Virus record (IMG/VR): IMGVR_UViG_3300002835_000017
DNA: 64,000 nucleotides
Origin: a virus
Direction: 5' to 3' (one strand)
Made by a program: the position numbers and the translations under genes. Shown one piece after another: positions 1 through 64,000 of this stretch. Every line of letters begins with the position of its first letter. Positions within the stretch are counted from its first letter, which is position 1. The notes beneath the pieces are model-generated. The model was not told the DNA's origin, ran no database searches, and was given only the letters and a program-made list of their open reading frames with translations.

Positions 1-482
1 CCAATCATACTCCCACACCCAAACCAATAGAAAGAATGTTCGTATTTCATCTTTTCACCATCTTCAAATGCAATAGTTCCTACTAATTTTCCATTTTTAT
101 AACATTTGATAGTTCTTTCCAAAAAATGGTCACAAATCATAGCGTACTCATTGAATTCGTTAATTTCTTCTGGTAATAATCCAGTAAAAATTTGTTTTGC
201 GTACATTTCAGTTCTGCCATCTTCAGTTTTTTTTGAAAACCAATATGTAAATCCAATCGAAATAACTCCCAAATTATCTTTATAAGCAGAAATACCTGAA
301 TGCATTCCATTTCTGGCAATTGCAAATGATTCTTTATTTGTAATTACGGTATCAGGAAATACTTTAAACTTTACGAATAAAGAAAAATCCTCATCCATAT
401 CTTTATCAATTCTTCTTGACACCGCATATCTACTTTCCGGCAAAACGAAAAATATACTATCTTTGTTTACTCTTAAACTCAT
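1..482 (-). CDS. LamG/concanavalin A-like domain protein (3' end truncated by window edge; absent from ORF track)
   Basis: ATG at 482 overlaps the TGA of the radical SAM gene (ATGA). Open to the window edge: MSLRVNKDSIFFVLPE...DFSLFVKFK...IKCYKNGKLVGT...FYWFGCGS, the same pattern as the LamG inserts in the adjacent GT7 genes. Confidence 0.7.
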   Translation of the reverse strand, partial: MSLRVNKDSIFFVLPESRYAVSRRIDKDMDEDFSLFVKFKVFPDTVITNKESFAIARNGMHSGISAYKDNLGVISIGFTYWFSKKTEDGRTEMYAKQIFTGLLPEEINEFNEYAMICDHFLERTIKCYKNGKLVGTIAFEDGEKMKYEHSFYWFGCGSMI

Positions 483-1894
483 ATTTTTATTGTTGAACAA
501 AAGTGATAAAATTCTTCTAATTCAGGGAATGTTTTACAAAAATCAGTTCCTCTACGTTTATCATGATTTGAGAAATATTGATAAAAACTATATCTATTTT
601 TCATTTGTTGTGTTGCATCCTGCGGAGAAACCATCCAATCATAAATTCTTTTTACTTTTTGAACCTCAACATCAGAATATCCAATATGTTTTGGGTCAAA
701 TGATGGTGCCGCATAATATGTAATTAGTTTGGCTTGGTCCGTAATATGTTTAGCGTAATCAAAAGGAAGTACCTGAACCGTCTGATGTAGCGGGTATCGT
801 AAATATGATGAATCTAAAAACACTGCAGAATTCCAATATCTATCGGTAGATGCGTATACATCTTTTAATGTGTAAATATTATGAATTAATTGTTCATAAT
901 TAAAAACACTTAACGCATTGTATGTAGACATGAATGTTATAATAGTTCTTGGACATTGTGTAAGAATTTTATTTACGTTATCCCAAAATTTATTGAATTC
1001 TAATCCAGTACGAATGTATTCTGCTTGCTCACCCCACGTATCCGTAGATGTAAATATTACAATTTCTTTTACCCTACCTTCATCCTCTATTTTTTTTATT
1101 TTTTCAATTAGTTTATCTATTAATTTATCAGGAACTCCTAAATTTGAATTAATTGCTAATTTTAATTCAGTATTTGGGTTTGGATGATTTAGAATGTAAT
1201 CTAATACACCCCAAGTATCCTTTGACATTAACGGTTCACCACCAGTAATTCTAAAAGTGTGTAAATCTTTGTATAAATCAGGCCACCATTTCCAAAATGC
1301 TTCAACATAAGGATTATATTCTTTGTTTGGGATGGGTAATTTATCTTCATTTTTCATCCAATCAACTGAATTGAAATTGTCTAATGTTGGATACGCTCCA
1401 AATTCTTCAATTTCTTCCATCCATTTTGAACTGTATGCAGGACCACAATAGGAACATTTAAAATTACACGCATTTGAGAATGCAACTTCTACATACTTTG
1501 GATTAAAATCTTCTCTCCAATCAGATTGGATGATATCATTTATAAATGGATAAGACCAACTTTCACCTGATTTAAAAACTCTATCCGAAAAACGGTCTGA
1601 ATTATCTTCCACTTTCCAACAATAATCACATTCGGTTGGTCTTGCTCCTTGTAACATTTCTTTTCTACGAAGTTTTTTGTATCTCGTATTGTGAAGTGCA
1701 GATGGATTTCGTGCAATTTCCGTTTCTGAAATTTTATGTGTTTGAGGGTGGTGACATGAGTGGTTATGCCCACTTTGTAATTGCAATGTTACCTGCGTCC
1801 ATTTAGCGGCACACATACCTGGACCAACTGCATCTAACTCATCTTTAACTCTTAAATATATCGGATTTTCCGAATAACTTTTATCTTCTGCCAT
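479..1894 (-). CDS. Radical SAM protein with N-terminal twitch/SPASM-like Cys cluster
   Basis: CNFKCSYC (CxxxCxxC), TGGEP motif, N-terminal CAAKW..SCHH..ECDYCW. Confidence 0.9.
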   Translation of the reverse strand: MAEDKSYSENPIYLRVKDELDAVGPGMCAAKWTQVTLQLQSGHNHSCHHPQTHKISETEIARNPSALHNTRYKKLRRKEMLQGARPTECDYCWKVEDNSDRFSDRVFKSGESWSYPFINDIIQSDWREDFNPKYVEVAFSNACNFKCSYCGPAYSSKWMEEIEEFGAYPTLDNFNSVDWMKNEDKLPIPNKEYNPYVEAFWKWWPDLYKDLHTFRITGGEPLMSKDTWGVLDYILNHPNPNTELKLAINSNLGVPDKLIDKLIEKIKKIEDEGRVKEIVIFTSTDTWGEQAEYIRTGLEFNKFWDNVNKILTQCPRTIITFMSTYNALSVFNYEQLIHNIYTLKDVYASTDRYWNSAVFLDSSYLRYPLHQTVQVLPFDYAKHITDQAKLITYYAAPSFDPKHIGYSDVEVQKVKRIYDWMVSPQDATQQMKNRYSFYQYFSNHDKRRGTDFCKTFPELEEFYHFCSTIKI

Positions 1895-1898
1895 ATTT

Positions 1899-3365
1899 TT
1901 ATTTTAAACAATGAACATTTATTAATTTATGTTTATCGGAAATGATTTTAGTGCTAATATGTTTATACTTCATATTATTTATACCATCTTTTTTATAATC
2001 AATCTTACCCTGTTGCATTTCTAATACATATCTTCTTTCATTTCTAGCCGTTGTTTCTCCTTTAGCCCATTTATCAACACCTCCAACTTTAATTAACCCC
2101 TCGGTTTCATGTGGTAGACAGAAAAATTTACCATCTCTTCTATGCGGTAATATTACATGAGGTATTTGTATTTCTCTTTCCTCAATACTAACATTATACA
2201 TTACACCATCATTTACTTCAGCCTGGTCTATTACAAATTTACCATCAGTTATTTCATCAAAATTATAATGTAATATTAAACCATCCGTTGAATATTCTTT
2301 ATGTAATTTTGAAACATCTTCACTTGATAATGCTCTATTCCATAATTTAATATCGGCAATTTCACCTTTAAAAAAGGCGTGTGGTTCAAATGGTTCTACG
2401 GTAGATGTGTGTCCTATGTAAAATGGCTCTGTACCATATCTTTTTAAATTATAGTTGTATTCAACTGGAGATTGTGTGCCAGTTCCGTTTCTAGCATCAC
2501 TTTCATTTCCATTCAAATAAAAATGCATTTTCTTTTCTAAATCATCAACTACCATTGTTACCCAAGTCCACTCACCTTCATAACGCTTGAACCATTGATA
2601 TATGTGTTCTCTGTGTGAGTTCCACATCATACCAGTATATGCTCTACTGTTATTAAAGGATAATCCCCAATCATAACCTGGTTTTCTGAATATAGGATAT
2701 TCAACAAATTTTCTTTCAGTATCACCAATTAACCAAATAGGAACTTTTTCTATTTGTTGTTCTGCTTTTACTAATACTGAAATCGTATGTGAATTAGATA
2801 TTGCCATTCTAGTTTGTTCTGTGGATGGTATTTTAATATAAGATTGCTTACCATCAAATAGTGCCACATTTTTTACTTTAGCAAAATCAATAGTTTGTTT
2901 ATCCACATATCCTTCCATAACACATCTCCAAAAAAGGTCATCATCTTCCATACCCCAATCCCAATAGTCATTTGAATAACCATTAGTTGCTAAAACTTGT
3001 TCTTTTGTAAAAACAACCGCACCACCAAAGTATTCCTGATATTTTAATTGATAATCAGATTGTGAAATACGAACTGCAATGTGTTGTGGATTTTCTTCTG
3101 GATATGAATAATCACAACTATCATCTTCAGGCACCATATCAATATCATGCCAAACAATATAATCACATCCATCATCAATTGCGTGCTTTGCAGCAATATT
3201 TTTCATCAATCCTCTGTTGAATAAATATTCATCACATTGATGTGCAATATAAATGGTATGGTCAATTCCTTTCTTTGTTAAGAAATTAGTAACCCAAGGA
3301 ACAAATTTATTCATGTGTTCCTCTCTGTTTCTATATGGTACGCAAACACCTAACTTATGTCCCAT
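1899..3365 (-). CDS. GT7 beta-1,4-galactosyltransferase-like glycosyltransferase with inserted LamG domain
   Basis: VPYRNR, FNRG, WHDIDM (DxD), YFGG, NGYSNDYWDWGMEDDDL; LamG FYLNG..FYIG..FKGEIADIKLWNRALS; GT7 C-terminal part GKFFCLPH..DGINNMKY. Confidence 0.88.
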   Translation of the reverse strand: MGHKLGVCVPYRNREEHMNKFVPWVTNFLTKKGIDHTIYIAHQCDEYLFNRGLMKNIAAKHAIDDGCDYIVWHDIDMVPEDDSCDYSYPEENPQHIAVRISQSDYQLKYQEYFGGAVVFTKEQVLATNGYSNDYWDWGMEDDDLFWRCVMEGYVDKQTIDFAKVKNVALFDGKQSYIKIPSTEQTRMAISNSHTISVLVKAEQQIEKVPIWLIGDTERKFVEYPIFRKPGYDWGLSFNNSRAYTGMMWNSHREHIYQWFKRYEGEWTWVTMVVDDLEKKMHFYLNGNESDARNGTGTQSPVEYNYNLKRYGTEPFYIGHTSTVEPFEPHAFFKGEIADIKLWNRALSSEDVSKLHKEYSTDGLILHYNFDEITDGKFVIDQAEVNDGVMYNVSIEEREIQIPHVILPHRRDGKFFCLPHETEGLIKVGGVDKWAKGETTARNERRYVLEMQQGKIDYKKDGINNMKYKHISTKIISDKHKLINVHCLK

Positions 3366-3366
3366 T

Positions 3367-4797
3367 CTACAATAATACCGATAGATGATGATAGTTATTC
3401 ATTGTTACATCATTTAATACTTGATATAAACAACTATTTAAACCATCTTTATCTGTGTTATATAATTTAGTTTTAACTTGATTTAAAAATCTTAATTGGT
3501 TTATACGAGTTTCTCTGTGAACCCAGTTTTTCTCATTCCAACTATTTGTTTTATGAGATAATAATTTAAATAAAGATTTTCTTCTATATGGAACTGCCAT
3601 TTCTCTACCCAATGATTCATGTGATTTTATGAAATGGCAATTGTGTATTTCTCCGTTATTATTATTAAATGATAAATCTAATAAAGTATCTTCTTTATAG
3701 AATTTAAAATCATAATATAATTGTAAATGTTGTGCGGATTTATAACCTCTAAAATTTTCTAATAAAGAATTTTCTAAAACATTGTCAGATAATATTTCAA
3801 TTTCTTTATCTTTTAATTTACAATCATATATTGCAAATTCGGAAATCATTCCATAAAAAAAGTTTTGATTAGAATCTCTTTCTGGTGAACCAACTCCTAA
3901 ATAAAAATATTCTTCATTTGAATAATCTTTAGGTGCATGTTTTACTTTTTCAGTATTAACTAACGTACCATCTTTATAAAAAGAAATTTGGTTTTTTTCA
4001 TAATCAAAAGTTAAACAGATTTGAGTAAAATGATTAGTTAATATTTCTGAATTAATAGAAGTGCAGTTATCAGTATTATCCCAAAAATCTATTTTATATC
4101 TTCTAAATGAATTATAACTTATATTTGTATCATAACCAGGTATAGAAAATACAGTATACTCATCATAATCATTATTTGGGTTAGATGTTATTTCATCTGG
4201 CTTAAATGTTATTAATATTGTAGTATCCTTTTCAAAATCTAATAATTCTTTTTTTGGTATTTTTATATAAGAATCGTTTCCACTAAATGATAATCCGTAT
4301 AATTTTTTGGTTTCATTTTTACCAATTATTTTAGAATCTAATGGAATTTTTTTCTGATTTACTCTAAATAAAAGGTCGTCATCTTCAAATCCCCATCCCC
4401 AATATAAATTGGAATACCCGTTTATTCGTTCAAATGTATCGGAACTAAACATAGTTACACCACCAAAATAGTCATCAAATGATAAGTTTTTAGATTTATC
4501 ATATTCTAATTCAAAATTAGTTGCAAGATGCATAGGTAATTCAGAATAAGAATAATCAACCTCAATTGGTAACATATCCACATCATGAAATACAACATAA
4601 CCACATCCTAATTCTTTTGCTTTAATATATCCAATATTTAATAACTTTCCTCTATTAAACGGTTTATCATCAGTTTGTTCAACTACAATAATTTCGTGTT
4701 TAATTTTTTTGGATTTTAAATATGAAGATGTTATTTCACCGAATCGGGTGAGATGTGATTCTCTATCTCTATATGGTACAATTATTCCTAATTTCAT
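3367..4797 (-). CDS. GT7-like glycosyltransferase with inserted LamG domain (paralogue 2)
   Basis: VPYRDR, PFNRGKLLNIG, FHDVDM, YFGGV, NGYSNLYWGWGFEDDDL; LamG FYKDG..FYGMISEFAIYD; C-terminal LLSH..DGLNSCLY. Confidence 0.88.
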   Translation of the reverse strand: MKLGIIVPYRDRESHLTRFGEITSSYLKSKKIKHEIIVVEQTDDKPFNRGKLLNIGYIKAKELGCGYVVFHDVDMLPIEVDYSYSELPMHLATNFELEYDKSKNLSFDDYFGGVTMFSSDTFERINGYSNLYWGWGFEDDDLLFRVNQKKIPLDSKIIGKNETKKLYGLSFSGNDSYIKIPKKELLDFEKDTTILITFKPDEITSNPNNDYDEYTVFSIPGYDTNISYNSFRRYKIDFWDNTDNCTSINSEILTNHFTQICLTFDYEKNQISFYKDGTLVNTEKVKHAPKDYSNEEYFYLGVGSPERDSNQNFFYGMISEFAIYDCKLKDKEIEILSDNVLENSLLENFRGYKSAQHLQLYYDFKFYKEDTLLDLSFNNNNGEIHNCHFIKSHESLGREMAVPYRRKSLFKLLSHKTNSWNEKNWVHRETRINQLRFLNQVKTKLYNTDKDGLNSCLYQVLNDVTMNNYHHLSVLL

Positions 4798-4802
4798 TTA
4801 GA

Positions 4803-5144
4803 TTATACTTTTTCGATATCTTTTTTAGGTCTTGCTCTACGAGGTGGTGGTAATTCTGCCCCTTCTTCGGTTTGGGCAGGTTCTGTTGGAACATTTCCAG
4901 CAAAAGGTTTTTCTGAATTTGATGATGCACCATTTTCTTTTGCAATATTATAGAATTCATACAGATAATACGCAACTCTATCACTCCACTCTGATTTGTT
5001 AATTTCTTCAAACCAAATAGTAAGTGCATCTAATGAGTTTGCAATTTTTTCTAATGCTTTTACTTTTCTAGTTTCTAACACAACTGATTCTAAATTTTCG
5101 TTTGTAGAAGGTGTTGTATCAGACTGTAACTTAATTTTTGCCAT
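4803..5144 (-). CDS. Hypothetical protein embedded in GT7 array
   Basis: 113 aa ORF tightly packed between GT7 paralogues; helical core and disordered Pro/Arg-rich tail. Confidence 0.6.
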   Translation of the reverse strand: MAKIKLQSDTTPSTNENLESVVLETRKVKALEKIANSLDALTIWFEEINKSEWSDRVAYYLYEFYNIAKENGASSNSEKPFAGNVPTEPAQTEEGAELPPPRRARPKKDIEKV

Positions 5145-5151
5145 TTTATTT

Positions 5152-6609
5152 TTATATTTTAATTTGATGCTTATAAACTCCTGTTTTAATTTCTTCGGTT
5201 GATATTAAATCGTATGATAATGTATTCAAACCAAATTTATCAGTATCTAATATATCAGTTGCAATTTCATAAAAGAAAATATTTTCATTTTCTTCAAATA
5301 TTTCATTTTTTTCTGTCCAATTATAGTTCTCTAATTTAGTAAATTTTTTTGAATTTTCCAAGATTTGAAACCGTCCATTTGATTGTTCTGGCATATCAAA
5401 TTCATAAGATAAATTCAATTCTTCGGAATATGTTTCCTGATGTATTCCAGTTGATACTATTCTTGGATTTGAAAATGTTTTAGAATCATCTACATAAAAA
5501 TCTCCAAATTTTTTATCAAATGGTACATTTATAACCGCTTCAAAATTTGTAGTTATTGTATTGTTTGTTGTTTTGTATCCGTCTGTATATAATTTTATTA
5601 TTTCAGAATCTGCTAACGCGTAATCAAATAATAATAAGTTGGATATTTTGCCACTAAATGAATTTTTAAATGCTAAACTACCAATCCATAAATCTTTTCC
5701 TTTAAAATCCATTAAATGTTTTGGTAATTTATCTAATGTTTGCACAATTTTACCATCAACATATAAACTGGCTTTTTTCTTATCCATATCAACCTTTAAT
5801 GATAGGTTTATCCATTGATTGGCATGAGATTTATGTGGATACCACATTTGATGTAAATTATTATCATCACTCCACAATTGAACTACAATTGCTTCATTTT
5901 TCATAATAAAAATTCCCATATCATATCCTTGTTTTCCAATAATACACCCATTATTTGATTGGTTGTTATTGATAAAAACATTCATTGATATTGTAAATGA
6001 ATCTTCAAAAATATAATCGGTTGTTTTATTTGCTCTTACAAATACACAATTATTTTCATTTGATTCAAACGGATATATTGTTTTTTTAATGTATTTATTT
6101 ACCTCTTTTACATCTGTTAAAACATGCGGTTTATATATATTTTTAGTAAAAAATCTTTTTGCAGATAATAATTTGTGTTTTTTTAATCTATACAAAAAAT
6201 CTATCCAATGAAAAGAACCTCCCCAATAATCATTACTAAATCCGTTTGCTTCGAAGAAATTTTCTTTTGTAATTTTAAAAGCACCACCTACCCAATGTGG
6301 ATATGGTTTTAAATTTGGACAAAGGTGAGTTGGATAGTATTCAAAATCGTAATTGCACGATTCCTGTTTAGGTAAAATATCTATATCATGGAATACATAA
6401 TAATCTGAACGATTTTGTGTTATGGATGCACCAATATTGCATAACTTTCCATAATTGAAATAAACATCTGCATCAATTTGTTCTATGAAATGAATTTCGT
6501 AATCCGTTTTATCTTTTAAAAAGTATTCCATGTGACCCACAAAGGTATATAGGTCTTGTAAACGATTGGAGTACGGTACTATAATTGATAACTTTTTATT
6601 GTTCATCAT
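5152..6609 (-). CDS. GT7-LamG paralogue 3 with degenerate catalytic motif (possible pseudoenzyme)
   Basis: VPY, FNYGKLCNIG and FHDIDI retained, but NGFSNDYWGGSFHWIDF replaces WGWGxEDDD; LamG LYVDG..LWIG..FSGKISNL; FGLNTLSY tail. Confidence 0.8.
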   Translation of the reverse strand: MMNNKKLSIIVPYSNRLQDLYTFVGHMEYFLKDKTDYEIHFIEQIDADVYFNYGKLCNIGASITQNRSDYYVFHDIDILPKQESCNYDFEYYPTHLCPNLKPYPHWVGGAFKITKENFFEANGFSNDYWGGSFHWIDFLYRLKKHKLLSAKRFFTKNIYKPHVLTDVKEVNKYIKKTIYPFESNENNCVFVRANKTTDYIFEDSFTISMNVFINNNQSNNGCIIGKQGYDMGIFIMKNEAIVVQLWSDDNNLHQMWYPHKSHANQWINLSLKVDMDKKKASLYVDGKIVQTLDKLPKHLMDFKGKDLWIGSLAFKNSFSGKISNLLLFDYALADSEIIKLYTDGYKTTNNTITTNFEAVINVPFDKKFGDFYVDDSKTFSNPRIVSTGIHQETYSEELNLSYEFDMPEQSNGRFQILENSKKFTKLENYNWTEKNEIFEENENIFFYEIATDILDTDKFGLNTLSYDLISTEEIKTGVYKHQIKI

Positions 6610-6623
6610 TTTAATAACCTATT

Positions 6624-7475
6624 TTATATAGATATAATTTTTTTAAATAATTTATCCCAATTTTTATAATTTTCATAGTTCGCAGTTGGGCAATATTCAA
6701 ACATATATGTTACATCATCATCAATTGGCATTTGAAAGTTTTCTCTCCGAAGTGCTTGGTACATTTTTAAATATTCATCTGAAAATGCATAATCTTTTCT
6801 AATATCTGCTACTGATTTAATTCTATCTATACAAGTAGAATCCCATTTAAAATGATGAACCTGAACATTATACTCATCAACGGGTGCAATTAATGGGTGA
6901 TTCCATCCCATCCATTTCCAAGTTGTTTGTCCATCAATTTTAGCATAATGTTGTCCTGATGTTAATTCAATATTTCCTTTTACTATACAAATTTTGTTTG
7001 GACATGCTCCACTCATTGGGTATCTGAAAAATCCAGCATACGGAAATTGCTCAAATATATTATCAGTTTGATTTATTTTACTAAATTCACCATCTTCCCC
7101 AATTCTATCTATAAATCCACCTCTTACTAATTCCCACCCGTTATTATTACAATCCGCTATTATTTCTGATAATGGTTTTGAATATAAATGAAACTCATCA
7201 TCATCCGATATTACCCACCAATCATTAGGATATTTTGATTTTTCTTCGTTGTATAATTTGGTAACTAATTCCCAATTATATTTTTCTCCAATTGCTCTTC
7301 TTACTATTTTCGCATTTGAAAATTGTGAAACAATATCGGATACATCATTGTATGTACTAACACCTTCCCATTCATATACAACCACCCACATCTCATCTAC
7401 TAAATCGGCATAATGCTTTAGCATGTGATATAAAGTGTTTGTTCTACTACCTGTTACTGTAACTAATCTAATCAT
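6624..7475 (-). CDS. GT-A glycosyltransferase (GT2_4/GT92-like)
   Basis: MLKHY, WWVISDDDEF, K..GQH, VHHFKW motifs. Confidence 0.75.
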   Translation of the reverse strand: MIRLVTVTGSRTNTLYHMLKHYADLVDEMWVVVYEWEGVSTYNDVSDIVSQFSNAKIVRRAIGEKYNWELVTKLYNEEKSKYPNDWWVISDDDEFHLYSKPLSEIIADCNNNGWELVRGGFIDRIGEDGEFSKINQTDNIFEQFPYAGFFRYPMSGACPNKICIVKGNIELTSGQHYAKIDGQTTWKWMGWNHPLIAPVDEYNVQVHHFKWDSTCIDRIKSVADIRKDYAFSDEYLKMYQALRRENFQMPIDDDVTYMFEYCPTANYENYKNWDKLFKKIISI

Positions 7476-8230
7476 TTTCTTTTAACTAATGTTAATCCAG
7501 TTGATGCTGGTTTATTTTTTTGAATACCAAAATTAAAAAGGTCAAATACTTCCCAATTTGGATTATCCTTTAATTCTTTTGCAAATACAATTGGTCCGTG
7601 CCAATCATCAAAATCACCTCTATCTTTTACTTCGTTTGTAACGATGTAACTATCTGCATAGTTAGGGTCGGTATCGTGGATTGAAATGATTCCATTTGGA
7701 GAAAGTAATTGTGAGTATAACTCAAAATCTTCTTTAACATTTTCATAACTATGCCCTGCATCAATATGCAAATAATCTATCTGAATATCATTGAGAACAA
7801 AATAATTATGAAATGCTTCTTCTGTTGTTTTATTAATAATTCGTGGATGAAATGTTCTTCTAAAAAAAGATTCTTCTCTGAACCAATTTACATTACCCCC
7901 AATACCATTCATCGCATCAACTACATAAGTAACTCCAATATCTCCCCAATTTAAATCAGGATTTCCTTCAAATATTTTCTGATTATATAAATCATATCTA
8001 GCCTGTGTCATTAATCTTGGAATAAATCCACCACCACTTCCCAAACATACACAAGTTTTTGCTCTCATATACTGGATGATGGAATACACAATTAATCCAT
8101 CACCTAAATGTAAATCAGTTGCACCATGAGACCATCTATAAGGAACTGGAGAATCTTCTTGTTCCTGATACTCATTGAATTCGATATTATTTGTTATAGT
8201 ATTTTTTATGTATTGTAAATCTTGTAGCAT
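7472..8230 (-). CDS. Class I SAM-dependent methyltransferase (Methyltransf_24-like)
   Basis: CLGSGGG, IDYLHIDAGHSYENVKEDF, LSPNGIISIHD. Confidence 0.85.
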   Translation of the reverse strand: MLQDLQYIKNTITNNIEFNEYQEQEDSPVPYRWSHGATDLHLGDGLIVYSIIQYMRAKTCVCLGSGGGFIPRLMTQARYDLYNQKIFEGNPDLNWGDIGVTYVVDAMNGIGGNVNWFREESFFRRTFHPRIINKTTEEAFHNYFVLNDIQIDYLHIDAGHSYENVKEDFELYSQLLSPNGIISIHDTDPNYADSYIVTNEVKDRGDFDDWHGPIVFAKELKDNPNWEVFDLFNFGIQKNKPASTGLTLVKRK

Positions 8231-8257
8231 TAGATTAGTTGATAAAGTAAAGTGATT

Positions 8258-8288
8258 ACAATATACTAAAAAAAATTCACATTTACAA
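8258..8288 (-). promoter_or_regulatory. Bacteroidota sigma70-type promoter TTGT-N19-TATATTGT
   Basis: Same motif and 19-nt spacer as 11 other intergenic copies. Confidence 0.6.
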
Positions 8289-8292
8289 AACT

Positions 8293-9180
8293 TTATTCAG
8301 TTATTTTAGTATAATATTTTTCAACTTCATCTTTAATTTTTGGCCATAGAAAATTTGTAAAGAAATCGATTGATTGTTCTTTTGATGGATGATTTTTACC
8401 ACCCAACATTGGTTCGTTTTTGTTGACAAAGTATTCTAGCATACCACCACCAAATCCATTTACCCTAACATCATCTGTAAATATAAATTTACTAAAATCA
8501 ATTTTTTCTAATAGTTCTGATATTATATTTGCTTCGAACCATGAATCGTCAAATGGTTCTAATTTATCAAACAAACTTTCTGTTTTTAGTATAGAATAAT
8601 TTCCTGCGTCTGAATCTGTTTTTTTTTGAAGAATCTGTAACTTGTTTACTGCAACATCCATTTGAAATAAATTACCTATACAAAACATTTTATATGGTAT
8701 ATTTTTTTCTTTAAAATACTGTTGAGTATGATATATACTTTCTAATGTTTGCAATATAGCACCATGTATTGAATAATATTTTTCAAAGAATTCTTTTCCA
8801 TATCCTGATATATCAGTTCCGTTTAACATATAGTTTATTTTACCAATTCTTTCAGGATGCATATTCATTCTTGGAAAGTTTTTTGCTCTATCCTCATCTA
8901 CAAATACAGGATAATCCCATCTATCGATTGTAGACCATTGAACTATTGCATAATCCACTTTCCAATGTGGTTTTAGTGCGTTATTATACTGTAATGAATT
9001 TAAAAACTTAAATACTTTTCTCCTCATTATGTCATTTCCAGAACCACCACAACCTGCATTATATACATCAAATGGTTCCGCTGATTTTTTATTATCAAAT
9101 AAAGAATATCCTTCCGTTTCAAACCCAATAGGCCAGTTTTCATCTCCAGCAGAAAACGAGCATCCGTTTATTAATATCAT
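8293..9180 (-). CDS. SGNH/GDSL hydrolase-like protein (candidate O-acyl esterase/transferase)
   Basis: ILINGCSFS (block I), NAGCGGSGND (block II), IVQWS, NHPS (block V). Confidence 0.75.
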   Translation of the reverse strand: MILINGCSFSAGDENWPIGFETEGYSLFDNKKSAEPFDVYNAGCGGSGNDIMRRKVFKFLNSLQYNNALKPHWKVDYAIVQWSTIDRWDYPVFVDEDRAKNFPRMNMHPERIGKINYMLNGTDISGYGKEFFEKYYSIHGAILQTLESIYHTQQYFKEKNIPYKMFCIGNLFQMDVAVNKLQILQKKTDSDAGNYSILKTESLFDKLEPFDDSWFEANIISELLEKIDFSKFIFTDDVRVNGFGGGMLEYFVNKNEPMLGGKNHPSKEQSIDFFTNFLWPKIKDEVEKYYTKITE

Positions 9181-10499
9181 AATAATTTATTTATATTATT
9201 CATTATATTGCAATAATGTGTTATCAATTTTTGTTTATTTTCTTTTAATATAGGTGTTTTTTGAATAAATGTATTTTTAGCATCGTTTATATTTTTATTT
9301 TTTAAAAAATCTACTATCATATCAATTTGTTCTAATTCATTTTTTGTTTGAATTCCTTGTAAACCAAAATCATCTAAAAACAAATCTATACCAATTCTTT
9401 TATATTCACTATATACTTTATTGGAACCAAATATCAATGGAAGTTTTTCCGATAATATTGGTTTTATAGATTTTTCTGTAAAAAATCCATATTTTAAATT
9501 AAAAATACAATGTGTTTCACCAACTACTTCAAAATATGATAAATCGTATTCTTTTTCTCTAAAATAATAAAGTAAATGGTCAAACTCAAATGGAGCATTC
9601 AAAGGTGTAATATTTATTTCATTTCTTATAGATTGTAATTTATTAAAATTTTCTTTTGTAAAATATTTTATATGATTATCGGTATGCGTGTTAGTATGGT
9701 CTGTATATATGTATCCTTCTCTAACTGCTTGTAAATATTCTATTAAAAATTTTTCATTTATACAATTTAAACCTGTTTTTAATATATCCGATTCTTTTGC
9801 TTTTAATAAAAACTGAACTCTATGAAATCTTGGTTTTAATGCCTGACTACTATACACATATAGTTTTTCAGTATTATGTGATATATTTAGATTTTTAAAT
9901 ATATTATAAAAATTATCATTATATGCTAATTTACCAGTAGTATGATTTGGAAATAAAAAATTTGTAAATTGTCCTTCGGCCATCAAATGAAACATACAAT
10001 AGAATGAATCGTAGTGAAAGTTTTTATCTCCATCAAACAATTCATAATCTGTCATTTTAATATGATTAAATTTAAAATCATATCTAAAATATTGTTCATC
10101 TTTTTCGTACTCAACTGCTTCTAAAAATGCAAAATTAAATAAAACTTTTGCATTACGTTCAACATACAGCTGTTCCAATTTATTAAATTCAATTGGATTT
10201 TTTTTCATTAATGGTAAATAAAATTCACTCCATATTTTTCTATCAATAACAATTATTAAATTATCAATTGGGTTTGAATACATTAAATCAAAAGTTGTTA
10301 TACCATCAAATGATTTTAATTTATTTAATACATTATATGGGTTTTGTATATAGTGATGTATTTTAATTTTTTCACCAGCATTATCTATAACAATTTCATG
10401 ATGTTTTTCTATTTTTATTGGGGTTACGGAAATCAAATTTGCTTCTGGAAACAAATTCTGTAACTCATTATATGTTGCTAATATATTTAATGACCTCAT
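9177..10499 (-). CDS. Putative glycosyltransferase (GT10/GT47-like C-terminal domain)
   Basis: RFHR, SYFEVVGET, FFTEKSIKPI motif; glycan-cluster context. Confidence 0.5.
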   Translation of the reverse strand: MRSLNILATYNELQNLFPEANLISVTPIKIEKHHEIVIDNAGEKIKIHHYIQNPYNVLNKLKSFDGITTFDLMYSNPIDNLIIVIDRKIWSEFYLPLMKKNPIEFNKLEQLYVERNAKVLFNFAFLEAVEYEKDEQYFRYDFKFNHIKMTDYELFDGDKNFHYDSFYCMFHLMAEGQFTNFLFPNHTTGKLAYNDNFYNIFKNLNISHNTEKLYVYSSQALKPRFHRVQFLLKAKESDILKTGLNCINEKFLIEYLQAVREGYIYTDHTNTHTDNHIKYFTKENFNKLQSIRNEINITPLNAPFEFDHLLYYFREKEYDLSYFEVVGETHCIFNLKYGFFTEKSIKPILSEKLPLIFGSNKVYSEYKRIGIDLFLDDFGLQGIQTKNELEQIDMIVDFLKNKNINDAKNTFIQKTPILKENKQKLITHYCNIMNNINKLL

Positions 10500-11451
10500 T
10501 TATCCAATTTTGTTTGTTTGTATAGAAATATAATCTTGTTGATAGTTTATGAAATTCAGCATTAACTATATCCATATCATTTTCTAAAATTTCTAAATAT
10601 TTTTGATGAAATTCTCCTTTACTACTTGCTCTATATTTGTAATCAATATGTGGCATCCAATCGGTATGTATAATTGGAATTTTACCATTATCAATTGCAT
10701 CAAAAATTGCGTATCCAAACGGTTCTTTAGTATAACATCCGTGAAATATTTGAAAATTACTTTCAAAAAACTTTTGATGGAACCGATAATCAAATTCTAT
10801 AAATCTATGGTATTCGGAATTTATTTTAGAACCTTCCAACATTCGTTTGTAATCATATTTGTTTGAAAATATAATTGATGGAATGTAATCTAAATAATGT
10901 GCGTTTTTTCGGGTTTCACATCTAGCAGCATACCCAATTTTGTTAGATATAACTCCTGTAAATGGTTTTTTATTTTTCCATTCGTAATAATTTGTGATTG
11001 TAATAGTATTTGGATACATTTTATGTATAGTATCAGATTCATATCCAATCCAAACTATATTATCAGAGTTATCTAATATTTCTTTTTGCCATTCCCAATC
11101 AATACGAGTCATTAGATTTTCGTACTCATCGTTTAATCCCAACATATCAGGAATAAATGCATGAACAAAGGTTGTGTGGGTTTTGTGAAGATATTTTTTG
11201 ATTATAAGATTTGGTTTGTATGAGTGGTGGAGAAAAATTATTTTATCACACTCATCTAATATCTTATCTATTTCCTCATCGTTTTGGAAAGTGTAAATTG
11301 CACCTTCTTCTGGTAACAAAGGTCTACCATCAACTACAATTTTGTAATCGTCTTTTACTAATGGTAATATATTTTCGAAAAAGTTATTACACCATAAATC
11401 AGCTCCGCCAATAACATTTTTTCCATAACCTGTTGTGATAAATACTATCAT
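10468..11451 (-). CDS. GT4-type GT-B glycosyltransferase
   Basis: N-terminal GGAD, ARCETRKN, EPFGYAIFDAIDNGKIPII. Confidence 0.8.
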   Translation of the reverse strand: MIVFITTGYGKNVIGGADLWCNNFFENILPLVKDDYKIVVDGRPLLPEEGAIYTFQNDEEIDKILDECDKIIFLHHSYKPNLIIKKYLHKTHTTFVHAFIPDMLGLNDEYENLMTRIDWEWQKEILDNSDNIVWIGYESDTIHKMYPNTITITNYYEWKNKKPFTGVISNKIGYAARCETRKNAHYLDYIPSIIFSNKYDYKRMLEGSKINSEYHRFIEFDYRFHQKFFESNFQIFHGCYTKEPFGYAIFDAIDNGKIPIIHTDWMPHIDYKYRASSKGEFHQKYLEILENDMDIVNAEFHKLSTRLYFYTNKQNWINEVIKYISNI

Positions 11452-11510
11452 ATAGAACCACTAATCAATAACTTATTTATTTTAAACTTATAGATGCCTA
11501 CCTTATATGA

Positions 11511-11693
11511 TTATTCGGCAGATTCTACAGGAATTAAAATGTATTTTTGCGTATCACCACACTCATTTGGCTCATCGGTATAAATTTCTTGATTTGTACC
11601 AAGCCATTCCATTGCTTGTTCAATAGTTAATGATTCACATCCTTCAACTGCTGTATCTGTGCCAGATATTACTATTTTCCAAATTTGTTCCAT
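11511..11693 (-). CDS. Small acidic hypothetical protein
   Basis: 60 aa ORF with a TATTTATA motif 19 nt upstream. Confidence 0.55.
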   Translation of the reverse strand: MEQIWKIVISGTDTAVEGCESLTIEQAMEWLGTNQEIYTDEPNECGDTQKYILIPVESAE

Positions 11694-11712
11694 AATTGTG
11701 AGGTTTATTTAC

Positions 11713-11720
11713 TATAAATA
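11713..11720 (-). promoter_or_regulatory. Putative late promoter TATTTATA
   Basis: Recurrent intergenic octamer oriented with the downstream gene. Confidence 0.5.
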
Positions 11721-11742
11721 TAATATTTTTAACAAAACAGTA

Positions 11743-12840
11743 TTAGTTTAATAGTTTTTGAAATATGGTTTCCATTTCTGAATAATCATTTAAGTATTCC
11801 ATCAGTTTATATCTATTTTGTATAGATTTTTCTAAAGATTTATTATATTGTTCTTCTATTTCATTATCAGATGTATTATATAACCATTCTGAAAATAAAT
11901 TTATACTTTTTTCCACATCTTCAAATGTATTTATATTTTCTATAAAATCAAAATTTAATAAATAAAATCCCATATTTTTAAGTTCATTTAATGTATCAGA
12001 ACAAGCTACCAATAATATAGGTTTACCAAAAAACAATCCTTTAAATGTTTTCTCCGTAATAAATCTTTCACTATTATTTCTATAATCTAATGTTTCAAAT
12101 ATTAAATTGTAATTACAATAAAGATAATCGTTTATTGCTTCAAAGTGTTTATATTTGGGATACAATAAATCGTATGCATCATTAGCAGAATCCTTTGGAT
12201 TTAACATTTTTTGAATTAAAGGATTTGAATTTAATAATTCAGTTCTCCAACTTCCAGTTTTATATGCTCTTACATAAGAAAATAATTTTGATTTAGATGT
12301 ATCATATTTGGGTAATGGCATATTATTTATTAACTCTTCCAAGTAATAATATCCTATATAGTATTTAAAATACCTAAATGGAAATAGTAAATCAAAATAA
12401 AAATTAGGTTCTTTTTCTAATAAAGGTCTTTTGGAACCTGAAAGTATTAAATCATATTCAATTTCTTGTATTTTTTTCACAAACTCCATCTCAAACACCT
12501 CACCATAATGCCATATAAATACCTTTTTTATATTGGGGCAATCTATGTTTAATTGAAATATTTTATCATCAATCAATTTACTTTCTAAATTTTCTACAAA
12601 TATCACACATCTGTTAAAACTTTTAAAAAATTGATTTGATTCTTTTAAAAAATCAGTCATGCGATTGTAAAAATATATTTTACTATTTAATCCTCTATGA
12701 TAATATATTTGTTTATCGGAATTGTCAAACTCTTTTGCATCAAATTCAGATAAATATTCTAAATTTTCTTTACCAAACATACCAAGCATTATTGGTATTT
12801 GATTTGAGTAATGTATAAATACTATTAGATTTTCCTTCAT
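11743..12840 (-). CDS. Putative glycosyltransferase (GT10/GT47-like), paralogue of 9177..10499
   Basis: YNLIFET..FITEKTFKGLFFGKP motif. Confidence 0.5.
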   Translation of the reverse strand: MKENLIVFIHYSNQIPIMLGMFGKENLEYLSEFDAKEFDNSDKQIYYHRGLNSKIYFYNRMTDFLKESNQFFKSFNRCVIFVENLESKLIDDKIFQLNIDCPNIKKVFIWHYGEVFEMEFVKKIQEIEYDLILSGSKRPLLEKEPNFYFDLLFPFRYFKYYIGYYYLEELINNMPLPKYDTSKSKLFSYVRAYKTGSWRTELLNSNPLIQKMLNPKDSANDAYDLLYPKYKHFEAINDYLYCNYNLIFETLDYRNNSERFITEKTFKGLFFGKPILLVACSDTLNELKNMGFYLLNFDFIENINTFEDVEKSINLFSEWLYNTSDNEIEEQYNKSLEKSIQNRYKLMEYLNDYSEMETIFQKLLN

Positions 12841-13568
12841 TATATTCCTCCGCCTCCTCCCGAATCCGCTTCAATAAAATGTACAAATATCGCTTGTACA
12901 TTATTAATATCGTTCCAAGGTATAGTTATTGTTAAATCAGAAACAGTTCCACCATCGGAAAAATAAGTATTAAAACTATTAACCGGGGTTCCATCTGGTC
13001 CGTTTCCATTGATACTACAATTTTCTATTGTTGGAGATACACCACATTGGTCGGATATTCCTCTATATCTTCCACTAGATTTACTATTAACTACAATTTC
13101 AAAACCACTTGAATAATTATTTAGGTAATCCCAATAGATATCAAACCTACCACATCCTCCCAATCCAGTATTACCAAGAACCCCTGCTAACGAACGAGGA
13201 TTGAATGAACCACAATTGGAAACATAAATTGATGTGTAATTGTTATGAATTTTACTTCTTGGGATTTTTATTTCACCATAAGTATAAGCAAGACTGTCTA
13301 CCATAAAAGCCTGAATTCCACCTGCTAATCCAATATTGGTTTCAAAATCAAAAAATAAAGAATCACCAAATCCACTTACATTTTGTGTTTGGTCATTTGA
13401 ACCACCCAAAGTTAAATCAGGAATATATTGATTTTCTGCTATATTAGGCCAACGAATTTCAATTGGAAAAAACGCGTAAGGAGTTGATGAGCCAGCTAAA
13501 ACGGCACCAGTGCCTGATAAGTGATTACCCAATGCTATTTTTGAAGTTGGTATTGTTATAATTGACAT
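12840..13568 (-). CDS. Hypothetical virion/fibre-associated protein
   Basis: G/S/N-rich, directly downstream of the tail fibre gene. Confidence 0.5.
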   Translation of the reverse strand: MSIITIPTSKIALGNHLSGTGAVLAGSSTPYAFFPIEIRWPNIAENQYIPDLTLGGSNDQTQNVSGFGDSLFFDFETNIGLAGGIQAFMVDSLAYTYGEIKIPRSKIHNNYTSIYVSNCGSFNPRSLAGVLGNTGLGGCGRFDIYWDYLNNYSSGFEIVVNSKSSGRYRGISDQCGVSPTIENCSINGNGPDGTPVNSFNTYFSDGGTVSDLTITIPWNDINNVQAIFVHFIEADSGGGGGI

Positions 13569-13569
13569 A

Positions 13570-16500
13570 CTACTTATTTAATAACTTTTTAATTGATGTT
13601 ATTTCATTTTTTAATTCAGTAATTTCACCATTTTGTTCTTTTATTCCTTCAATCAATAAGGCAATTATCTTTTCGTAATCAACTCCTAAATATCCATCAC
13701 CCTTTTCCTTTACAACTTCTGGTAATACTTCTTGAATTTCTTGTGCTAAAACTCCTACTTCTTGAACATTTTTTGGTTTGTTAGAAATACCGTTCCAATT
13801 AAATGTATATCCTCCAATTTTTTTAATTTTATCCATTGGATTTGAAATAGGAATAATATTTTCTTTTAATCTCTTATCGGAACTAGCTAATGCGTAAACA
13901 TCACCAGTTGCTCTTATATCACCATTTATAGTTAGAACACCACTAGATACTGAAAATTCACCAACTGATAAATTTGTTATTGAACCATTGGTTGCACTTA
14001 AAGTAGAAAATGTACTTAATCCAGAAAAGTTTGATGAACCCTTTACGGTTAAAAAATTAGTGGCAGATAAACTTGTATCAACTTTAAATTGATTTGAACC
14101 ATATAGTGATTGTAATCCTGCTTGGCAAATTTCAACACTTCTAGGTGCACTACCAACTACGGCATTTACCCCACTAAAATTTGGAGTTTTTAAAGTAATA
14201 CTTTCACCACCAACTAAATAATTTACTCCAATTTGATGTTTTATTCTAACATTATATGTTCCACCTGAAGGTATTACTATAGAACCACCTCCAGTAGATG
14301 TTATACCTCGTTCATAATTAGGAGCATTATAAAATACATAACCCGATGCAATAAGTGCTTCGCCCACTCCCACAACTTCTAAACTTACCCAATGGTAAGT
14401 TTGAACATAAGTTGCAGTAGATATTTGCATCCAATATGAAGTACCTGCCGAATTGGAAATCATTGATGCTATCTCCGCATCTGTTATTGAAACCTCTGTT
14501 CCAGCTGCAACAACACCCGTTGATACATTGTTTGAATAGAATGTAGTACTTGCTTCAGACTGTAAGTTTTGTCCAAAAATTGCACCATTTCTTACTACTG
14601 AATCTGTACCACTAAAATCAGATAAAGCGGATGTAGAACTTCCTATTCTAAATGAAGTATCATCCGTCATAATTACTGCATTTCTAGAACCATCTTTTAT
14701 AAAGAATCCTAAATCATTTGAGTTAATTTCTATTGTACCAGTACTCGTTTTACTTATTTTATCGGTAGAAATTGACCAACCTCCAATTGTAGCACCTAAC
14801 GCGGATAATTCACTTACTGTTATTTTATCTGCCGTTACAGAACCAGCTGCAATCTTACCCGCAGTTATGGCATTTGTAGCAATTTTATCTGCAACTATTG
14901 CGTTCGCTGCTATTTTATCGGCAATTATTGCATTCGCTGCTATTTTACCAGAAGTAACTGCATCTGTTGCAATATTTCCCGCTTGTACTGCATTAGCAGC
15001 TAATTCTGTATTTGTTACGGTACTTAATGTTGCCAAACCACCCAATCCTGTAACTTGTCCAGTTGATACGGTGTTTTGAGTTGCCAAAGTCCCCAATCCT
15101 GTAACTTGTCCAGTTGATACGGTGTTTTGAGTTGCAAGGCCTCCTAATCCTGTAACTTGTCCAGTTGATACGGTGTTTTGAGTTGCAAGGCCTCCCAATC
15201 CACTCACCGTTCCAACTGGAACACTACTACCAACAGCTATGTTACCAACTATATTTAGAGTAGTTCCATCCCATGTTAATGAATTTGATGCAGATTTTAA
15301 AGATAACCTTCCAGTTGTTCCATTACTACCTATAAATGCACCAATTTGGTCATATCCTTTCGTTGCTTGTCCAATTGAAATAAACGGAGATGTTGTGCCA
15401 CCTGCAATTGTAATATTAGCATTACCTGATGAATTTGTTCCAACATTTATTGTGTTTTGTACAAATGATTCTTTAGATATAAACATTTCAGCAGCTACAA
15501 AAAATGAATCTGTTCCGAGTGATTGCCAAAATGTGGTTTGAGTATCCGGTTGTTTATTTAAATTTGCAGATGCATTTGTTTTTGTAGCATAATAAGTTCC
15601 ACTATACAACACCACATCTTTACGTGTTGGGTCTTGACTAACACTATTGTAAGTTGTAGTAGAATTCCAAGGACCTCTAAACACTACACCTGGCCCGTCT
15701 CCCCCAGTCGCTCCGGGTGCACCATCTGCTCCGTTCGTTCCATTGGTTCCGTTCGTTCCATTGGTTCCATTAGCCCCTGCTGCTCCAGTAGGAACTTTTG
15801 TTGCTCTAACAATTATCGTTTGAGTTTGTCCAGTCGTACCTTCACTATCAGTATGTGTTACTGTTAATGTTACCGATGCTTCTGCTGCATTCATTACCGC
15901 AGATGTCATTGTTAATGTTGCACTACTAACAGTTGGTGGAGTTGAGAATCCTGAAGTAGATGCAATGGTCATAGAAGTAAATCTACTAGTTGTTCCTTCT
16001 AATGCACTTATAGTTACATTTGATAAAGTTCCAGTTTGCGTTCCTGCTGCATTAGCCAATACAGATTGCGCTTGAGGTGAAGCAGAAATTAATACCAATG
16101 GAACTGCTTTTTTAACTTTTGATAAACTTAATGTATCGGTTACAGTTCTACTTGTTCCTTCAGAATCAGTTACAATTGCACTTATATTTACAGTTGTGGA
16201 ATTTATTCCATCCGCTAAAGTTTGATTACTCAAAGTTACTACTCCAGTTGTATTATTTACTGTTAAACTCCCACCAGTATCTACTCTAGTTGCAGTTAAT
16301 GTTGCTGGTAAAGTGATAGTAGAACCATTGTAAGTTTCTTTTACAACTATCGTTGAATCTAAAAATGAATCAATTTGTGCACCTGTTGATTTAGCAGTTA
16401 CACTTTGGTCTTTTGGTGTTGATGATATAGCTAAAACAGGTGCTGCTTTTTTATTTTTAGTATAAGTTACGTTTTTTATAATAGAAGTTGTATCACCTGC

Positions 16501-18831
16501 TCCATCCTTATAACTAATTGTTATATCCAATGAACCCGAATCTTGAGTAAGATTTGTAATACTGTATGAGTTTGTTGTTGGATTACTATTATTTCCACCA
16601 TTTGGAGTACATCCAATTCCACTTAAATTTGTTATAGCAAACGTATTATTTGCTCTAATACTATCATTATCATCATCAAATGAAATACTCTCATTACCCA
16701 CTTTAACAGTCACCGAACCACTTGTCAATATGAATGAACCACTTGCTATAAATCCATTTGAAAGTGATGGAAGTGATGCGTTATCATTTGTGAGAGTTGC
16801 GGATAATCCATCTAATATTTTTACAGGAGTTATTTTTATTGCATCAGAAAATTGATTACCAAATTGGTCTGAACCTGAAATGAAGTATGTAGTCTCTCCC
16901 GTTCCAAAGGAATAATCAGTTCCAGCTATTGTATAGGTATCTACGCCGTTTGTTGAGTTAGTAGATACCAATGTCAATGGTGGTTTACCACTTCCTGAAT
17001 TTACAGTTAATGGAGTTGTTGCCGATGCTAAATTCTTACGTTTAGCTTCGATTGTTATTGTTTGACCCGATGGGTTTATTGATAAATCTGTTGCTTTATA
17101 AATAAATTGATTTGTATTAGATGTTACAAAAACACCAGGTGCATTATCACCATCTTCAAATCTGTATACAGTTTCAAATTGTTCTAATCCTTCACACGAT
17201 GCAGTATATGTAATTGAACCAACTAATACAGATGCTACACTACCAGTAAAATTTGCAATAGTTAATGTTGCACCCGCATCACTTACATTTGTTAATGTTC
17301 CAGGATAAGTTCCTGCATAGGATGCGGGTACTATATAATTACCGCCAATATCAAATGCAGATGATGCGTATGTAACTGAACCTGTTAAATTTGATTTTGA
17401 AACTTTAAATCCTAATTGTTGAAATGCAGGATTACCAAATGAACCAGTAGAAAATCTAAATGCAGTTCTATCTGAATCAAATGTTAACAATTTAGTGGCT
17501 ACTCCACTTGTCCCACCCGTAAAATTTGCACTCTGTGTTACTGCAACTGGAACAAAATTGTTATTTACATCATAAAATTCAAATTTAAAATTATAAGTTT
17601 CATTACCAATGACTGTGGGCATTGTAGTAATAAAGGAGATTTCATCAGGTGAAAATGCCGTATCTTCGGAAAGTCTTAAACTTATATTTCCAACATGCCA
17701 TTCACCTTGCGATTGTGAAAAATATAAAGAACCACTTTGAAAATCGGAATCTAATTTAAATGGAATAACCGTATCTGATAGATTTTTTGTGGGGGTTATT
17801 CCATTTAATGTACCAATTAAAACATCACCACCATCCGAGCCACTTATGTATATTCCTAAATTACTTGCGGTAGATGATGAGTAAAACGCATCTAAATTTA
17901 ACTCATACGTGTTTGATGCTTTTATGTCCAACGATTGTGAGTAAGTTAATAATCCACTTCCGTTTAATTTTAATCCACTTTCAACTCTACTAGATGTTAA
18001 TTGGGCAGTTAATGAACCAGTATTCCAAAATAAAGGTAATACTTCCGATGTAAATGTTCCAGTATTTCCTATAACACTTCCTGTTAATTGGGTAGTTGTT
18101 AATAATTCTTTTGATTCTACTAATATATCTTGTATTAAATTAAAATCAGAAATATCTCCTTCAGAAGTTCTGAATACTTTTACTCGTTTTACATCACCTG
18201 CAAATGTTTCTAATTGTGAAAGTTTAATTTCTGCAAAAGATTGATTTATACCAGAATCAACCTTTGAACCACTTTCTATTCTGTATATTGGGGATAGTAT
18301 TTCTGTAATAGTAGCAGTTGGTCTACGATAAAAACGAATTTTAGTAGTATTTGCCAATGTAGGATTTACATTAACACTTCTCTGCCACTTTACATTGTAA
18401 GTACCTTGCCAATCAATTGGTATTGGTGTTAATAAACCATTACCATCATAGTATGAGCTTAATTCACCTAATATTGTAATTGTACACGGACCATACGCAG
18501 TTGTATCTGGATAAACATATACCGCTACAACTTTTGATACCCCTTCATAGTATTCACTAATAAACGATTCTCCGTTTATAGATGACGATACTATACCTTC
18601 ACCAGGTTCATGATATATAGTATTTCCTGCAGCATCTTTAATTTCAATTTTAACTAAAGTATCGGCTACTAATTCCTTTGAACCTGCTATTAAAAATGCG
18701 TTCTTACCACCAGTAAATGCATCTGGTATTTCTGTTACATTGAAGTAGGTACTATTTGGAGCAGTATCTACTACAAATGTATTATACTTATCTAAATTTT
18801 CAGCAAAAAGCGTTTTCTTTATTACGGCCAT
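13570..18831 (-). CDS. Long tail fibre protein with collagen-like segment, beta-repeat shaft and C-terminal peptidase S74 intramolecular chaperone
   Basis: C-terminal SSDKRLKENI..GVLAQEIQEVLPEVV..GVDYEKIIALLIEGIKEQ plus coiled coil; G-X-Y run; A(N)AIxADKI repeats. Confidence 0.88.
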   Translation of the reverse strand: MAVIKKTLFAENLDKYNTFVVDTAPNSTYFNVTEIPDAFTGGKNAFLIAGSKELVADTLVKIEIKDAAGNTIYHEPGEGIVSSSINGESFISEYYEGVSKVVAVYVYPDTTAYGPCTITILGELSSYYDGNGLLTPIPIDWQGTYNVKWQRSVNVNPTLANTTKIRFYRRPTATITEILSPIYRIESGSKVDSGINQSFAEIKLSQLETFAGDVKRVKVFRTSEGDISDFNLIQDILVESKELLTTTQLTGSVIGNTGTFTSEVLPLFWNTGSLTAQLTSSRVESGLKLNGSGLLTYSQSLDIKASNTYELNLDAFYSSSTASNLGIYISGSDGGDVLIGTLNGITPTKNLSDTVIPFKLDSDFQSGSLYFSQSQGEWHVGNISLRLSEDTAFSPDEISFITTMPTVIGNETYNFKFEFYDVNNNFVPVAVTQSANFTGGTSGVATKLLTFDSDRTAFRFSTGSFGNPAFQQLGFKVSKSNLTGSVTYASSAFDIGGNYIVPASYAGTYPGTLTNVSDAGATLTIANFTGSVASVLVGSITYTASCEGLEQFETVYRFEDGDNAPGVFVTSNTNQFIYKATDLSINPSGQTITIEAKRKNLASATTPLTVNSGSGKPPLTLVSTNSTNGVDTYTIAGTDYSFGTGETTYFISGSDQFGNQFSDAIKITPVKILDGLSATLTNDNASLPSLSNGFIASGSFILTSGSVTVKVGNESISFDDDNDSIRANNTFAITNLSGIGCTPNGGNNSNPTTNSYSITNLTQDSGSLDITISYKDGAGDTTSIIKNVTYTKNKKAAPVLAISSTPKDQSVTAKSTGAQIDSFLDSTIVVKETYNGSTITLPATLTATRVDTGGSLTVNNTTGVVTLSNQTLADGINSTTVNISAIVTDSEGTSRTVTDTLSLSKVKKAVPLVLISASPQAQSVLANAAGTQTGTLSNVTISALEGTTSRFTSMTIASTSGFSTPPTVSSATLTMTSAVMNAAEASVTLTVTHTDSEGTTGQTQTIIVRATKVPTGAAGANGTNGTNGTNGTNGADGAPGATGGDGPGVVFRGPWNSTTTYNSVSQDPTRKDVVLYSGTYYATKTNASANLNKQPDTQTTFWQSLGTDSFFVAAEMFISKESFVQNTINVGTNSSGNANITIAGGTTSPFISIGQATKGYDQIGAFIGSNGTTGRLSLKSASNSLTWDGTTLNIVGNIAVGSSVPVGTVSGLGGLATQNTVSTGQVTGLGGLATQNTVSTGQVTGLGTLATQNTVSTGQVTGLGGLATLSTVTNTELAANAVQAGNIATDAVTSGKIAANAIIADKIAANAIVADKIATNAITAGKIAAGSVTADKITVSELSALGATIGGWSISTDKISKTSTGTIEINSNDLGFFIKDGSRNAVIMTDDTSFRIGSSTSALSDFSGTDSVVRNGAIFGQNLQSEASTTFYSNNVSTGVVAAGTEVSITDAEIASMISNSAGTSYWMQISTATYVQTYHWVSLEVVGVGEALIASGYVFYNAPNYERGITSTGGGSIVIPSGGTYNVRIKHQIGVNYLVGGESITLKTPNFSGVNAVVGSAPRSVEICQAGLQSLYGSNQFKVDTSLSATNFLTVKGSSNFSGLSTFSTLSATNGSITNLSVGEFSVSSGVLTINGDIRATGDVYALASSDKRLKENIIPISNPMDKIKKIGGYTFNWNGISNKPKNVQEVGVLAQEIQEVLPEVVKEKGDGYLGVDYEKIIALLIEGIKEQNGEITELKNEITSIKKLLNK
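14820..15000 (-). repeat. Six 10-aa repeats (A[AT]NAIxA[DG]KI) in tail fibre shaft
   Basis: AANAVQAGNI ATDAVTSGKI AANAIIADKI AANAIVADKI ATNAITAGKI AAGSVTADKI. Confidence 0.85.
15029..15201 (-). repeat. 51-bp tandem repeat (~3.4 copies; GLGGLATQNTVSTGQVT)
   Basis: aatcctgtaacttgtccagttgatacggtgttttgagttgc occurs three times at 51-nt spacing. Confidence 0.92.
15688..15790 (-). repeat. Collagen-like G-X-Y run (about 11 triplets) with an 18-bp duplication
   Basis: GAA GAN GTN GTN GTN GTN GAD GAP GAT GGD GPG; ccgttcgttccattggtt x2. Confidence 0.85.
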
Positions 18832-18847
18832 TATAAAATATCTTTAC

Positions 18848-18885
18848 TATAAATATTCTTAAAAAATAAATCTAACATATTTATA
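18848..18885. promoter_or_regulatory. Divergent pair of TATTTATA putative late promoters
   Basis: TATAAATA at 18848-18855 (reads TATTTATA toward the tail fibre) and TATTTATA at 18878-18885 (toward the + strand RHH gene). Confidence 0.55.
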
Positions 18886-18934
18886 TAAAGAAAACTAATA
18901 AATACTTTATTAAACTAAAGATAACTAAAGAGTT

Positions 18935-19108
18935 ATGAAATACGCGATGTTACAAATAAAAAAAGAAACCCACGAACTTCTCAAAAATTATTGTGAAGAA
19001 CATGGGTTTAAAATGGGAAGTTTAGTAGAAAACTTAATTAAAAAACATATTGGAGTTCCTAAAATTCAAAACGGTGTGTTAAAAGCAGATAAAATTAAAT
19101 CTTTCTAA
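18935..19108 (+). CDS. Small ribbon-helix-helix-like DNA-binding protein (57 aa; absent from ORF track)
   Basis: MKYAMLQIKKETHELLKNYCEEHGFKMGSLVENLIKKHI: beta-strand, helix, G turn, helix. Confidence 0.7.
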   Translation: MKYAMLQIKKETHELLKNYCEEHGFKMGSLVENLIKKHIGVPKIQNGVLKADKIKSF

Positions 19109-19818
19109 TCTTCATGTGAGTAGAATGATACTATATTATATTTAATATCATTCTGTACTTTTTCAACTTCATGAAATAAATTTTTATCAGAATCCAATAC
19201 TACAAAATTAGGAAAAATTGGATTTACTTTAATATCATTTCCATTTAAATCATGTAATATCAAATGTCCACCATTTGATTCACTCCATTCGTTATTTAAA
19301 AAATATAAAAATACACATATTCTGTTATGAGGTTTTCCATCATCATGTAATTTTATCTCACATCCATTATCGTAAAATTGTAATTTTGTATTTCCAGTAA
19401 ATTTATTAAATAATTTTTCAGGATAATATTTTCTTACAAAGTTTTTTTGAAAATCTCTTAATACTTCATTGTTTATTCTATTAGTTATTTCAGAATCCAT
19501 AGAAGTACCAAATACCCAAGTTGGATAGAATCCACATTCTTCAATTTTTTTCAATTGATATTGGTGTGCTTTATTATAAACATAATCGGCAGTATCTAAA
19601 TCGTTATCTCTTGCTAAATAATTATCATAAACCAATTCTTCCATATAAGATTGGTCATTATATTTAAACCAATAATCATATCTAGAATATCTTACAAAAT
19701 TTGTATTATCTATATAATTTTTTATTTGTTTAAAACCATCTAAATCAATTAGTTCGGAATAATCTTCCAACTTACCGTAAATGTATCCACTATTTCTGTA
19801 ATTTTCTATACTTTCCAT
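19105..19818 (-). CDS. 2OG-Fe(II) oxygenase (prolyl hydroxylase-like)
   Basis: LHDD (HxD), YFLN..GGHL, FHEV. Confidence 0.85.
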   Translation of the reverse strand: MESIENYRNSGYIYGKLEDYSELIDLDGFKQIKNYIDNTNFVRYSRYDYWFKYNDQSYMEELVYDNYLARDNDLDTADYVYNKAHQYQLKKIEECGFYPTWVFGTSMDSEITNRINNEVLRDFQKNFVRKYYPEKLFNKFTGNTKLQFYDNGCEIKLHDDGKPHNRICVFLYFLNNEWSESNGGHLILHDLNGNDIKVNPIFPNFVVLDSDKNLFHEVEKVQNDIKYNIVSFYSHED

Positions 19819-22800
19819 TAAAAATTAATTTTACTATATCCATTTTCTTTTTTAATTTCTATTAATCCATCTACTATATCTCTCATTTGTTCTAAATGTG
19901 AAATTATCCATATAAAATCAAATTGAGTTTTAAGATACTGCATCATCATAAATAGGGATGATAAGTTATCCGAATCCAATGTACCAAATCCTTCATCTAT
20001 TACTAAAAAGTTTGGACGAGGTAAGTTACATACATTAATGAGTGCTACTCTAATTGCTAATCCACTAACAAATTTTTCCATACCACTACACATTTCTAGT
20101 CCCCACTCCTGGTCATCATATACAATTTTAGCATTAATTGATTTACCATCCATCTCCATCGTAACTCCAAAATCAACTACTTGTGCTAAAATATTATTTA
20201 CTTCGTTTTCTATTACTGGCAATGCCTTTGAAATTAATTCATAAGGTATTCCATCTCTCTTCACTGCATCCAAATAATAGGTGTACAGGCGGTTCTTTTC
20301 TTCCAATACCTTAACATCATTCATCTTCTGTTTTATGTCCTCTATAAACGAAGATATGGATGAAATAGAACCATTTAAATTTGTTATATCTTTATTTAAT
20401 TTATTAATTTCAATTCCAATATTATTTTTTGTTTTATTTAGTTCAGAAATTACACTTTCTATTTGTTTATTTTTAGAAATTGTATCTTCATTTTCATAAT
20501 ACTTATTTATATTTTCATTAATAGTATTTAATTGGTTTTCTAATAATTGTTCTTTAGTTTTTAAAGCATCTAATTCAACTTCTGTTTTTTCTAAAACAAT
20601 TTTACTTTTAGAATATGTGTTTTTTAATTCATTATACTCACTATATTGTGTATCTACACCATCTAATGTATTTAATTTAAATTGAATAGAATTAACAATA
20701 TTTTTGGAGGTATTTAATTTGTTTTTTAAAATTACCAACTCATCTTTTGCGTTAATTGCATCTTTTACAAAAACATTATCACAACAAAATTCACAATTAG
20801 GGTCATATTTATGTTCTTCTAAATGTAAAATCTTTTCATTCAATGTTTCTTCTATATATTTTAGTTTTTGATAAGAATTTTCCGCTTCTAAAACTTCATT
20901 TTTAATACTAATATACTTTGAGTAGACAGTTTCGATATCAACATCAACTTCTTCTACTTTAAAAGTTTTATTGTTTACCAAAGAATGTGAAACTTCGGTT
21001 AGAATTGTACTACATTCTATAATTTTATTTTCTTTCGTATTGTATTCTTTATATAAATTTTCTATTTGAGTTTTTAAATTCGTTTTACTTAATTCTAACT
21101 TTGGCAAATCTAAATTGGAATCTATAGGAGTTAATTCTCTGCTTAATCCAACAATTTTATCATTCAAATCAGTTACTTCTATATTTTTATTGTTTAGTAA
21201 TGTTTCTAATGATTTTAATTGTGATTTTTTTTCAATTAATTCCTTACCTTTTTCGGCAAGTTCGGTTGTAAAATCCGTTTTCTTAAAGTTTTTAATCAAT
21301 ACTGAAACTTCTCTAATATCTTCGGTTGCAGTATCATACAATTTATCAAAAATAGTTAACCCCATAAATTGAGCAAGAAGGTCTTTCCTTTCCGATTGTG
21401 ATTTATCAATGAATAGAGCGTTATTACCTTGCAGTGATAGTGCAGTTAGTACAAAATCTTCATATTTTCCAACATATTGTTCAATAATTTGGTTTGTATC
21501 TCTTCTTTCGGTTCCATTTAATGAGGTTTTAGTATCACCATCTTGTCTCCAAAATTGAACATCTACTTTTACATTTTTACCTTTGTTAATTGTTTTAGCA
21601 GTTCTCTGAATACCATAATCTACACCATCTATTTGAAAATATAATGTACAATCAAATTCTGTTTTACGATTATTTAAAATATTAGATGCTTTATATGCTC
21701 TACTGCTTTTATCATATAAACAAAATGATACCGCATCAAATAAAGAAGATTTACCTGCCGCGTTTGGAGCAAATAATCCAACTAATCCGTTTAATTTTGT
21801 AAAATCAATTTTATTCTTTTCACCATAACTAAACATATTTGAAAATTCAAAACGAATTGGTTTCCATTGTATATTACGTTGGATATCATCTTGAACTATT
21901 CTACTATTTATATCTCTATTAATCAGTTCTAGCCCTTTCAAATCTTCAGGAACTACAAATGGCATCATTCTTTCAATATACTCATTTATAAGTGAGTTTT
22001 GATAATTGATATCCGAAATATCTTCAAAGTCTAATTTATTTAATCTATCACCTGTTTTAGATTTAGAAAGAGAATCGGTTCTGATAATTGTGAAATCCTC
22101 AATACCATACCTCATCTTAATTTCAGCCATTACTTTTTTAGTATCGGCAGAATCGGTATTAGATAAACGAACTCTTAAACGAGGTTTTTTTGGCATATCC
22201 GTTACAATAGGAACTTTACCATTATCAACATCCATAGTATAATATCCATAATCATTTTGAATATCAACTTCTTCGTATTTCATACTATCTAAATCCCAAA
22301 CAAGGAATCCGTGCTTATCCAGCGTTTCACCGAAGTTTTGTTGAATCAATGAACCCGCATAAACTATCTTACATCCACTTGGTGAAATCATAGTTTGTCT
22401 TTTATGAATATCACCTAATAGAGCTAAATCGTATCCATCAAACATTTCGGTTGTGAAATGACGAGATGAAACTGTGTATCCAATATCCGTTTGAGAGTTA
22501 TCCACTGGCCCGTGAAATAGAGCAATCTTTTTATTAGAAGATAATGTATTTCCTTTTGGCCAATTTTCTTTTCTATCAAAAATACTAAATACTCCAAAAT
22601 CTACCCCACCAATTCCATACACTTGAGTATCTTTGAGATATGTGAAGTTTGGTAAATTTAGAGCCTCTACAATTGGTGTAAGTACATCCAATCTATCAGA
22701 ATTATTCATATTACAATCGTGATTACCTGTAATAAGAATTGTTTCACAATGTTTAGAACATTCGGTAAATAACCAACTTATTTCTCTAACCAATTCAGGA

Positions 22801-22976
22801 GATAATTCCAATTTAGCATGAGCAATATCTCCTGCTAAATAAATGATTGAATCTTCCGTACCTCTTTTACGAATCTCCTCAAACATTTTTTCAAACACTT
22901 GCCGATACTCATTGTGTCTTTTCACATTACGGATGTGTATATCTGCAATATGATAAATCTTTTTTAATCTACTCAT
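19818..22976 (-). CDS. Fused Mre11/SbcD nuclease - Rad50/SbcC ATPase (gp47-gp46-like recombination nuclease)
   Basis: ADIH, GDIAH, GNHD, GDIH; Walker A APNAAGKS; zinc hook CEFC; signature CSGME; Walker B LVIDEGFGTLD; ISH. Confidence 0.93.
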   Translation of the reverse strand: MSRLKKIYHIADIHIRNVKRHNEYRQVFEKMFEEIRKRGTEDSIIYLAGDIAHAKLELSPELVREISWLFTECSKHCETILITGNHDCNMNNSDRLDVLTPIVEALNLPNFTYLKDTQVYGIGGVDFGVFSIFDRKENWPKGNTLSSNKKIALFHGPVDNSQTDIGYTVSSRHFTTEMFDGYDLALLGDIHKRQTMISPSGCKIVYAGSLIQQNFGETLDKHGFLVWDLDSMKYEEVDIQNDYGYYTMDVDNGKVPIVTDMPKKPRLRVRLSNTDSADTKKVMAEIKMRYGIEDFTIIRTDSLSKSKTGDRLNKLDFEDISDINYQNSLINEYIERMMPFVVPEDLKGLELINRDINSRIVQDDIQRNIQWKPIRFEFSNMFSYGEKNKIDFTKLNGLVGLFAPNAAGKSSLFDAVSFCLYDKSSRAYKASNILNNRKTEFDCTLYFQIDGVDYGIQRTAKTINKGKNVKVDVQFWRQDGDTKTSLNGTERRDTNQIIEQYVGKYEDFVLTALSLQGNNALFIDKSQSERKDLLAQFMGLTIFDKLYDTATEDIREVSVLIKNFKKTDFTTELAEKGKELIEKKSQLKSLETLLNNKNIEVTDLNDKIVGLSRELTPIDSNLDLPKLELSKTNLKTQIENLYKEYNTKENKIIECSTILTEVSHSLVNNKTFKVEEVDVDIETVYSKYISIKNEVLEAENSYQKLKYIEETLNEKILHLEEHKYDPNCEFCCDNVFVKDAINAKDELVILKNKLNTSKNIVNSIQFKLNTLDGVDTQYSEYNELKNTYSKSKIVLEKTEVELDALKTKEQLLENQLNTINENINKYYENEDTISKNKQIESVISELNKTKNNIGIEINKLNKDITNLNGSISSISSFIEDIKQKMNDVKVLEEKNRLYTYYLDAVKRDGIPYELISKALPVIENEVNNILAQVVDFGVTMEMDGKSINAKIVYDDQEWGLEMCSGMEKFVSGLAIRVALINVCNLPRPNFLVIDEGFGTLDSDNLSSLFMMMQYLKTQFDFIWIISHLEQMRDIVDGLIEIKKENGYSKINF

Positions 22977-23914
22977 AAACTATTTATTTTATTTAATAGT
23001 AATTCTTCCGAAGTAAATTCTTTAGTTTTATTTAGTTCTTCGTAGAATTTTTCATACCCCATATCTGCGGCATCTTTATCTTTCAAATACATCATTTTAA
23101 CTTGAATCCCATTTTTTCTAAAGTATTCTGCAGCTTTTAATGCGTCAGTCATTGCATCGTTATCTAATGATATAATAATGTTGCTTACTCCACTCATAAA
23201 GATTTTTTCAACCAATTGTTTTGATGGAAACTTACCTAAAAGTGGAATTGCATTTCTTTTAATTGTAATTGCATCAAATACACCTTCACATAATATAATT
23301 GGCTCATCCCAATTTATCTGTGATTCTAAACAAATTATATTTTTACTGATTGGTGGGTTTTTATATTTCATCTTCTCATCTGTATAATAAGAACGAGAAA
23401 CAAAATAGTTTAGTGAACCTTCTAAACTATAAGATGGTATAATTATTCTTCTACTATACAATCCATCTTTACAATAACCAATATTGTATTTAACAATTTC
23501 CTTCATACCAATTCCTCTTTGAGAAAGATAGAACATAGCATGTTTATATTCTGGATTGAATCCTTTTGGTTCTTCTGCTAATGAAATAAATTCTTTTGGA
23601 AGTTGTATAAATACTCGAGTTTCTGCATCTTCTTGTTGTGGTGTCCAATTACTATCTCCGTATATTTCTCTAATTATTGATATGGTTTTTCTATCCACAT
23701 CCAATTTACGAAGTAATGATGTTAATTTTTTACCACCACTATTACAAGTCCAACAATGCCACTTTTGAGTTTCAGTATTTACTTGTAATTTGGGTTTATG
23801 GTGGTTACAAAAAGGGCAATAAAAGGCCAATTCATTACCTTTCAAATAATTATATGTACCCAACACATTCGATAGTGTGGTTGTAACGAGATTTTTATCA
23901 GTTTGATTCAACAC
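22973..23914 (-). CDS. DNA primase (Zn finger + TOPRIM), GTG start
   Basis: CPFC..HCWTC, YLSQRGI, RIIIP, KYKNPP, CEGVFDA, LDND, KDAAD. Confidence 0.9.
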   Translation of the reverse strand: MLNQTDKNLVTTTLSNVLGTYNYLKGNELAFYCPFCNHHKPKLQVNTETQKWHCWTCNSGGKKLTSLLRKLDVDRKTISIIREIYGDSNWTPQQEDAETRVFIQLPKEFISLAEEPKGFNPEYKHAMFYLSQRGIGMKEIVKYNIGYCKDGLYSRRIIIPSYSLEGSLNYFVSRSYYTDEKMKYKNPPISKNIICLESQINWDEPIILCEGVFDAITIKRNAIPLLGKFPSKQLVEKIFMSGVSNIIISLDNDAMTDALKAAEYFRKNGIQVKMMYLKDKDAADMGYEKFYEELNKTKEFTSEELLLNKINSL

Positions 23915-23918
23915 AAAT

Positions 23919-23949
23919 CAAAGATAGTATAAATATTTTATATTTCCAA
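23919..23949 (-). promoter_or_regulatory. Bacteroidota-type promoter TTGG-N19-TATCTTTG with nested TATTTATA (23928-23935)
   Basis: Perfect TAnnTTTG 4 nt upstream of the primase GTG. Confidence 0.7.
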
Positions 23950-23954
23950 GTCTT

Positions 23955-24359
23955 TTAAAACCAATCTTCTGGAATGATTTTATCCGCGTATTTGTACCCA
24001 TTTTTTACACACCAATCTGCGTATGTAGTTTTAGAGTTTTTTGTGATTTTGTTATTTGAGTTGGAAAATACGAATCTTATATCCAAATTTGGATTTTGAG
24101 CCTTAACTAATAGATGTTTTTTCCTATCAGCTGCAACAAATCTACCTTTAGTTTCTACAAAAATGCCATTAGGTAATTTGAAATCAGGATTATAAGTGTG
24201 GTTTGAAGCGGGTACGATGTAAGGAATCTTTTCAGATTCATATTTAACATCGATACCCTTTTCTTTAATTTGACTTGAAATAGTTTCTTCAAGACCAGAT
24301 TTAAATCCGTGTTTTCTACCAACCCAACTTTTAGATTTTTTTATAACTTTTTTAGCCAT
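23955..24359 (-). CDS. T7 endonuclease I-like Holliday junction resolvase
   Basis: FKSGLE, YESEKIPY, YNPDF, VETKGRF, DIRFVF, TTYADWC. Confidence 0.92.
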   Translation of the reverse strand: MAKKVIKKSKSWVGRKHGFKSGLEETISSQIKEKGIDVKYESEKIPYIVPASNHTYNPDFKLPNGIFVETKGRFVAADRKKHLLVKAQNPNLDIRFVFSNSNNKITKNSKTTYADWCVKNGYKYADKIIPEDWF

Positions 24360-24365
24360 TAAAAA

Positions 24366-24575
24366 TTATCGTTTTACTGAATCCGAATACTTTGCAAAGG
24401 TTTTTTCACCACCTCTACCTGTTTTGAATTTTGCAGCAGTTAAAACTTGCTCATCTGCTTTTTGCAAATCATTTGTAGAATATGGAGTGTTTGCAGCCTT
24501 TCCAGCTTCAAATGAAATTTTATCAACACCTAGTGCCGATTGTTGGGTTTTGTATAATTCTTCTAATGTTGCCAT
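24366..24575 (-). CDS. Small hypothetical protein (late-expressed)
   Basis: 69 aa; TATTTATA at 24593-24600 upstream. Confidence 0.6.
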   Translation of the reverse strand: MATLEELYKTQQSALGVDKISFEAGKAANTPYSTNDLQKADEQVLTAAKFKTGRGGEKTFAKYSDSVKR

Positions 24576-24605
24576 TTGTTTTGTATTTTAAGTATAAATA
24601 TAAGA

Positions 24606-25772
24606 TTATGTGTCAAATCGTATAATAAAGTTTACAGGAATATCTCTTTCCGATTTAATTGGTTGAGGAAGTTTAGCTACCGCAACTAAATCACAATTAT
24701 CATCGTATAAACCAATTGTTGTGATGAATGGTGTTAAGAAAGAACCAGTTGAATCGATAGAACTACTTAAATCATAATGTTCAAATCCTGCAAAGTGAGT
24801 AGAAGAACTTACAGATGATGTATAACGATAATCCAAAGTATTTCCATTTTCTAATATAGATTTTTTACGAATGTACTTAACAGGTTGTTTAGAGTATACT
24901 CTATGTGTATTTCCAGAAGAATCTACAAATGATGTATATTCACCACCTTCCGTTACAACGGCGGATGGGTTTTGTGAAACATTAAATTCATCTTCATTAA
25001 CAATCAATAGATATTCGTGCTCATAAATTGTTTTGGTGGATTTGAATGATAAGTCCCAATTAGATATCAATACATCATTGAGTGCTCGGGTGATTACAAT
25101 CAACCCTTGGGTATAGAATATATTACCAATTGAATTTGTTCCTGCTGCGCCTGATAAAAATGGTATATTTTCTACTATCATTACACCACTTTCAATATTA
25201 AAACTAACAATATTCATATCATAACTTATACCGTTATATGTTAGATTAAATATACTGTCTTCTATATCAAACCCCATAAATTGAAAAGAAGCAGTATACG
25301 CAGCAGATGCTAAATCTGTAAATATAATTTCATTATCTTGAATATCTATAGATACTACAGTAATAGTATCTCCCGCAGAATCTATTAAATTTCCAAAGGT
25401 ATCATCTATATATGTTTTACCATTATCTAATAAATTGATTGAACCTTTTTTGATTCCTTCTCCAACATATATTTGTGGAATAGATATTACTTTTGCGGAA
25501 CCACTTAAAAATCTATCTCTACCCGAATTAGAGATTTCGTATGTATTATTTTTGGAGCCAAATCTTAAAAATGGGTTATCTTCATTTCCATTATAAAATT
25601 GTGCTCTTAATTGACCGTATATAGAATTTTGTGGATATAATCCAGATAATGTAGATGAATTTTCATTAGCTTCTAATAAATCTATTTCATTAGAACCACT
25701 AGAAAAGTTCCATTCTTTGTAGGCTTTGAAAGGCCTAATACTAATATCGGATTTGGGTATTCTTTTTAACAT
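24606..25772 (-). CDS. Virion structural protein with tail-collar-like C-terminus (start revised to MLKRIP at 25772)
   Basis: FITTIGLYDDNCDLVAVAKLPQPI; paralogue of 25857..27092; the track's upstream extension overlaps a terminator. Confidence 0.7.
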   Translation of the reverse strand: MLKRIPKSDISIRPFKAYKEWNFSSGSNEIDLLEANENSSTLSGLYPQNSIYGQLRAQFYNGNEDNPFLRFGSKNNTYEISNSGRDRFLSGSAKVISIPQIYVGEGIKKGSINLLDNGKTYIDDTFGNLIDSAGDTITVVSIDIQDNEIIFTDLASAAYTASFQFMGFDIEDSIFNLTYNGISYDMNIVSFNIESGVMIVENIPFLSGAAGTNSIGNIFYTQGLIVITRALNDVLISNWDLSFKSTKTIYEHEYLLIVNEDEFNVSQNPSAVVTEGGEYTSFVDSSGNTHRVYSKQPVKYIRKKSILENGNTLDYRYTSSVSSSTHFAGFEHYDLSSSIDSTGSFLTPFITTIGLYDDNCDLVAVAKLPQPIKSERDIPVNFIIRFDT

Positions 25773-25795
25773 ATCATATATAAATATAAAGAAAT

Positions 25796-25848
25796 AAAAA
25801 ACCCCCACCATTTCTGACGGGGGTGTCCTTCGGTAGCATCCGTAAGGA
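25796..25848 (-). terminator. Intrinsic terminator (10-bp stem, GAAA loop, U-tract) preceded by a second hairpin
   Basis: Minus strand ACCCCCGTCA-GAAA-TGGTGGGGGT-TTTTT; upstream TCCTTACGG-ATGCTA-CCGAAGGA. Confidence 0.85.
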
Positions 25849-25856
25849 ATATGTTA

Positions 25857-27092
25857 TTAGAAATCAAGTTTTACTTTTATAGCTACTTCTTTATCAAATG
25901 ATTTAGCAATTGGTTTAGAAGTTTTAGCTACCGCTAATAATTCGTTTGCGTCATTGTACAAACCAACAGTTGTAATATACACATGCGGGTCTCTTTCGAA
26001 CAACGGTTGTACAAATGCACCTACTGAACCAGTTACGAATGTTGGGTTGTTAGAGAAGTTAAATTCTCTATTGTTTGCTCTTACAAAGTAATGCGATGTA
26101 GAAACATTTTCAGTTCTACGAGCTTGGAAATCACCACCTCTTTTTAGTGCATCGTACAATTTCAATGAACCAGATACCGAACCTGATTGATGATATTTTA
26201 ATGTAGTTGAACCAGCAGCTGCTGATAATTCACCACCAACTGATGCTGAAAGTGCAGTTGGGTTTAATAAGATAATACCCATATCAGGATAGAATAAACC
26301 ATATCCTTGTTGTGTGTAAGTATCTGATACTTGTGCTACTGATGCAGTTAAGGATGTTCCAATATTCAATGCACCACTAACCATATTATAAACTCTACCA
26401 GCAGTTGTTACATTTTCGCCAGTTCCACCTGAATCATCAATTAATGAAATATATCCAGCTGAACCTGATAGTGCGATTTGTATATTTCCTGGATCTAATT
26501 TTTCTTTATATCTAGCTCTATTAATGTTAAGTACATAGAATGATGATAAATCATGTCCTCCTGCGGTTGACCCAGTGTAAACACTAAAATATGCATCAGC
26601 TGCATCCAATAATACATTTTTAAATTGATTATAAACTGCAGTAGTTTGCAAATTGGAATCATCATCTTGAGATAATGTAGGTGCTCCGTTTCCGTTTACA
26701 TCTCCATACGCGATGGAAAATTGAACCTCTGCAGAAGTTGATGAGGTTGCAACATTATATACATCCAAATAATACTTACCACTTACAGAGTTCAACTGTG
26801 TAGATGATGTGAAAAAATTAGTCAATGAACCTTCATCACCACTCCATATTCCAGAAGTTACAATTTCTGTTCTGTTTGTTACTTTATCAATTGCTCCAAA
26901 TTTCTTATATATACCATTTGTAATAGTGGTTATATCCGAACTAATTTGCTCACCCTGTCCTAAAAATTGGTTTACAATACTAACTAATTCATTTGTATCG
27001 ATAGGAGTACCTGCTACATTTGATTGTCCTGCCAAGTATTGAGCTATATTACTTGCTAAAAGGGCTCCTCTATTGTCTCTAATTAATGCCAT
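25857..27092 (-). CDS. Virion structural protein with tail-collar-like C-terminus
   Basis: YITTVGLYNDANELLAVAKTSKPI..KLDF; S/T/G-rich. Confidence 0.7.
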   Translation of the reverse strand: MALIRDNRGALLASNIAQYLAGQSNVAGTPIDTNELVSIVNQFLGQGEQISSDITTITNGIYKKFGAIDKVTNRTEIVTSGIWSGDEGSLTNFFTSSTQLNSVSGKYYLDVYNVATSSTSAEVQFSIAYGDVNGNGAPTLSQDDDSNLQTTAVYNQFKNVLLDAADAYFSVYTGSTAGGHDLSSFYVLNINRARYKEKLDPGNIQIALSGSAGYISLIDDSGGTGENVTTAGRVYNMVSGALNIGTSLTASVAQVSDTYTQQGYGLFYPDMGIILLNPTALSASVGGELSAAAGSTTLKYHQSGSVSGSLKLYDALKRGGDFQARRTENVSTSHYFVRANNREFNFSNNPTFVTGSVGAFVQPLFERDPHVYITTVGLYNDANELLAVAKTSKPIAKSFDKEVAIKVKLDF

Positions 27093-27100
27093 AGTTTATT

Positions 27101-27724
27101 TTATTGAACGTAAGTTATCGTTACAGGTATTGTTTGTGAACCACCAGTTTCGTTACCATAAACCGTAATTGTAGTTTTGATAGTTGAAGTTAAAGATGGG
27201 TTTGGAATAAATTTAAATGTTAATCCTTTAGCAATTGCTGCGGTTGCAGATATATCATCACCAATAAAAATAGGCACTGAACCTACATCAGATGTTACTC
27301 CTTCTCCTACAATATCACCTGCGTTTTTGTTTGATAATACAATTGTGTATCCCAAACTTCTATTTCCAGCTGGAGATGTTGTTGGTGATAATGAAACTTC
27401 ACCACTTCTTTGATTAACTGAAATGGTTGGTATACCAAATTCTACAACAGGAATACGAGTTGTATTTTTAGGTAGTGTTACCAATTTATATTTCATTACT
27501 TGCGTTTCATCAGGATTGGCTTCCAATACTGGCATATTCTTAATTGCCGCATCATAATATGCAGAACCAAGTGGATGTGCCGGTTCGTAAAGTGTGTAAT
27601 CAATCTCATCATCTGCTAACGCAAATTGAGTAATGTTTAATCCTTGTCCTGATGCTAATTTTTCTCTACCTTTTTTAGTAAGAATTGCATCAACAGTTAA
27701 TTCACTATTACTTAAATATCCCAT
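27101..27724 (-). CDS. Virion structural protein resembling the N-terminal half of the tail-collar fibre domain
   Basis: AILTKKGREKLA..LNITQFALADD; TATTTATA at 27747-27754. Confidence 0.6.
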   Translation of the reverse strand: MGYLSNSELTVDAILTKKGREKLASGQGLNITQFALADDEIDYTLYEPAHPLGSAYYDAAIKNMPVLEANPDETQVMKYKLVTLPKNTTRIPVVEFGIPTISVNQRSGEVSLSPTTSPAGNRSLGYTIVLSNKNAGDIVGEGVTSDVGSVPIFIGDDISATAAIAKGLTFKFIPNPSLTSTIKTTITVYGNETGGSQTIPVTITYVQ

Positions 27725-27773
27725 AATATTTTTATTATTCTTTGTTTATAAATATAATAATTTTTAAATTTCG

Positions 27774-30700
27774 TTATTCTACTTCCAAAATAGGTTCGGA
27801 AGAATCTCTACCAGTTTTATTTACTTTTAATGTATTCGGATTAGATATAAATGTTTCAATCGGAGAACTACCATCTAGTGTAGTTGCCGCAGTATTTTTA
27901 GAACCCTTAAAGAAACTATTTTGTAATCCCCTAGTTAAATCGGAAGTAAATTTATTATGCGTTGGTAAATATCCATTTACATTTGTTACTTCTATTACAT
28001 TGCCCCCAACTGTTGGACTATTTGGTGCACCGAATGGTTGAATATTTAATCGTGTTTCAGTATAAGTTTGAATATCCGAAACATATCCACCACGTGGGTC
28101 TCCCAATCCGTTTGCAGATGCGGTAATTGCAAATTTTTGTATAATTCTTTCTTTTTCTTCCGTAACTAATTGTACTTTAATTCGTTCTTTAACAACTCTA
28201 TTATCTTTATTAAAATAAGTTCTAATCGCGGAACCGTTTTGTGCGTATATACCAAACCCAATTGTTTCAAATTCAGTTTGTCCTATAACTTGATTGGAAT
28301 TTATAATATCAATTTCAGTTACAATTGTAGGGGTTCCTAAATCTGCATCTATAGTTATTTCTTTTTGATAATAATCCGAATTAAAAACAAAATTAGAATT
28401 CATATCAATAGTAGAATCCTGTTGATAATTTTCAGCCAATAAATTATTTACCGATGCAGTTGAAATCAATGCTTCATACTGATTGTTTTCTACCGTTAAA
28501 TTTTCTGATAAATTGGCATCTATTAATGTTTCTTTTTGAATATTTTCAAATGAAATAACACTAGTATCAGATAATTTTATTTCAGTTTCTTTCTGATAAT
28601 CATCTGCAGTAGGTTTTTTGTGAACAACTTTACTTCTTTCTAAAAAGTGTGGTTCTATTAATAAACCAGTAGTTGCTTTAACCCTCGCAGGCAACATCTT
28701 TTTTAAATCTTCAAACATAGATTTCTCATATAGTTTGATTAGATTTATGTAAGCATATATATCTCTATTATCAAATCTTTGGAAATAATAATTTCTTAAA
28801 TTATCCAATGATTTATAATTTGGTTTATAATCATCCGATGGGTCACCAATGTAGTTATCAATATTTAACCCACCAAAAGTTTTAGCAATATCCATATTCA
28901 ACTCTTTTGTAGGAGAGAAGAATAAACCAACTCTGTTAGAATCAGTTGGAGATTGGTCAAATGCTTTTTTAGTTGCTCTACTTTTTGAAGATAAATCTAC
29001 ACCAACACTTCCAGATATTTTTTGATTAGTTAAAGTATATTGGTCTTCGAATCTAACTTTATTAGTTGAAAATCTACTCGCTCCACCATCTGGATAATCC
29101 ATTACAATTGTTCTATCGATTACTTCAAATTGAAATGGATATTCACTTATAGATGGGAAATTAAATGCCGATGCTGATAATAATGGTGTAGTGTTTACCG
29201 AATACAATGAAGCAGTAGTTCCATTTTCATAATCATTTCTAGTCAATCCATTTTCAAAATAAATGTTAGTATCAACATTTATTAACGAAGATGTTTGTGC
29301 TAAATTTTTAGGATATTCAAAATCTAAACGGAAATATAAATCATCGGTTGAAGATGAAACACTATTTCCATTAATCATTTCAGGAAATGAAACGTGTTCA
29401 TAAAATCTTTCAGTATCCAATACTTCAGACCATAAACGGAATTCATCCACACTACCAATATAGTTTCCACCCAATCTAATTGTAGAACCATTATTCCAAT
29501 TTGTATAATTAGAAGATGATATTGATTCTTGGAATATAGTTCTTTCTTTATCGGCTTGTCTTACATCCAATTTTAATCCAGCAGAACCACTACTTACAGA
29601 TATACCAAAAAATTTACCATTAAATATTGGTAATGTTGAGGTTTCTATTGATAGTGACCCACTATAATTAAATTTAACTTTACCATAATCACTATTTGTA
29701 GAACCACTTAAATTTACATTCCAGCCACTACCACTTATTAAAGTATATTGGGATGATTCTAATGGTTTTACAAATAATTCAATCGTATTTGGTTTAAGAC
29801 TAGAAGTATTATTTGTTTGTTTCCACTCCATCTGTATTGATGAAGTTAATGCCATGTTAAGACCCGTAGTAATATTATCTATTACCAACTTACTTTTAGA
29901 TGTATCGTTTATTTCAGGACCTCCAAATTCTAAAATTGAAAGATTAGATGATGGAATACCATAACATGCCATCAATGCGTGAATACCTCTCCTAGTACCT
30001 TTATGTTTTAGTAGATATGGTAAGTTATTTACAATTCTTCTCCAAACTTCGTTAGTTCTTTGTTTGGCCGGATTTGATTCTTTATCATTACCTTCTTTAT
30101 CCTTGCCAAATACATAACTCCACAAATCGGCATCAGCTGCTAAATTTTTAGCATCCCAACTAAATGATTTTAATGTATCAAAAAGTAATTTGTCAGAAAT
30201 GCCATCTTTTGCTTTATATCCTAAACCTCTACTTTTTTCAATTGATTTTGTATGGAAATAGATATTATCAAAATGATGTCCAATCATTGAGAAGAATAAT
30301 AATAAACTTTCGTTTTCATCATTATTAACAATGAATTGAGGTATATTGTTTAATACATAATTTGAATTATTGGCATCATATATATTTGCAAGTTCTTCTA
30401 TATTATTGTACCAATTTTTAACTTCGTTAGATGTACTCAATCTTCGATTAGCACCATTGTAGGGCCAACTTAAAGAAGATGATGTGTATAAGAATTTTTC
30501 AAATCCATCAAATCCGTTTATTAATTGATTTTTCTTTAATTGTTGTCTTTCTGCTTCTTGTATAGATGGTAACGAACCACTATGTGCCTGTGATGCGTTA
30601 GCTGCTGATAGAGCAGTTTCATATAATTCAATTAGTTGTATTTTATATACAAAGTTATCAATACGTTCATTTGCAGAACTGAAATGAACAAAATTCTCCC

Positions 30701-32750
30701 ATAAATAAGTAGAACCAGACGAGTATTCGATATTTAATTCATCCGTAGTTATTAACGATGAACTTAAATATAGTGATACTAACTCATTAGAAGATGTGGA
30801 ACCACTTAATATTATATTATCTAATGATTCGTAATTAGTAGATTGTCCTTTTACAAAGTCTACATCAATTGTAAAATTTGGTCCTTTTATTGGTGGACAA
30901 CTTACATCATTATTTTCTGTTAATACAACCGTTTCAATTAAAGGATTACTCATTAATTTTGTAATCCAGAATGTTGAATTATTCTGTATATTAGCAGGTA
31001 ATGGTGAATATAGTTTTAATATAATTGAATTAACAACATCATTTGGAGCAACAAATGTATTACCTAAATTATCTGTAGACTTTTTAGATAATGTAAAATC
31101 ATCAGTTTCCCAAGATGAAATTATAATTTGCTCATCGTTTCCAAAATTAGCAAGGTGTGTTAGATACTTACTTTCTTTTGAAGGTTCATCGATTTTTAAT
31201 TTTTCAGAAAAAGCATTAAATAAAGCGTTAGTAATTATATCTTCATTTAATGAAAGTGTTGGTAGTGTTAATTTTGTCAACACTTCGTATTCATTACCAA
31301 TTAACTCCTCTGCTCCACTTCGATTATATGGTTTTAGTATTAATGTTATATTAGTACTACCAACCCAGTTAGGATAATTTTCTCTTAATTTTTTAAGATT
31401 AATTTTTATAGAACCGTTTGGTGGTTGATTACTTAATAATCCAATTTTACTACCATCTTTTTGTTTTAACCAAACATCAACTGATGAAACTGCAAAAGAG
31501 GAATATGAAACTTCATAATCAATATTATAATCAGAAAACGATGGTACATCGATTGATTCTGCATATATGACTTCCGTAATAGCAGGGAAATCATTTATAG
31601 CAGTAAATGTTAAAATCACCTCAACTCTAGTTCCTGTTCCAAATTTTTTACTGGTTGGAACAAAAAATATTTTTTTAGAACCGTAAACCTCATTAAAATC
31701 TTTTTGAAAGAATATAGTTACTTCTTTGTCACTAGCTGGAATTTCTAAAACTTTATCAGCCGAAAGATATACTAAAACGGAATCTGCGAATTCAGTATTA
31801 AATGGAATTACTATACTTTTTTCTGTATCCGAATCTTTTACATTAACATTATATTGTATTTGATTTAATACTACTGTAGGTGATTCGGATTTAATTTCTC
31901 TTTCAGCTTCAATTACAACACCTAAACCTGAATTTAATAATGATGCTGGTACTCTAAATGCATAATTTTGTTTTGTTAACCTATCGTAGTTAACAGAATC
32001 TGAACCAAATTGTTGAGCAATTCCAGAATATATGTTTTTGATAAAAATACCATCTGGTACATTACCTTTAATTTCAAAGTTAACAAACCCCCCATCTAAA
32101 ATATTTTTGGGTATTGTAGAAATTCTGTTATCATATAATTGCAATTCTCCATCTACAACTATATTATCTTCAAATACAATTTGATATTTTAAACTTAAAG
32201 TAGTTAATTCCTTTATATTAGAATTAAACAAAACTTCATAACCAACCATTGGATTATCAACGGTTACCACGTCTGCAGGTGGTGTTGGAAGTGTTTGAGT
32301 TCGTTGTAATACCTCTGTTTTAAATCTTAAAGTTATTGTTCCGAAATTGAAGTTTTGGGTTTGTTGTTCTTCCCATACATCATCTATTAATGAATATTCT
32401 GTAACACCGATTCCCTCAACTATTTCATTCGCAAATTGTAGTTGTTTAGTATTAATTATAAATTTTGATAATACTTTTCCATTATCTAAATTTGCAGTAT
32501 AAGTTTTAGGACCATTAAATTGTAAAGATGAATTATATACAATATCAACGGATTTACCATATCCAGCAGATACACCTTCTTCAAAAAATTCTAAATCATT
32601 AGTTTCACTTACTAAATAAATTTTTAACGAAGATGGTGGGTTAGTTGGTCTATACGTGGGGGCATTGTAAGGACCAGTTTGACCTGTATTCCTAGTACTT
32701 CCGTTATTATTAAAATCCGGATAAGCGTAAAGGCTTTCTTGTTCTGCCAT
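27774..32750 (-). CDS. Large baseplate wedge-like structural protein with LamG-like domain
   Basis: YLLKHKGTRRGIHALMACYG (wedge/gpI-like), GSVDEFRLW (LamG-like), LKKMLPAR..TGLLIEP; TATTTATA at 32768-32775. Confidence 0.65.
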   Translation of the reverse strand: MAEQESLYAYPDFNNNGSTRNTGQTGPYNAPTYRPTNPPSSLKIYLVSETNDLEFFEEGVSAGYGKSVDIVYNSSLQFNGPKTYTANLDNGKVLSKFIINTKQLQFANEIVEGIGVTEYSLIDDVWEEQQTQNFNFGTITLRFKTEVLQRTQTLPTPPADVVTVDNPMVGYEVLFNSNIKELTTLSLKYQIVFEDNIVVDGELQLYDNRISTIPKNILDGGFVNFEIKGNVPDGIFIKNIYSGIAQQFGSDSVNYDRLTKQNYAFRVPASLLNSGLGVVIEAEREIKSESPTVVLNQIQYNVNVKDSDTEKSIVIPFNTEFADSVLVYLSADKVLEIPASDKEVTIFFQKDFNEVYGSKKIFFVPTSKKFGTGTRVEVILTFTAINDFPAITEVIYAESIDVPSFSDYNIDYEVSYSSFAVSSVDVWLKQKDGSKIGLLSNQPPNGSIKINLKKLRENYPNWVGSTNITLILKPYNRSGAEELIGNEYEVLTKLTLPTLSLNEDIITNALFNAFSEKLKIDEPSKESKYLTHLANFGNDEQIIISSWETDDFTLSKKSTDNLGNTFVAPNDVVNSIILKLYSPLPANIQNNSTFWITKLMSNPLIETVVLTENNDVSCPPIKGPNFTIDVDFVKGQSTNYESLDNIILSGSTSSNELVSLYLSSSLITTDELNIEYSSGSTYLWENFVHFSSANERIDNFVYKIQLIELYETALSAANASQAHSGSLPSIQEAERQQLKKNQLINGFDGFEKFLYTSSSLSWPYNGANRRLSTSNEVKNWYNNIEELANIYDANNSNYVLNNIPQFIVNNDENESLLLFFSMIGHHFDNIYFHTKSIEKSRGLGYKAKDGISDKLLFDTLKSFSWDAKNLAADADLWSYVFGKDKEGNDKESNPAKQRTNEVWRRIVNNLPYLLKHKGTRRGIHALMACYGIPSSNLSILEFGGPEINDTSKSKLVIDNITTGLNMALTSSIQMEWKQTNNTSSLKPNTIELFVKPLESSQYTLISGSGWNVNLSGSTNSDYGKVKFNYSGSLSIETSTLPIFNGKFFGISVSSGSAGLKLDVRQADKERTIFQESISSSNYTNWNNGSTIRLGGNYIGSVDEFRLWSEVLDTERFYEHVSFPEMINGNSVSSSTDDLYFRLDFEYPKNLAQTSSLINVDTNIYFENGLTRNDYENGTTASLYSVNTTPLLSASAFNFPSISEYPFQFEVIDRTIVMDYPDGGASRFSTNKVRFEDQYTLTNQKISGSVGVDLSSKSRATKKAFDQSPTDSNRVGLFFSPTKELNMDIAKTFGGLNIDNYIGDPSDDYKPNYKSLDNLRNYYFQRFDNRDIYAYINLIKLYEKSMFEDLKKMLPARVKATTGLLIEPHFLERSKVVHKKPTADDYQKETEIKLSDTSVISFENIQKETLIDANLSENLTVENNQYEALISTASVNNLLAENYQQDSTIDMNSNFVFNSDYYQKEITIDADLGTPTIVTEIDIINSNQVIGQTEFETIGFGIYAQNGSAIRTYFNKDNRVVKERIKVQLVTEEKERIIQKFAITASANGLGDPRGGYVSDIQTYTETRLNIQPFGAPNSPTVGGNVIEVTNVNGYLPTHNKFTSDLTRGLQNSFFKGSKNTAATTLDGSSPIETFISNPNTLKVNKTGRDSSEPILEVE

Positions 32751-32788
32751 TATTTGTTTTTATTTTATATAAATACTTTAATATTATT

Positions 32789-34090
32789 TTATTTGATTGC
32801 ACCTCTTGGTCTCGGTGTAGGAGAAATTCCAGGATTAAATTGTCCAGTTTGTCCTCTAGTATCTTCAACTAAACCTGTTTCAGATGGTATAGTTTGTTCA
32901 CCAGTTCCTCCTCCTGTTGAAGTTGGAGTAGTATCCGTTGGTGGATTATATTCTGGTACTGTTACAGGAGCCTTCTCTTCTACTACAGGTATTTTTGGAG
33001 GAGGTTGTAATGCAGGTGGTTGTGGTGGTATAACTTCAACTGGAGTAGGTGGAGTTACATTTGGAATACCTTCAAATGATACTGCCACTAATTCTGGAGA
33101 ATACACATTTCTTACAATTTCTACTTTAGTATCGTACGCTTGAACTAAATTTTCAATCTGTTTTTTAACTTCCTCTACCCCAAATTCAACAGGTAACTTT
33201 TCATATTTTACAACTCTTCTATTTAATGTTTTTATATTAAATGTTATAGAATTATTTAAAATGTTTTTTATTTCATTTAATAAATAATTAAAATCATATT
33301 GGTCACAATCATCAAATCTTTTTTCAGATGGAGACCCGAATGTGGATTGAGCAATATCATAGTTTTTATTGTTTAACCAATATACAACACTATCTCTAAA
33401 ATCTGTAAATATTTTAGTCTTAAATGCATTAAAATTACTTAATCCAAAATCTTTTTTAAGAACTGATTGAAAATCATTTCCAAATTTTGCTACCAATGCA
33501 TCATCTATAGATTGTAAAGATGTTCTTTCAAACGCATCCAACCCATCTAATATATTTTTTTTATAATATTTAAAATCTCTATTTAGATTGTTTAAGTTTA
33601 AAAATTGTTTAGTATTAGTTGCGTTTATTTCAGAACTATTGGTTTTTAATGGTATAATACGAACCTCTTCTCTTGATGGAGATATTTCATGTATCCAAAC
33701 TCTTTCTAATTCATTTTCACTACCAACTCTACTACGAACGAAATTAATATTAACTTTAAGAATACCGTTTGTAAACCCTAAATCATTTAATAATTTTTCA
33801 ATATTAATAGCAAGTTCTTTTTTCCCCAATGTATTAGTAAGTGAATACATATATGAACCTATGCTATTTTTTTTTATGTATGCAACATTTTTTCCTGATT
33901 TTTGGGGTAAAAGTATATTATTAATATCGTATACAGATACTTCCATCACATCATACTTACACTCACCAAATTCGGTTTCTTGTTTTTCGTTTTTTGTAAC
34001 AATAAACAAATCTTCTGCAAGGAGAAACTGCCCTTCATTGGTTGAATTTGAATTTATGCTATCAAAATTTGTATATTTTCTAATACTCAT
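32789..34090 (-). CDS. Hypothetical virion protein with Pro-rich C-terminal tail
   Basis: IHEISPSREEVRI; tail PPTPVEVIPPQPPALQPPPK; lies in the structural operon. Confidence 0.55.
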   Translation of the reverse strand: MSIRKYTNFDSINSNSTNEGQFLLAEDLFIVTKNEKQETEFGECKYDVMEVSVYDINNILLPQKSGKNVAYIKKNSIGSYMYSLTNTLGKKELAINIEKLLNDLGFTNGILKVNINFVRSRVGSENELERVWIHEISPSREEVRIIPLKTNSSEINATNTKQFLNLNNLNRDFKYYKKNILDGLDAFERTSLQSIDDALVAKFGNDFQSVLKKDFGLSNFNAFKTKIFTDFRDSVVYWLNNKNYDIAQSTFGSPSEKRFDDCDQYDFNYLLNEIKNILNNSITFNIKTLNRRVVKYEKLPVEFGVEEVKKQIENLVQAYDTKVEIVRNVYSPELVAVSFEGIPNVTPPTPVEVIPPQPPALQPPPKIPVVEEKAPVTVPEYNPPTDTTPTSTGGGTGEQTIPSETGLVEDTRGQTGQFNPGISPTPRPRGAIK

Positions 34091-34101
34091 AGTTTAATAT
34101 A

Positions 34102-35253
34102 TTAATATGAACCTGGATTTGCTTTTACAATATTACATGGATATTCTTTAAATTCAGTTGTACCATCTTTTTTAGTTGCAATAACTTTTATAGTTCCTTT
34201 ATATTCCGTTGTATTACCCCATCCCCATGGCCATTTTTCTTCTGATTCAGCCCTTTTTGGTACTGCGTTTGCATTTATTTTAAAGTCAATAGTTTCATTT
34301 CCACCACCAGCTAAATCAAAATTATTCTTCGGCACGGTTACCCAATTCCAATTATTGGCTAATTTAAGTTGAAATGTTATATTTACAGGTTGAGTATCGT
34401 TGTTTGTTATAGCCAACTGACCACCTGCCTCCCATTTGGTTGAGTTATAATCCTTCGCATTAATTTTACCAGCCAATCCTTTTGTTATATCGGTTCTAGT
34501 TGTTGCACCTGACCACTTAATGATTGTGGTTTTAACTAAAATATCACCACCACTTGCTAACGCAGTATTAGATGCCGATTGTTGAATAGCCTGTTGTTGT
34601 TGAACTGCGCCTAATTGAGATTGTAAACCTTCTATAATTGAATTTAATGAATCAATCTGTTTAATCAATGCTTCAATTTGTGCTTTAAATCCTGCGTTTT
34701 GAGATTGTAAAGATGCTCTTAAAATAGATTCATCTACTGATTTTTGCACTGCAGATTGTATCTGTGTTGCAAATTGCTCAATCACTTTTGATAACGCATC
34801 CAGTTGATTAGCCAATACATCATTGGTTTGCTCTATTGATAATCGTTTATTAGTTTCAGATAGTACTTTAGATGTTAACGTATTGATTTCAGAATTTAAA
34901 ACTTCAATATCTGTTGTTAATTTTTCGACTTGTTTTCTTAAATCTCTATTAGCAACAACCTCATCATCATATAGTGGTTTAGGTACTAAATTAAGGTTTA
35001 CTTCAGGAATATTTGGCTTTAATTCCTTAACTTCAGTATCAATTGCTTTTAAAAGTTCAACATTATCTAGTTTGGATATAACTAAAGGTTTAAACACTAA
35101 AGATGATGCTACATTATCTTCATTAACTACGGTTACACCATATTCATTTTTAGAAACTGCGGCAGAACCTGATACTTTTAGAATATTTTCTAAATCAGTA
35201 TTTCTTTTTTCTTCCAATTTTAATGCAATTGCTTCTAATGATGTTAATGCCAT
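34102..35253 (-). CDS. Coiled-coil structural protein with C-terminal Ig-like domain
   Basis: Long heptad region followed by a beta-rich ITNNDTQPVNITF..W domain. Confidence 0.55.
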   Translation of the reverse strand: MALTSLEAIALKLEEKRNTDLENILKVSGSAAVSKNEYGVTVVNEDNVASSLVFKPLVISKLDNVELLKAIDTEVKELKPNIPEVNLNLVPKPLYDDEVVANRDLRKQVEKLTTDIEVLNSEINTLTSKVLSETNKRLSIEQTNDVLANQLDALSKVIEQFATQIQSAVQKSVDESILRASLQSQNAGFKAQIEALIKQIDSLNSIIEGLQSQLGAVQQQQAIQQSASNTALASGGDILVKTTIIKWSGATTRTDITKGLAGKINAKDYNSTKWEAGGQLAITNNDTQPVNITFQLKLANNWNWVTVPKNNFDLAGGGNETIDFKINANAVPKRAESEEKWPWGWGNTTEYKGTIKVIATKKDGTTEFKEYPCNIVKANPGSY

Positions 35254-35255
35254 TA

Positions 35256-36317
35256 TTATACTATTTGAAATGTTAATTTATCATCAATTATAGTAGATAT
35301 TTCACCATCAATTATTTTTAATTTTAATCTATATGTTCTATACAATGGTAGTGTATTTAAATCTAAAATAAAATAATTGGATGTATTATCACATGAAATT
35401 TTAGTATATTCTCCAAATGGATATATAACATCATCTGTTACATAATCTTCCAATTGATAATATGATGTTGTAGGTAAATATTTTGATTGGTCATATTCAA
35501 ATGTTGTTGAAAATGACTTTAAAGGAAACATATCTCTACCTTTAATTCTAATTTTTATCTTACTATCTTTACTATATTCCGTTTTTAAATTGGTAATAAT
35601 TACTTTATAATCATCTTGAGCAGAACCAGTAACTGGTAATAAACTGCCTGTTACAAATGATACATCATTCCAAACTACTTCTAATTTTGGCTCATATATA
35701 GTAGTAGTTTCTTTAGAAAAGAATTTCAATACACCATAATCTAATGCATTTTCTTCGTTTTCTAATCCATGATGTACAATAAATCCATTATTTGGTATAG
35801 AACCACTTAACCAGCTATTAACTATACCTGTCACATTAATTCTGATATCAGCATCTTCATAGTTATAAGATTGAGATGCTTGAGATGCAGTATACCACGT
35901 TCCCCCTTCCGCGTTTGCAGAACCAGTTGTTCCTGGCGTAAATACCGCAGTTCCTGCAGTAACATTATCTTGCCAAGTATCAACACCATTTCGGTATTTC
36001 CAACTTACACCATCCGATGTAATATTATCAAATTTAGTACCCGTTCCCATTGTCCAACTTTGCGAAACTGCGTTCGCGTGTATTGTATATTCTAAAGGAA
36101 TTTCTTCTGCTTGAGAAGATTTTAGATTTAAATAAACAATAGAACCACTTGGGATTCCCATATTAGCTACATCAAATTTTATTAAGGTTCTAGCTATATC
36201 TTTAGCGGAACCATAATATAATTTACCAACCTCTAATATCTCATCTCTACCTGCATTTTGGTCTGGTTGTTGTAAGTAGATACTGGCATCGAACGATGAT
36301 GTGAATAATTTATGCAT
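35256..36317 (-). CDS. DNRLRE/disaggregatase-like virion protein
   Basis: DASIY..N.G..LEVG..RTLIKFD..W..W..NNGF..FFSKE..PKLEV pattern. Confidence 0.65.
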   Translation of the reverse strand: MHKLFTSSFDASIYLQQPDQNAGRDEILEVGKLYYGSAKDIARTLIKFDVANMGIPSGSIVYLNLKSSQAEEIPLEYTIHANAVSQSWTMGTGTKFDNITSDGVSWKYRNGVDTWQDNVTAGTAVFTPGTTGSANAEGGTWYTASQASQSYNYEDADIRINVTGIVNSWLSGSIPNNGFIVHHGLENEENALDYGVLKFFSKETTTIYEPKLEVVWNDVSFVTGSLLPVTGSAQDDYKVIITNLKTEYSKDSKIKIRIKGRDMFPLKSFSTTFEYDQSKYLPTTSYYQLEDYVTDDVIYPFGEYTKISCDNTSNYFILDLNTLPLYRTYRLKLKIIDGEISTIIDDKLTFQIV

Positions 36318-36318
36318 A

Positions 36319-38349
36319 TTATAAAGCTCTTCCTTTTATATCTTTGTTAGGGTATTTTACTTCGAAAATGCAAGGGTCTAAAGATGGATATACTATCTTA
36401 CCTCGAGTTGCTTCATCGATGTTGTATTTATTTGGTGAATAATTTCCATCTCCACCACATAAATTTGATATCTTTACGGATGGTACACTCATTACTCCTT
36501 CCACGTTTGCAAGTATTAACTCTAATTCAGAAATGTTTATTGGTTTATTAAATGTCCAATTATCAATGTTAAAATAATCTTGCACTTTAACTAAACAATT
36601 GGTAACAACTTCTCTTTTATTGTAGTTTGAATAACATATTACATCAAAGTCAACACCTATATTTACAACAAATCCATCAATCATATTCACCGCATCTGTA
36701 ATCATTCGATACTCTCCTAAATATGTTTTTAGGTTCTGTTTAACTGCCTGATTTATTGGAGTTAAATGTTTATTAACATCATACCCTAAAACATACATAT
36801 TAATTGCAAATGGGTTATTTACTTCATTTAATGATGATTTTTTAGTTGAAAGATACTTAATCAATTCACCTTGGATGTCCGATTTACTCATACCTTTAAA
36901 TCCATCTACTAAATTAGTAAATTCTGCAATAGATGCCGGACTAGATAAAATTGAAGCAGGTGAATTATTATCTATCTCTCCATCTTGAGATACATATACT
37001 TTCGCAACTGAACCATATCTTTCTGGTAGTGATAATGCCCTTACTATATAATCCTGTTTAGTTACTGCTCTGTTTTGTGAACCAAATGTTGCTAAAGCAT
37101 TTTGTCTAATTTCTTCAATAGATTCGGCTCCTCTACCACCTATTGCAGGTTCTAAATTTTCTACTGCAATCGATGATTTAAATGAATTATACATTCCAAC
37201 AATTCCAGTTGGTATGGCCAATAAATCATCATCAAATTCAATTTTTTGAATTTTCGTTAAATCACCAACATTCACATTTGATGCAATTCCACCACCTGTT
37301 AAATATTTTATAGTTAATACTTGTCCAGCAGGAGCTATACCAAATGTATTTGTTTTTAAAAAATTGGATGGGTCAATTCCTTGATTTAATCTATTAATAG
37401 AATTTGCCAAACCTAATCCTATATTTTTTGTATTAGGTAAAATTTGCTCATCTCTTAAATTAACATCACCACTACCAAATTGTATTTCGGTTGTATTATC
37501 TGAATTAATTTTTACAGAAAATCTACGAGGTACTTTTTGTACTTCTAAAATATATGGTACTGAACCAGAATAATATGATAATTCATTCACATTAGGTTGT
37601 TCTACAAATATACTTTCTTGAGCCAAATATGGAACTTCGTAATATTTGTTATTATTAGAATCTGCTATTGATACTATTTGTATAATGTTAGTTTCGGATA
37701 ATTGGATAGTTGGATAATCCGTATCACTACCCAATGTAATACCAGTAGTATTTTCTCTAGCTGATATGGCTTTAATTTTTTTAGATACTAAATATTGAGT
37801 AGGAGTACCTGTTATAGCATCCCTTTCATATACTTCAATTGTCCTATCAGTTGGGTTTGCAAAATCAATTGCATCAGTTGTTATAAACGATACATTACTA
37901 TTTGTGGATGATTGTACCTCAAATCCAGCTTTTATTTTAAAGTAGAATCTAGAATCAGCTTCATAATTTGTACCACTGTTATTTTGTGCATTATACACCG
38001 ATGGTATTAATTGATAAACGGTTAATGTAGTTATAGCAGGTGAAGTTACTTTGGGCTTATACCCCATAGATTGTGCCAATGATACCACATTTTTACGTTC
38101 CGTAGCGTGTGATAACATTGATTCTTTTAATTGAGTATCTTGGTAAAATGAAAGAACATCTCCAATTGCTGCAGCTTGTTCAATAAACACCATACCAGGT
38201 GATGCTTCATTAAAATCTGAATATGTATTTGGGAAATAGGTTTTAGTAAAATCTATCAAATTTTGCTTAAACGTAGCAAAATCTTTACCAATGTAATTGA
38301 TGTTTTTTGTATCACTACCCCAACTTGTATTTGATGGATTAATTGCCAT
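36319..38349 (-). CDS. Baseplate wedge protein (T4 gp6 / baseplate J-like)
   Basis: KDFATFKQNLI..YSDFNEASPG..GDVLSFYQD; GG..AESIEEIRQNA..QNRAVTKQDY. Confidence 0.9.
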   Translation of the reverse strand: MAINPSNTSWGSDTKNINYIGKDFATFKQNLIDFTKTYFPNTYSDFNEASPGMVFIEQAAAIGDVLSFYQDTQLKESMLSHATERKNVVSLAQSMGYKPKVTSPAITTLTVYQLIPSVYNAQNNSGTNYEADSRFYFKIKAGFEVQSSTNSNVSFITTDAIDFANPTDRTIEVYERDAITGTPTQYLVSKKIKAISARENTTGITLGSDTDYPTIQLSETNIIQIVSIADSNNNKYYEVPYLAQESIFVEQPNVNELSYYSGSVPYILEVQKVPRRFSVKINSDNTTEIQFGSGDVNLRDEQILPNTKNIGLGLANSINRLNQGIDPSNFLKTNTFGIAPAGQVLTIKYLTGGGIASNVNVGDLTKIQKIEFDDDLLAIPTGIVGMYNSFKSSIAVENLEPAIGGRGAESIEEIRQNALATFGSQNRAVTKQDYIVRALSLPERYGSVAKVYVSQDGEIDNNSPASILSSPASIAEFTNLVDGFKGMSKSDIQGELIKYLSTKKSSLNEVNNPFAINMYVLGYDVNKHLTPINQAVKQNLKTYLGEYRMITDAVNMIDGFVVNIGVDFDVICYSNYNKREVVTNCLVKVQDYFNIDNWTFNKPINISELELILANVEGVMSVPSVKISNLCGGDGNYSPNKYNIDEATRGKIVYPSLDPCIFEVKYPNKDIKGRAL

Positions 38350-38351
38350 TA

Positions 38352-38789
38352 CTAATTATTTATATTTATTTGTACTGATTCTGTTAAATTTGGATTTGAT
38401 GCTAACGCAAATTGAATGTCTAACGATATTCTGTTTGTATCAATATCATTATCATCGTAATCAAATACTATTGAAGTTAAACTTAAATATGGTAACCAAG
38501 TATCAACTGCATCTACAATAGATGTTTCAATTCTTGATTCAATTGTAGCACCATCCATCTGTTCAAATAACACCAACCAAACATCACACCCAAATTCAGG
38601 ATTCATTAATCTTTCTCCCTTTTTTGTTAGTATTAGGTTTTTTAAATTATCTTTTGCTTGAGTTAGAGTAGTGTAGTTTGTAGAAAATACGCCATTAGAA
38701 TTTGAAGATTTATTTATCCCAATTCCTAATATTTTATAATCATTTTCCGCTAAATCTGCTACTTTTACGTTACCTAACTCTATTGCCAT
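38352..38789 (-). CDS. Baseplate wedge protein gp25-like
   Basis: NLKNLILTKKGERLMNPEFGC..LFE..WLPY. Confidence 0.9.
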   Translation of the reverse strand: MAIELGNVKVADLAENDYKILGIGINKSSNSNGVFSTNYTTLTQAKDNLKNLILTKKGERLMNPEFGCDVWLVLFEQMDGATIESRIETSIVDAVDTWLPYLSLTSIVFDYDDNDIDTNRISLDIQFALASNPNLTESVQININN

Positions 38790-39316
38790 TATTTAAATCG
38801 TTTTACTAATTCTGAATAATCTCTTGTTAATGCTTTTATTGTAGCATCCTGTAATCCATCACCAGTTGATTCCAATTGTTGTGGAATGTTTTGAGGAATA
38901 TTTGATTCTCTAAAATCCATAGTTTCCCAATCACTTTCATCAACCCTTAATTCTGGTTTAATCATATCTAATACACTTCCAACTGATTGGGCTCCCTCTT
39001 TACGTTGCTCTGCTGAAAATGGTTGAGTCATATTAAGAATCTCATTAATCATCGGGTCTTTGGAAAATTCCTTTTTGATTTGAGGTTTTGGTTGAGGTTG
39101 CACTACTTTTCTACTTTGTTGTAACGCGGAAGTTGCAGCCTCAAATGGGTCTACCGATTTAATTGCTTCCTTTAGAGTAGGAGCGGTTGATTTTTTTGGT
39201 AAATTTAAAGTAACCGCACCAGATTTGATAAGTTTAGCAACTTCTTCTTTCACTTGTGCTTTTACTTCATTCTTAACCACTTCTTTAATTAGTGATAATA
39301 AAATGTCTGATTTCAT
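38789..39316 (-). CDS. Hypothetical protein
   Basis: 175 aa ORF in the structural operon; C-terminal KALTRDYSELVK. Confidence 0.6.
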   Translation of the reverse strand: MKSDILLSLIKEVVKNEVKAQVKEEVAKLIKSGAVTLNLPKKSTAPTLKEAIKSVDPFEAATSALQQSRKVVQPQPKPQIKKEFSKDPMINEILNMTQPFSAEQRKEGAQSVGSVLDMIKPELRVDESDWETMDFRESNIPQNIPQQLESTGDGLQDATIKALTRDYSELVKRFK

Positions 39317-39370
39317 AAAAATTATTGTTCTATTTGTTAATAAATATAATAAGTTAAAATTTACACCGAT

Positions 39371-40354
39371 TTATCTTGAGGCAAGTAGTGTAGATGATTC
39401 TATTAATTCGGCTTCATCACCATATATTATAGATTTTATAGCTGCTGCAATTTCTGGTTCCTGTGTTTGTTCTCCCTCTATAAATCCTTTAGCTATAGCT
39501 GCTCCAACTGCAGAAACTACGTCATTTTGATTTTCAGTTTGAGTTATTTCACTAGAAACACCGACTAACGCATCTACACCAACTATTGCTATACCACCCG
39601 CAAGTGATACCATATCCTTAAAATCTAAAGAACTCAATGGACTTCCACTAAATGGTTTAACAAAATAACCCGCCCAAGGTAATACTCCAGGTGCAGGCGG
39701 TGCTGGTGGGGGATATGTGCAATTACAGGTAAATAATCCACCTACAGTTAGCAAATGTACTGATGCGGATATTATAAAATTTAATAAAAATGGAGAAATA
39801 CTTGCCATTGGTGGTACAACAATTGGTGTCCATATTCCAGGAGATAAATTCAATCCAACATTTGTTGTTAAATTTGCAACTGCACCAATACATGGTATAT
39901 TTGGGACGGGTATTTTAGCTGATGTAGCCCCCAACCAATATGCCTGAATTGCTGGTCCGATATCCCTTAATAAATCTCCTGTTTTACTTAATGTGGTTGT
40001 ATTTAAAATTAAAAGTAAAGTTGCTTCCATTAATGAGGTATTTCCTTCAAATGGAACACCTCCTATCAATGTTTTACCACCTCTTATAGCTTTATCATAT
40101 TCTTCGGTTAAAGATTGAGCAAACGAGTAATTGTTTGCTATATTTGCCAAATCTTGTTCAGGAAAAAAATCTCCAATAACACCAGTATCTCCCAATACAG
40201 AAGTACCTCCCACAACTGAAGCTCCTACTCCTGCTATTTTAGATTTAGCAACATTTTCTGCCATTTCTAATGACATATTTAAATAAAAATCCGTCCAACT
40301 ATTTGAAATTCCTCCCTTAAAAAGTTGTTTCGCTGCATTTAAATTTATAGCCAT
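39371..40354 (-). CDS. Hypothetical baseplate-region protein
   Basis: 327 aa, directly downstream of the spike-like gene; PPPAPPAPGVLPWAGY. Confidence 0.55.
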   Translation of the reverse strand: MAINLNAAKQLFKGGISNSWTDFYLNMSLEMAENVAKSKIAGVGASVVGGTSVLGDTGVIGDFFPEQDLANIANNYSFAQSLTEEYDKAIRGGKTLIGGVPFEGNTSLMEATLLLILNTTTLSKTGDLLRDIGPAIQAYWLGATSAKIPVPNIPCIGAVANLTTNVGLNLSPGIWTPIVVPPMASISPFLLNFIISASVHLLTVGGLFTCNCTYPPPAPPAPGVLPWAGYFVKPFSGSPLSSLDFKDMVSLAGGIAIVGVDALVGVSSEITQTENQNDVVSAVGAAIAKGFIEGEQTQEPEIAAAIKSIIYGDEAELIESSTLLASR

Positions 40355-41598
40355 TAGGTTTTACTTAAATAATTATTAGCAGATAATATAGTTTTTAATT
40401 GGTTGTTTATTGATTGAAATGTAGCTGCGTTTTCAGGACCCAATTTACTAGGACCAGATGGGGTTAGATAATTTTGATTTAAAATTGCAAGTATCAAATC
40501 TTGTAATATTGCAACCAACTCTCCACCTAATACCATTTGTTGTACATCTGCTCCATCTTGTCCAATACCTGTATTCTTTCCTAAAAATATTTTACCACTA
40601 TCTGAATTAAGGAATATTTGATTAGAACCTTTTGAGTGTATTGTTATATTTTTATTGTTGTGAACATATACTTCTTTTTCTGCATCAATTGTAAAATTAC
40701 CATCAGTTAATATACCCGTATTTCCTTTACCAAATATAATAAATTCACTTGCTTTTGAAGAAAGAATTATTCTATCAGAATTTATAAATAATTGGTCACC
40801 CTTTAAAGAATCGGATGATGGATATTCTTTGAATGCAGTTTTAGTTTTGACTACGGTTTCTTTAAATGGTACTTTAACTTTACCGGAAGTTATATAAATC
40901 GATGTACCATCTTTATTAATATCCTCATCTACTAATTCACCTATTTTTTTTGAATCTAATTCTGGATTCTGTTTATTACGAATAAAAATAGATGGAGATG
41001 ATGTTTTACTATCTTCAGTTAAAAAAAACTCACTAAAACGAATTGTATTACCAACTCTACCACTTATAATAGTATCACCGTTTGATGGTTTTAAAAATTT
41101 AATTTTTTCATTTACTACATATTCGTTTTTATCTTTAGTTTTAGTTTTTGCATTTGTTTTACCACCAGTAGCGGCAGTATTAGCCATAGAACCACCACCC
41201 TGTTTTCCAGCAGGCACTTCTACATCTTCCTCTAACGTAGCATAATAAGTTGTATAATCTCTCCTATAATTTGAGTAAGGAGTGGTTGTATATGGTAAAT
41301 AAAACGATTGATTATGTAGTTTTACTATAACTACTGTTTCACCTTTAATTGGAAATGTAAAATTATTTTTATCAAATGGAAATGCGTAATCATCTACTTT
41401 AATACTACTTTCTTTTCGATAAGTGATAGCACCATACATCCTAGCATCTTTATCCGAAAATGTTTTATTATCGTTGTATACTGGAATAGCATCAAGTCCT
41501 GCTTCACCTGGTTCTTTGGTTAACAATTCAGTTGTTGTACCGTATACATTATCTACGGTTGCTAAAAAGCCAAATATATTACTTTGAGTATCTGCCAT
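40354..41598 (-). CDS. Baseplate central spike-like protein (gp5/gpV-like)
   Basis: FPIKGETV (OB fold), GDTIISGRVGNTIRF, beta-repeat region, VLGGELV..TPSGPS. Confidence 0.65.
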   Translation of the reverse strand: MADTQSNIFGFLATVDNVYGTTTELLTKEPGEAGLDAIPVYNDNKTFSDKDARMYGAITYRKESSIKVDDYAFPFDKNNFTFPIKGETVVIVKLHNQSFYLPYTTTPYSNYRRDYTTYYATLEEDVEVPAGKQGGGSMANTAATGGKTNAKTKTKDKNEYVVNEKIKFLKPSNGDTIISGRVGNTIRFSEFFLTEDSKTSSPSIFIRNKQNPELDSKKIGELVDEDINKDGTSIYITSGKVKVPFKETVVKTKTAFKEYPSSDSLKGDQLFINSDRIILSSKASEFIIFGKGNTGILTDGNFTIDAEKEVYVHNNKNITIHSKGSNQIFLNSDSGKIFLGKNTGIGQDGADVQQMVLGGELVAILQDLILAILNQNYLTPSGPSKLGPENAATFQSINNQLKTILSANNYLSKT

Positions 41599-42002
41599 TA
41601 TATTTTAGTTTTTATCTCTTCGATTTCAACTTGAATATCTAATAACTTTTCATCTGATTTTTTTTCTACTTCATTTATAGTATCTTCTAATTCGTTTAGT
41701 AATTGTGCTTTTTCAGTTTCACTTAACCAACCATCTTCACCAATTCCTTTAGCTTCAGCTTGAGCCAATCGTTGTGCAATTGTAGCCAACTTAATTAAAT
41801 GGTCATCATTCTTAATCGATGAATCAATTAAGTCTCTAATAATAGGGGCTATGACAGTTGCTTCTCCTACACTCTTAATTAATTTACGAAGTGATTCAAT
41901 CATTTCTGAAATGTTCTTCTTCTTTACTTGCTGATTATCGTAAATATCTTTAAATAATGATGATAAATTTTTACCATCAAACAATTGAAATTCTGTGCTC
42001 AT
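41598..42002 (-). CDS. Hypothetical helical protein
   Basis: 134 aa ORF. Confidence 0.6.
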   Translation of the reverse strand: MSTEFQLFDGKNLSSLFKDIYDNQQVKKKNISEMIESLRKLIKSVGEATVIAPIIRDLIDSSIKNDDHLIKLATIAQRLAQAEAKGIGEDGWLSETEKAQLLNELEDTINEVEKKSDEKLLDIQVEIEEIKTKI

Positions 42003-42034
42003 AATATGTTATTCTTTACTATATAATTATCTAG

Positions 42035-43735
42035 TTATGATATTTTACTTACTATATAATTTCCAATAACTAAATAATCCATATCACAATTTTTAAATGT
42101 AGTAACCGCAATGTATGGGTCATTAACCATTGTTTGTCCTCTTAAATTAAAAGATGTATTCAATAGTATAGGTGTTCCACTTACTTTTTCAAATTCTTTT
42201 AATAAACTATAATATAAAGGATTTTGTTCATTGGTTACTGTTTGGATTCTTGCACTATTATCGACATGAGTTACTGATGGAATTGGAGTTTCTGAAATAA
42301 CCTGAACTACTTGATTCATATATGGAACATCCTCTTCTGATTTAAAATACTGTTGATAATCTTCGTGAGTTACCGATGGAGCAAATGGTCTAAACATTTC
42401 TCTCTTTTTGACAACCTTATTAATTCTATCTCTTACATCTGGTAAATGTGGATTAGCTAATATAGAACGATTACCCAATGCTCTTGCACCAAATTCAGTT
42501 CTACCTTGAAACCAACCTATAATATTACCTTCCTTAATTAATTCGGCAGTTTTACTTAATAATGTATCGGTATTTTTATAGTATTTAAAAGATATATCTC
42601 CTATCCTATCTATAATATCTAATACATATTCTTTACTAAATTCGGGTCCTAAATATGGAGATTGATTATCACCACCTTTTATTTTGTTGTTTCCAATTAC
42701 ATCATGCCATACATATAAACAGGCTCCAATTGCAGAACCTGCATCAGATGGTGCGTAGGGAATCCATACATTCTTAATACCACAATGTTTTTTGATTTTG
42801 CCATTAGCAGTTCCATTATATGCACATCCTCCACCTAACACTAAATTTGAATTACCAGAATAACTAGATGAATTATTAATGATGTAATATAAACACCTCT
42901 CATACCATCTCTGTAAAGAAGCTGCTAAATCCATGTGGTGTTGTTCTAATTTGGATTCAGGTTCACGTGGTTTAAATCCTATCAGTTTAACCAAATCCAA
43001 TGTAAACATATCCGTATTAGAATATTCCCATGTAAAATACTTCTGATTTATATTAACTAAATTAACCGTATCCAACGATGCTAATGTATCAAATAATTCG
43101 TTATATTTTGAAGAATCTCCGTATGGAGCCAATCCCATTACTTTATACTCACCACTATTTGGTTTAAATCCTAAATATGAAGTTATAGTTGAATACACTA
43201 ACCCCAATGAATTTGGGAATTTTACGTTTTTAATTTCAATAATACCATTTGAATTACATTCCGCAATTGAGATAGTATCCCATTCACCAACACCATCAAT
43301 TGAAATTCCAATAGCTTCATCAAACGGTGATGTGTAAAAAGATAACGCTAAATGAGATAAATGATGTTTTGTAAATGTAATTACACCATCATACCCAATA
43401 GCATCTTTTATATATTTTTTTAAATTTCCCTCTGTTGCTTTAAATTCTTTTTTAAACTTATTCCAAGTTTTGAAATATTTAATCCATCTTTTTCCTAATG
43501 TTTTACTAACTCTATCATATTTGATATTTGGTACTTCATACCAACAAAGGATATCTACTTTATCTATTGTAATTTGCGCGTAAGATAAGCATGCTTCTAT
43601 AGCTTTTAATGGAAAAGAGTTGTCATGCTTTATGCCTGACAACTTCTCTTCTTCTATTGCAAATATTACCTTACCATCTATAAGCAATGCAGCTGCTGAA
43701 TCGTGATAAAATGCGGATATTCCTAATTGAATCAT
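42035..43735 (-). CDS. Carbamoyltransferase (NodU/CmcH/TobZ family)
   Basis: GISAFYHDSAAAL, HHLSH, DGVGE, YKVMGLAPYG, GGCAYN, EFGARALGNRSILA, RPFAP, LNTSFN. Confidence 0.95.
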   Translation of the reverse strand: MIQLGISAFYHDSAAALLIDGKVIFAIEEEKLSGIKHDNSFPLKAIEACLSYAQITIDKVDILCWYEVPNIKYDRVSKTLGKRWIKYFKTWNKFKKEFKATEGNLKKYIKDAIGYDGVITFTKHHLSHLALSFYTSPFDEAIGISIDGVGEWDTISIAECNSNGIIEIKNVKFPNSLGLVYSTITSYLGFKPNSGEYKVMGLAPYGDSSKYNELFDTLASLDTVNLVNINQKYFTWEYSNTDMFTLDLVKLIGFKPREPESKLEQHHMDLAASLQRWYERCLYYIINNSSSYSGNSNLVLGGGCAYNGTANGKIKKHCGIKNVWIPYAPSDAGSAIGACLYVWHDVIGNNKIKGGDNQSPYLGPEFSKEYVLDIIDRIGDISFKYYKNTDTLLSKTAELIKEGNIIGWFQGRTEFGARALGNRSILANPHLPDVRDRINKVVKKREMFRPFAPSVTHEDYQQYFKSEEDVPYMNQVVQVISETPIPSVTHVDNSARIQTVTNEQNPLYYSLLKEFEKVSGTPILLNTSFNLRGQTMVNDPYIAVTTFKNCDMDYLVIGNYIVSKIS

Positions 43736-43739
43736 AATA

Positions 43740-44429
43740 TTAAATTTTTATGTCACCATCTCTTTCGAACTCATTATATAGTTCCATTTGTCTTTCTCTC
43801 ATCTTATTAACAACTTTAGTAATATAATGAGTTGGGTGACCAGTCATCTCTCTAATAAGTAGATAAAGAGATTTTTTATTGAAATTTTCTATGTATTCTG
43901 CTCTTCTAAATAATTCTAAAACTGAATCTGCTATTTGTAAATCTCGTTTTTTAGGAAAGAAATTTTCTAAATGTTTATCCCAATAATTCAACATTACTAC
44001 ATTAAAAGTTCTATGGTCATCATTACGGACTTCTTCTGTAAAATTGTTTTCAGTATCCCAATGGTCTGGCATTGCAGACATTATATCCGTATCTTTATAT
44101 CTTTTATAATTTGCGTTGTTATTTAAAATCAAATAGTTTCTCGCAACAATTGTGAAATAAGAAAAGGCTTTACCTTTTCCATTTTTATACATGTGAATTT
44201 TTTCAATCATAAAAGCAACAACTTCACACATCACATCTTGTGGGTCATCATCAAAATATGAAAACTTCCATTTGTTGTAAACTATTTCTGCTAGTTTATC
44301 AAATGCAGGCTTAATTCTATCCCTATATAATAAATCTTTAATACGTTGATTATCCGATAGGTTGTATTCTATAATTGCATCTTCAGTATCTTTTGTGAAG
44401 TATTGTTTGCTTTTTGCTTTTCTTGGCAT
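43740..44429 (-). CDS. Phage sigma-70-family factor (T4 gp55-like late sigma)
   Basis: QYFTKDTEDAIIEY..FDKLAE..KAFSYFTIVARNYLI resembles sigma region 2 of gp55-type proteins. Confidence 0.65.
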   Translation of the reverse strand: MPRKAKSKQYFTKDTEDAIIEYNLSDNQRIKDLLYRDRIKPAFDKLAEIVYNKWKFSYFDDDPQDVMCEVVAFMIEKIHMYKNGKGKAFSYFTIVARNYLILNNNANYKRYKDTDIMSAMPDHWDTENNFTEEVRNDDHRTFNVVMLNYWDKHLENFFPKKRDLQIADSVLELFRRAEYIENFNKKSLYLLIREMTGHPTHYITKVVNKMRERQMELYNEFERDGDIKI

Positions 44430-44430
44430 T

Positions 44431-44673
44431 TTAATTGAATTGTTTGAATCTTTCGATAGTTTCTTTTATTTGATAAAATATAGAACCTACTTCATCATCC
44501 TTCTCAAACATTTCACGAGAATCTATTTCTCTTAATGCCTCCAGTAATGCTTGGTTTCTTTGAGTTTCTCTTTCTATAAACTCTTCGTATTTTTCTAATT
44601 TTGTTAAAAGATTCCTAACTATATATAATGCAGTTAAGAATAGTACAATTATTATTCCTAATAAAATTTCCAT
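44431..44673 (-). CDS. Small membrane protein
   Basis: N-terminal hydrophobic helix; FEKDDEVGSIF. Confidence 0.6.
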   Translation of the reverse strand: MEILLGIIIVLFLTALYIVRNLLTKLEKYEEFIERETQRNQALLEALREIDSREMFEKDDEVGSIFYQIKETIERFKQFN

Positions 44674-44674
44674 A

Positions 44675-45322
44675 TTAAACTATTTCGTATCCTTTTAAAA
44701 AATAATCATTTGCTTTTTTGTATTTAACCTCAACTAATTCACCTGTTGGTGATTTCATTACAATTTTGTCATTTCTACCATAATTGTTTTTCTTTGTGAT
44801 AGTTGTAGAATAAATTCTATCTTTAATAGTTATCCCATCTAAATGGTCAATTTCATGTTGTACAATAACTGTCATCATTGTTTCCATTGAAACTCTTTCA
44901 TCTACTTTATCTCCTTCTGGATTAATTTCAAATTCTAATTCTCCCAAATTATCAGTTTGAACTTTAATTTTACAAGACCTGATAGTTTTCAGTGGTTTTT
45001 CAATTGTTTTTGGAATAGATAGACATCCTTCATAAAAAAGAAATCCTTCTTTAGACCTTTCTGTAATAACTGGATTTAAAAGAAATAGTTCTCTACCAGT
45101 TTCTTCGTCACCAAATTTAATATAACAGGCTCTTTTCTTAATACCTAATTGAGTTGCCGAAATACCTAAACCTGGATACTGATGTAATCCTGCTTTAAGT
45201 GTTTCTTCTAATTCATTTGCTTCAATAGCAGTAAATTCTGTTTTGGGAACGCGTGTTAACAAAAACTCGCTAAATTCGTTAGATTGTAATCCGTTTGATG
45301 CTTTGTCTGTAATTAATTTCAT
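44675..45322 (-). CDS. def: Peptide deformylase with C-terminal extension
   Basis: GLGISATQLG, EGCLS, QHEIDHLDG. Confidence 0.93.
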   Translation of the reverse strand: MKLITDKASNGLQSNEFSEFLLTRVPKTEFTAIEANELEETLKAGLHQYPGLGISATQLGIKKRACYIKFGDEETGRELFLLNPVITERSKEGFLFYEGCLSIPKTIEKPLKTIRSCKIKVQTDNLGELEFEINPEGDKVDERVSMETMMTVIVQHEIDHLDGITIKDRIYSTTITKKNNYGRNDKIVMKSPTGELVEVKYKKANDYFLKGYEIV

Positions 45323-45330
45323 ATTTTTAT

Positions 45331-45540
45331 TTATTTTTTTAATCCGTATTTTATAAATTTATACCATATTCTTTCATGAATATAATATTGAACTGGTTTA
45401 TACACTAATTCTACAACTCCAAATGCAGCCCCTATCTGAATTGAACCACTTATCCACCACATTATTAAAAACCCTATGAGGGTACTTAAAATACGATATG
45501 AGATGGTTTTAGCAATATGTCTCTTACGTTGTACTACCAT
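45331..45540 (-). CDS. DUF2061-like membrane protein (start revised to MVVQ)
   Basis: RHIAKTISYR..YYIHERIW. Confidence 0.75.
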   Translation of the reverse strand: MVVQRKRHIAKTISYRILSTLIGFLIMWWISGSIQIGAAFGVVELVYKPVQYYIHERIWYKFIKYGLKK

Positions 45541-45883
45541 TTGAATATATTTCTCCTTTTCTAATTTTAGTACCACTTATTTCAGCAATTTCTGTTGGTG
45601 GTTCATGATATATTACATCATATCCTACACCTCTACCATAGTTTACTGATTCAATATCAGGAATAATAGATATATGAATTTGATTCCAATTTTCTTGAAA
45701 GAATGGTTCTTTTGTTAATTCAATCATTACCTGTTGGGCAGTTTTGGGGTTGTTTTCATCTACATCCACATCTCTAATTGCCACCCAAACATTCTTTCCC
45801 TTTTCAAGTTGTTGATTGATTAACCATTCATGTCCTTTGTGCCAATTCTGCCATCTTCCGATGTATAGTGCGTACTTTTTCAT
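45524..45883 (-). CDS. HxGH nucleotidyltransferase (cytidyltransferase-like)
   Basis: IGRWQNWHKGH, ISGTKIR. Confidence 0.8.
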   Translation of the reverse strand: MKKYALYIGRWQNWHKGHEWLINQQLEKGKNVWVAIRDVDVDENNPKTAQQVMIELTKEPFFQENWNQIHISIIPDIESVNYGRGVGYDVIYHEPPTEIAEISGTKIRKGEIYSNGSTT

Positions 45884-46779
45884 AACATTGTTTTTATAAA
45901 TGGTAATATTGCTAATTCTTTTCCTTTTGCTTCAACCATAATGTCCACATCCAACTCGTATGTATTGGGGAGGGCATTAATATACACCGAATGGGCTTGT
46001 GGTTTTTCTTTTGGATTATTTTCATGTAATGCTTTTGATTCTGAATAATGAACTTCTTGTATAATACCTTTTGGCCAAGTTGTGGCAGCAAGTTTAAGAG
46101 CTTCTTCTTCGGTTAACCCACCCGTACAAAATTGGTGATGATGGTAATCAAATACAATAGGAATACCTGTTCGTTCGTAGATATACATCAAATCTTTTAC
46201 GGAATACATAGAAGCCTTATCATCATTCTCCAATGTCAATCGTTTTTGTACGCTTGGAGAGAGTCTTTTGAAATTTGTAATCAATCTATCCATCGCAGAT
46301 TGTTTATCTCCGTATACCCCATTACAATGGATATTAATATTGTTGTAATGGGTTTTAGATAACCCCATAAGGTCAAATATCTTACCATGTAATTCTAAAT
46401 CAGCAAAAGTTTTCTGAATAACTTCTTCGTTGGGTGAAGGGAGCACATTGAATGGGCCAGGATGAGAATTAATACGGATATTATGAAATTTGGCAAAATC
46501 ACCTGCTTTCTTTAACTCCGATTTAATTTCTTTGTAATCTTTTAGTTGGGTTAAATCCAAACCATCACCCCACGGAATAATAGTGGATGATAAACGAAAA
46601 AAATTGATATTATGGATACGATTCCATTCTAATATCTTAATAATATCTTTGGCATTTGCTAACGCCAACTCCGAAACGTAATCCAAGCCTTTGGCATTGA
46701 ATGTTTTCTTCACCATTGAACGATTTGTGGTAACCTTGTTACCCATCGACATATTAATACACGCATATCCTATATTCAT
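45880..46779 (-). CDS. uvsE: UV DNA damage endonuclease
   Basis: IGYACIN, FFRLSS, HPGPF, LENDD, FDYHHH, HYSES, EAKGKE. Confidence 0.93.
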   Translation of the reverse strand: MNIGYACINMSMGNKVTTNRSMVKKTFNAKGLDYVSELALANAKDIIKILEWNRIHNINFFRLSSTIIPWGDGLDLTQLKDYKEIKSELKKAGDFAKFHNIRINSHPGPFNVLPSPNEEVIQKTFADLELHGKIFDLMGLSKTHYNNINIHCNGVYGDKQSAMDRLITNFKRLSPSVQKRLTLENDDKASMYSVKDLMYIYERTGIPIVFDYHHHQFCTGGLTEEEALKLAATTWPKGIIQEVHYSESKALHENNPKEKPQAHSVYINALPNTYELDVDIMVEAKGKELAILPFIKTML

Positions 46780-46783
46780 ACTT

Positions 46784-46814
46784 TAAATATAAGAAAAATA
46801 TTTCGTATTTACAA
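46784..46814 (-). promoter_or_regulatory. Bacteroidota-type promoter TTGT-N19-TATATTTA
   Basis: Octamer ends 4 nt upstream of the uvsE ATG. Confidence 0.65.
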
Positions 46815-46818
46815 GCGG

Positions 46819-47859
46819 TTAGTAAGTTTTGATGTTTTCTTCTTCGTTACGGAATTTAGCCAAATCCCTAACACTTCCTTTTTTGGTGTTTAACCAATAA
46901 TTTACAGCTTTTGGATTATTTATCCACAATTTACGATTATTCCATGGAAATTCTGGATGCATGTATTCTTCCCATTTTAAATTTGAAGTTTCTTCTTCCT
47001 CTTCTTGAATTTTTTCAATGTTAGAAGCAGTTTCGTCAACTACATCCTCTGTTTTATCACCATAAATTTCATATAACCCCAATTTTTCATCATTTTCTAT
47101 CATTTCAACTAATTTTTCTTTTTGTTGGAGTTTTTTGTTAGAAATTAAACCATTAAATGCGATAATTAGAGCAACTGCGAGAGGGTCAAACACAATTACA
47201 ATCAAAAATATGAAGAATTTTACTACATTTTTTAATTCAATACCGAATGCTTCAGCTACAAATCGAAATCCACCTACTTCTTTCTCTAAATCGAGGTTAG
47301 CAATCTTAATTTCGTTGATTTTTTCTGTTTCAATTGCGTTTTCTGCTTGTAAATTAGAAATTTTATCGTTAATTTTACTAATTTCCTTATCTCTAGCATC
47401 AAGTGAACGTAATAAACGTGAATTTACTGTACCTCCATCAATAATTTTACCTTGATTGGAGTTAAATTCGGTAATTTGAGTAGAAAGTTGAGTAATTTGC
47501 TCGGTGTTTTGGTCAATTTTTGTTTGATGAACCTCAATTTCTCTATCTACTTGCTGCAATTGTAGTGATTGTGCTTGAAATGCGTTTGAAAGGTATCCAA
47601 AAATACCTGCGGAAGTGATTAACATTAATAATCCAACAGATAAAGTTAAATACCATTTGTTGAATCCTTTAATGTTATCCCATTCTTGTTTGAGATATGT
47701 TGCAGCAACTAATTTAGCTAACTCTAAAGAGGAAGCCATTACTATAACTGATGTAGATGCTCCCGCAAAGAGAACACCTAAACCAGTTACAGAGAAATAA
47801 GCCGCACATCCGGCTACAATAATAGCAGATAATCCTACTAATACTTTTAGCCAATTCAT
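46819..47859 (-). CDS. Multi-pass membrane protein with coiled coil
   Basis: AAYFSVTGL..LELAKLV..TSAGIFGYLS; coiled coil; VFDPLAVAL. Confidence 0.7.
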   Translation of the reverse strand: MNWLKVLVGLSAIIVAGCAAYFSVTGLGVLFAGASTSVIVMASSLELAKLVAATYLKQEWDNIKGFNKWYLTLSVGLLMLITSAGIFGYLSNAFQAQSLQLQQVDREIEVHQTKIDQNTEQITQLSTQITEFNSNQGKIIDGGTVNSRLLRSLDARDKEISKINDKISNLQAENAIETEKINEIKIANLDLEKEVGGFRFVAEAFGIELKNVVKFFIFLIVIVFDPLAVALIIAFNGLISNKKLQQKEKLVEMIENDEKLGLYEIYGDKTEDVVDETASNIEKIQEEEEETSNLKWEEYMHPEFPWNNRKLWINNPKAVNYWLNTKKGSVRDLAKFRNEEENIKTY

Positions 47860-47860
47860 A

Positions 47861-48037
47861 TTATCGATTGATTCTAGCTAACTCTCCTACACGTTCTATT
47901 AATGCTCGGGCGTCTGCTAATGTAGTATGTGCTTCAGAAGGTGATAAGTTCTGTGCACCTGAAATTCCATTTTGTAAAATTCTCAATTTACCATCAATGG
48001 CTTCTAGTAAGTTTTTTATTTTTTCGTCGTATATCAT
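47861..48037 (-). CDS. Small hypothetical protein (58 aa; absent from ORF track)
   Basis: MIYDEKIKNLLEAIDGKLRILQNG...ELARINR; stop lies 1 nt before the next ATG. Confidence 0.6.
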   Translation of the reverse strand: MIYDEKIKNLLEAIDGKLRILQNGISGAQNLSPSEAHTTLADARALIERVGELARINR

Positions 48038-48056
48038 ACTAATAAGTATTTTTAAA

Positions 48057-48120
48057 TAAAAAAAGGTGATAAGTTAGTCTTACCACCCATAAATATAGAA
48101 AAAATATTTCAATTAATCAA
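48057..48120 (-). terminator. Intrinsic terminator after hsp20, abutting a TTGA-N19-TATATTTA promoter (48090-48120)
   Basis: GGTGGTAAG-ACTAA-CTTATCACC-TTTTTT on the minus strand. Confidence 0.7.
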
Positions 48121-48493
48121 CTGTAATCGGAATTGATTTTGACTTTCTTTCTTCTTTTTTATCAATTGTTAAAATAAGTAACCCATTAGAAAATTTAGCT
48201 TTCGTTTTAGTTCCATCATAATCTTTGCTTACCGTAAAGGTAACATCGATATCATGAACCAATGGAGAGCTTCCTTCTTCTTTTTTTGCTTTAATTTTAA
48301 TTTTGTCATCTGTAACATCTAATTTAATGTTTTTAGCATCATGTCCTAAAACATTTAAAGTTAGTTGTTGCTGACCATCTTCCAATTGAGATACATCATA
48401 ATCCGCTACAAATGAAGCGTAATTTGATGATGTAGTATTCCATTTTGGAGAATCAAATAACTCGTATAATTTTCTTAAATCTGTGATGTACAT
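48113..48493 (-). CDS. Small heat shock protein (Hsp20/alpha-crystallin)
   Basis: LNVLGH..IKLDV..AKFSNGLLILTI.K. Confidence 0.85.
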   Translation of the reverse strand: MYITDLRKLYELFDSPKWNTTSSNYASFVADYDVSQLEDGQQQLTLNVLGHDAKNIKLDVTDDKIKIKAKKEEGSSPLVHDIDVTFTVSKDYDGTKTKAKFSNGLLILTIDKKEERKSKSIPITVD

Positions 48494-48534
48494 AATTTTT
48501 AATTTTAAGTTTTCAAATAATTTAAACTGATAGT

Positions 48535-48607
48535 ATCCATTTTTATACCAATCAAATTATTATGACAAATTGTCAGTGTTCTCTAAATAAAGTATGACAC
48601 TTTGTCT
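48535..48607 (-). promoter_or_regulatory. hsp20 upstream region: two TGACA-N3-TGTCA palindromes and a sigma54-like TTGGTAT-N5-TGGA element
   Basis: TGACAAATTGTCA 48563-48575; TGACACTTTGTCT 48595-48607; GG-N10-GA at 48549-48536. Confidence 0.55.
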
Positions 48608-48610
48608 GTA

Positions 48611-49264
48611 TTATTTAGATTTAATGTAATTTTGTCTTTCAATAATAGTACTCATGTGGTCTGCCCAATGCATTATGTACTGAATATTTGATTTAAGATA
48701 TTTGGATAAATCAAATGTTTTGTAATATTTTACATTATCTTCATCATACATTCCATCTGTAAGTTTAATACCAAAATATTCATTTTCATTATACTGAATA
48801 CCATACCTGTTAAGTAAGAAGAAAGTTCTGTCAGTAATTGCCATATAAGAGTTCTTACTATTTCTAGTGTATACTTCACCTTTATTTTTTACATGCCATT
48901 CTGATTCATTAGGTTCATAATGCAATTCTTCTTTAGTTCCTAACTTTCCTAAATCATGATGTAGTGCTACAAATATTAATTCTTCATCTGTAAAATCAGG
49001 TACACCACCCTGTGATACAAATACATTTTTCATAGCAATTGCATTCTTACAAACATTAAAAATGTGGTCGATATAACCACCAGGATATGCATTATGAAAA
49101 TTTAAATTACCTGAAGCTGGTGATATCATAAGGTTACCACCTAATTCTGATTCAGAGTACATGTGAAGAAGTTTTTCTAATCTTTCTCCTGTGAAGTACT
49201 TTTCTAGGATTTTAAGAAACTTTTCGTAATTTGTTTTTAATTCTTGTTCTGTTTTTTGTTTCAT
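48611..49264 (-). CDS. HD-domain phosphohydrolase
   Basis: PAS..FHNAYPGGYIDH..LHHDLGKLG..HWAD. Confidence 0.88.
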   Translation of the reverse strand: MKQKTEQELKTNYEKFLKILEKYFTGERLEKLLHMYSESELGGNLMISPASGNLNFHNAYPGGYIDHIFNVCKNAIAMKNVFVSQGGVPDFTDEELIFVALHHDLGKLGTKEELHYEPNESEWHVKNKGEVYTRNSKNSYMAITDRTFFLLNRYGIQYNENEYFGIKLTDGMYDEDNVKYYKTFDLSKYLKSNIQYIMHWADHMSTIIERQNYIKSK

Positions 49265-49302
49265 TTTCTTGAGTAGTAAAGAGTTTAACTATTAATAATA
49301 CC

Positions 49303-49333
49303 CAAACATACGAAAAATTTTCAACTTTTCCTA
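49303..49333 (-). promoter_or_regulatory. Bacteroidota-type promoter TAGG-N19-TATGTTTG
   Basis: Perfect TAnnTTTG. Confidence 0.65.
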
Positions 49334-49337
49334 GTCA

Positions 49338-49655
49338 TCAGATAAAAAGTTTTTTCTTTGTTAAAATTTCATATAGAATTTCAACCTCTTCTTCAGTAGT
49401 TAATTCAGGCAAATCATCATCAAACAATCGAAGAGTGTAGACGGTATTTCCTTTTTCATCAAAAAATTCATCAGATTCAGAACTGAATAATGCGGGAGCA
49501 TATTCTATATTTTCTAAAGCATCCTCATCATCTATATCTATCAATGGTATAACATAATAGTGATAAGAATCTACTCCATCTTCTACTTCTATTTTATGAC
49601 ACTTCCATTTATTGAAGCTATTTTCAGTTATTAGAGTCTGTGGTAATATAATCAT
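49338..49655 (-). CDS. Acidic hypothetical protein
   Basis: 105 aa; own promoter at 49674-49704 (TTGT-N19-TATATTTA). Confidence 0.6.
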   Translation of the reverse strand: MIILPQTLITENSFNKWKCHKIEVEDGVDSYHYYVIPLIDIDDEDALENIEYAPALFSSESDEFFDEKGNTVYTLRLFDDDLPELTTEEEVEILYEILTKKKLFI

Positions 49656-49715
49656 AATTAAAACATTTAGAAGTAAATATAATAAAAAAATATGAATTTT
49701 ACAAATTACAGTTTC

Positions 49716-50366
49716 TTATAATATCTTTTTACCATTTTCTTTAAACAATCCTGCGTACACATAATTTGCAAATTGTTTATGTCCCAAAAAACTTAAATGA
49801 TAATCTTCCATTTTACCTTTGGTAGCATCTTTTATATTTTGTGCTCTCGAATCTTCCCAAATAGTTTGGGTATAAAATTCAAAATATTTATAACATTTTA
49901 TTATAGATTTTAAAAAATCATATCTTTGTTCATGACGTTGACGATATACATCATGCCCACTAAAATAATATGAAAAATTAACAATGGTTTCATATTCTTC
50001 TTTACTTTTAACTGTGGTTTTATATCCTGTTTCGGATTTGACTACGTTTCCGCATATAGTATAAAATTCACCTGGAGTTTCAGATGGTATATCAAATCGA
50101 TTTGAAAAAGTTTTATTAACAATTACAATATCGTTTTCCGAAATTAAATGATAATTACTTATTATCTTATCAAATATATAATCATTAGATGCTCCACATT
50201 TACCCAAATTATTTAATTTATATCCCAATTTATTGGCCAATATAACAGGCCAAATTAAATCATCATCATTTTTTTTATATTGTTTATAATAGTCATCCCC
50301 CTCATAGTTTAGGACACATCCGTGTCCAAACGTCATTGAATCGCCAAAAGTCCAAAGTGTTGCCAT
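49716..50366 (-). CDS. SGNH/GDSL hydrolase-like protein
   Basis: FGDSMTFG, NLGKCGASN, DYHLSFLGH. Confidence 0.85.
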   Translation of the reverse strand: MATLWTFGDSMTFGHGCVLNYEGDDYYKQYKKNDDDLIWPVILANKLGYKLNNLGKCGASNDYIFDKIISNYHLISENDIVIVNKTFSNRFDIPSETPGEFYTICGNVVKSETGYKTTVKSKEEYETIVNFSYYFSGHDVYRQRHEQRYDFLKSIIKCYKYFEFYTQTIWEDSRAQNIKDATKGKMEDYHLSFLGHKQFANYVYAGLFKENGKKIL

Positions 50367-50368
50367 TT

Positions 50369-51418
50369 TTAAATTAAAGTTTTTTCAGTTTCGTATAAAT
50401 GATGAAAATTATGTAATACATTTGGAATATTTTTAACTTTATCCAATTCTAACAAAAACAAATTATGTTCTGGATGTTCTGGATTTGCTACATTTTTAAT
50501 TTTAAATTCAGCTTCACTGAATGTACCCCAATCCGAAATTACATTAGTTCTGATATCCCATTTTACTTTACTTTCTCTGTTATCCATATATGATTTAATC
50601 ATTTTATAAAAATCATACATTTCTTTATAATTAGTATCTTGCACCACAAATGAAAAAATATATTCTTTAATTGTTGGTATTTTTGTTATAAAACTTAAAT
50701 TTTCATGTAACACATTCCAATTACCACCAATTCTAGTTTTAGTTTCGTATGTTTCTTTTGTAGCTGCATCTATTGAAATTTCACAAGTATTAACATAACA
50801 ATGTATTCCACTCATCTTCTCCCACATTTCGGGAGTCCATAGTGACCCATTTGTATGTAAGTGAATTGATTTTAATTTTTTAAATTTGGTTGAATCCAAT
50901 GTAATAAGAAACTGTCTAAATGATTTTGAGAAAAATGGGTCAGCCGAACCACTCAATACTAATCTTTCAACAAACGGTGATATTTCGTTATTGATTTCAG
51001 TTAGTTTTTTTTCTACAGTTAATCGTGCATTACCTTTATAATTTATCAATTCAACTCTACAGGATGGACATTGAAAATTACAACTTCTATCAAATGTAAA
51101 ATTAATTACTTTAGGTTTTTTGGTTTTATGTAAAGTATCAACATTTTCACGTGTATTAGGTATAAATTTAAGAGGTACTCTATTACTTTTTAAACTTGCT
51201 AAATACGGACATAAAGTTTCATTACAATATTTGTAACTACCATCGGTTACACTATCTCTTATTTTTTCAGAAATTTCAGAATTAAAGCTAGATACTATAC
51301 CACTACCATCATTTATATCAACTGGTAGCCAAGATGGACAGCACAAAAATTGTTTATTATCCTCCACTTCTGTAAAGTAGAATGGAGCGGTACATATATA
51401 TTTTGATTTATCAATCAT
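50369..51418 (-). CDS. Radical SAM protein with N-terminal auxiliary Cys cluster
   Basis: CNFQCPSC; CTAPF..CCPSW..CNETLCP; HTNG; ISIDAA. Confidence 0.9.
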   Translation of the reverse strand: MIDKSKYICTAPFYFTEVEDNKQFLCCPSWLPVDINDGSGIVSSFNSEISEKIRDSVTDGSYKYCNETLCPYLASLKSNRVPLKFIPNTRENVDTLHKTKKPKVINFTFDRSCNFQCPSCRVELINYKGNARLTVEKKLTEINNEISPFVERLVLSGSADPFFSKSFRQFLITLDSTKFKKLKSIHLHTNGSLWTPEMWEKMSGIHCYVNTCEISIDAATKETYETKTRIGGNWNVLHENLSFITKIPTIKEYIFSFVVQDTNYKEMYDFYKMIKSYMDNRESKVKWDIRTNVISDWGTFSEAEFKIKNVANPEHPEHNLFLLELDKVKNIPNVLHNFHHLYETEKTLI

Positions 51419-51435
51419 CCTTTAATACTATTATA

Positions 51436-51918
51436 TTAAAATATTTTCTTTTTTATATTTTTTTTATCTATAAACACAATCAATGACCATCGTTCACCAT
51501 AAGTTACTTCTTTAACTTCATGCAATCCACTTCCATAAAAACTATATATAGAACCACATATCTTTGGTAAAATTTTCATCGGATTGTAACATATAAGTTC
51601 TCCACCTCCGTAATCTTCATTCAAGCAAACTCCTATATTATATTCACTTCTTTTATCTATATGCGGTTGAAATTTATTTCCTGTTTGAACATTTTGTAAG
51701 TGAATTAAATTAATTGGTTCTACTAATTTTATACTTGTATGTTGTTCAATGTATTCCATTAATCTTACAAAAATCCATTCCGTTAAATCGGTTCGTTCTA
51801 CATGCCAAGCAAAGTATTTTGTTTCATCACTTTCCCACCATTCATCAGATGTATGTTTTTTAAATACACTTTGAAGTGAAATTATTTTTTTACATTCTTC
51901 TTTTGTAAAATTTATCAT
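51436..51918 (-). CDS. 2OG-Fe(II) oxygenase (prolyl 4-hydroxylase-like)
   Basis: PHID, LNEDYGGGEL, LHEV..GERWSL. Confidence 0.85.
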   Translation of the reverse strand: MINFTKEECKKIISLQSVFKKHTSDEWWESDETKYFAWHVERTDLTEWIFVRLMEYIEQHTSIKLVEPINLIHLQNVQTGNKFQPHIDKRSEYNIGVCLNEDYGGGELICYNPMKILPKICGSIYSFYGSGLHEVKEVTYGERWSLIVFIDKKNIKKKIF

Positions 51919-51924
51919 ATAATT

Positions 51925-52497
51925 TTATAATAAAGTTTTATTACTAGATATAGTACTACCATATTTAGCATTATTAGATATAGTAGTTCTCAATATAGAT
52001 ATATGTGTAAGTTTTAAATGAGATGGAAACAATAGTTGAAATTTTATTATATCAAAAATTTCTGAAAATTTTATTTTATTAGATGTAACTATTTTGTTAT
52101 GTTCTAACGTAGTAGGATATAAATTCACAACTCTTAATTTCATATTGTGATGTTTATTTATTAGATTAATGGAAGATTTTTGTAAATTTAATTTACTTTC
52201 TCTATACTCATCAATACTACCATTATTAAGAATAGCCGATGTTAGTATATTAAAAATAGTTTTTTCTTTATATTTCCATTCTTCAAAAAGTTCTTCAAAT
52301 AATTTTTGTTGATAAATTGGATGATATGTATTATTTATAAAAACATCACATTCATTAGCATCTTGTATTATTTTTTCGTAATTTTCTAATGAATAATTAT
52401 TGGTTCTTGAAAATCCAATAACTTCGTTTTCTTTTTTGAGTAGGGTATAAAGTTCTTTACCTAAATTTTGAGTATGACCTGTTATTGCTACTTTCAT
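51925..52497 (-). CDS. Short-chain dehydrogenase/reductase-like protein
   Basis: VAITGHTQNLG, DVFINN, YRESK (YxxxK). Confidence 0.75.
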   Translation of the reverse strand: MKVAITGHTQNLGKELYTLLKKENEVIGFSRTNNYSLENYEKIIQDANECDVFINNTYHPIYQQKLFEELFEEWKYKEKTIFNILTSAILNNGSIDEYRESKLNLQKSSINLINKHHNMKLRVVNLYPTTLEHNKIVTSNKIKFSEIFDIIKFQLLFPSHLKLTHISILRTTISNNAKYGSTISSNKTLL

Positions 52498-52545
52498 TGA
52501 ATTAATTTTTTTGTTTCCTTTAGAATATATACGGCATTGTTTTAC

Positions 52546-53490
52546 TTAAATTAAACTATTATTTTTTAATAAAACACTTTTCTTTTCAGTTTTCTGAATC
52601 CACTCATAGTATTTTTTAGATGCAGTATTTTCTTTTAGTTTTAAATTTAAGTTATATGGGAGTGATTTTTTATAGTTTGATTTATTAAAATAATTGATAT
52701 TAGAATTGGTTACTCCTGCATTATGCATTATGTTATATCTATTATAAAAATCCTCACTTGATGTTGCAAAAACAAACATTAAATCGGGATGACATTGTGT
52801 TTTATATCCACCCTTCCAAATGTTCCATAGTACAGACCACATATCTGCTGCCCATATTTGTAATTCATGATAAGATGGATTTTCTTGTTTTTTCTTGTTA
52901 TTTAATTGGGTTATTTTTTTATATAAATTTTCACAATCACGCTCCACATTTTCCCAAAAAGTATCATCTATATTTTTTAAAATATACTGTGCCCCGATTG
53001 AATTATTATTATTATCGATAACAAGTTGTGGATTTATATCTACTATTTTAACCATTTTATCAAAAACATCTTTGCCTTTAGAAATTATATAGTCATACGA
53101 AATATACCAATGTGTATTAGAACCATAAAATATATCATCGTTTTCAAACTGATTCCAATTTATTGGAACTCTAAATATAATATCACAATCGTGATAAAAT
53201 ATGGTTTCATTTTTTAAATTAGGATGTAATTTAAAATGTTGTTTAAGAATATTAGGTCTTATTGAAGAAATATAATGTTTTGTTATACGAGTATCCTCAT
53301 AGAAAAAAAATCTAGCATTATACCCATTTGATAATTTTTTCCATACTTCTGGTATTTTATTATTTTTTTTTGTGCAAACTATATCAACACATTGAAGGTC
53401 CACCCCCATTTCCATAAAATTATTAAGCATGACTTCTATTTGCCATGCAAAGTATAATTCGGATGGTTGTGCACAAATAAATCTAATCAT
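52546..53490 (-). CDS. GT-A glycosyltransferase resembling GT95/GT96 (Hyp-arabinosyl / Ser-galactosyl transferases)
   Basis: YFAWQ, SIRP, YHDCD (DxD), WAADMW, HNAG. Confidence 0.6.
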   Translation of the reverse strand: MIRFICAQPSELYFAWQIEVMLNNFMEMGVDLQCVDIVCTKKNNKIPEVWKKLSNGYNARFFFYEDTRITKHYISSIRPNILKQHFKLHPNLKNETIFYHDCDIIFRVPINWNQFENDDIFYGSNTHWYISYDYIISKGKDVFDKMVKIVDINPQLVIDNNNNSIGAQYILKNIDDTFWENVERDCENLYKKITQLNNKKKQENPSYHELQIWAADMWSVLWNIWKGGYKTQCHPDLMFVFATSSEDFYNRYNIMHNAGVTNSNINYFNKSNYKKSLPYNLNLKLKENTASKKYYEWIQKTEKKSVLLKNNSLI

Positions 53491-53504
53491 AATTTTTTTA
53501 TAAA

Positions 53505-54101
53505 TTATAATAATTTACTTTTAGCAGAAGAAAAATCGGATTCATATAAAAATATAGTTAAACTAAATCTAATACCCTCTTCTAATAGTTTTACTTCATG
53601 TATATCCGAACTTAAAAATAAAGAATATGACCCTTGTTCTTTGGATTGAGGAACATCCTTAACATATAAATATCCACCAACATAATCTTTAGGGTCTGAT
53701 AATTGGATTACTAAAGTTTTATATGTACAACCAAATTCATCTATGCTTCTAAAATCACGATGAGGCGCAAAAAAATCACCTTCAATATATTTTGTTATTT
53801 TAACCTGATTATTTAAAATAGATTTTATACCGATTTTTGATAATCTACTTAAAATAAAATTTATTAATTCTTTGTTAAACAAATCTAAAAATTTTAATTT
53901 TGCATTTTTTGGTTTGATGGTAATTATTCTACCGTTTTCCGTTTGTAATTGTACAGTAGTTGCACCATTTATTACGGTAGTAGTATCTTTACGGTAATTG
54001 CCATTGGTTGTTCGATATACTACACCATCTATTGAATTAAAATCATCCCAAAAAGATTTTATATATTCACAATCTTCTTTTGAAAATAAAACATTATCCA
54101 T
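53505..54101 (-). CDS. 2OG-Fe(II) oxygenase (prolyl 4-hydroxylase-like)
   Basis: PHRD, QLSDPKDYVGG, IHEV..GIRFSL. Confidence 0.87.
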   Translation of the reverse strand: MDNVLFSKEDCEYIKSFWDDFNSIDGVVYRTTNGNYRKDTTTVINGATTVQLQTENGRIITIKPKNAKLKFLDLFNKELINFILSRLSKIGIKSILNNQVKITKYIEGDFFAPHRDFRSIDEFGCTYKTLVIQLSDPKDYVGGYLYVKDVPQSKEQGSYSLFLSSDIHEVKLLEEGIRFSLTIFLYESDFSSAKSKLL

Positions 54102-54116
54102 AAATAACTTAATGTA

Positions 54117-54254
54117 TTATAGATGTTTTTGTTTAAATAAATTTACAAAGGTAGTAATTATATTCATTGCTTTTAATTTATCATCAGATGATGCTAATGA
54201 TATTTGTGTATTTGCTACTTCTTGAACCGGTATTTTTTTATATATTGTTGCCAT
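54117..54254 (-). CDS. 45-aa small protein downstream of the Hint polyprotein (absent from ORF track)
   Basis: MATIYKKIPVQEVANTQISLASSDDKLKAMNIITTFVNLFKQKHL fills the intergenic gap, A-rich leader. Confidence 0.6.
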   Translation of the reverse strand: MATIYKKIPVQEVANTQISLASSDDKLKAMNIITTFVNLFKQKHL

Positions 54255-54276
54255 TTTATTTTTGTTTATTAATAAG

Positions 54277-56484
54277 TTATTGAAAAACTGCTTGTCTTTT
54301 AAGAGTATTATTTAGTAATTCATTATCCCCTAAACCAGAAACCACAAAATCCTCCACTATAAAGTTATGCTCACTTTCAAATAAAAGATTACCATCTATT
54401 TCTAAATTATAAAAATTATCCACATATTGAATACCTAATTCAACACCTGGTGCTTCAAAAATTGGTTTCCATTCTCCATTATCATAGAATGGATGTAATC
54501 TATCGGAAATCATTCCTTTATATTTTACAACCTCAACAACATCATTTGTAGGGTGTATTAATTTATCAGTTACAACACCTCTTACATATTTACCGTCTTT
54601 GTAACTTAAAATACAATCTCCTATTTCTATATCAATAATATTTTTAAAACTACCATCTTCCATTTCAACTTTGGTTTCAGCAGTGAAACACGATGTTGTT
54701 GTTGTAACTTTATTATGAACTAAAATGTTTTCTGCAAAATAAGTATGATTATCTTTAACATCAATTAAGTGATATACTTTGAATTCACCTTTTAAAGATT
54801 CAATTGATTTAACTTTTACAAGAATACCATCTTTATTAAATAACAAATTACCTACTTTAATATCTTGTGCGTGAGACCATCCGTGTTCCTCAACATAAAA
54901 TTTATGTAAAGGTGTACTTTTAACTTCATCACCATTTTCAGTTACAATATAAATAAGTTCATTTTGAGTAGAAACACGAATACTTGTAGCCGTACCTGCT
55001 CCATATTTTCCTTGTTCATTATTGTAAGTAAGTAAAACATCAGTAGTAGTTAAATCTTCAATGTTTTTATATGTACCATCATTTAACAATATACGAGTTC
55101 CTGCTGGGAAACAGTTGTGGGTTACAATCTTAATATTGATATCATTATCATATAATGCAAATGTATCAGTTTCTTCCAAATCTAAAATGTAAGTTGAAAG
55201 TCCTTCTTCGTTTAAAACTTCAAAATCATTATCAGTAATATCAATAAGATTACCATCTAATTTGAATACCTTATGTTCTCCTGGTATAATTCCTGCAACT
55301 TCTTCGTATCTAATTAAATCAGAAACACTATCATAAATAAGAATATGTTGACCACCATTTGCTCTAAACGAACCACTACCATAGTATAAATGAGATACTA
55401 GATTATTTGGAAGTGATTGTTCTATTTTATTTATTAAAACCGAAGATGTAACATAAGAACCACTTGGTAAAGTTTGTCCAGGATAACTCCAACTTGTAAA
55501 TACCATAACACTATCGGTATCAGGTGTTCCTTCTATACAAAAAGATTTATAAGAACCGCCAATTTCAACATCAGATATTTGTACAGGATTTCCATCCGAA
55601 TCACTAATTAATTCTTCTTCAAAAATACCACCCCATGAATTATCAGTAATAAATTTAGGAAAGTTTGTTGTAAATTCATAATAATGTTTAGATGAAAGGT
55701 TAGATTCATCAATAAAAGATAAAGATTCTGGTTTTTCAAAAACTGCAGTAGGTTCAATTGTTACCAAATTTATTACATCTAATTCAGAACCATATATTAT
55801 GTTAAATGTACGAATTGATTTATGTCTAATGTCATCGGTATCTTCATAATTCATTAAAATATTAGATTCAATATATGATTGAGATATAAATGAATCAAAC
55901 GAATTTTCTAAACTTACACCATCTTGTGTTTGTATTTTATAAAAAGATAATGGATATCTAGCATAAGTTTCATCTTTTATAACAATATCCGGTATATTTT
56001 CGGAATTAACAACTCTTTGTAATCCATCATAAAAAAATTCCGATGATGAAATATACATAGAAGGTATTGAACCAGTTTCGGATGCATCTATAAATAATTT
56101 ATGTAATTCAAATGATGATTTACAATATTCACTATCAAATACAGCAGATTCATCATACGCTAATCTTAATATAAATTTATTATCAGAATCTTCAACATTT
56201 GTTGGATAAACAGTTGATATATCTTCTTCGTATATAACAAATGAGGTAATGTTAGGTTGTGATTGAATACTTTGAGATAAAAAAGTTAAAAACCCACTTT
56301 GGAATGGTTTGTGAATTACCTCCAATGAATCGATATTATTATCAGATAATATTGAAAAGAATTCAGTAAAATCAAGTTGAGATACTGAACTACTCCAGAA
56401 TCCAGTATCGGTATTTAATTCCAATAATCTCAAATTACCAGTTGAGTCTTTTACAAAATCTGCGGAAAATAGTGTTCCTTTCAT
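54277..56484 (-). CDS. Circularly permuted ATP-grasp-like domain fused to three tandem Hint domains
   Basis: N-terminal DFVKD..LLELNTD; Hint1 G286..VTHN457; Hint2 C458FPAGT..STPLH..LVHN591; linker KVTTTTS; Hint3 C599FTAET..FYNL..VVSG; TATTTATA at 56512-56519. Confidence 0.8.
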   Translation of the reverse strand: MKGTLFSADFVKDSTGNLRLLELNTDTGFWSSSVSQLDFTEFFSILSDNNIDSLEVIHKPFQSGFLTFLSQSIQSQPNITSFVIYEEDISTVYPTNVEDSDNKFILRLAYDESAVFDSEYCKSSFELHKLFIDASETGSIPSMYISSSEFFYDGLQRVVNSENIPDIVIKDETYARYPLSFYKIQTQDGVSLENSFDSFISQSYIESNILMNYEDTDDIRHKSIRTFNIIYGSELDVINLVTIEPTAVFEKPESLSFIDESNLSSKHYYEFTTNFPKFITDNSWGGIFEEELISDSDGNPVQISDVEIGGSYKSFCIEGTPDTDSVMVFTSWSYPGQTLPSGSYVTSSVLINKIEQSLPNNLVSHLYYGSGSFRANGGQHILIYDSVSDLIRYEEVAGIIPGEHKVFKLDGNLIDITDNDFEVLNEEGLSTYILDLEETDTFALYDNDINIKIVTHNCFPAGTRILLNDGTYKNIEDLTTTDVLLTYNNEQGKYGAGTATSIRVSTQNELIYIVTENGDEVKSTPLHKFYVEEHGWSHAQDIKVGNLLFNKDGILVKVKSIESLKGEFKVYHLIDVKDNHTYFAENILVHNKVTTTTSCFTAETKVEMEDGSFKNIIDIEIGDCILSYKDGKYVRGVVTDKLIHPTNDVVEVVKYKGMISDRLHPFYDNGEWKPIFEAPGVELGIQYVDNFYNLEIDGNLLFESEHNFIVEDFVVSGLGDNELLNNTLKRQAVFQ

Positions 56485-56547
56485 AGTGTTGTGTTTATTC
56501 GTTTATTCCTGTATAAATATGAGTATTACAAATAAATGATTATTATT

Positions 56548-57147
56548 CTATATTAAGTTTTGTTTTGGTTTAATATCAATTGTATTTCGTAATCTATTTC
56601 TATTATCTAATAGAGAATACGATTTTACTTTTTTAATTTCTAGATAGTTAGTTAATTTATCAATATCTACATTACTTTGATATAGATTTTCACAATATAT
56701 ATTTTCGTATGATATTAATAATTCAATTTGTGGTATATTAGATATTAACTCTTTGTTTTTTTGTAATCTAGATTCCTCCTTTTTGATTTCTTCTTCATTT
56801 TCTGTTATCCATTCATTAGTTATTTCATAACAATCTCTCCAAATGTTAGAAGCCAATGCCCAGCAGTGTGATATCGCACACTCTCGTGTATCATTTCGTA
56901 TCAAACCAATAATTTTATCCCAATTACTCCAATCGAACGTATCTAATTCATTTTCTATTTCACTAATCAAATATTTTACTACCGTATTGTTTTTGTTTTT
57001 AGCCAATAATCGTATTTTATAAATACTCAATATATCCCCATTATCCATTGTTGGTTCATGAATAGTTTCATACCTTTTTTCTGAACCAATCCAATTAAGT
57101 AAAGAGTATCCACCACTTCTACCCATCGCTATTATTAATATTCTCAT
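56548..57147 (-). CDS. Sulfotransferase-like P-loop protein
   Basis: IIAMGRSGGYSL (5'-PSB loop), HEP, LIR..AIS, ISYE. Confidence 0.7.
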   Translation of the reverse strand: MRILIIAMGRSGGYSLLNWIGSEKRYETIHEPTMDNGDILSIYKIRLLAKNKNNTVVKYLISEIENELDTFDWSNWDKIIGLIRNDTRECAISHCWALASNIWRDCYEITNEWITENEEEIKKEESRLQKNKELISNIPQIELLISYENIYCENLYQSNVDIDKLTNYLEIKKVKSYSLLDNRNRLRNTIDIKPKQNLI

Positions 57148-57887
57148 TATTTACCATTCTTAATTGAGCCAGATATATTTGATGCAATCGCATAAAACGC
57201 ATCGTATGCTTCTAATAGGGAATCAACTACTGGATGTCTATGGTTGGTAAGTAGGGTATGTGAATCCATATCCTTAATCTTCTTTGCAGCAGATACTAAA
57301 AACTTAAATCCACTTTCTCCTTTTGATTTTAAATCTACTTGTTGTGTATCACCACACACCACCATTTTACTTCTCAATCCCAAACGAGATGTAATCATTT
57401 CCATTTGTTCGTTAGTACAATTTTGAGCCTCATCTACAATAATAAATGAATCCAAAAATGTTCTACCTCGCATAAATGCAAGGGGTACAATTTCTACTGT
57501 CCCATCTTTTAAAATCTCATCTATTTTTTGTTTGTTGTAAAGTTGATAAAAGTTTGCATAAACTGGCTGCATCCAAGGTTCCATCTTTTCGCGAAGGTCA
57601 CCTGGTAGGAATCCAATTTCTTCTTTGGATACGGTAGGTCTTGTGATGATGATTTGTTTAACTTCTTTCTTAAATAACATATCCAATGCAACCTGACACG
57701 CTAGGAGTGTTTTACCACTACCTGCTTTACCACTCAATATGGTAATTGCATTTGATAAAATCTTTTCTTTGGCTTGTTTTTGTTCTTCATTTAACTGAAG
57801 TTGAAATTTAATAGAACCTTTTGGTCGTTTTTGGTCTGCTATTTGTTCTGTCAATTCTCTATGTTTTGTTGATATATTTGATGCCAT
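57147..57887 (-). CDS. phoH: PhoH-like ATPase
   Basis: GKAGSGKT, IGFLPGDL, LAFMRGRTF, DEAQN, RLG, GDTQQ.D, HRHP. Confidence 0.95.
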   Translation of the reverse strand: MASNISTKHRELTEQIADQKRPKGSIKFQLQLNEEQKQAKEKILSNAITILSGKAGSGKTLLACQVALDMLFKKEVKQIIITRPTVSKEEIGFLPGDLREKMEPWMQPVYANFYQLYNKQKIDEILKDGTVEIVPLAFMRGRTFLDSFIIVDEAQNCTNEQMEMITSRLGLRSKMVVCGDTQQVDLKSKGESGFKFLVSAAKKIKDMDSHTLLTNHRHPVVDSLLEAYDAFYAIASNISGSIKNGK

Positions 57888-57915
57888 AAATTTTTTGTCT
57901 AACTAATGAAACTTA

Positions 57916-58416
57916 TTAAATTACAGAATGTAAAATTAGTTCGTGCAATCCTTCAACAATTCCGTAATCTTTACTATCTACCCAAAAATGTAATTTTGAA
58001 TGACTACCAAAGTTGGATTTCAATTTATTCTTTTCGGAATGACCCGACATTGTAATCATATCAATAGAGTTATCTACACAATACTTCGCACAATTCAGTA
58101 TATTTTTTGAATTACCTGATGATGATATTAATATTACCAATGTATCGCCCTCCACAAAGTGTTCTAAAAACATTTGATATGCGTTATCCCATCCGTAATC
58201 ATTCGCATAACAACTCATTCTAGGAGTATCTCCGAACGCAATTGCTTTAACCCCTAACATTTTATGGTAATCCTCTGCTATATGTAACGCAACGGCATTA
58301 CTACCACCATTACCTAATATAATGATATTACTATGATGATGTATTAAATTTTTCAATGTTGCTAATTTACCCAATTCTATTTGGGATAAACATTTTTTAT
58401 ATTCTTGTAAATCCAT
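57916..58416 (-). CDS. gmhA: SIS-domain phosphoheptose isomerase-like protein
   Basis: GNGGS, HIAED, ANDYG, ISSSGNS.N, YGIVE.LH. Confidence 0.8.
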   Translation of the reverse strand: MDLQEYKKCLSQIELGKLATLKNLIHHHSNIIILGNGGSNAVALHIAEDYHKMLGVKAIAFGDTPRMSCYANDYGWDNAYQMFLEHFVEGDTLVILISSSGNSKNILNCAKYCVDNSIDMITMSGHSEKNKLKSNFGSHSKLHFWVDSKDYGIVEGLHELILHSVI

Positions 58417-58423
58417 ATATGCT

Positions 58424-58660
58424 TTATAAATTTTCTACACTATTCCATTTCTTTAAATCGCAACTACCCATAACAGGTGTGAATATCTTTTTACCCAACG
58501 GACACCCACATTCACCGCATATTTCGGTAAATACTACTGAAGGTTGTTTGGATGGGCATGTTTGACAAATAGTATATCGTTTTCCAGCTAATATAGTTTG
58601 CTCTGGTGTTGGGTTTGCAGCTCTTCTCCAACTTAAAAATATTTCTGATACTTTGTTCAT
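58424..58660 (-). CDS. Small Cys-rich protein
   Basis: R..ICQTCP..CGECGCPL.KK..CDLKKW. Confidence 0.7.
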   Translation of the reverse strand: MNKVSEIFLSWRRAANPTPEQTILAGKRYTICQTCPSKQPSVVFTEICGECGCPLGKKIFTPVMGSCDLKKWNSVENL

Positions 58661-58959
58661 AAAGATTTGATTATATCATCGATTCGTTTACACTGCTCAA
58701 AAATTTCAAAATCTAGCATTCTCTGATGTATCCAATCCAATATTGAACTATATTCTTCCTTTTTAACGGTAACGTATGCAGGTACTCCTTCAAACCTAAA
58801 TACAACTAATTCTTTAGTTCCTTTAATTTTTTTGAAAACTTCGATTAAATCGATAATCTTAATCATCTGCTCTGCATTCATTTCTATCTTACTAATATAT
58901 TCTTTCCAATCCAATTGGATGTAACTTCTTTCTAGGCTAGATAAAACTTTGGCATTCAT
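58657..58959 (-). CDS. Hypothetical protein
   Basis: 100 aa; promoter at 58984-59014. Confidence 0.6.
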   Translation of the reverse strand: MNAKVLSSLERSYIQLDWKEYISKIEMNAEQMIKIIDLIEVFKKIKGTKELVVFRFEGVPAYVTVKKEEYSSILDWIHQRMLDFEIFEQCKRIDDIIKSL

Positions 58960-58983
58960 ATAGATGTAGATGATTAGAGTATA

Positions 58984-59062
58984 ACAATATACTAATAATT
59001 ATTAAATTTTCCAAAATAACTGATTAAAAGCTTGTTTTTTATTTTCATTTTTTGTACATTGG
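58984..59062. promoter_or_regulatory. Back-to-back Bacteroidota-type promoters (minus TTGG-N19-TATATTGT; plus TTGT-N19-TACATTGG)
   Basis: Both have the exact 19-nt spacer and sit at the strand switch. Confidence 0.65.
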
Positions 59063-59086
59063 ATTTGTTATGAAATAATACACTAT

Positions 59087-59239
59087 ATGAAAAACGAAAC
59101 GGATATTCTAATAGAAATTGCAGAGTTAGAGGTTGAACTGGCACGAGAAATGCGGGAAGATATTCTACATGATATCAACATACTAAAAATAAGAACGGCA
59201 ATTGCTACACTCCAATGGGTGTTAGGAGTTGAAAAATAA
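59087..59239 (+). CDS. Small early protein (50 aa; absent from ORF track)
   Basis: MKNETDILIEIAELE...IRTAIATLQWVLGVEK downstream of a promoter. Confidence 0.6.
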   Translation: MKNETDILIEIAELEVELAREMREDILHDINILKIRTAIATLQWVLGVEK

Positions 59240-59253
59240 ATGTTAGAAAAAGC

Positions 59254-59284
59254 TAGGATTATTCGGTCTTTTTTCGTAGATTAG
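59254..59284 (+). promoter_or_regulatory. Promoter TAGG-N19-TAGATTAG
   Basis: Same geometry as the other copies; upstream of 59322. Confidence 0.55.
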
Positions 59285-59321
59285 TAGAGTAATAATAGTT
59301 AAACCCCTAACCCCAAATCGT

Positions 59322-59531
59322 ATGTATAATTACAAAACTTACACCAAAGCCCAACTAATCGAATTAGTTAACTCAATTGAATCCACTATCCACTCTACAT
59401 TGATGGCAGCAGAACCTGCTTCGAGGGAACACTCTTCCGAACTCCTTTCCCAACTGGCATTTGAGACTGGGTATCTGAAAGGTGGATTAAAGAGTGTAAT
59501 ATCACACATCCAAGCTGCAAAAAAATATTAA
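59322..59531 (+). CDS. Small early hypothetical protein
   Basis: 69 aa with its own promoter. Confidence 0.6.
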   Translation: MYNYKTYTKAQLIELVNSIESTIHSTLMAAEPASREHSSELLSQLAFETGYLKGGLKSVISHIQAAKKY

Positions 59532-59560
59532 AAATAATCCAAAAATATTTTCACAAGCTC

Positions 59561-59591
59561 TTGGAATTGTGAGAAACTTTTCGTACATTTA
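59561..59591 (+). promoter_or_regulatory. Promoter TTGG-N19-TACATTTA
   Basis: Upstream of 59630. Confidence 0.65.
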
Positions 59592-59629
59592 TAGAGTAAT
59601 AAGAGATAACCCCTAAAACCCCCCTAAAA

Positions 59630-60214
59630 ATGAGTAAGAAAATGAAATTCGGATTTAACAAAATGACTTTTGAACTTCCATCTGCTTCCCTACAGACCAA
59701 AAAATGGGATAACAACAAACCGTTTATTAATATGAATGCTAAAAACACTGCGAGTGTGATTAAGCAATACGCAAAACAAAAGTACGGAAACTCCATAGTA
59801 GTTTGGGCTAATTCCGATGTCTATAGTGGTGGTTCTTCAGTACGAATCAATGTGAGTAAAGCAGATGGTTCTCCAGTCTCCACCAACATCTACAACGATA
59901 TCCAACTATTCTCCTACAACTTCAAAGCTGGTAGATTCGATGGAATGTACGATTGTTACGAATACAGAGAAGATAAGGTTACTACAGATAACGGAACTGA
60001 TTTAGATTACTTCCCATCTTACATCTTCGTAGAAAATAAACCAAAGTGGGATTCAGTAGAATACTGGTTGAATGAGTGGAATACCTTTGACCCTTCTAAC
60101 TACTCTAGACCTATGGTAGGTAATACTCTTTGGGAGCAGTTTATGAACTTCAACTCCTCCTATTGGAAGAAAGGAACTTTGGAATCCCTAACCAAAGTAT
60201 TAGTAAAAGCATAA
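59630..60214 (+). CDS. Early protein with LPD29-like (large polyvalent protein) domain
   Basis: ASVIKQYAK..SDVYSGGSSVRI..F.AG.FDGMYDCYEY. Confidence 0.6.
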   Translation: MSKKMKFGFNKMTFELPSASLQTKKWDNNKPFINMNAKNTASVIKQYAKQKYGNSIVVWANSDVYSGGSSVRINVSKADGSPVSTNIYNDIQLFSYNFKAGRFDGMYDCYEYREDKVTTDNGTDLDYFPSYIFVENKPKWDSVEYWLNEWNTFDPSNYSRPMVGNTLWEQFMNFNSSYWKKGTLESLTKVLVKA

Positions 60215-60227
60215 CACATATTTTTTA

Positions 60228-60263
60228 TCGGCGGGGGTTGGGGGACCTCCGTCGAACTTTTTT
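60228..60263 (+). terminator. Intrinsic terminator of the + strand early cluster
   Basis: TCGGCGGGGGT-TGGGGG-ACCTCCGTCGA-ACTTTTTT. Confidence 0.75.
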
Positions 60264-60292
60264 AAGAAAAATTTTTATACCTCAATTGATAG

Positions 60293-60991
60293 TTATATTA
60301 ATCTCACCTTTTTTCTAATTTTTTTTATTTTCGGTAGTTCCAGTATTTTTCTATCACATATATAATCATAGTATTTAGTTTCTTCCTCTATAGCATTTAG
60401 TATCCTAGACCATATCTCGGGAAACACTATCTTTATGGAATTGATTATATCCGTACGAGAAGGACCGTATTTCGAAAAATTATAATCGGATGGAGTGTAT
60501 GCACCAGTAGCACCAACAATACCATTTTTAGCAAGAAAACGGGTTAAATCCCTTAATGGAACTATTTGTATATTTGGTCTCATTTGAAACAAATACCACA
60601 ATCCCTTATATAGTGTGGGTGACCAATGTCCCGTTCCAAATGTAGTATATTCCAATAACCATTCCCTTAATTCCAAATTAGTAGAAATAAACCCACCACC
60701 ATCTTTTATTAAATTTTTATGATGTCCGGATATATCGGTATGTAATGCGGCTTGTAATAAATCAATCGGCTCCCTTAATATTATATGTGTAATGGGTAGT
60801 TTCCAATAATGGAATATATGTTCCGAAGGAATCATTATTTTGTTATGATTTTCCGTATCGTTTATAAACTCATCCCAATCCAACGGAAATTGTGTATTTA
60901 ATTGTGTTTTAATATCTAATAACTTATCTATATGACGGCTACCACATTTTGCGGGAACTAACCAAGAGTTATTATATAGTGTTAAATCCAC
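60293..60991 (-). CDS. Sulfotransferase family 2-like protein
   Basis: PAKCGSR, ILREP, GHWSP. Confidence 0.55.
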   Translation of the reverse strand: MDLTLYNNSWLVPAKCGSRHIDKLLDIKTQLNTQFPLDWDEFINDTENHNKIMIPSEHIFHYWKLPITHIILREPIDLLQAALHTDISGHHKNLIKDGGGFISTNLELREWLLEYTTFGTGHWSPTLYKGLWYLFQMRPNIQIVPLRDLTRFLAKNGIVGATGAYTPSDYNFSKYGPSRTDIINSIKIVFPEIWSRILNAIEEETKYYDYICDRKILELPKIKKIRKKVRLI

Positions 60992-61110
60992 CTCTTATCC
61001 CTCCGAAGTAACCAGATGGGAAAGTATACCAACCCAGTCACGATAACTGCTCCTGCCCCCAAAAGAATGAGTGTAGAGCCCAATGCGAATTTAACCCAGC
61101 TTATCATCAT
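60982..61110 (-). CDS. 42-aa single-pass membrane peptide (absent from ORF track)
   Basis: MMISWVKFALGSTLILLGAGAVIVTGLVYFPIWLLRRDKRWI; ATGA coupling to the upstream gene. Confidence 0.5.
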   Translation of the reverse strand: MMISWVKFALGSTLILLGAGAVIVTGLVYFPIWLLRRDKRWI

Positions 61111-62063
61111 CCTCTTCTCATACTTTCAGTTATTCTTCTATTCCTTTCTAAATCTCCTATCACTGTATTTAATTCCGTTACCACTTCGGTTGTAGCTAAC
61201 GATGAACTCATAGGTGTAACGGAGGGAGTTACTTCAGTAGAGGTTGGAGTTTGGAGTACCCCAACGGTTTCGGTTTCCTTTCTCACCGATTGTCGAGGAG
61301 GGGATTCTTGTGTCCCCTCTGTAGATGCTACCCGATTCTGAATCTGAATCTTACCCTTATTAATCGGTGGTAATCCGTTATAGAACGTATCCTTTATAGA
61401 ATTAAAATCCTTTCTTAATCCTGATAACCTCTCACCTAATGACCCCAAAAATTCTTTGAGTTTGGCAGTATCCAATTTGCCATCCTCCTGCGCAGTAGAT
61501 ACGTTTAGAGCCTGTATAGAGTATAAAGTATCATCCCCCAAATTCATATCCCATAGAGAGTAAGAATCTCCGGGTCTTTGTGCTCCTTCCTTTAGAGTGT
61601 AGTTCAATTGGTTAATCAAACCTTTGGGAATTCCCATTTCCAATTCCGTTTCGTATATGTACTCTACGGATTCCACCCCTGCGTTTAGGATTTTTTGGTC
61701 CTGCTCATCCCCACTCTTCACTAACTTCGATACATCTATCTTTATGATTGGGATGGAACTACCGATTGTCTTTCCTTTAATCGTGCCGTTTTGCTGGAAA
61801 TCCCAATGAGGGTTAGATGATAATCCGATTTGTAGGTTTGTTGCTGGTGAAATTAGGTACTTATCATCAATCTGAATCACAATCCCATCAACTTCTAATA
61901 CTGTATAAATCGATGAGTTAGGAATTGCCTCTCCTTTGGGTATGGTTAGTGGAACAATCTCTCCGTTTACATTACCGTTGGGTGAATCCGAAACAGAGGA
62001 AATCTGCCAACCATCGTTAGTACGAATATATCTGTTTGGGTTTTGTACTGGTCTTACTTCCAT
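61107..62063 (-). CDS. Hypothetical protein
   Basis: 318 aa ORF. Confidence 0.6.
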   Translation of the reverse strand: MEVRPVQNPNRYIRTNDGWQISSVSDSPNGNVNGEIVPLTIPKGEAIPNSSIYTVLEVDGIVIQIDDKYLISPATNLQIGLSSNPHWDFQQNGTIKGKTIGSSIPIIKIDVSKLVKSGDEQDQKILNAGVESVEYIYETELEMGIPKGLINQLNYTLKEGAQRPGDSYSLWDMNLGDDTLYSIQALNVSTAQEDGKLDTAKLKEFLGSLGERLSGLRKDFNSIKDTFYNGLPPINKGKIQIQNRVASTEGTQESPPRQSVRKETETVGVLQTPTSTEVTPSVTPMSSSLATTEVVTELNTVIGDLERNRRITESMRRG

Positions 62064-62376
62064 TTTCTTTTGTTGATTTTTTTAAGGAGTTGATAGTTTT
62101 CATCGCCTCTTTATATATAGTTAGTTCGGATACTTTCCGCTTACCCTTACTCTTTCTGATTCTATAGAGTTCCCTTTGTAGGGTCTTATATTCTCCGATG
62201 TTAATACATTGGGTGATGATTTTGTTAATCATCAAGTCTGAACTCATCCTTTTGTAGGTAAGTTTATCAACCTCATCTATCGAATCTGTTATAGGGGAAA
62301 ATCTCACCATACTGGCAACACCTACAGATACTCCGAATTCGTTTGCCGTCTTTATGTAAGTTTCTGATTTTAACAT
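62017..62376 (-). CDS. Hypothetical basic protein
   Basis: 119 aa ORF. Confidence 0.5.
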   Translation of the reverse strand: MLKSETYIKTANEFGVSVGVASMVRFSPITDSIDEVDKLTYKRMSSDLMINKIITQCINIGEYKTLQRELYRIRKSKGKRKVSELTIYKEAMKTINSLKKSTKENGSKTSTKPKQIYSY

Positions 62377-62392
62377 CGTATTATTTGATTAG

Positions 62393-62545
62393 TTAATCTA
62401 CTCTTCTTTTCGTTTGGTAAAATGTGTATGCTCTACTTTGGAATCCCGCATTACCACATCTCGTTAGGTAATCCTCATCCGATTCTCCATCCTTTCGAAC
62501 ACATACTTTCTCAAATACTTTAATCAATAGTTCTCTTAATCTCAT
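62393..62545 (-). CDS. 50-aa protein, possible internal head protein (absent from ORF track)
   Basis: MRLRELLIKVFE leader; KDGESDEDYLTRC. Confidence 0.5.
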   Translation of the reverse strand: MRLRELLIKVFEKVCVRKDGESDEDYLTRCGNAGFQSRAYTFYQTKRRVD

Positions 62546-62772
62546 ACCAATATATATCAGATTAGGTAAAAAGAAATCGGTTCATATAGGGTTTGATGTG
62601 TCAACATTCCTGTCAAAAAAGGGTTTCCCCCACAAAAAAAGTCCCCCCGGTATGCAAGCGGGTCCGACTGGGGTTTTGGGTGTTCATCGATTCCTAGTTA
62701 CACGAAACTCGACCAACCCCTATCCGTATATTCGTTTATCCGATTATGCGATTATAGTGTGGATTGGGCATG

Positions 62773-62801
62773 AAAAAACCGGCAGACTCTCATCTACCGG
62801 T
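62773..62801 (-). terminator. Intrinsic terminator
   Basis: ACCGGTAGA-TGAGAG-TCTGCCGGT-TTTTT. Confidence 0.8.
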
Positions 62802-62821
62802 GTTTACGAATGCGAAGCGTG

Positions 62822-63013
62822 TTACCCCAAAACTTCTTTCAACATTCGAATAGCTGCTCTTAATTCGGTTAACCTCTCGCTCGCGGCGTACTTTGGTTTA
62901 CCATCTCTCATTACCCTAATTCTATTAACGAGGACAGACTCTGCACTCTCTAATACTATAAGGGCTTCATGCCTACGGGTGAGGACTTCTTCTACTTCTA
63001 TAAAGTTGTTCAT
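62822..63013 (-). CDS. Small early hypothetical protein (start revised to MNNF)
   Basis: 63 aa ending LRAAIRMLKEVLG, followed by a terminator. Confidence 0.55.
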   Translation of the reverse strand: MNNFIEVEEVLTRRHEALIVLESAESVLVNRIRVMRDGKPKYAASERLTELRAAIRMLKEVLG

Positions 63014-63053
63014 AATTAAGTATATTATATTTTGTATGTTTTTCAAAAACAAT

Positions 63054-63083
63054 AAAGGTGGCAGTCAGAAACCACCACCTTTT
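63054..63083. terminator. Hairpin, possibly a bidirectional terminator
   Basis: AAAGGTGG..CCACCTTT. Confidence 0.5.
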
Positions 63084-63151
63084 AGGCCTAGCTCATAGTG
63101 TAATAAGAATTGTATTTAAATCGAGAATAACCAGTTATATGAGCTAACCTA

Positions 63152-63193
63152 GAGTGGAGTGGGGATTCGAACCCCAGCTTACCTCTCTCCACT
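63152..63193 (-). ncRNA. tRNA-like mini-element (acceptor stem + T-arm; no D stem or anticodon arm)
   Basis: AGTGGAG-AGAGGTAAGC-TGGGG-TTCGAAT-CCCCA-CTCCACT-C. Confidence 0.6.
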
Positions 63194-63366
63194 TACTCTA
63201 CTACTGGTTGTGCTACAGGAGCTTCAGCAGCGGTAGTATCTACTGTAGTTACTGCGGTTGTATCTACTGCTACTGCAGTCGAGTCCGTAGTACCTTCTGT
63301 AGTACCCTTACCTCCACATGCTACCATAAGGGATGCGAGGGCTAACATTGCGATTACTTTTTTCAT
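63193..63366 (-). CDS. Small Bacteroidota-type lipoprotein (start revised to MKKV)
   Basis: MKKVIAMLALASLMVA-C lipobox; T/A/D-rich tail with DST, DTT, DTT. Confidence 0.8.
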   Translation of the reverse strand: MKKVIAMLALASLMVACGGKGTTEGTTDSTAVAVDTTAVTTVDTTAAEAPVAQPVVE

Positions 63367-63430
63367 CTTGTTATTAGTTTGTATAGTGAGTCCGTTAATA
63401 TAGGTGGTACTCATTACCTATTTGAGATTA

Positions 63431-63461
63431 CAAATATACGAAGAATATTTCACATTTCCAA
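63431..63461 (-). promoter_or_regulatory. Promoter TTGG-N19-TATATTTG
   Basis: Perfect TAnnTTTG. Confidence 0.7.
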
Positions 63462-63464
63462 GAC

Positions 63465-63860
63465 CTATGTTCTGAAATGTGCATTGAATTGGGAGTTTGA
63501 TTTCAATCTATGTGCCCACCCATTGGAACGCTTACTATAGGTAGGGGTGATTTTAGCGTTTAGGCTCATATTGGATATCTGTCCGATACCATCCCACGAG
63601 GATTCCCACTTAATAGGGAGTACACCTTCTTTAAGGAATATACTAGTCAGATGTGGGTTAACATAAGGTGAGTCCACCACACCAGTGAATGCGATATCTT
63701 GTGTAGATACCTTACGGAAGATGTTCTTACGATTCTCCTTATCTACCTCCATAAACATCGTAGTTCTGGAGTTTGCCTTAATCAATTTAAGGACTTTACT
63801 AGCGACCTTGCCATCTTTGCCGACCACTACATTGACCATTTGTCCAACTGGTATTGCCAT
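63465..63860 (-). CDS. Early hypothetical protein
   Basis: 131 aa; promoter TTGG-N19-TATATTTA at 63880-63910. Confidence 0.6.
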   Translation of the reverse strand: MAIPVGQMVNVVVGKDGKVASKVLKLIKANSRTTMFMEVDKENRKNIFRKVSTQDIAFTGVVDSPYVNPHLTSIFLKEGVLPIKWESSWDGIGQISNMSLNAKITPTYSKRSNGWAHRLKSNSQFNAHFRT

Positions 63861-64000
63861 ATCTTATCTTATTACGGTATAAATATACGAAATTAATTCC
63901 ATTATTCCAAGTACATTGAAAAATTTAATGTCCAAGGGTACGATTTACGTTATCTAGGTATATCCCATCTATCTTCGGCTGGCTCTGGTTACTTAACCAA

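Follow-up and report, generated by a model that had tools for sequence, protein, structure and literature searches.

The stretch of DNA analysed here (the window) is 64,000 nt of a virus genome, IMG/VR record IMGVR_UViG_3300002835_000017, and its sequence was found in 14 freshwater or lake DNA runs. The G+C content is about 30%, and 46 of the 50 ORFs of ≥150 aa, including every large one, lie on the minus strand. The genes of the window include a baseplate-wedge-like gene, a primase-like gene, a UvdE gene, and many tailoring enzymes. The primase-like gene at 22973-23914 (-) encodes a DnaG-like protein with a CHC2 zinc finger and a Toprim domain, the UvdE-type UV-damage endonuclease is encoded at 45880-46779 (-; 218 bits), and each of three adjacent paralogues of 476-488 aa at 1899-6609 (-) contains both a glycosyltransferase family 7 domain and a concanavalin/LamG-like domain. 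A phage of a Bacteroidota host would fit the TAnnTTTG box (63438-63431), the lack of Shine-Dalgarno sequences, and the lipobox.

The locus lies near the end of the window and is read on the minus strand. A small lipoprotein ORF of 57 aa occupies 63193..63366 (ATG at 63366, TAA at 63195-63193); its product starts with MKKVIAML and has an ACGG lipobox and a Thr/Ala/Val/Asp-rich tail. Upstream of this gene, TATATTTG at 63431..63438 (-) matches the Bacteroidota -7 box TAnnTTTG and is predicted to act as the promoter. The next gene downstream encodes 63 aa at 62822..63013 (-; ATG at 63013). On the other side of the promoter, a 131-aa ORF at 63465-63860 (-) is missing from the related contig L034, where its window flanks adjoin. 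A repeated promoter-like string, TTCGTATATTT..., is present at both of its junctions and suggests a gene-cassette indel. Another 32 viral contigs contain homologues.

Part of the window is contained in six metatranscriptome runs, and the contigs of four of these, from four lake or river studies, cover only 63190-63410. The RNA contigs begin at 63404-63410, just downstream of the TAnnTTTG box. Because the lipoprotein gene is present in metatranscriptome contigs of four studies, the phage group is transcriptionally active in nature. No metatranscriptome contig was found over 63189-62800, a gap that carries no weight, small or structured RNAs being easily lost and the contigs being of low depth.

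Between the two genes lies a 41-nt tRNA-like element, the top half of a tRNA (acceptor stem and T arm; hereafter mini-tRNA), which runs on the minus strand from A 63193 to T 63153 (63153..63193). It consists of the 5' acceptor strand AGTGGAG (63193-63187), the linker AGAGGTAAGC (63186-63177) with GG at 63183-63182, the T stem TGGGG (63176-63172), the T loop TTCGAAT (63171-63165), the 3' strand of the T stem CCCCA (63164-63160), and the 3' acceptor strand CTCCACT (63159-63153). Only 10 nt therefore separate the acceptor stem from the T stem. The element is followed by C 63152 and then TAGG, so CCA is not encoded. A first-pass annotation of the window had described the same anatomy, with a perfect 7-bp acceptor stem, a 5-bp T stem, the TTCGAAT loop, the 10-nt linker, and no CCA. 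All of this was confirmed, as was the position of the first base as the last A of the TAA stop (63195-63193); the element does lie in the range first given (63152-63195), which is 3 nt wider than the 41 nt of the element itself.

The isolated 42-mer gave the described fold at -16.0 kcal/mol. The entire 158-nt 3' UTR folded into the minihelix, a long stem, and a terminator at -49.2 kcal/mol (z = -3.86), an energy equalled in 0 of 200 shuffles; in a 66-nt context, a competing register-shifted hairpin was obtained and z was -0.95. ARAGORN called no tRNA and no tmRNA in the whole 64-kb window. The element does not have the D arm, anticodon arm, and 7-nt anticodon loop of a canonical tRNA gene, and it had no Rfam tRNA match. 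The best Rfam match was mascRNA-menRNA (RF01684) at 23.2 bits, against a gathering score of 42.5 (E = 0.064), so the element is not a member of that family. For the Rfam tmRNA model, only 18 nt of the T arm matched (13 bits against a gathering score of 47), and the element does not qualify as a tmRNA tRNA-like domain. Such scans and a covariation analysis had been proposed in the first-pass annotation; the anatomy and the covariation (see below) held, ARAGORN called nothing, and every Rfam match stayed below threshold. A scan of the 64 kb for a T arm with a 7-bp acceptor stem revealed no other such element, and a second minihelix candidate at 19007 proved to be an ordinary terminator hairpin.

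In the fold of the 3' UTR, the mini-tRNA is separated by a sole unpaired base, C74 (63152), from a trailer stem-loop at 63083..63151 (-). The strands of its long stem, P1, are at 63151-63138 and 63097-63083, and P1 closes a 40-nt loop in which an invariant GGTTATTCTC occupies 63132-63123. An intrinsic terminator follows at 63044..63082 (-), with a 13-bp hairpin (63082-63054) and then a T-rich run. This conserved trailer RNA, which is the constant partner of the element, was overlooked in the first-pass annotation.

Relatives and the tRNA-Gly origin of the element

Distant relatives were located via homologues of the 63-aa downstream ORF, which served as a synteny anchor, and a scan for the trailer motif GGTTATTCTC(N)GATTT(N)ACTTTACA yielded 56 viral loci and at least 120 metagenome loci. 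At least about 180 related phage or metagenome loci share a common gene order: a gene for a small D/S/T-rich protein, the tRNA-like element, the trailer motif, and a terminator. The upstream gene always encodes a small protein whose tail is rich in Asp, Ser, Thr, Ala, and Val; some of these proteins are lipoproteins, and the others have ~105 aa and start with MAKKI. As the distance from the stop codon to the element varies from -1 to 82 nt among the relatives, the overlap with the stop codon, which had been singled out as a trait of the element, is a local compaction and is not conserved.

The nearest IMG/VR relative (L034/L040) is 82% identical and has the same element, which differs from that of the window at one linker base, at T-loop position 59, and in two acceptor pairs (G-C to G-U and U-A to U-G). 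In distant relatives, a homologous element occupies the same place; its acceptor strands differ in sequence yet stay complementary. A blastn search with 2 kb around the element against phage GenBank records gave no match, and the exact 23-mer of the T arm and acceptor strand had 0 matches in IMG/VR.

Among the matches listed, most related loci have, at the position of the element, a 72-76-nt tRNA-Gly(UCC/CCC)-like gene or a 99-105-nt version of it. ARAGORN called tRNA-Gly (UCC or CCC) in nine loci (L060, L076, L086, L087, L099, L109, L163, L184, and L187). The 82 distinct tRNA-like elements among the matches listed were sorted into four length classes: plain hairpins of 34-35 nt, linker forms of 42-47 nt, which include that of the window, cloverleaf forms of 72-76 nt, and cloverleaf forms of 99-105 nt with a D-loop insert of ~25 nt. 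The insert of the last class (L132:10248-10348, L061, L066, L068, and ~30 other distinct sequences) can fold into a small hairpin of its own; these forms were not called by ARAGORN, and their best Rfam match was tRNA-Sec at 24 bits, below threshold.

When numbered by homology with the full tRNA-Gly genes, A 63193 is position -1, which pairs with U73, and G 63192 is +1. In the acceptor and T-arm strands that remain, the element is homologous to the full tRNA-Gly-like genes, including A(-1), U73, and C74; A(-1), able to pair with U73, and C74 are present in all tRNA-like elements among the matches listed. Of 94 distinct relatives, 92 have C-N-A at positions 74-76 and the other two have CAT, the variants being CTA, CAA, CCA, and CAT, with CCA in seven forms. 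The helix of the window has lost the 7:66 pair, which leaves it one pair shorter than in the relatives, and has U2:A71 instead of C2:G71.

The element is thus very probably a phage tRNA-Gly(UCC)-like gene that has lost its D arm and anticodon arm. It had first been read as an independent tRNA mimic, with the caveat that a full tRNA in relatives would make it a simple deletion remnant; since most relatives carry a tRNA-Gly-like gene at this position, a deletion remnant it is, the gene being whole at the same spot elsewhere. In L103 (2433-2591), the trailer directly follows the stop codon of the upstream gene and there is no tRNA-like part, and L197 and L201 have the trailer motif with no recognisable tRNA-like element within ~110 nt upstream, so the tRNA-like handle is dispensable in some lineages.

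Selection on the top half and decay of the decoding half

Covariation was assessed in 18 distinct reduced forms (linker or plain hairpin) at seven acceptor and four T-stem positions. Standard pairs made up 97.5% of the stem cells, compared with 83% in column shuffles, and compensatory double changes were found in 8 of the 11 pairs; 0 of 2000 shuffles, which ignore the relatedness of the sequences, reached these values. The helices are nearly wholly different between lineages, and T stems such as GCAAGGG, GCGGGAG, GTGGG, and CCAG each occur with a matching partner. The stems of the reduced forms contain G-U pairs and no A-C pairs; the constraint therefore acts on RNA of the minus strand, that of the element. 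The concern raised at first pass that the stems might not be conserved is thereby removed, and, judged by its retention in relatives and its covarying stems, the element exceeds chance.

The T loop is conserved as well. All 18 reduced forms agree at positions 55-57, with almost no variation at 54 and 58; the loop of one hairpin subclade has become CTCGATA by drift. The D-loop-like GG that had been noted in the linker of the window recurs in seven of the nine distinct linker forms, and the two forms that lack it also lack A58. The GG linker and the T loop would fit a retained D-loop/T-loop elbow.

A weakly resolved tree, built from the short upstream protein, places the linker forms scattered among the full forms, which suggests repeated reduction. 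Its well-supported branches force at least three changes for the linker forms and likewise for the hairpin forms, and the reduction to the top half probably occurred more than once. The canonical anticodon loop CTTCCAG is present in only 31 of 64 distinct full-length forms. In about one third of the full-length forms, position 33 is C, G, or A instead of U, or the anticodon loop has 8 nt; the decoding half is thus in decay in many lineages while the top half is kept. The 8-nt loop, CATACCAG, occurs on a 5-6-bp stem in eight distinct sequences (L066:597-698, L104, L175, L183); loops of this size are known from +1 frameshift suppressor tRNAs.

These patterns bear on whether the element is simply a dying tRNA pseudogene, functionless and recognisable only because the deletion was recent. 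Relatives with the full gene, the total loss of the tRNA-like part in some lineages (L103), the missing ancestral helix pair in the window, and the failure of ARAGORN and Rfam to recognise the element would all be expected of such a remnant. Against it, the reduced forms have diverged at most stem positions with pairing kept by compensatory changes, and several reduced architectures persist, as 18 unique sequences on dozens of contigs from many samples. We regard neutral decay as improbable; by the covariation, the remnant is under selection and not dead.

A role at the DNA level, with the element as an att site that copies the 3' end of a host tRNA for integration, has a negligible probability. 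In its favour, the segment of a host tRNA gene from the T loop to the 3' end is often found in integrative elements in general. On the other side, both acceptor strands are present here and covary with strand-specific G-U pairs, as RNA helix strands do. A search of 185,579 species genomes for a host tRNA twin or attP gave only two matches to the 22-nt T-arm/acceptor string, both unrelated and neither in a tRNA-Gly, and no integrase was seen nearby. The trailer motif had 0 matches in the same 185,579 genomes and so gives no prophage or host clue.

The conserved trailer RNA

Every tRNA-like form precedes the trailer by 1-3 nt, so that the linkage between the two is constant among the loci compared; in the window, P1 starts 1 nt after the acceptor end, with C74 between. 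P1 has 9-14 bp in the relatives and closes an A/U-rich loop of 40-60 nt with the invariant GGTTATTCTC, usually continuing to ...CGATTTACTTTACA (for instance L132:10115-10250), after which a GC-rich hairpin and a T run follow. The hairpin and T run are in the same place in all relatives among the matches listed.

Covariation in the trailer was evaluated with a hand-given structure on a MAFFT alignment of 47 sequences. For P1 and the terminator together, 79% of the cells pair, compared with 66% in shuffled alignments and 34-50% with slid partners, and changes on both sides were found in 17 of the 19 pairs. The covariation score was 0.361 against 0.176, and 0 of 500 shuffles scored as high. RNAalifold on the same alignment, in which the stems are imperfectly aligned, returned no structure, and the longest uninterrupted helix of P1 (mean 8.8 against 6.7 shuffled) does not discriminate in such A/T-rich sequence. 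An Rfam search at E up to 10 with 1.4 kb of the window and with the relative L132 found no trailer family and no ribozyme (theta/HDV-like, hammerhead, twister, pistol, or hatchet). By these comparisons, the GGUUAUUCUC loop, its covarying stem, and the terminator form an uncatalogued RNA motif that is abundant in freshwater phages.

The GGTTATTCTC 10-mer has 33 additional copies in 1.1 Mb of family loci, all on the same strand. Twenty-eight of these belong to a second loop, likewise closed by a stem, which lies a short way upstream of the minihelix and where ~2 would be expected by chance. This second loop (L111, L123, L071, L181, L184, and others) is ~115-145 nt upstream of the main motif on a stem TGGCGG.../...CCGCCA, between the stop codon of the upstream gene and the minihelix or tRNA, so that in these phages two loop modules flank the tRNA-like element.

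Three other roles for the loop were considered. A small ORF in the trailer loop (ATGGTTATT...) was rejected, as conservation does not extend to its ATG and the frame is broken by a 1-nt indel in a region whose nucleotides are themselves conserved. The idea of an antisense seed aimed at neighbouring genes was also rejected, as no reverse-complement copy of the 10-mer (GAGAAUAACC) is present in the 64-kb window or in the 1.1 Mb of family loci. In one closely related subgroup only, the loop can apparently pair with the 5' strand of the terminator, as in a riboswitch-like attenuator.

Candidate processing by host RNase P and RNase Z

Bacterial RNase P, RNase Z, and the CCA-adding enzyme all accept a bare acceptor/T-arm minihelix as a substrate. 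The function best supported here, to which we give an even chance, is that of a phage t-element cut by the RNase P and RNase Z of the host, which would separate the mRNA from the trailer RNA. It agrees with the suggestion at first pass of an mRNA 3'-processing element recognised via its acceptor/T-arm helix. Of the marks of a t-element, the T-arm motif with an acceptor/T-arm fold in a transcript other than a tRNA is present here: the T-arm string GGTTCGAATCC at 63173-63163 fits the motif GGTTCRANYCC within such a fold, and the site is the 3' UTR of a transcribed gene.

In the proposed mechanism, a former tRNA-Gly gene would be situated in the 3' UTR of a small early gene, 1 nt upstream of the structured trailer. 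The gene, the mini-tRNA, and the trailer would be made as a single transcript from the TAnnTTTG promoter to the terminator. Cleavage by host RNase P at the 5' foot of the minihelix would set the mRNA 3' end; a second cut after U73, made by host RNase Z or by some equivalent 3' activity, would release a trailer RNA of ~105 nt and leave a minihelix of 40-41 nt as a by-product. The acceptor/T-arm half would have been kept because the two host enzymes still recognise it, and the GG-containing linker may still form the tRNA elbow. Searches of 36 ORFs with Pfam and PHROGs found no tRNA-processing enzyme, which implies host enzymes for any processing.

Two RNA contigs from two studies end at 63190 and 63191, at the 5' foot of the element (depth 2.5-4.6, contigs only), and one of the two ends adjoins ten letters corresponding to the terminus of an Illumina adapter. 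Both ends fall 2-3 nt within the 5' acceptor strand, off the canonical RNase P site (63193|63192), and so do not prove involvement of RNase P. They are a weak hint of an RNA 3' end or of a block to cDNA synthesis at the foot of the minihelix, and could instead reflect structure-limited cDNA synthesis or low coverage. The start of P1 only 1 nt after the acceptor end could hinder RNase Z, and the dispensability of the handle (L103, L197, and L201) and the drift of the T loop to CTCGATA count against the t-element reading.

The short spacing also fits a different arrangement, in which the mini-tRNA, P1, and the GGUUAUUCUC loop stay together as one uncut ncRNA or 3' UTR of ~150 nt and the tRNA-like end either stabilises the RNA as its terminal helix or docks a tRNA-binding protein. 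The 1-3 nt between the acceptor helix and P1, with C-N-A at positions 74-76, resemble a fixed hinge, the entire 158 nt fold as a compact three-helix RNA, and in the hairpin clade a second GGTTATTCTC stem-loop upstream puts the minihelix between two like modules. A mere stabilising hairpin, however, would need neither the T-loop sequence nor the GG linker, both of which are kept by selection, and, as a weaker point, the two contigs from the upstream mRNA end at the foot of the element and do not run through it. An uncut domain of this kind is therefore considered unlikely, if the foremost of the alternatives.

If the host enzymes do cut, the mini-tRNA itself could be the product: tailed with CCA, it would serve as a glycine acceptor or divert, as a decoy or sponge, a host factor that recognises acceptor ends. 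The acceptor identity set of bacterial tRNA-Gly is U73, G1:C72, C2:G71, and G3:C70, and all four are kept in most relatives; the GG linker could preserve the elbow; and positions 74-76 are C-N-A, with CCA in seven forms. Several observations weigh on the other side. The window has U2:A71 in place of C2:G71, anticodon nucleases and GlyRS, which recognises C35/C36, would find no anticodon loop, and L145-type forms have neither the GG nor A58. The tRNA-like part is missing altogether in L103, and the 20 ORFs tested include no gene for a tRNA-modifying enzyme, a CCA-adding enzyme, or a ligase. We therefore consider such a product very doubtful. The same low probability is given to its fuller version, in which host proteins would bind or charge the CCA-tailed mini-tRNA as a decoy or cofactor, for instance against acceptor-end toxins, and the GGUUAUUCUC-loop RNA would be a co-released second effector. 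Nothing was found in favour of the decoy against tRNA-cleaving defences that had been suggested at first pass, as there is no anticodon loop to cleave and L103 does without the tRNA-like part.

The t-element reading has its closest counterpart in plant mitochondria, where tRNA-like structures in mRNAs are cut by RNase P and RNase Z (Forner et al. 2007, PMC1920247). These t-elements act even where an end is internal to a reading frame, and their borders coincide with transcript ends (PMC1920247). Like them, the phage element is a degenerate, non-decoding tRNA-like structure with the same T-arm motif and an acceptor-like helix, and it is embedded in an mRNA beside or inside the end of a reading frame. 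Unlike them, it belongs to a phage of a Bacteroidota-like host, has 41 nt with no D or anticodon arm, derives from a parent tRNA-Gly gene that is traceable in relatives, and is coupled to a specific conserved downstream RNA; cleavage is established for the plant elements and predicted here.

In the MALAT1 mascRNA and the MEN-beta element, and in the MHV68 tRNA-miRNA transcripts, a tRNA-like fold recruits RNase P and/or RNase Z and sets the ends of the neighbouring RNA. The phage element resembles mascRNA in having RF01684 as its best Rfam match and in its predicted place within a longer transcript. Those examples are eukaryotic or animal-viral, and mascRNA keeps a cloverleaf-like core, whereas the phage element does not score as a member. 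Among phages, T4 RNA C and RNA D are stable, non-decoding, tRNA-derived RNAs that are located in tRNA clusters and keep most of the cloverleaf; the element described here is, in contrast, a lone top half in an mRNA 3' UTR with a conserved partner RNA of its own. Theta (HDV-like) ribozymes adjoin phage tRNA genes on the 3' side and are thought to aid processing of the tRNA 3' end (Kienbeck et al. 2024, PMC10879173). The likeness is limited to the presence of a conserved structured RNA directly 3' of a phage tRNA; the trailer is A/U-rich, with one long stem and a large open loop, and nothing suggests self-cleavage. In the literature searched, neither tRNA punctuation of phage mRNAs nor the use of a top-half tRNA remnant as a phage processing signal is described.

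tRNA punctuation is known from mitochondria and from a few transcripts of eukaryotes and herpesviruses; cleavage at this locus by the RNase P and RNase Z of the host would make it a case in a bacteriophage. The series from full tRNA-Gly through decaying anticodon loops and elbow-keeping mini-tRNAs to bare minihelices displays which half is kept once decoding is unneeded, and this natural series is a ready substrate panel for recognition by RNase P and RNase Z. For annotation, lone T-arm/acceptor hairpins beside phage genes are best treated as tRNA-derived signals, not as random hairpins or att sites.

A degenerate 19-mer from the T arm and acceptor strand matched nine IMG/VR loci, with L040 as the sole relative and unrelated tRNA-like ends in the rest. 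The latter, in the unrelated viral contigs L035, L036, L038/L039, L041, L042, and L043, have GGGGTTCGANTCCCCACTC T-arm/acceptor ends that ARAGORN did not call and may be further non-canonical phage tRNA-like elements.
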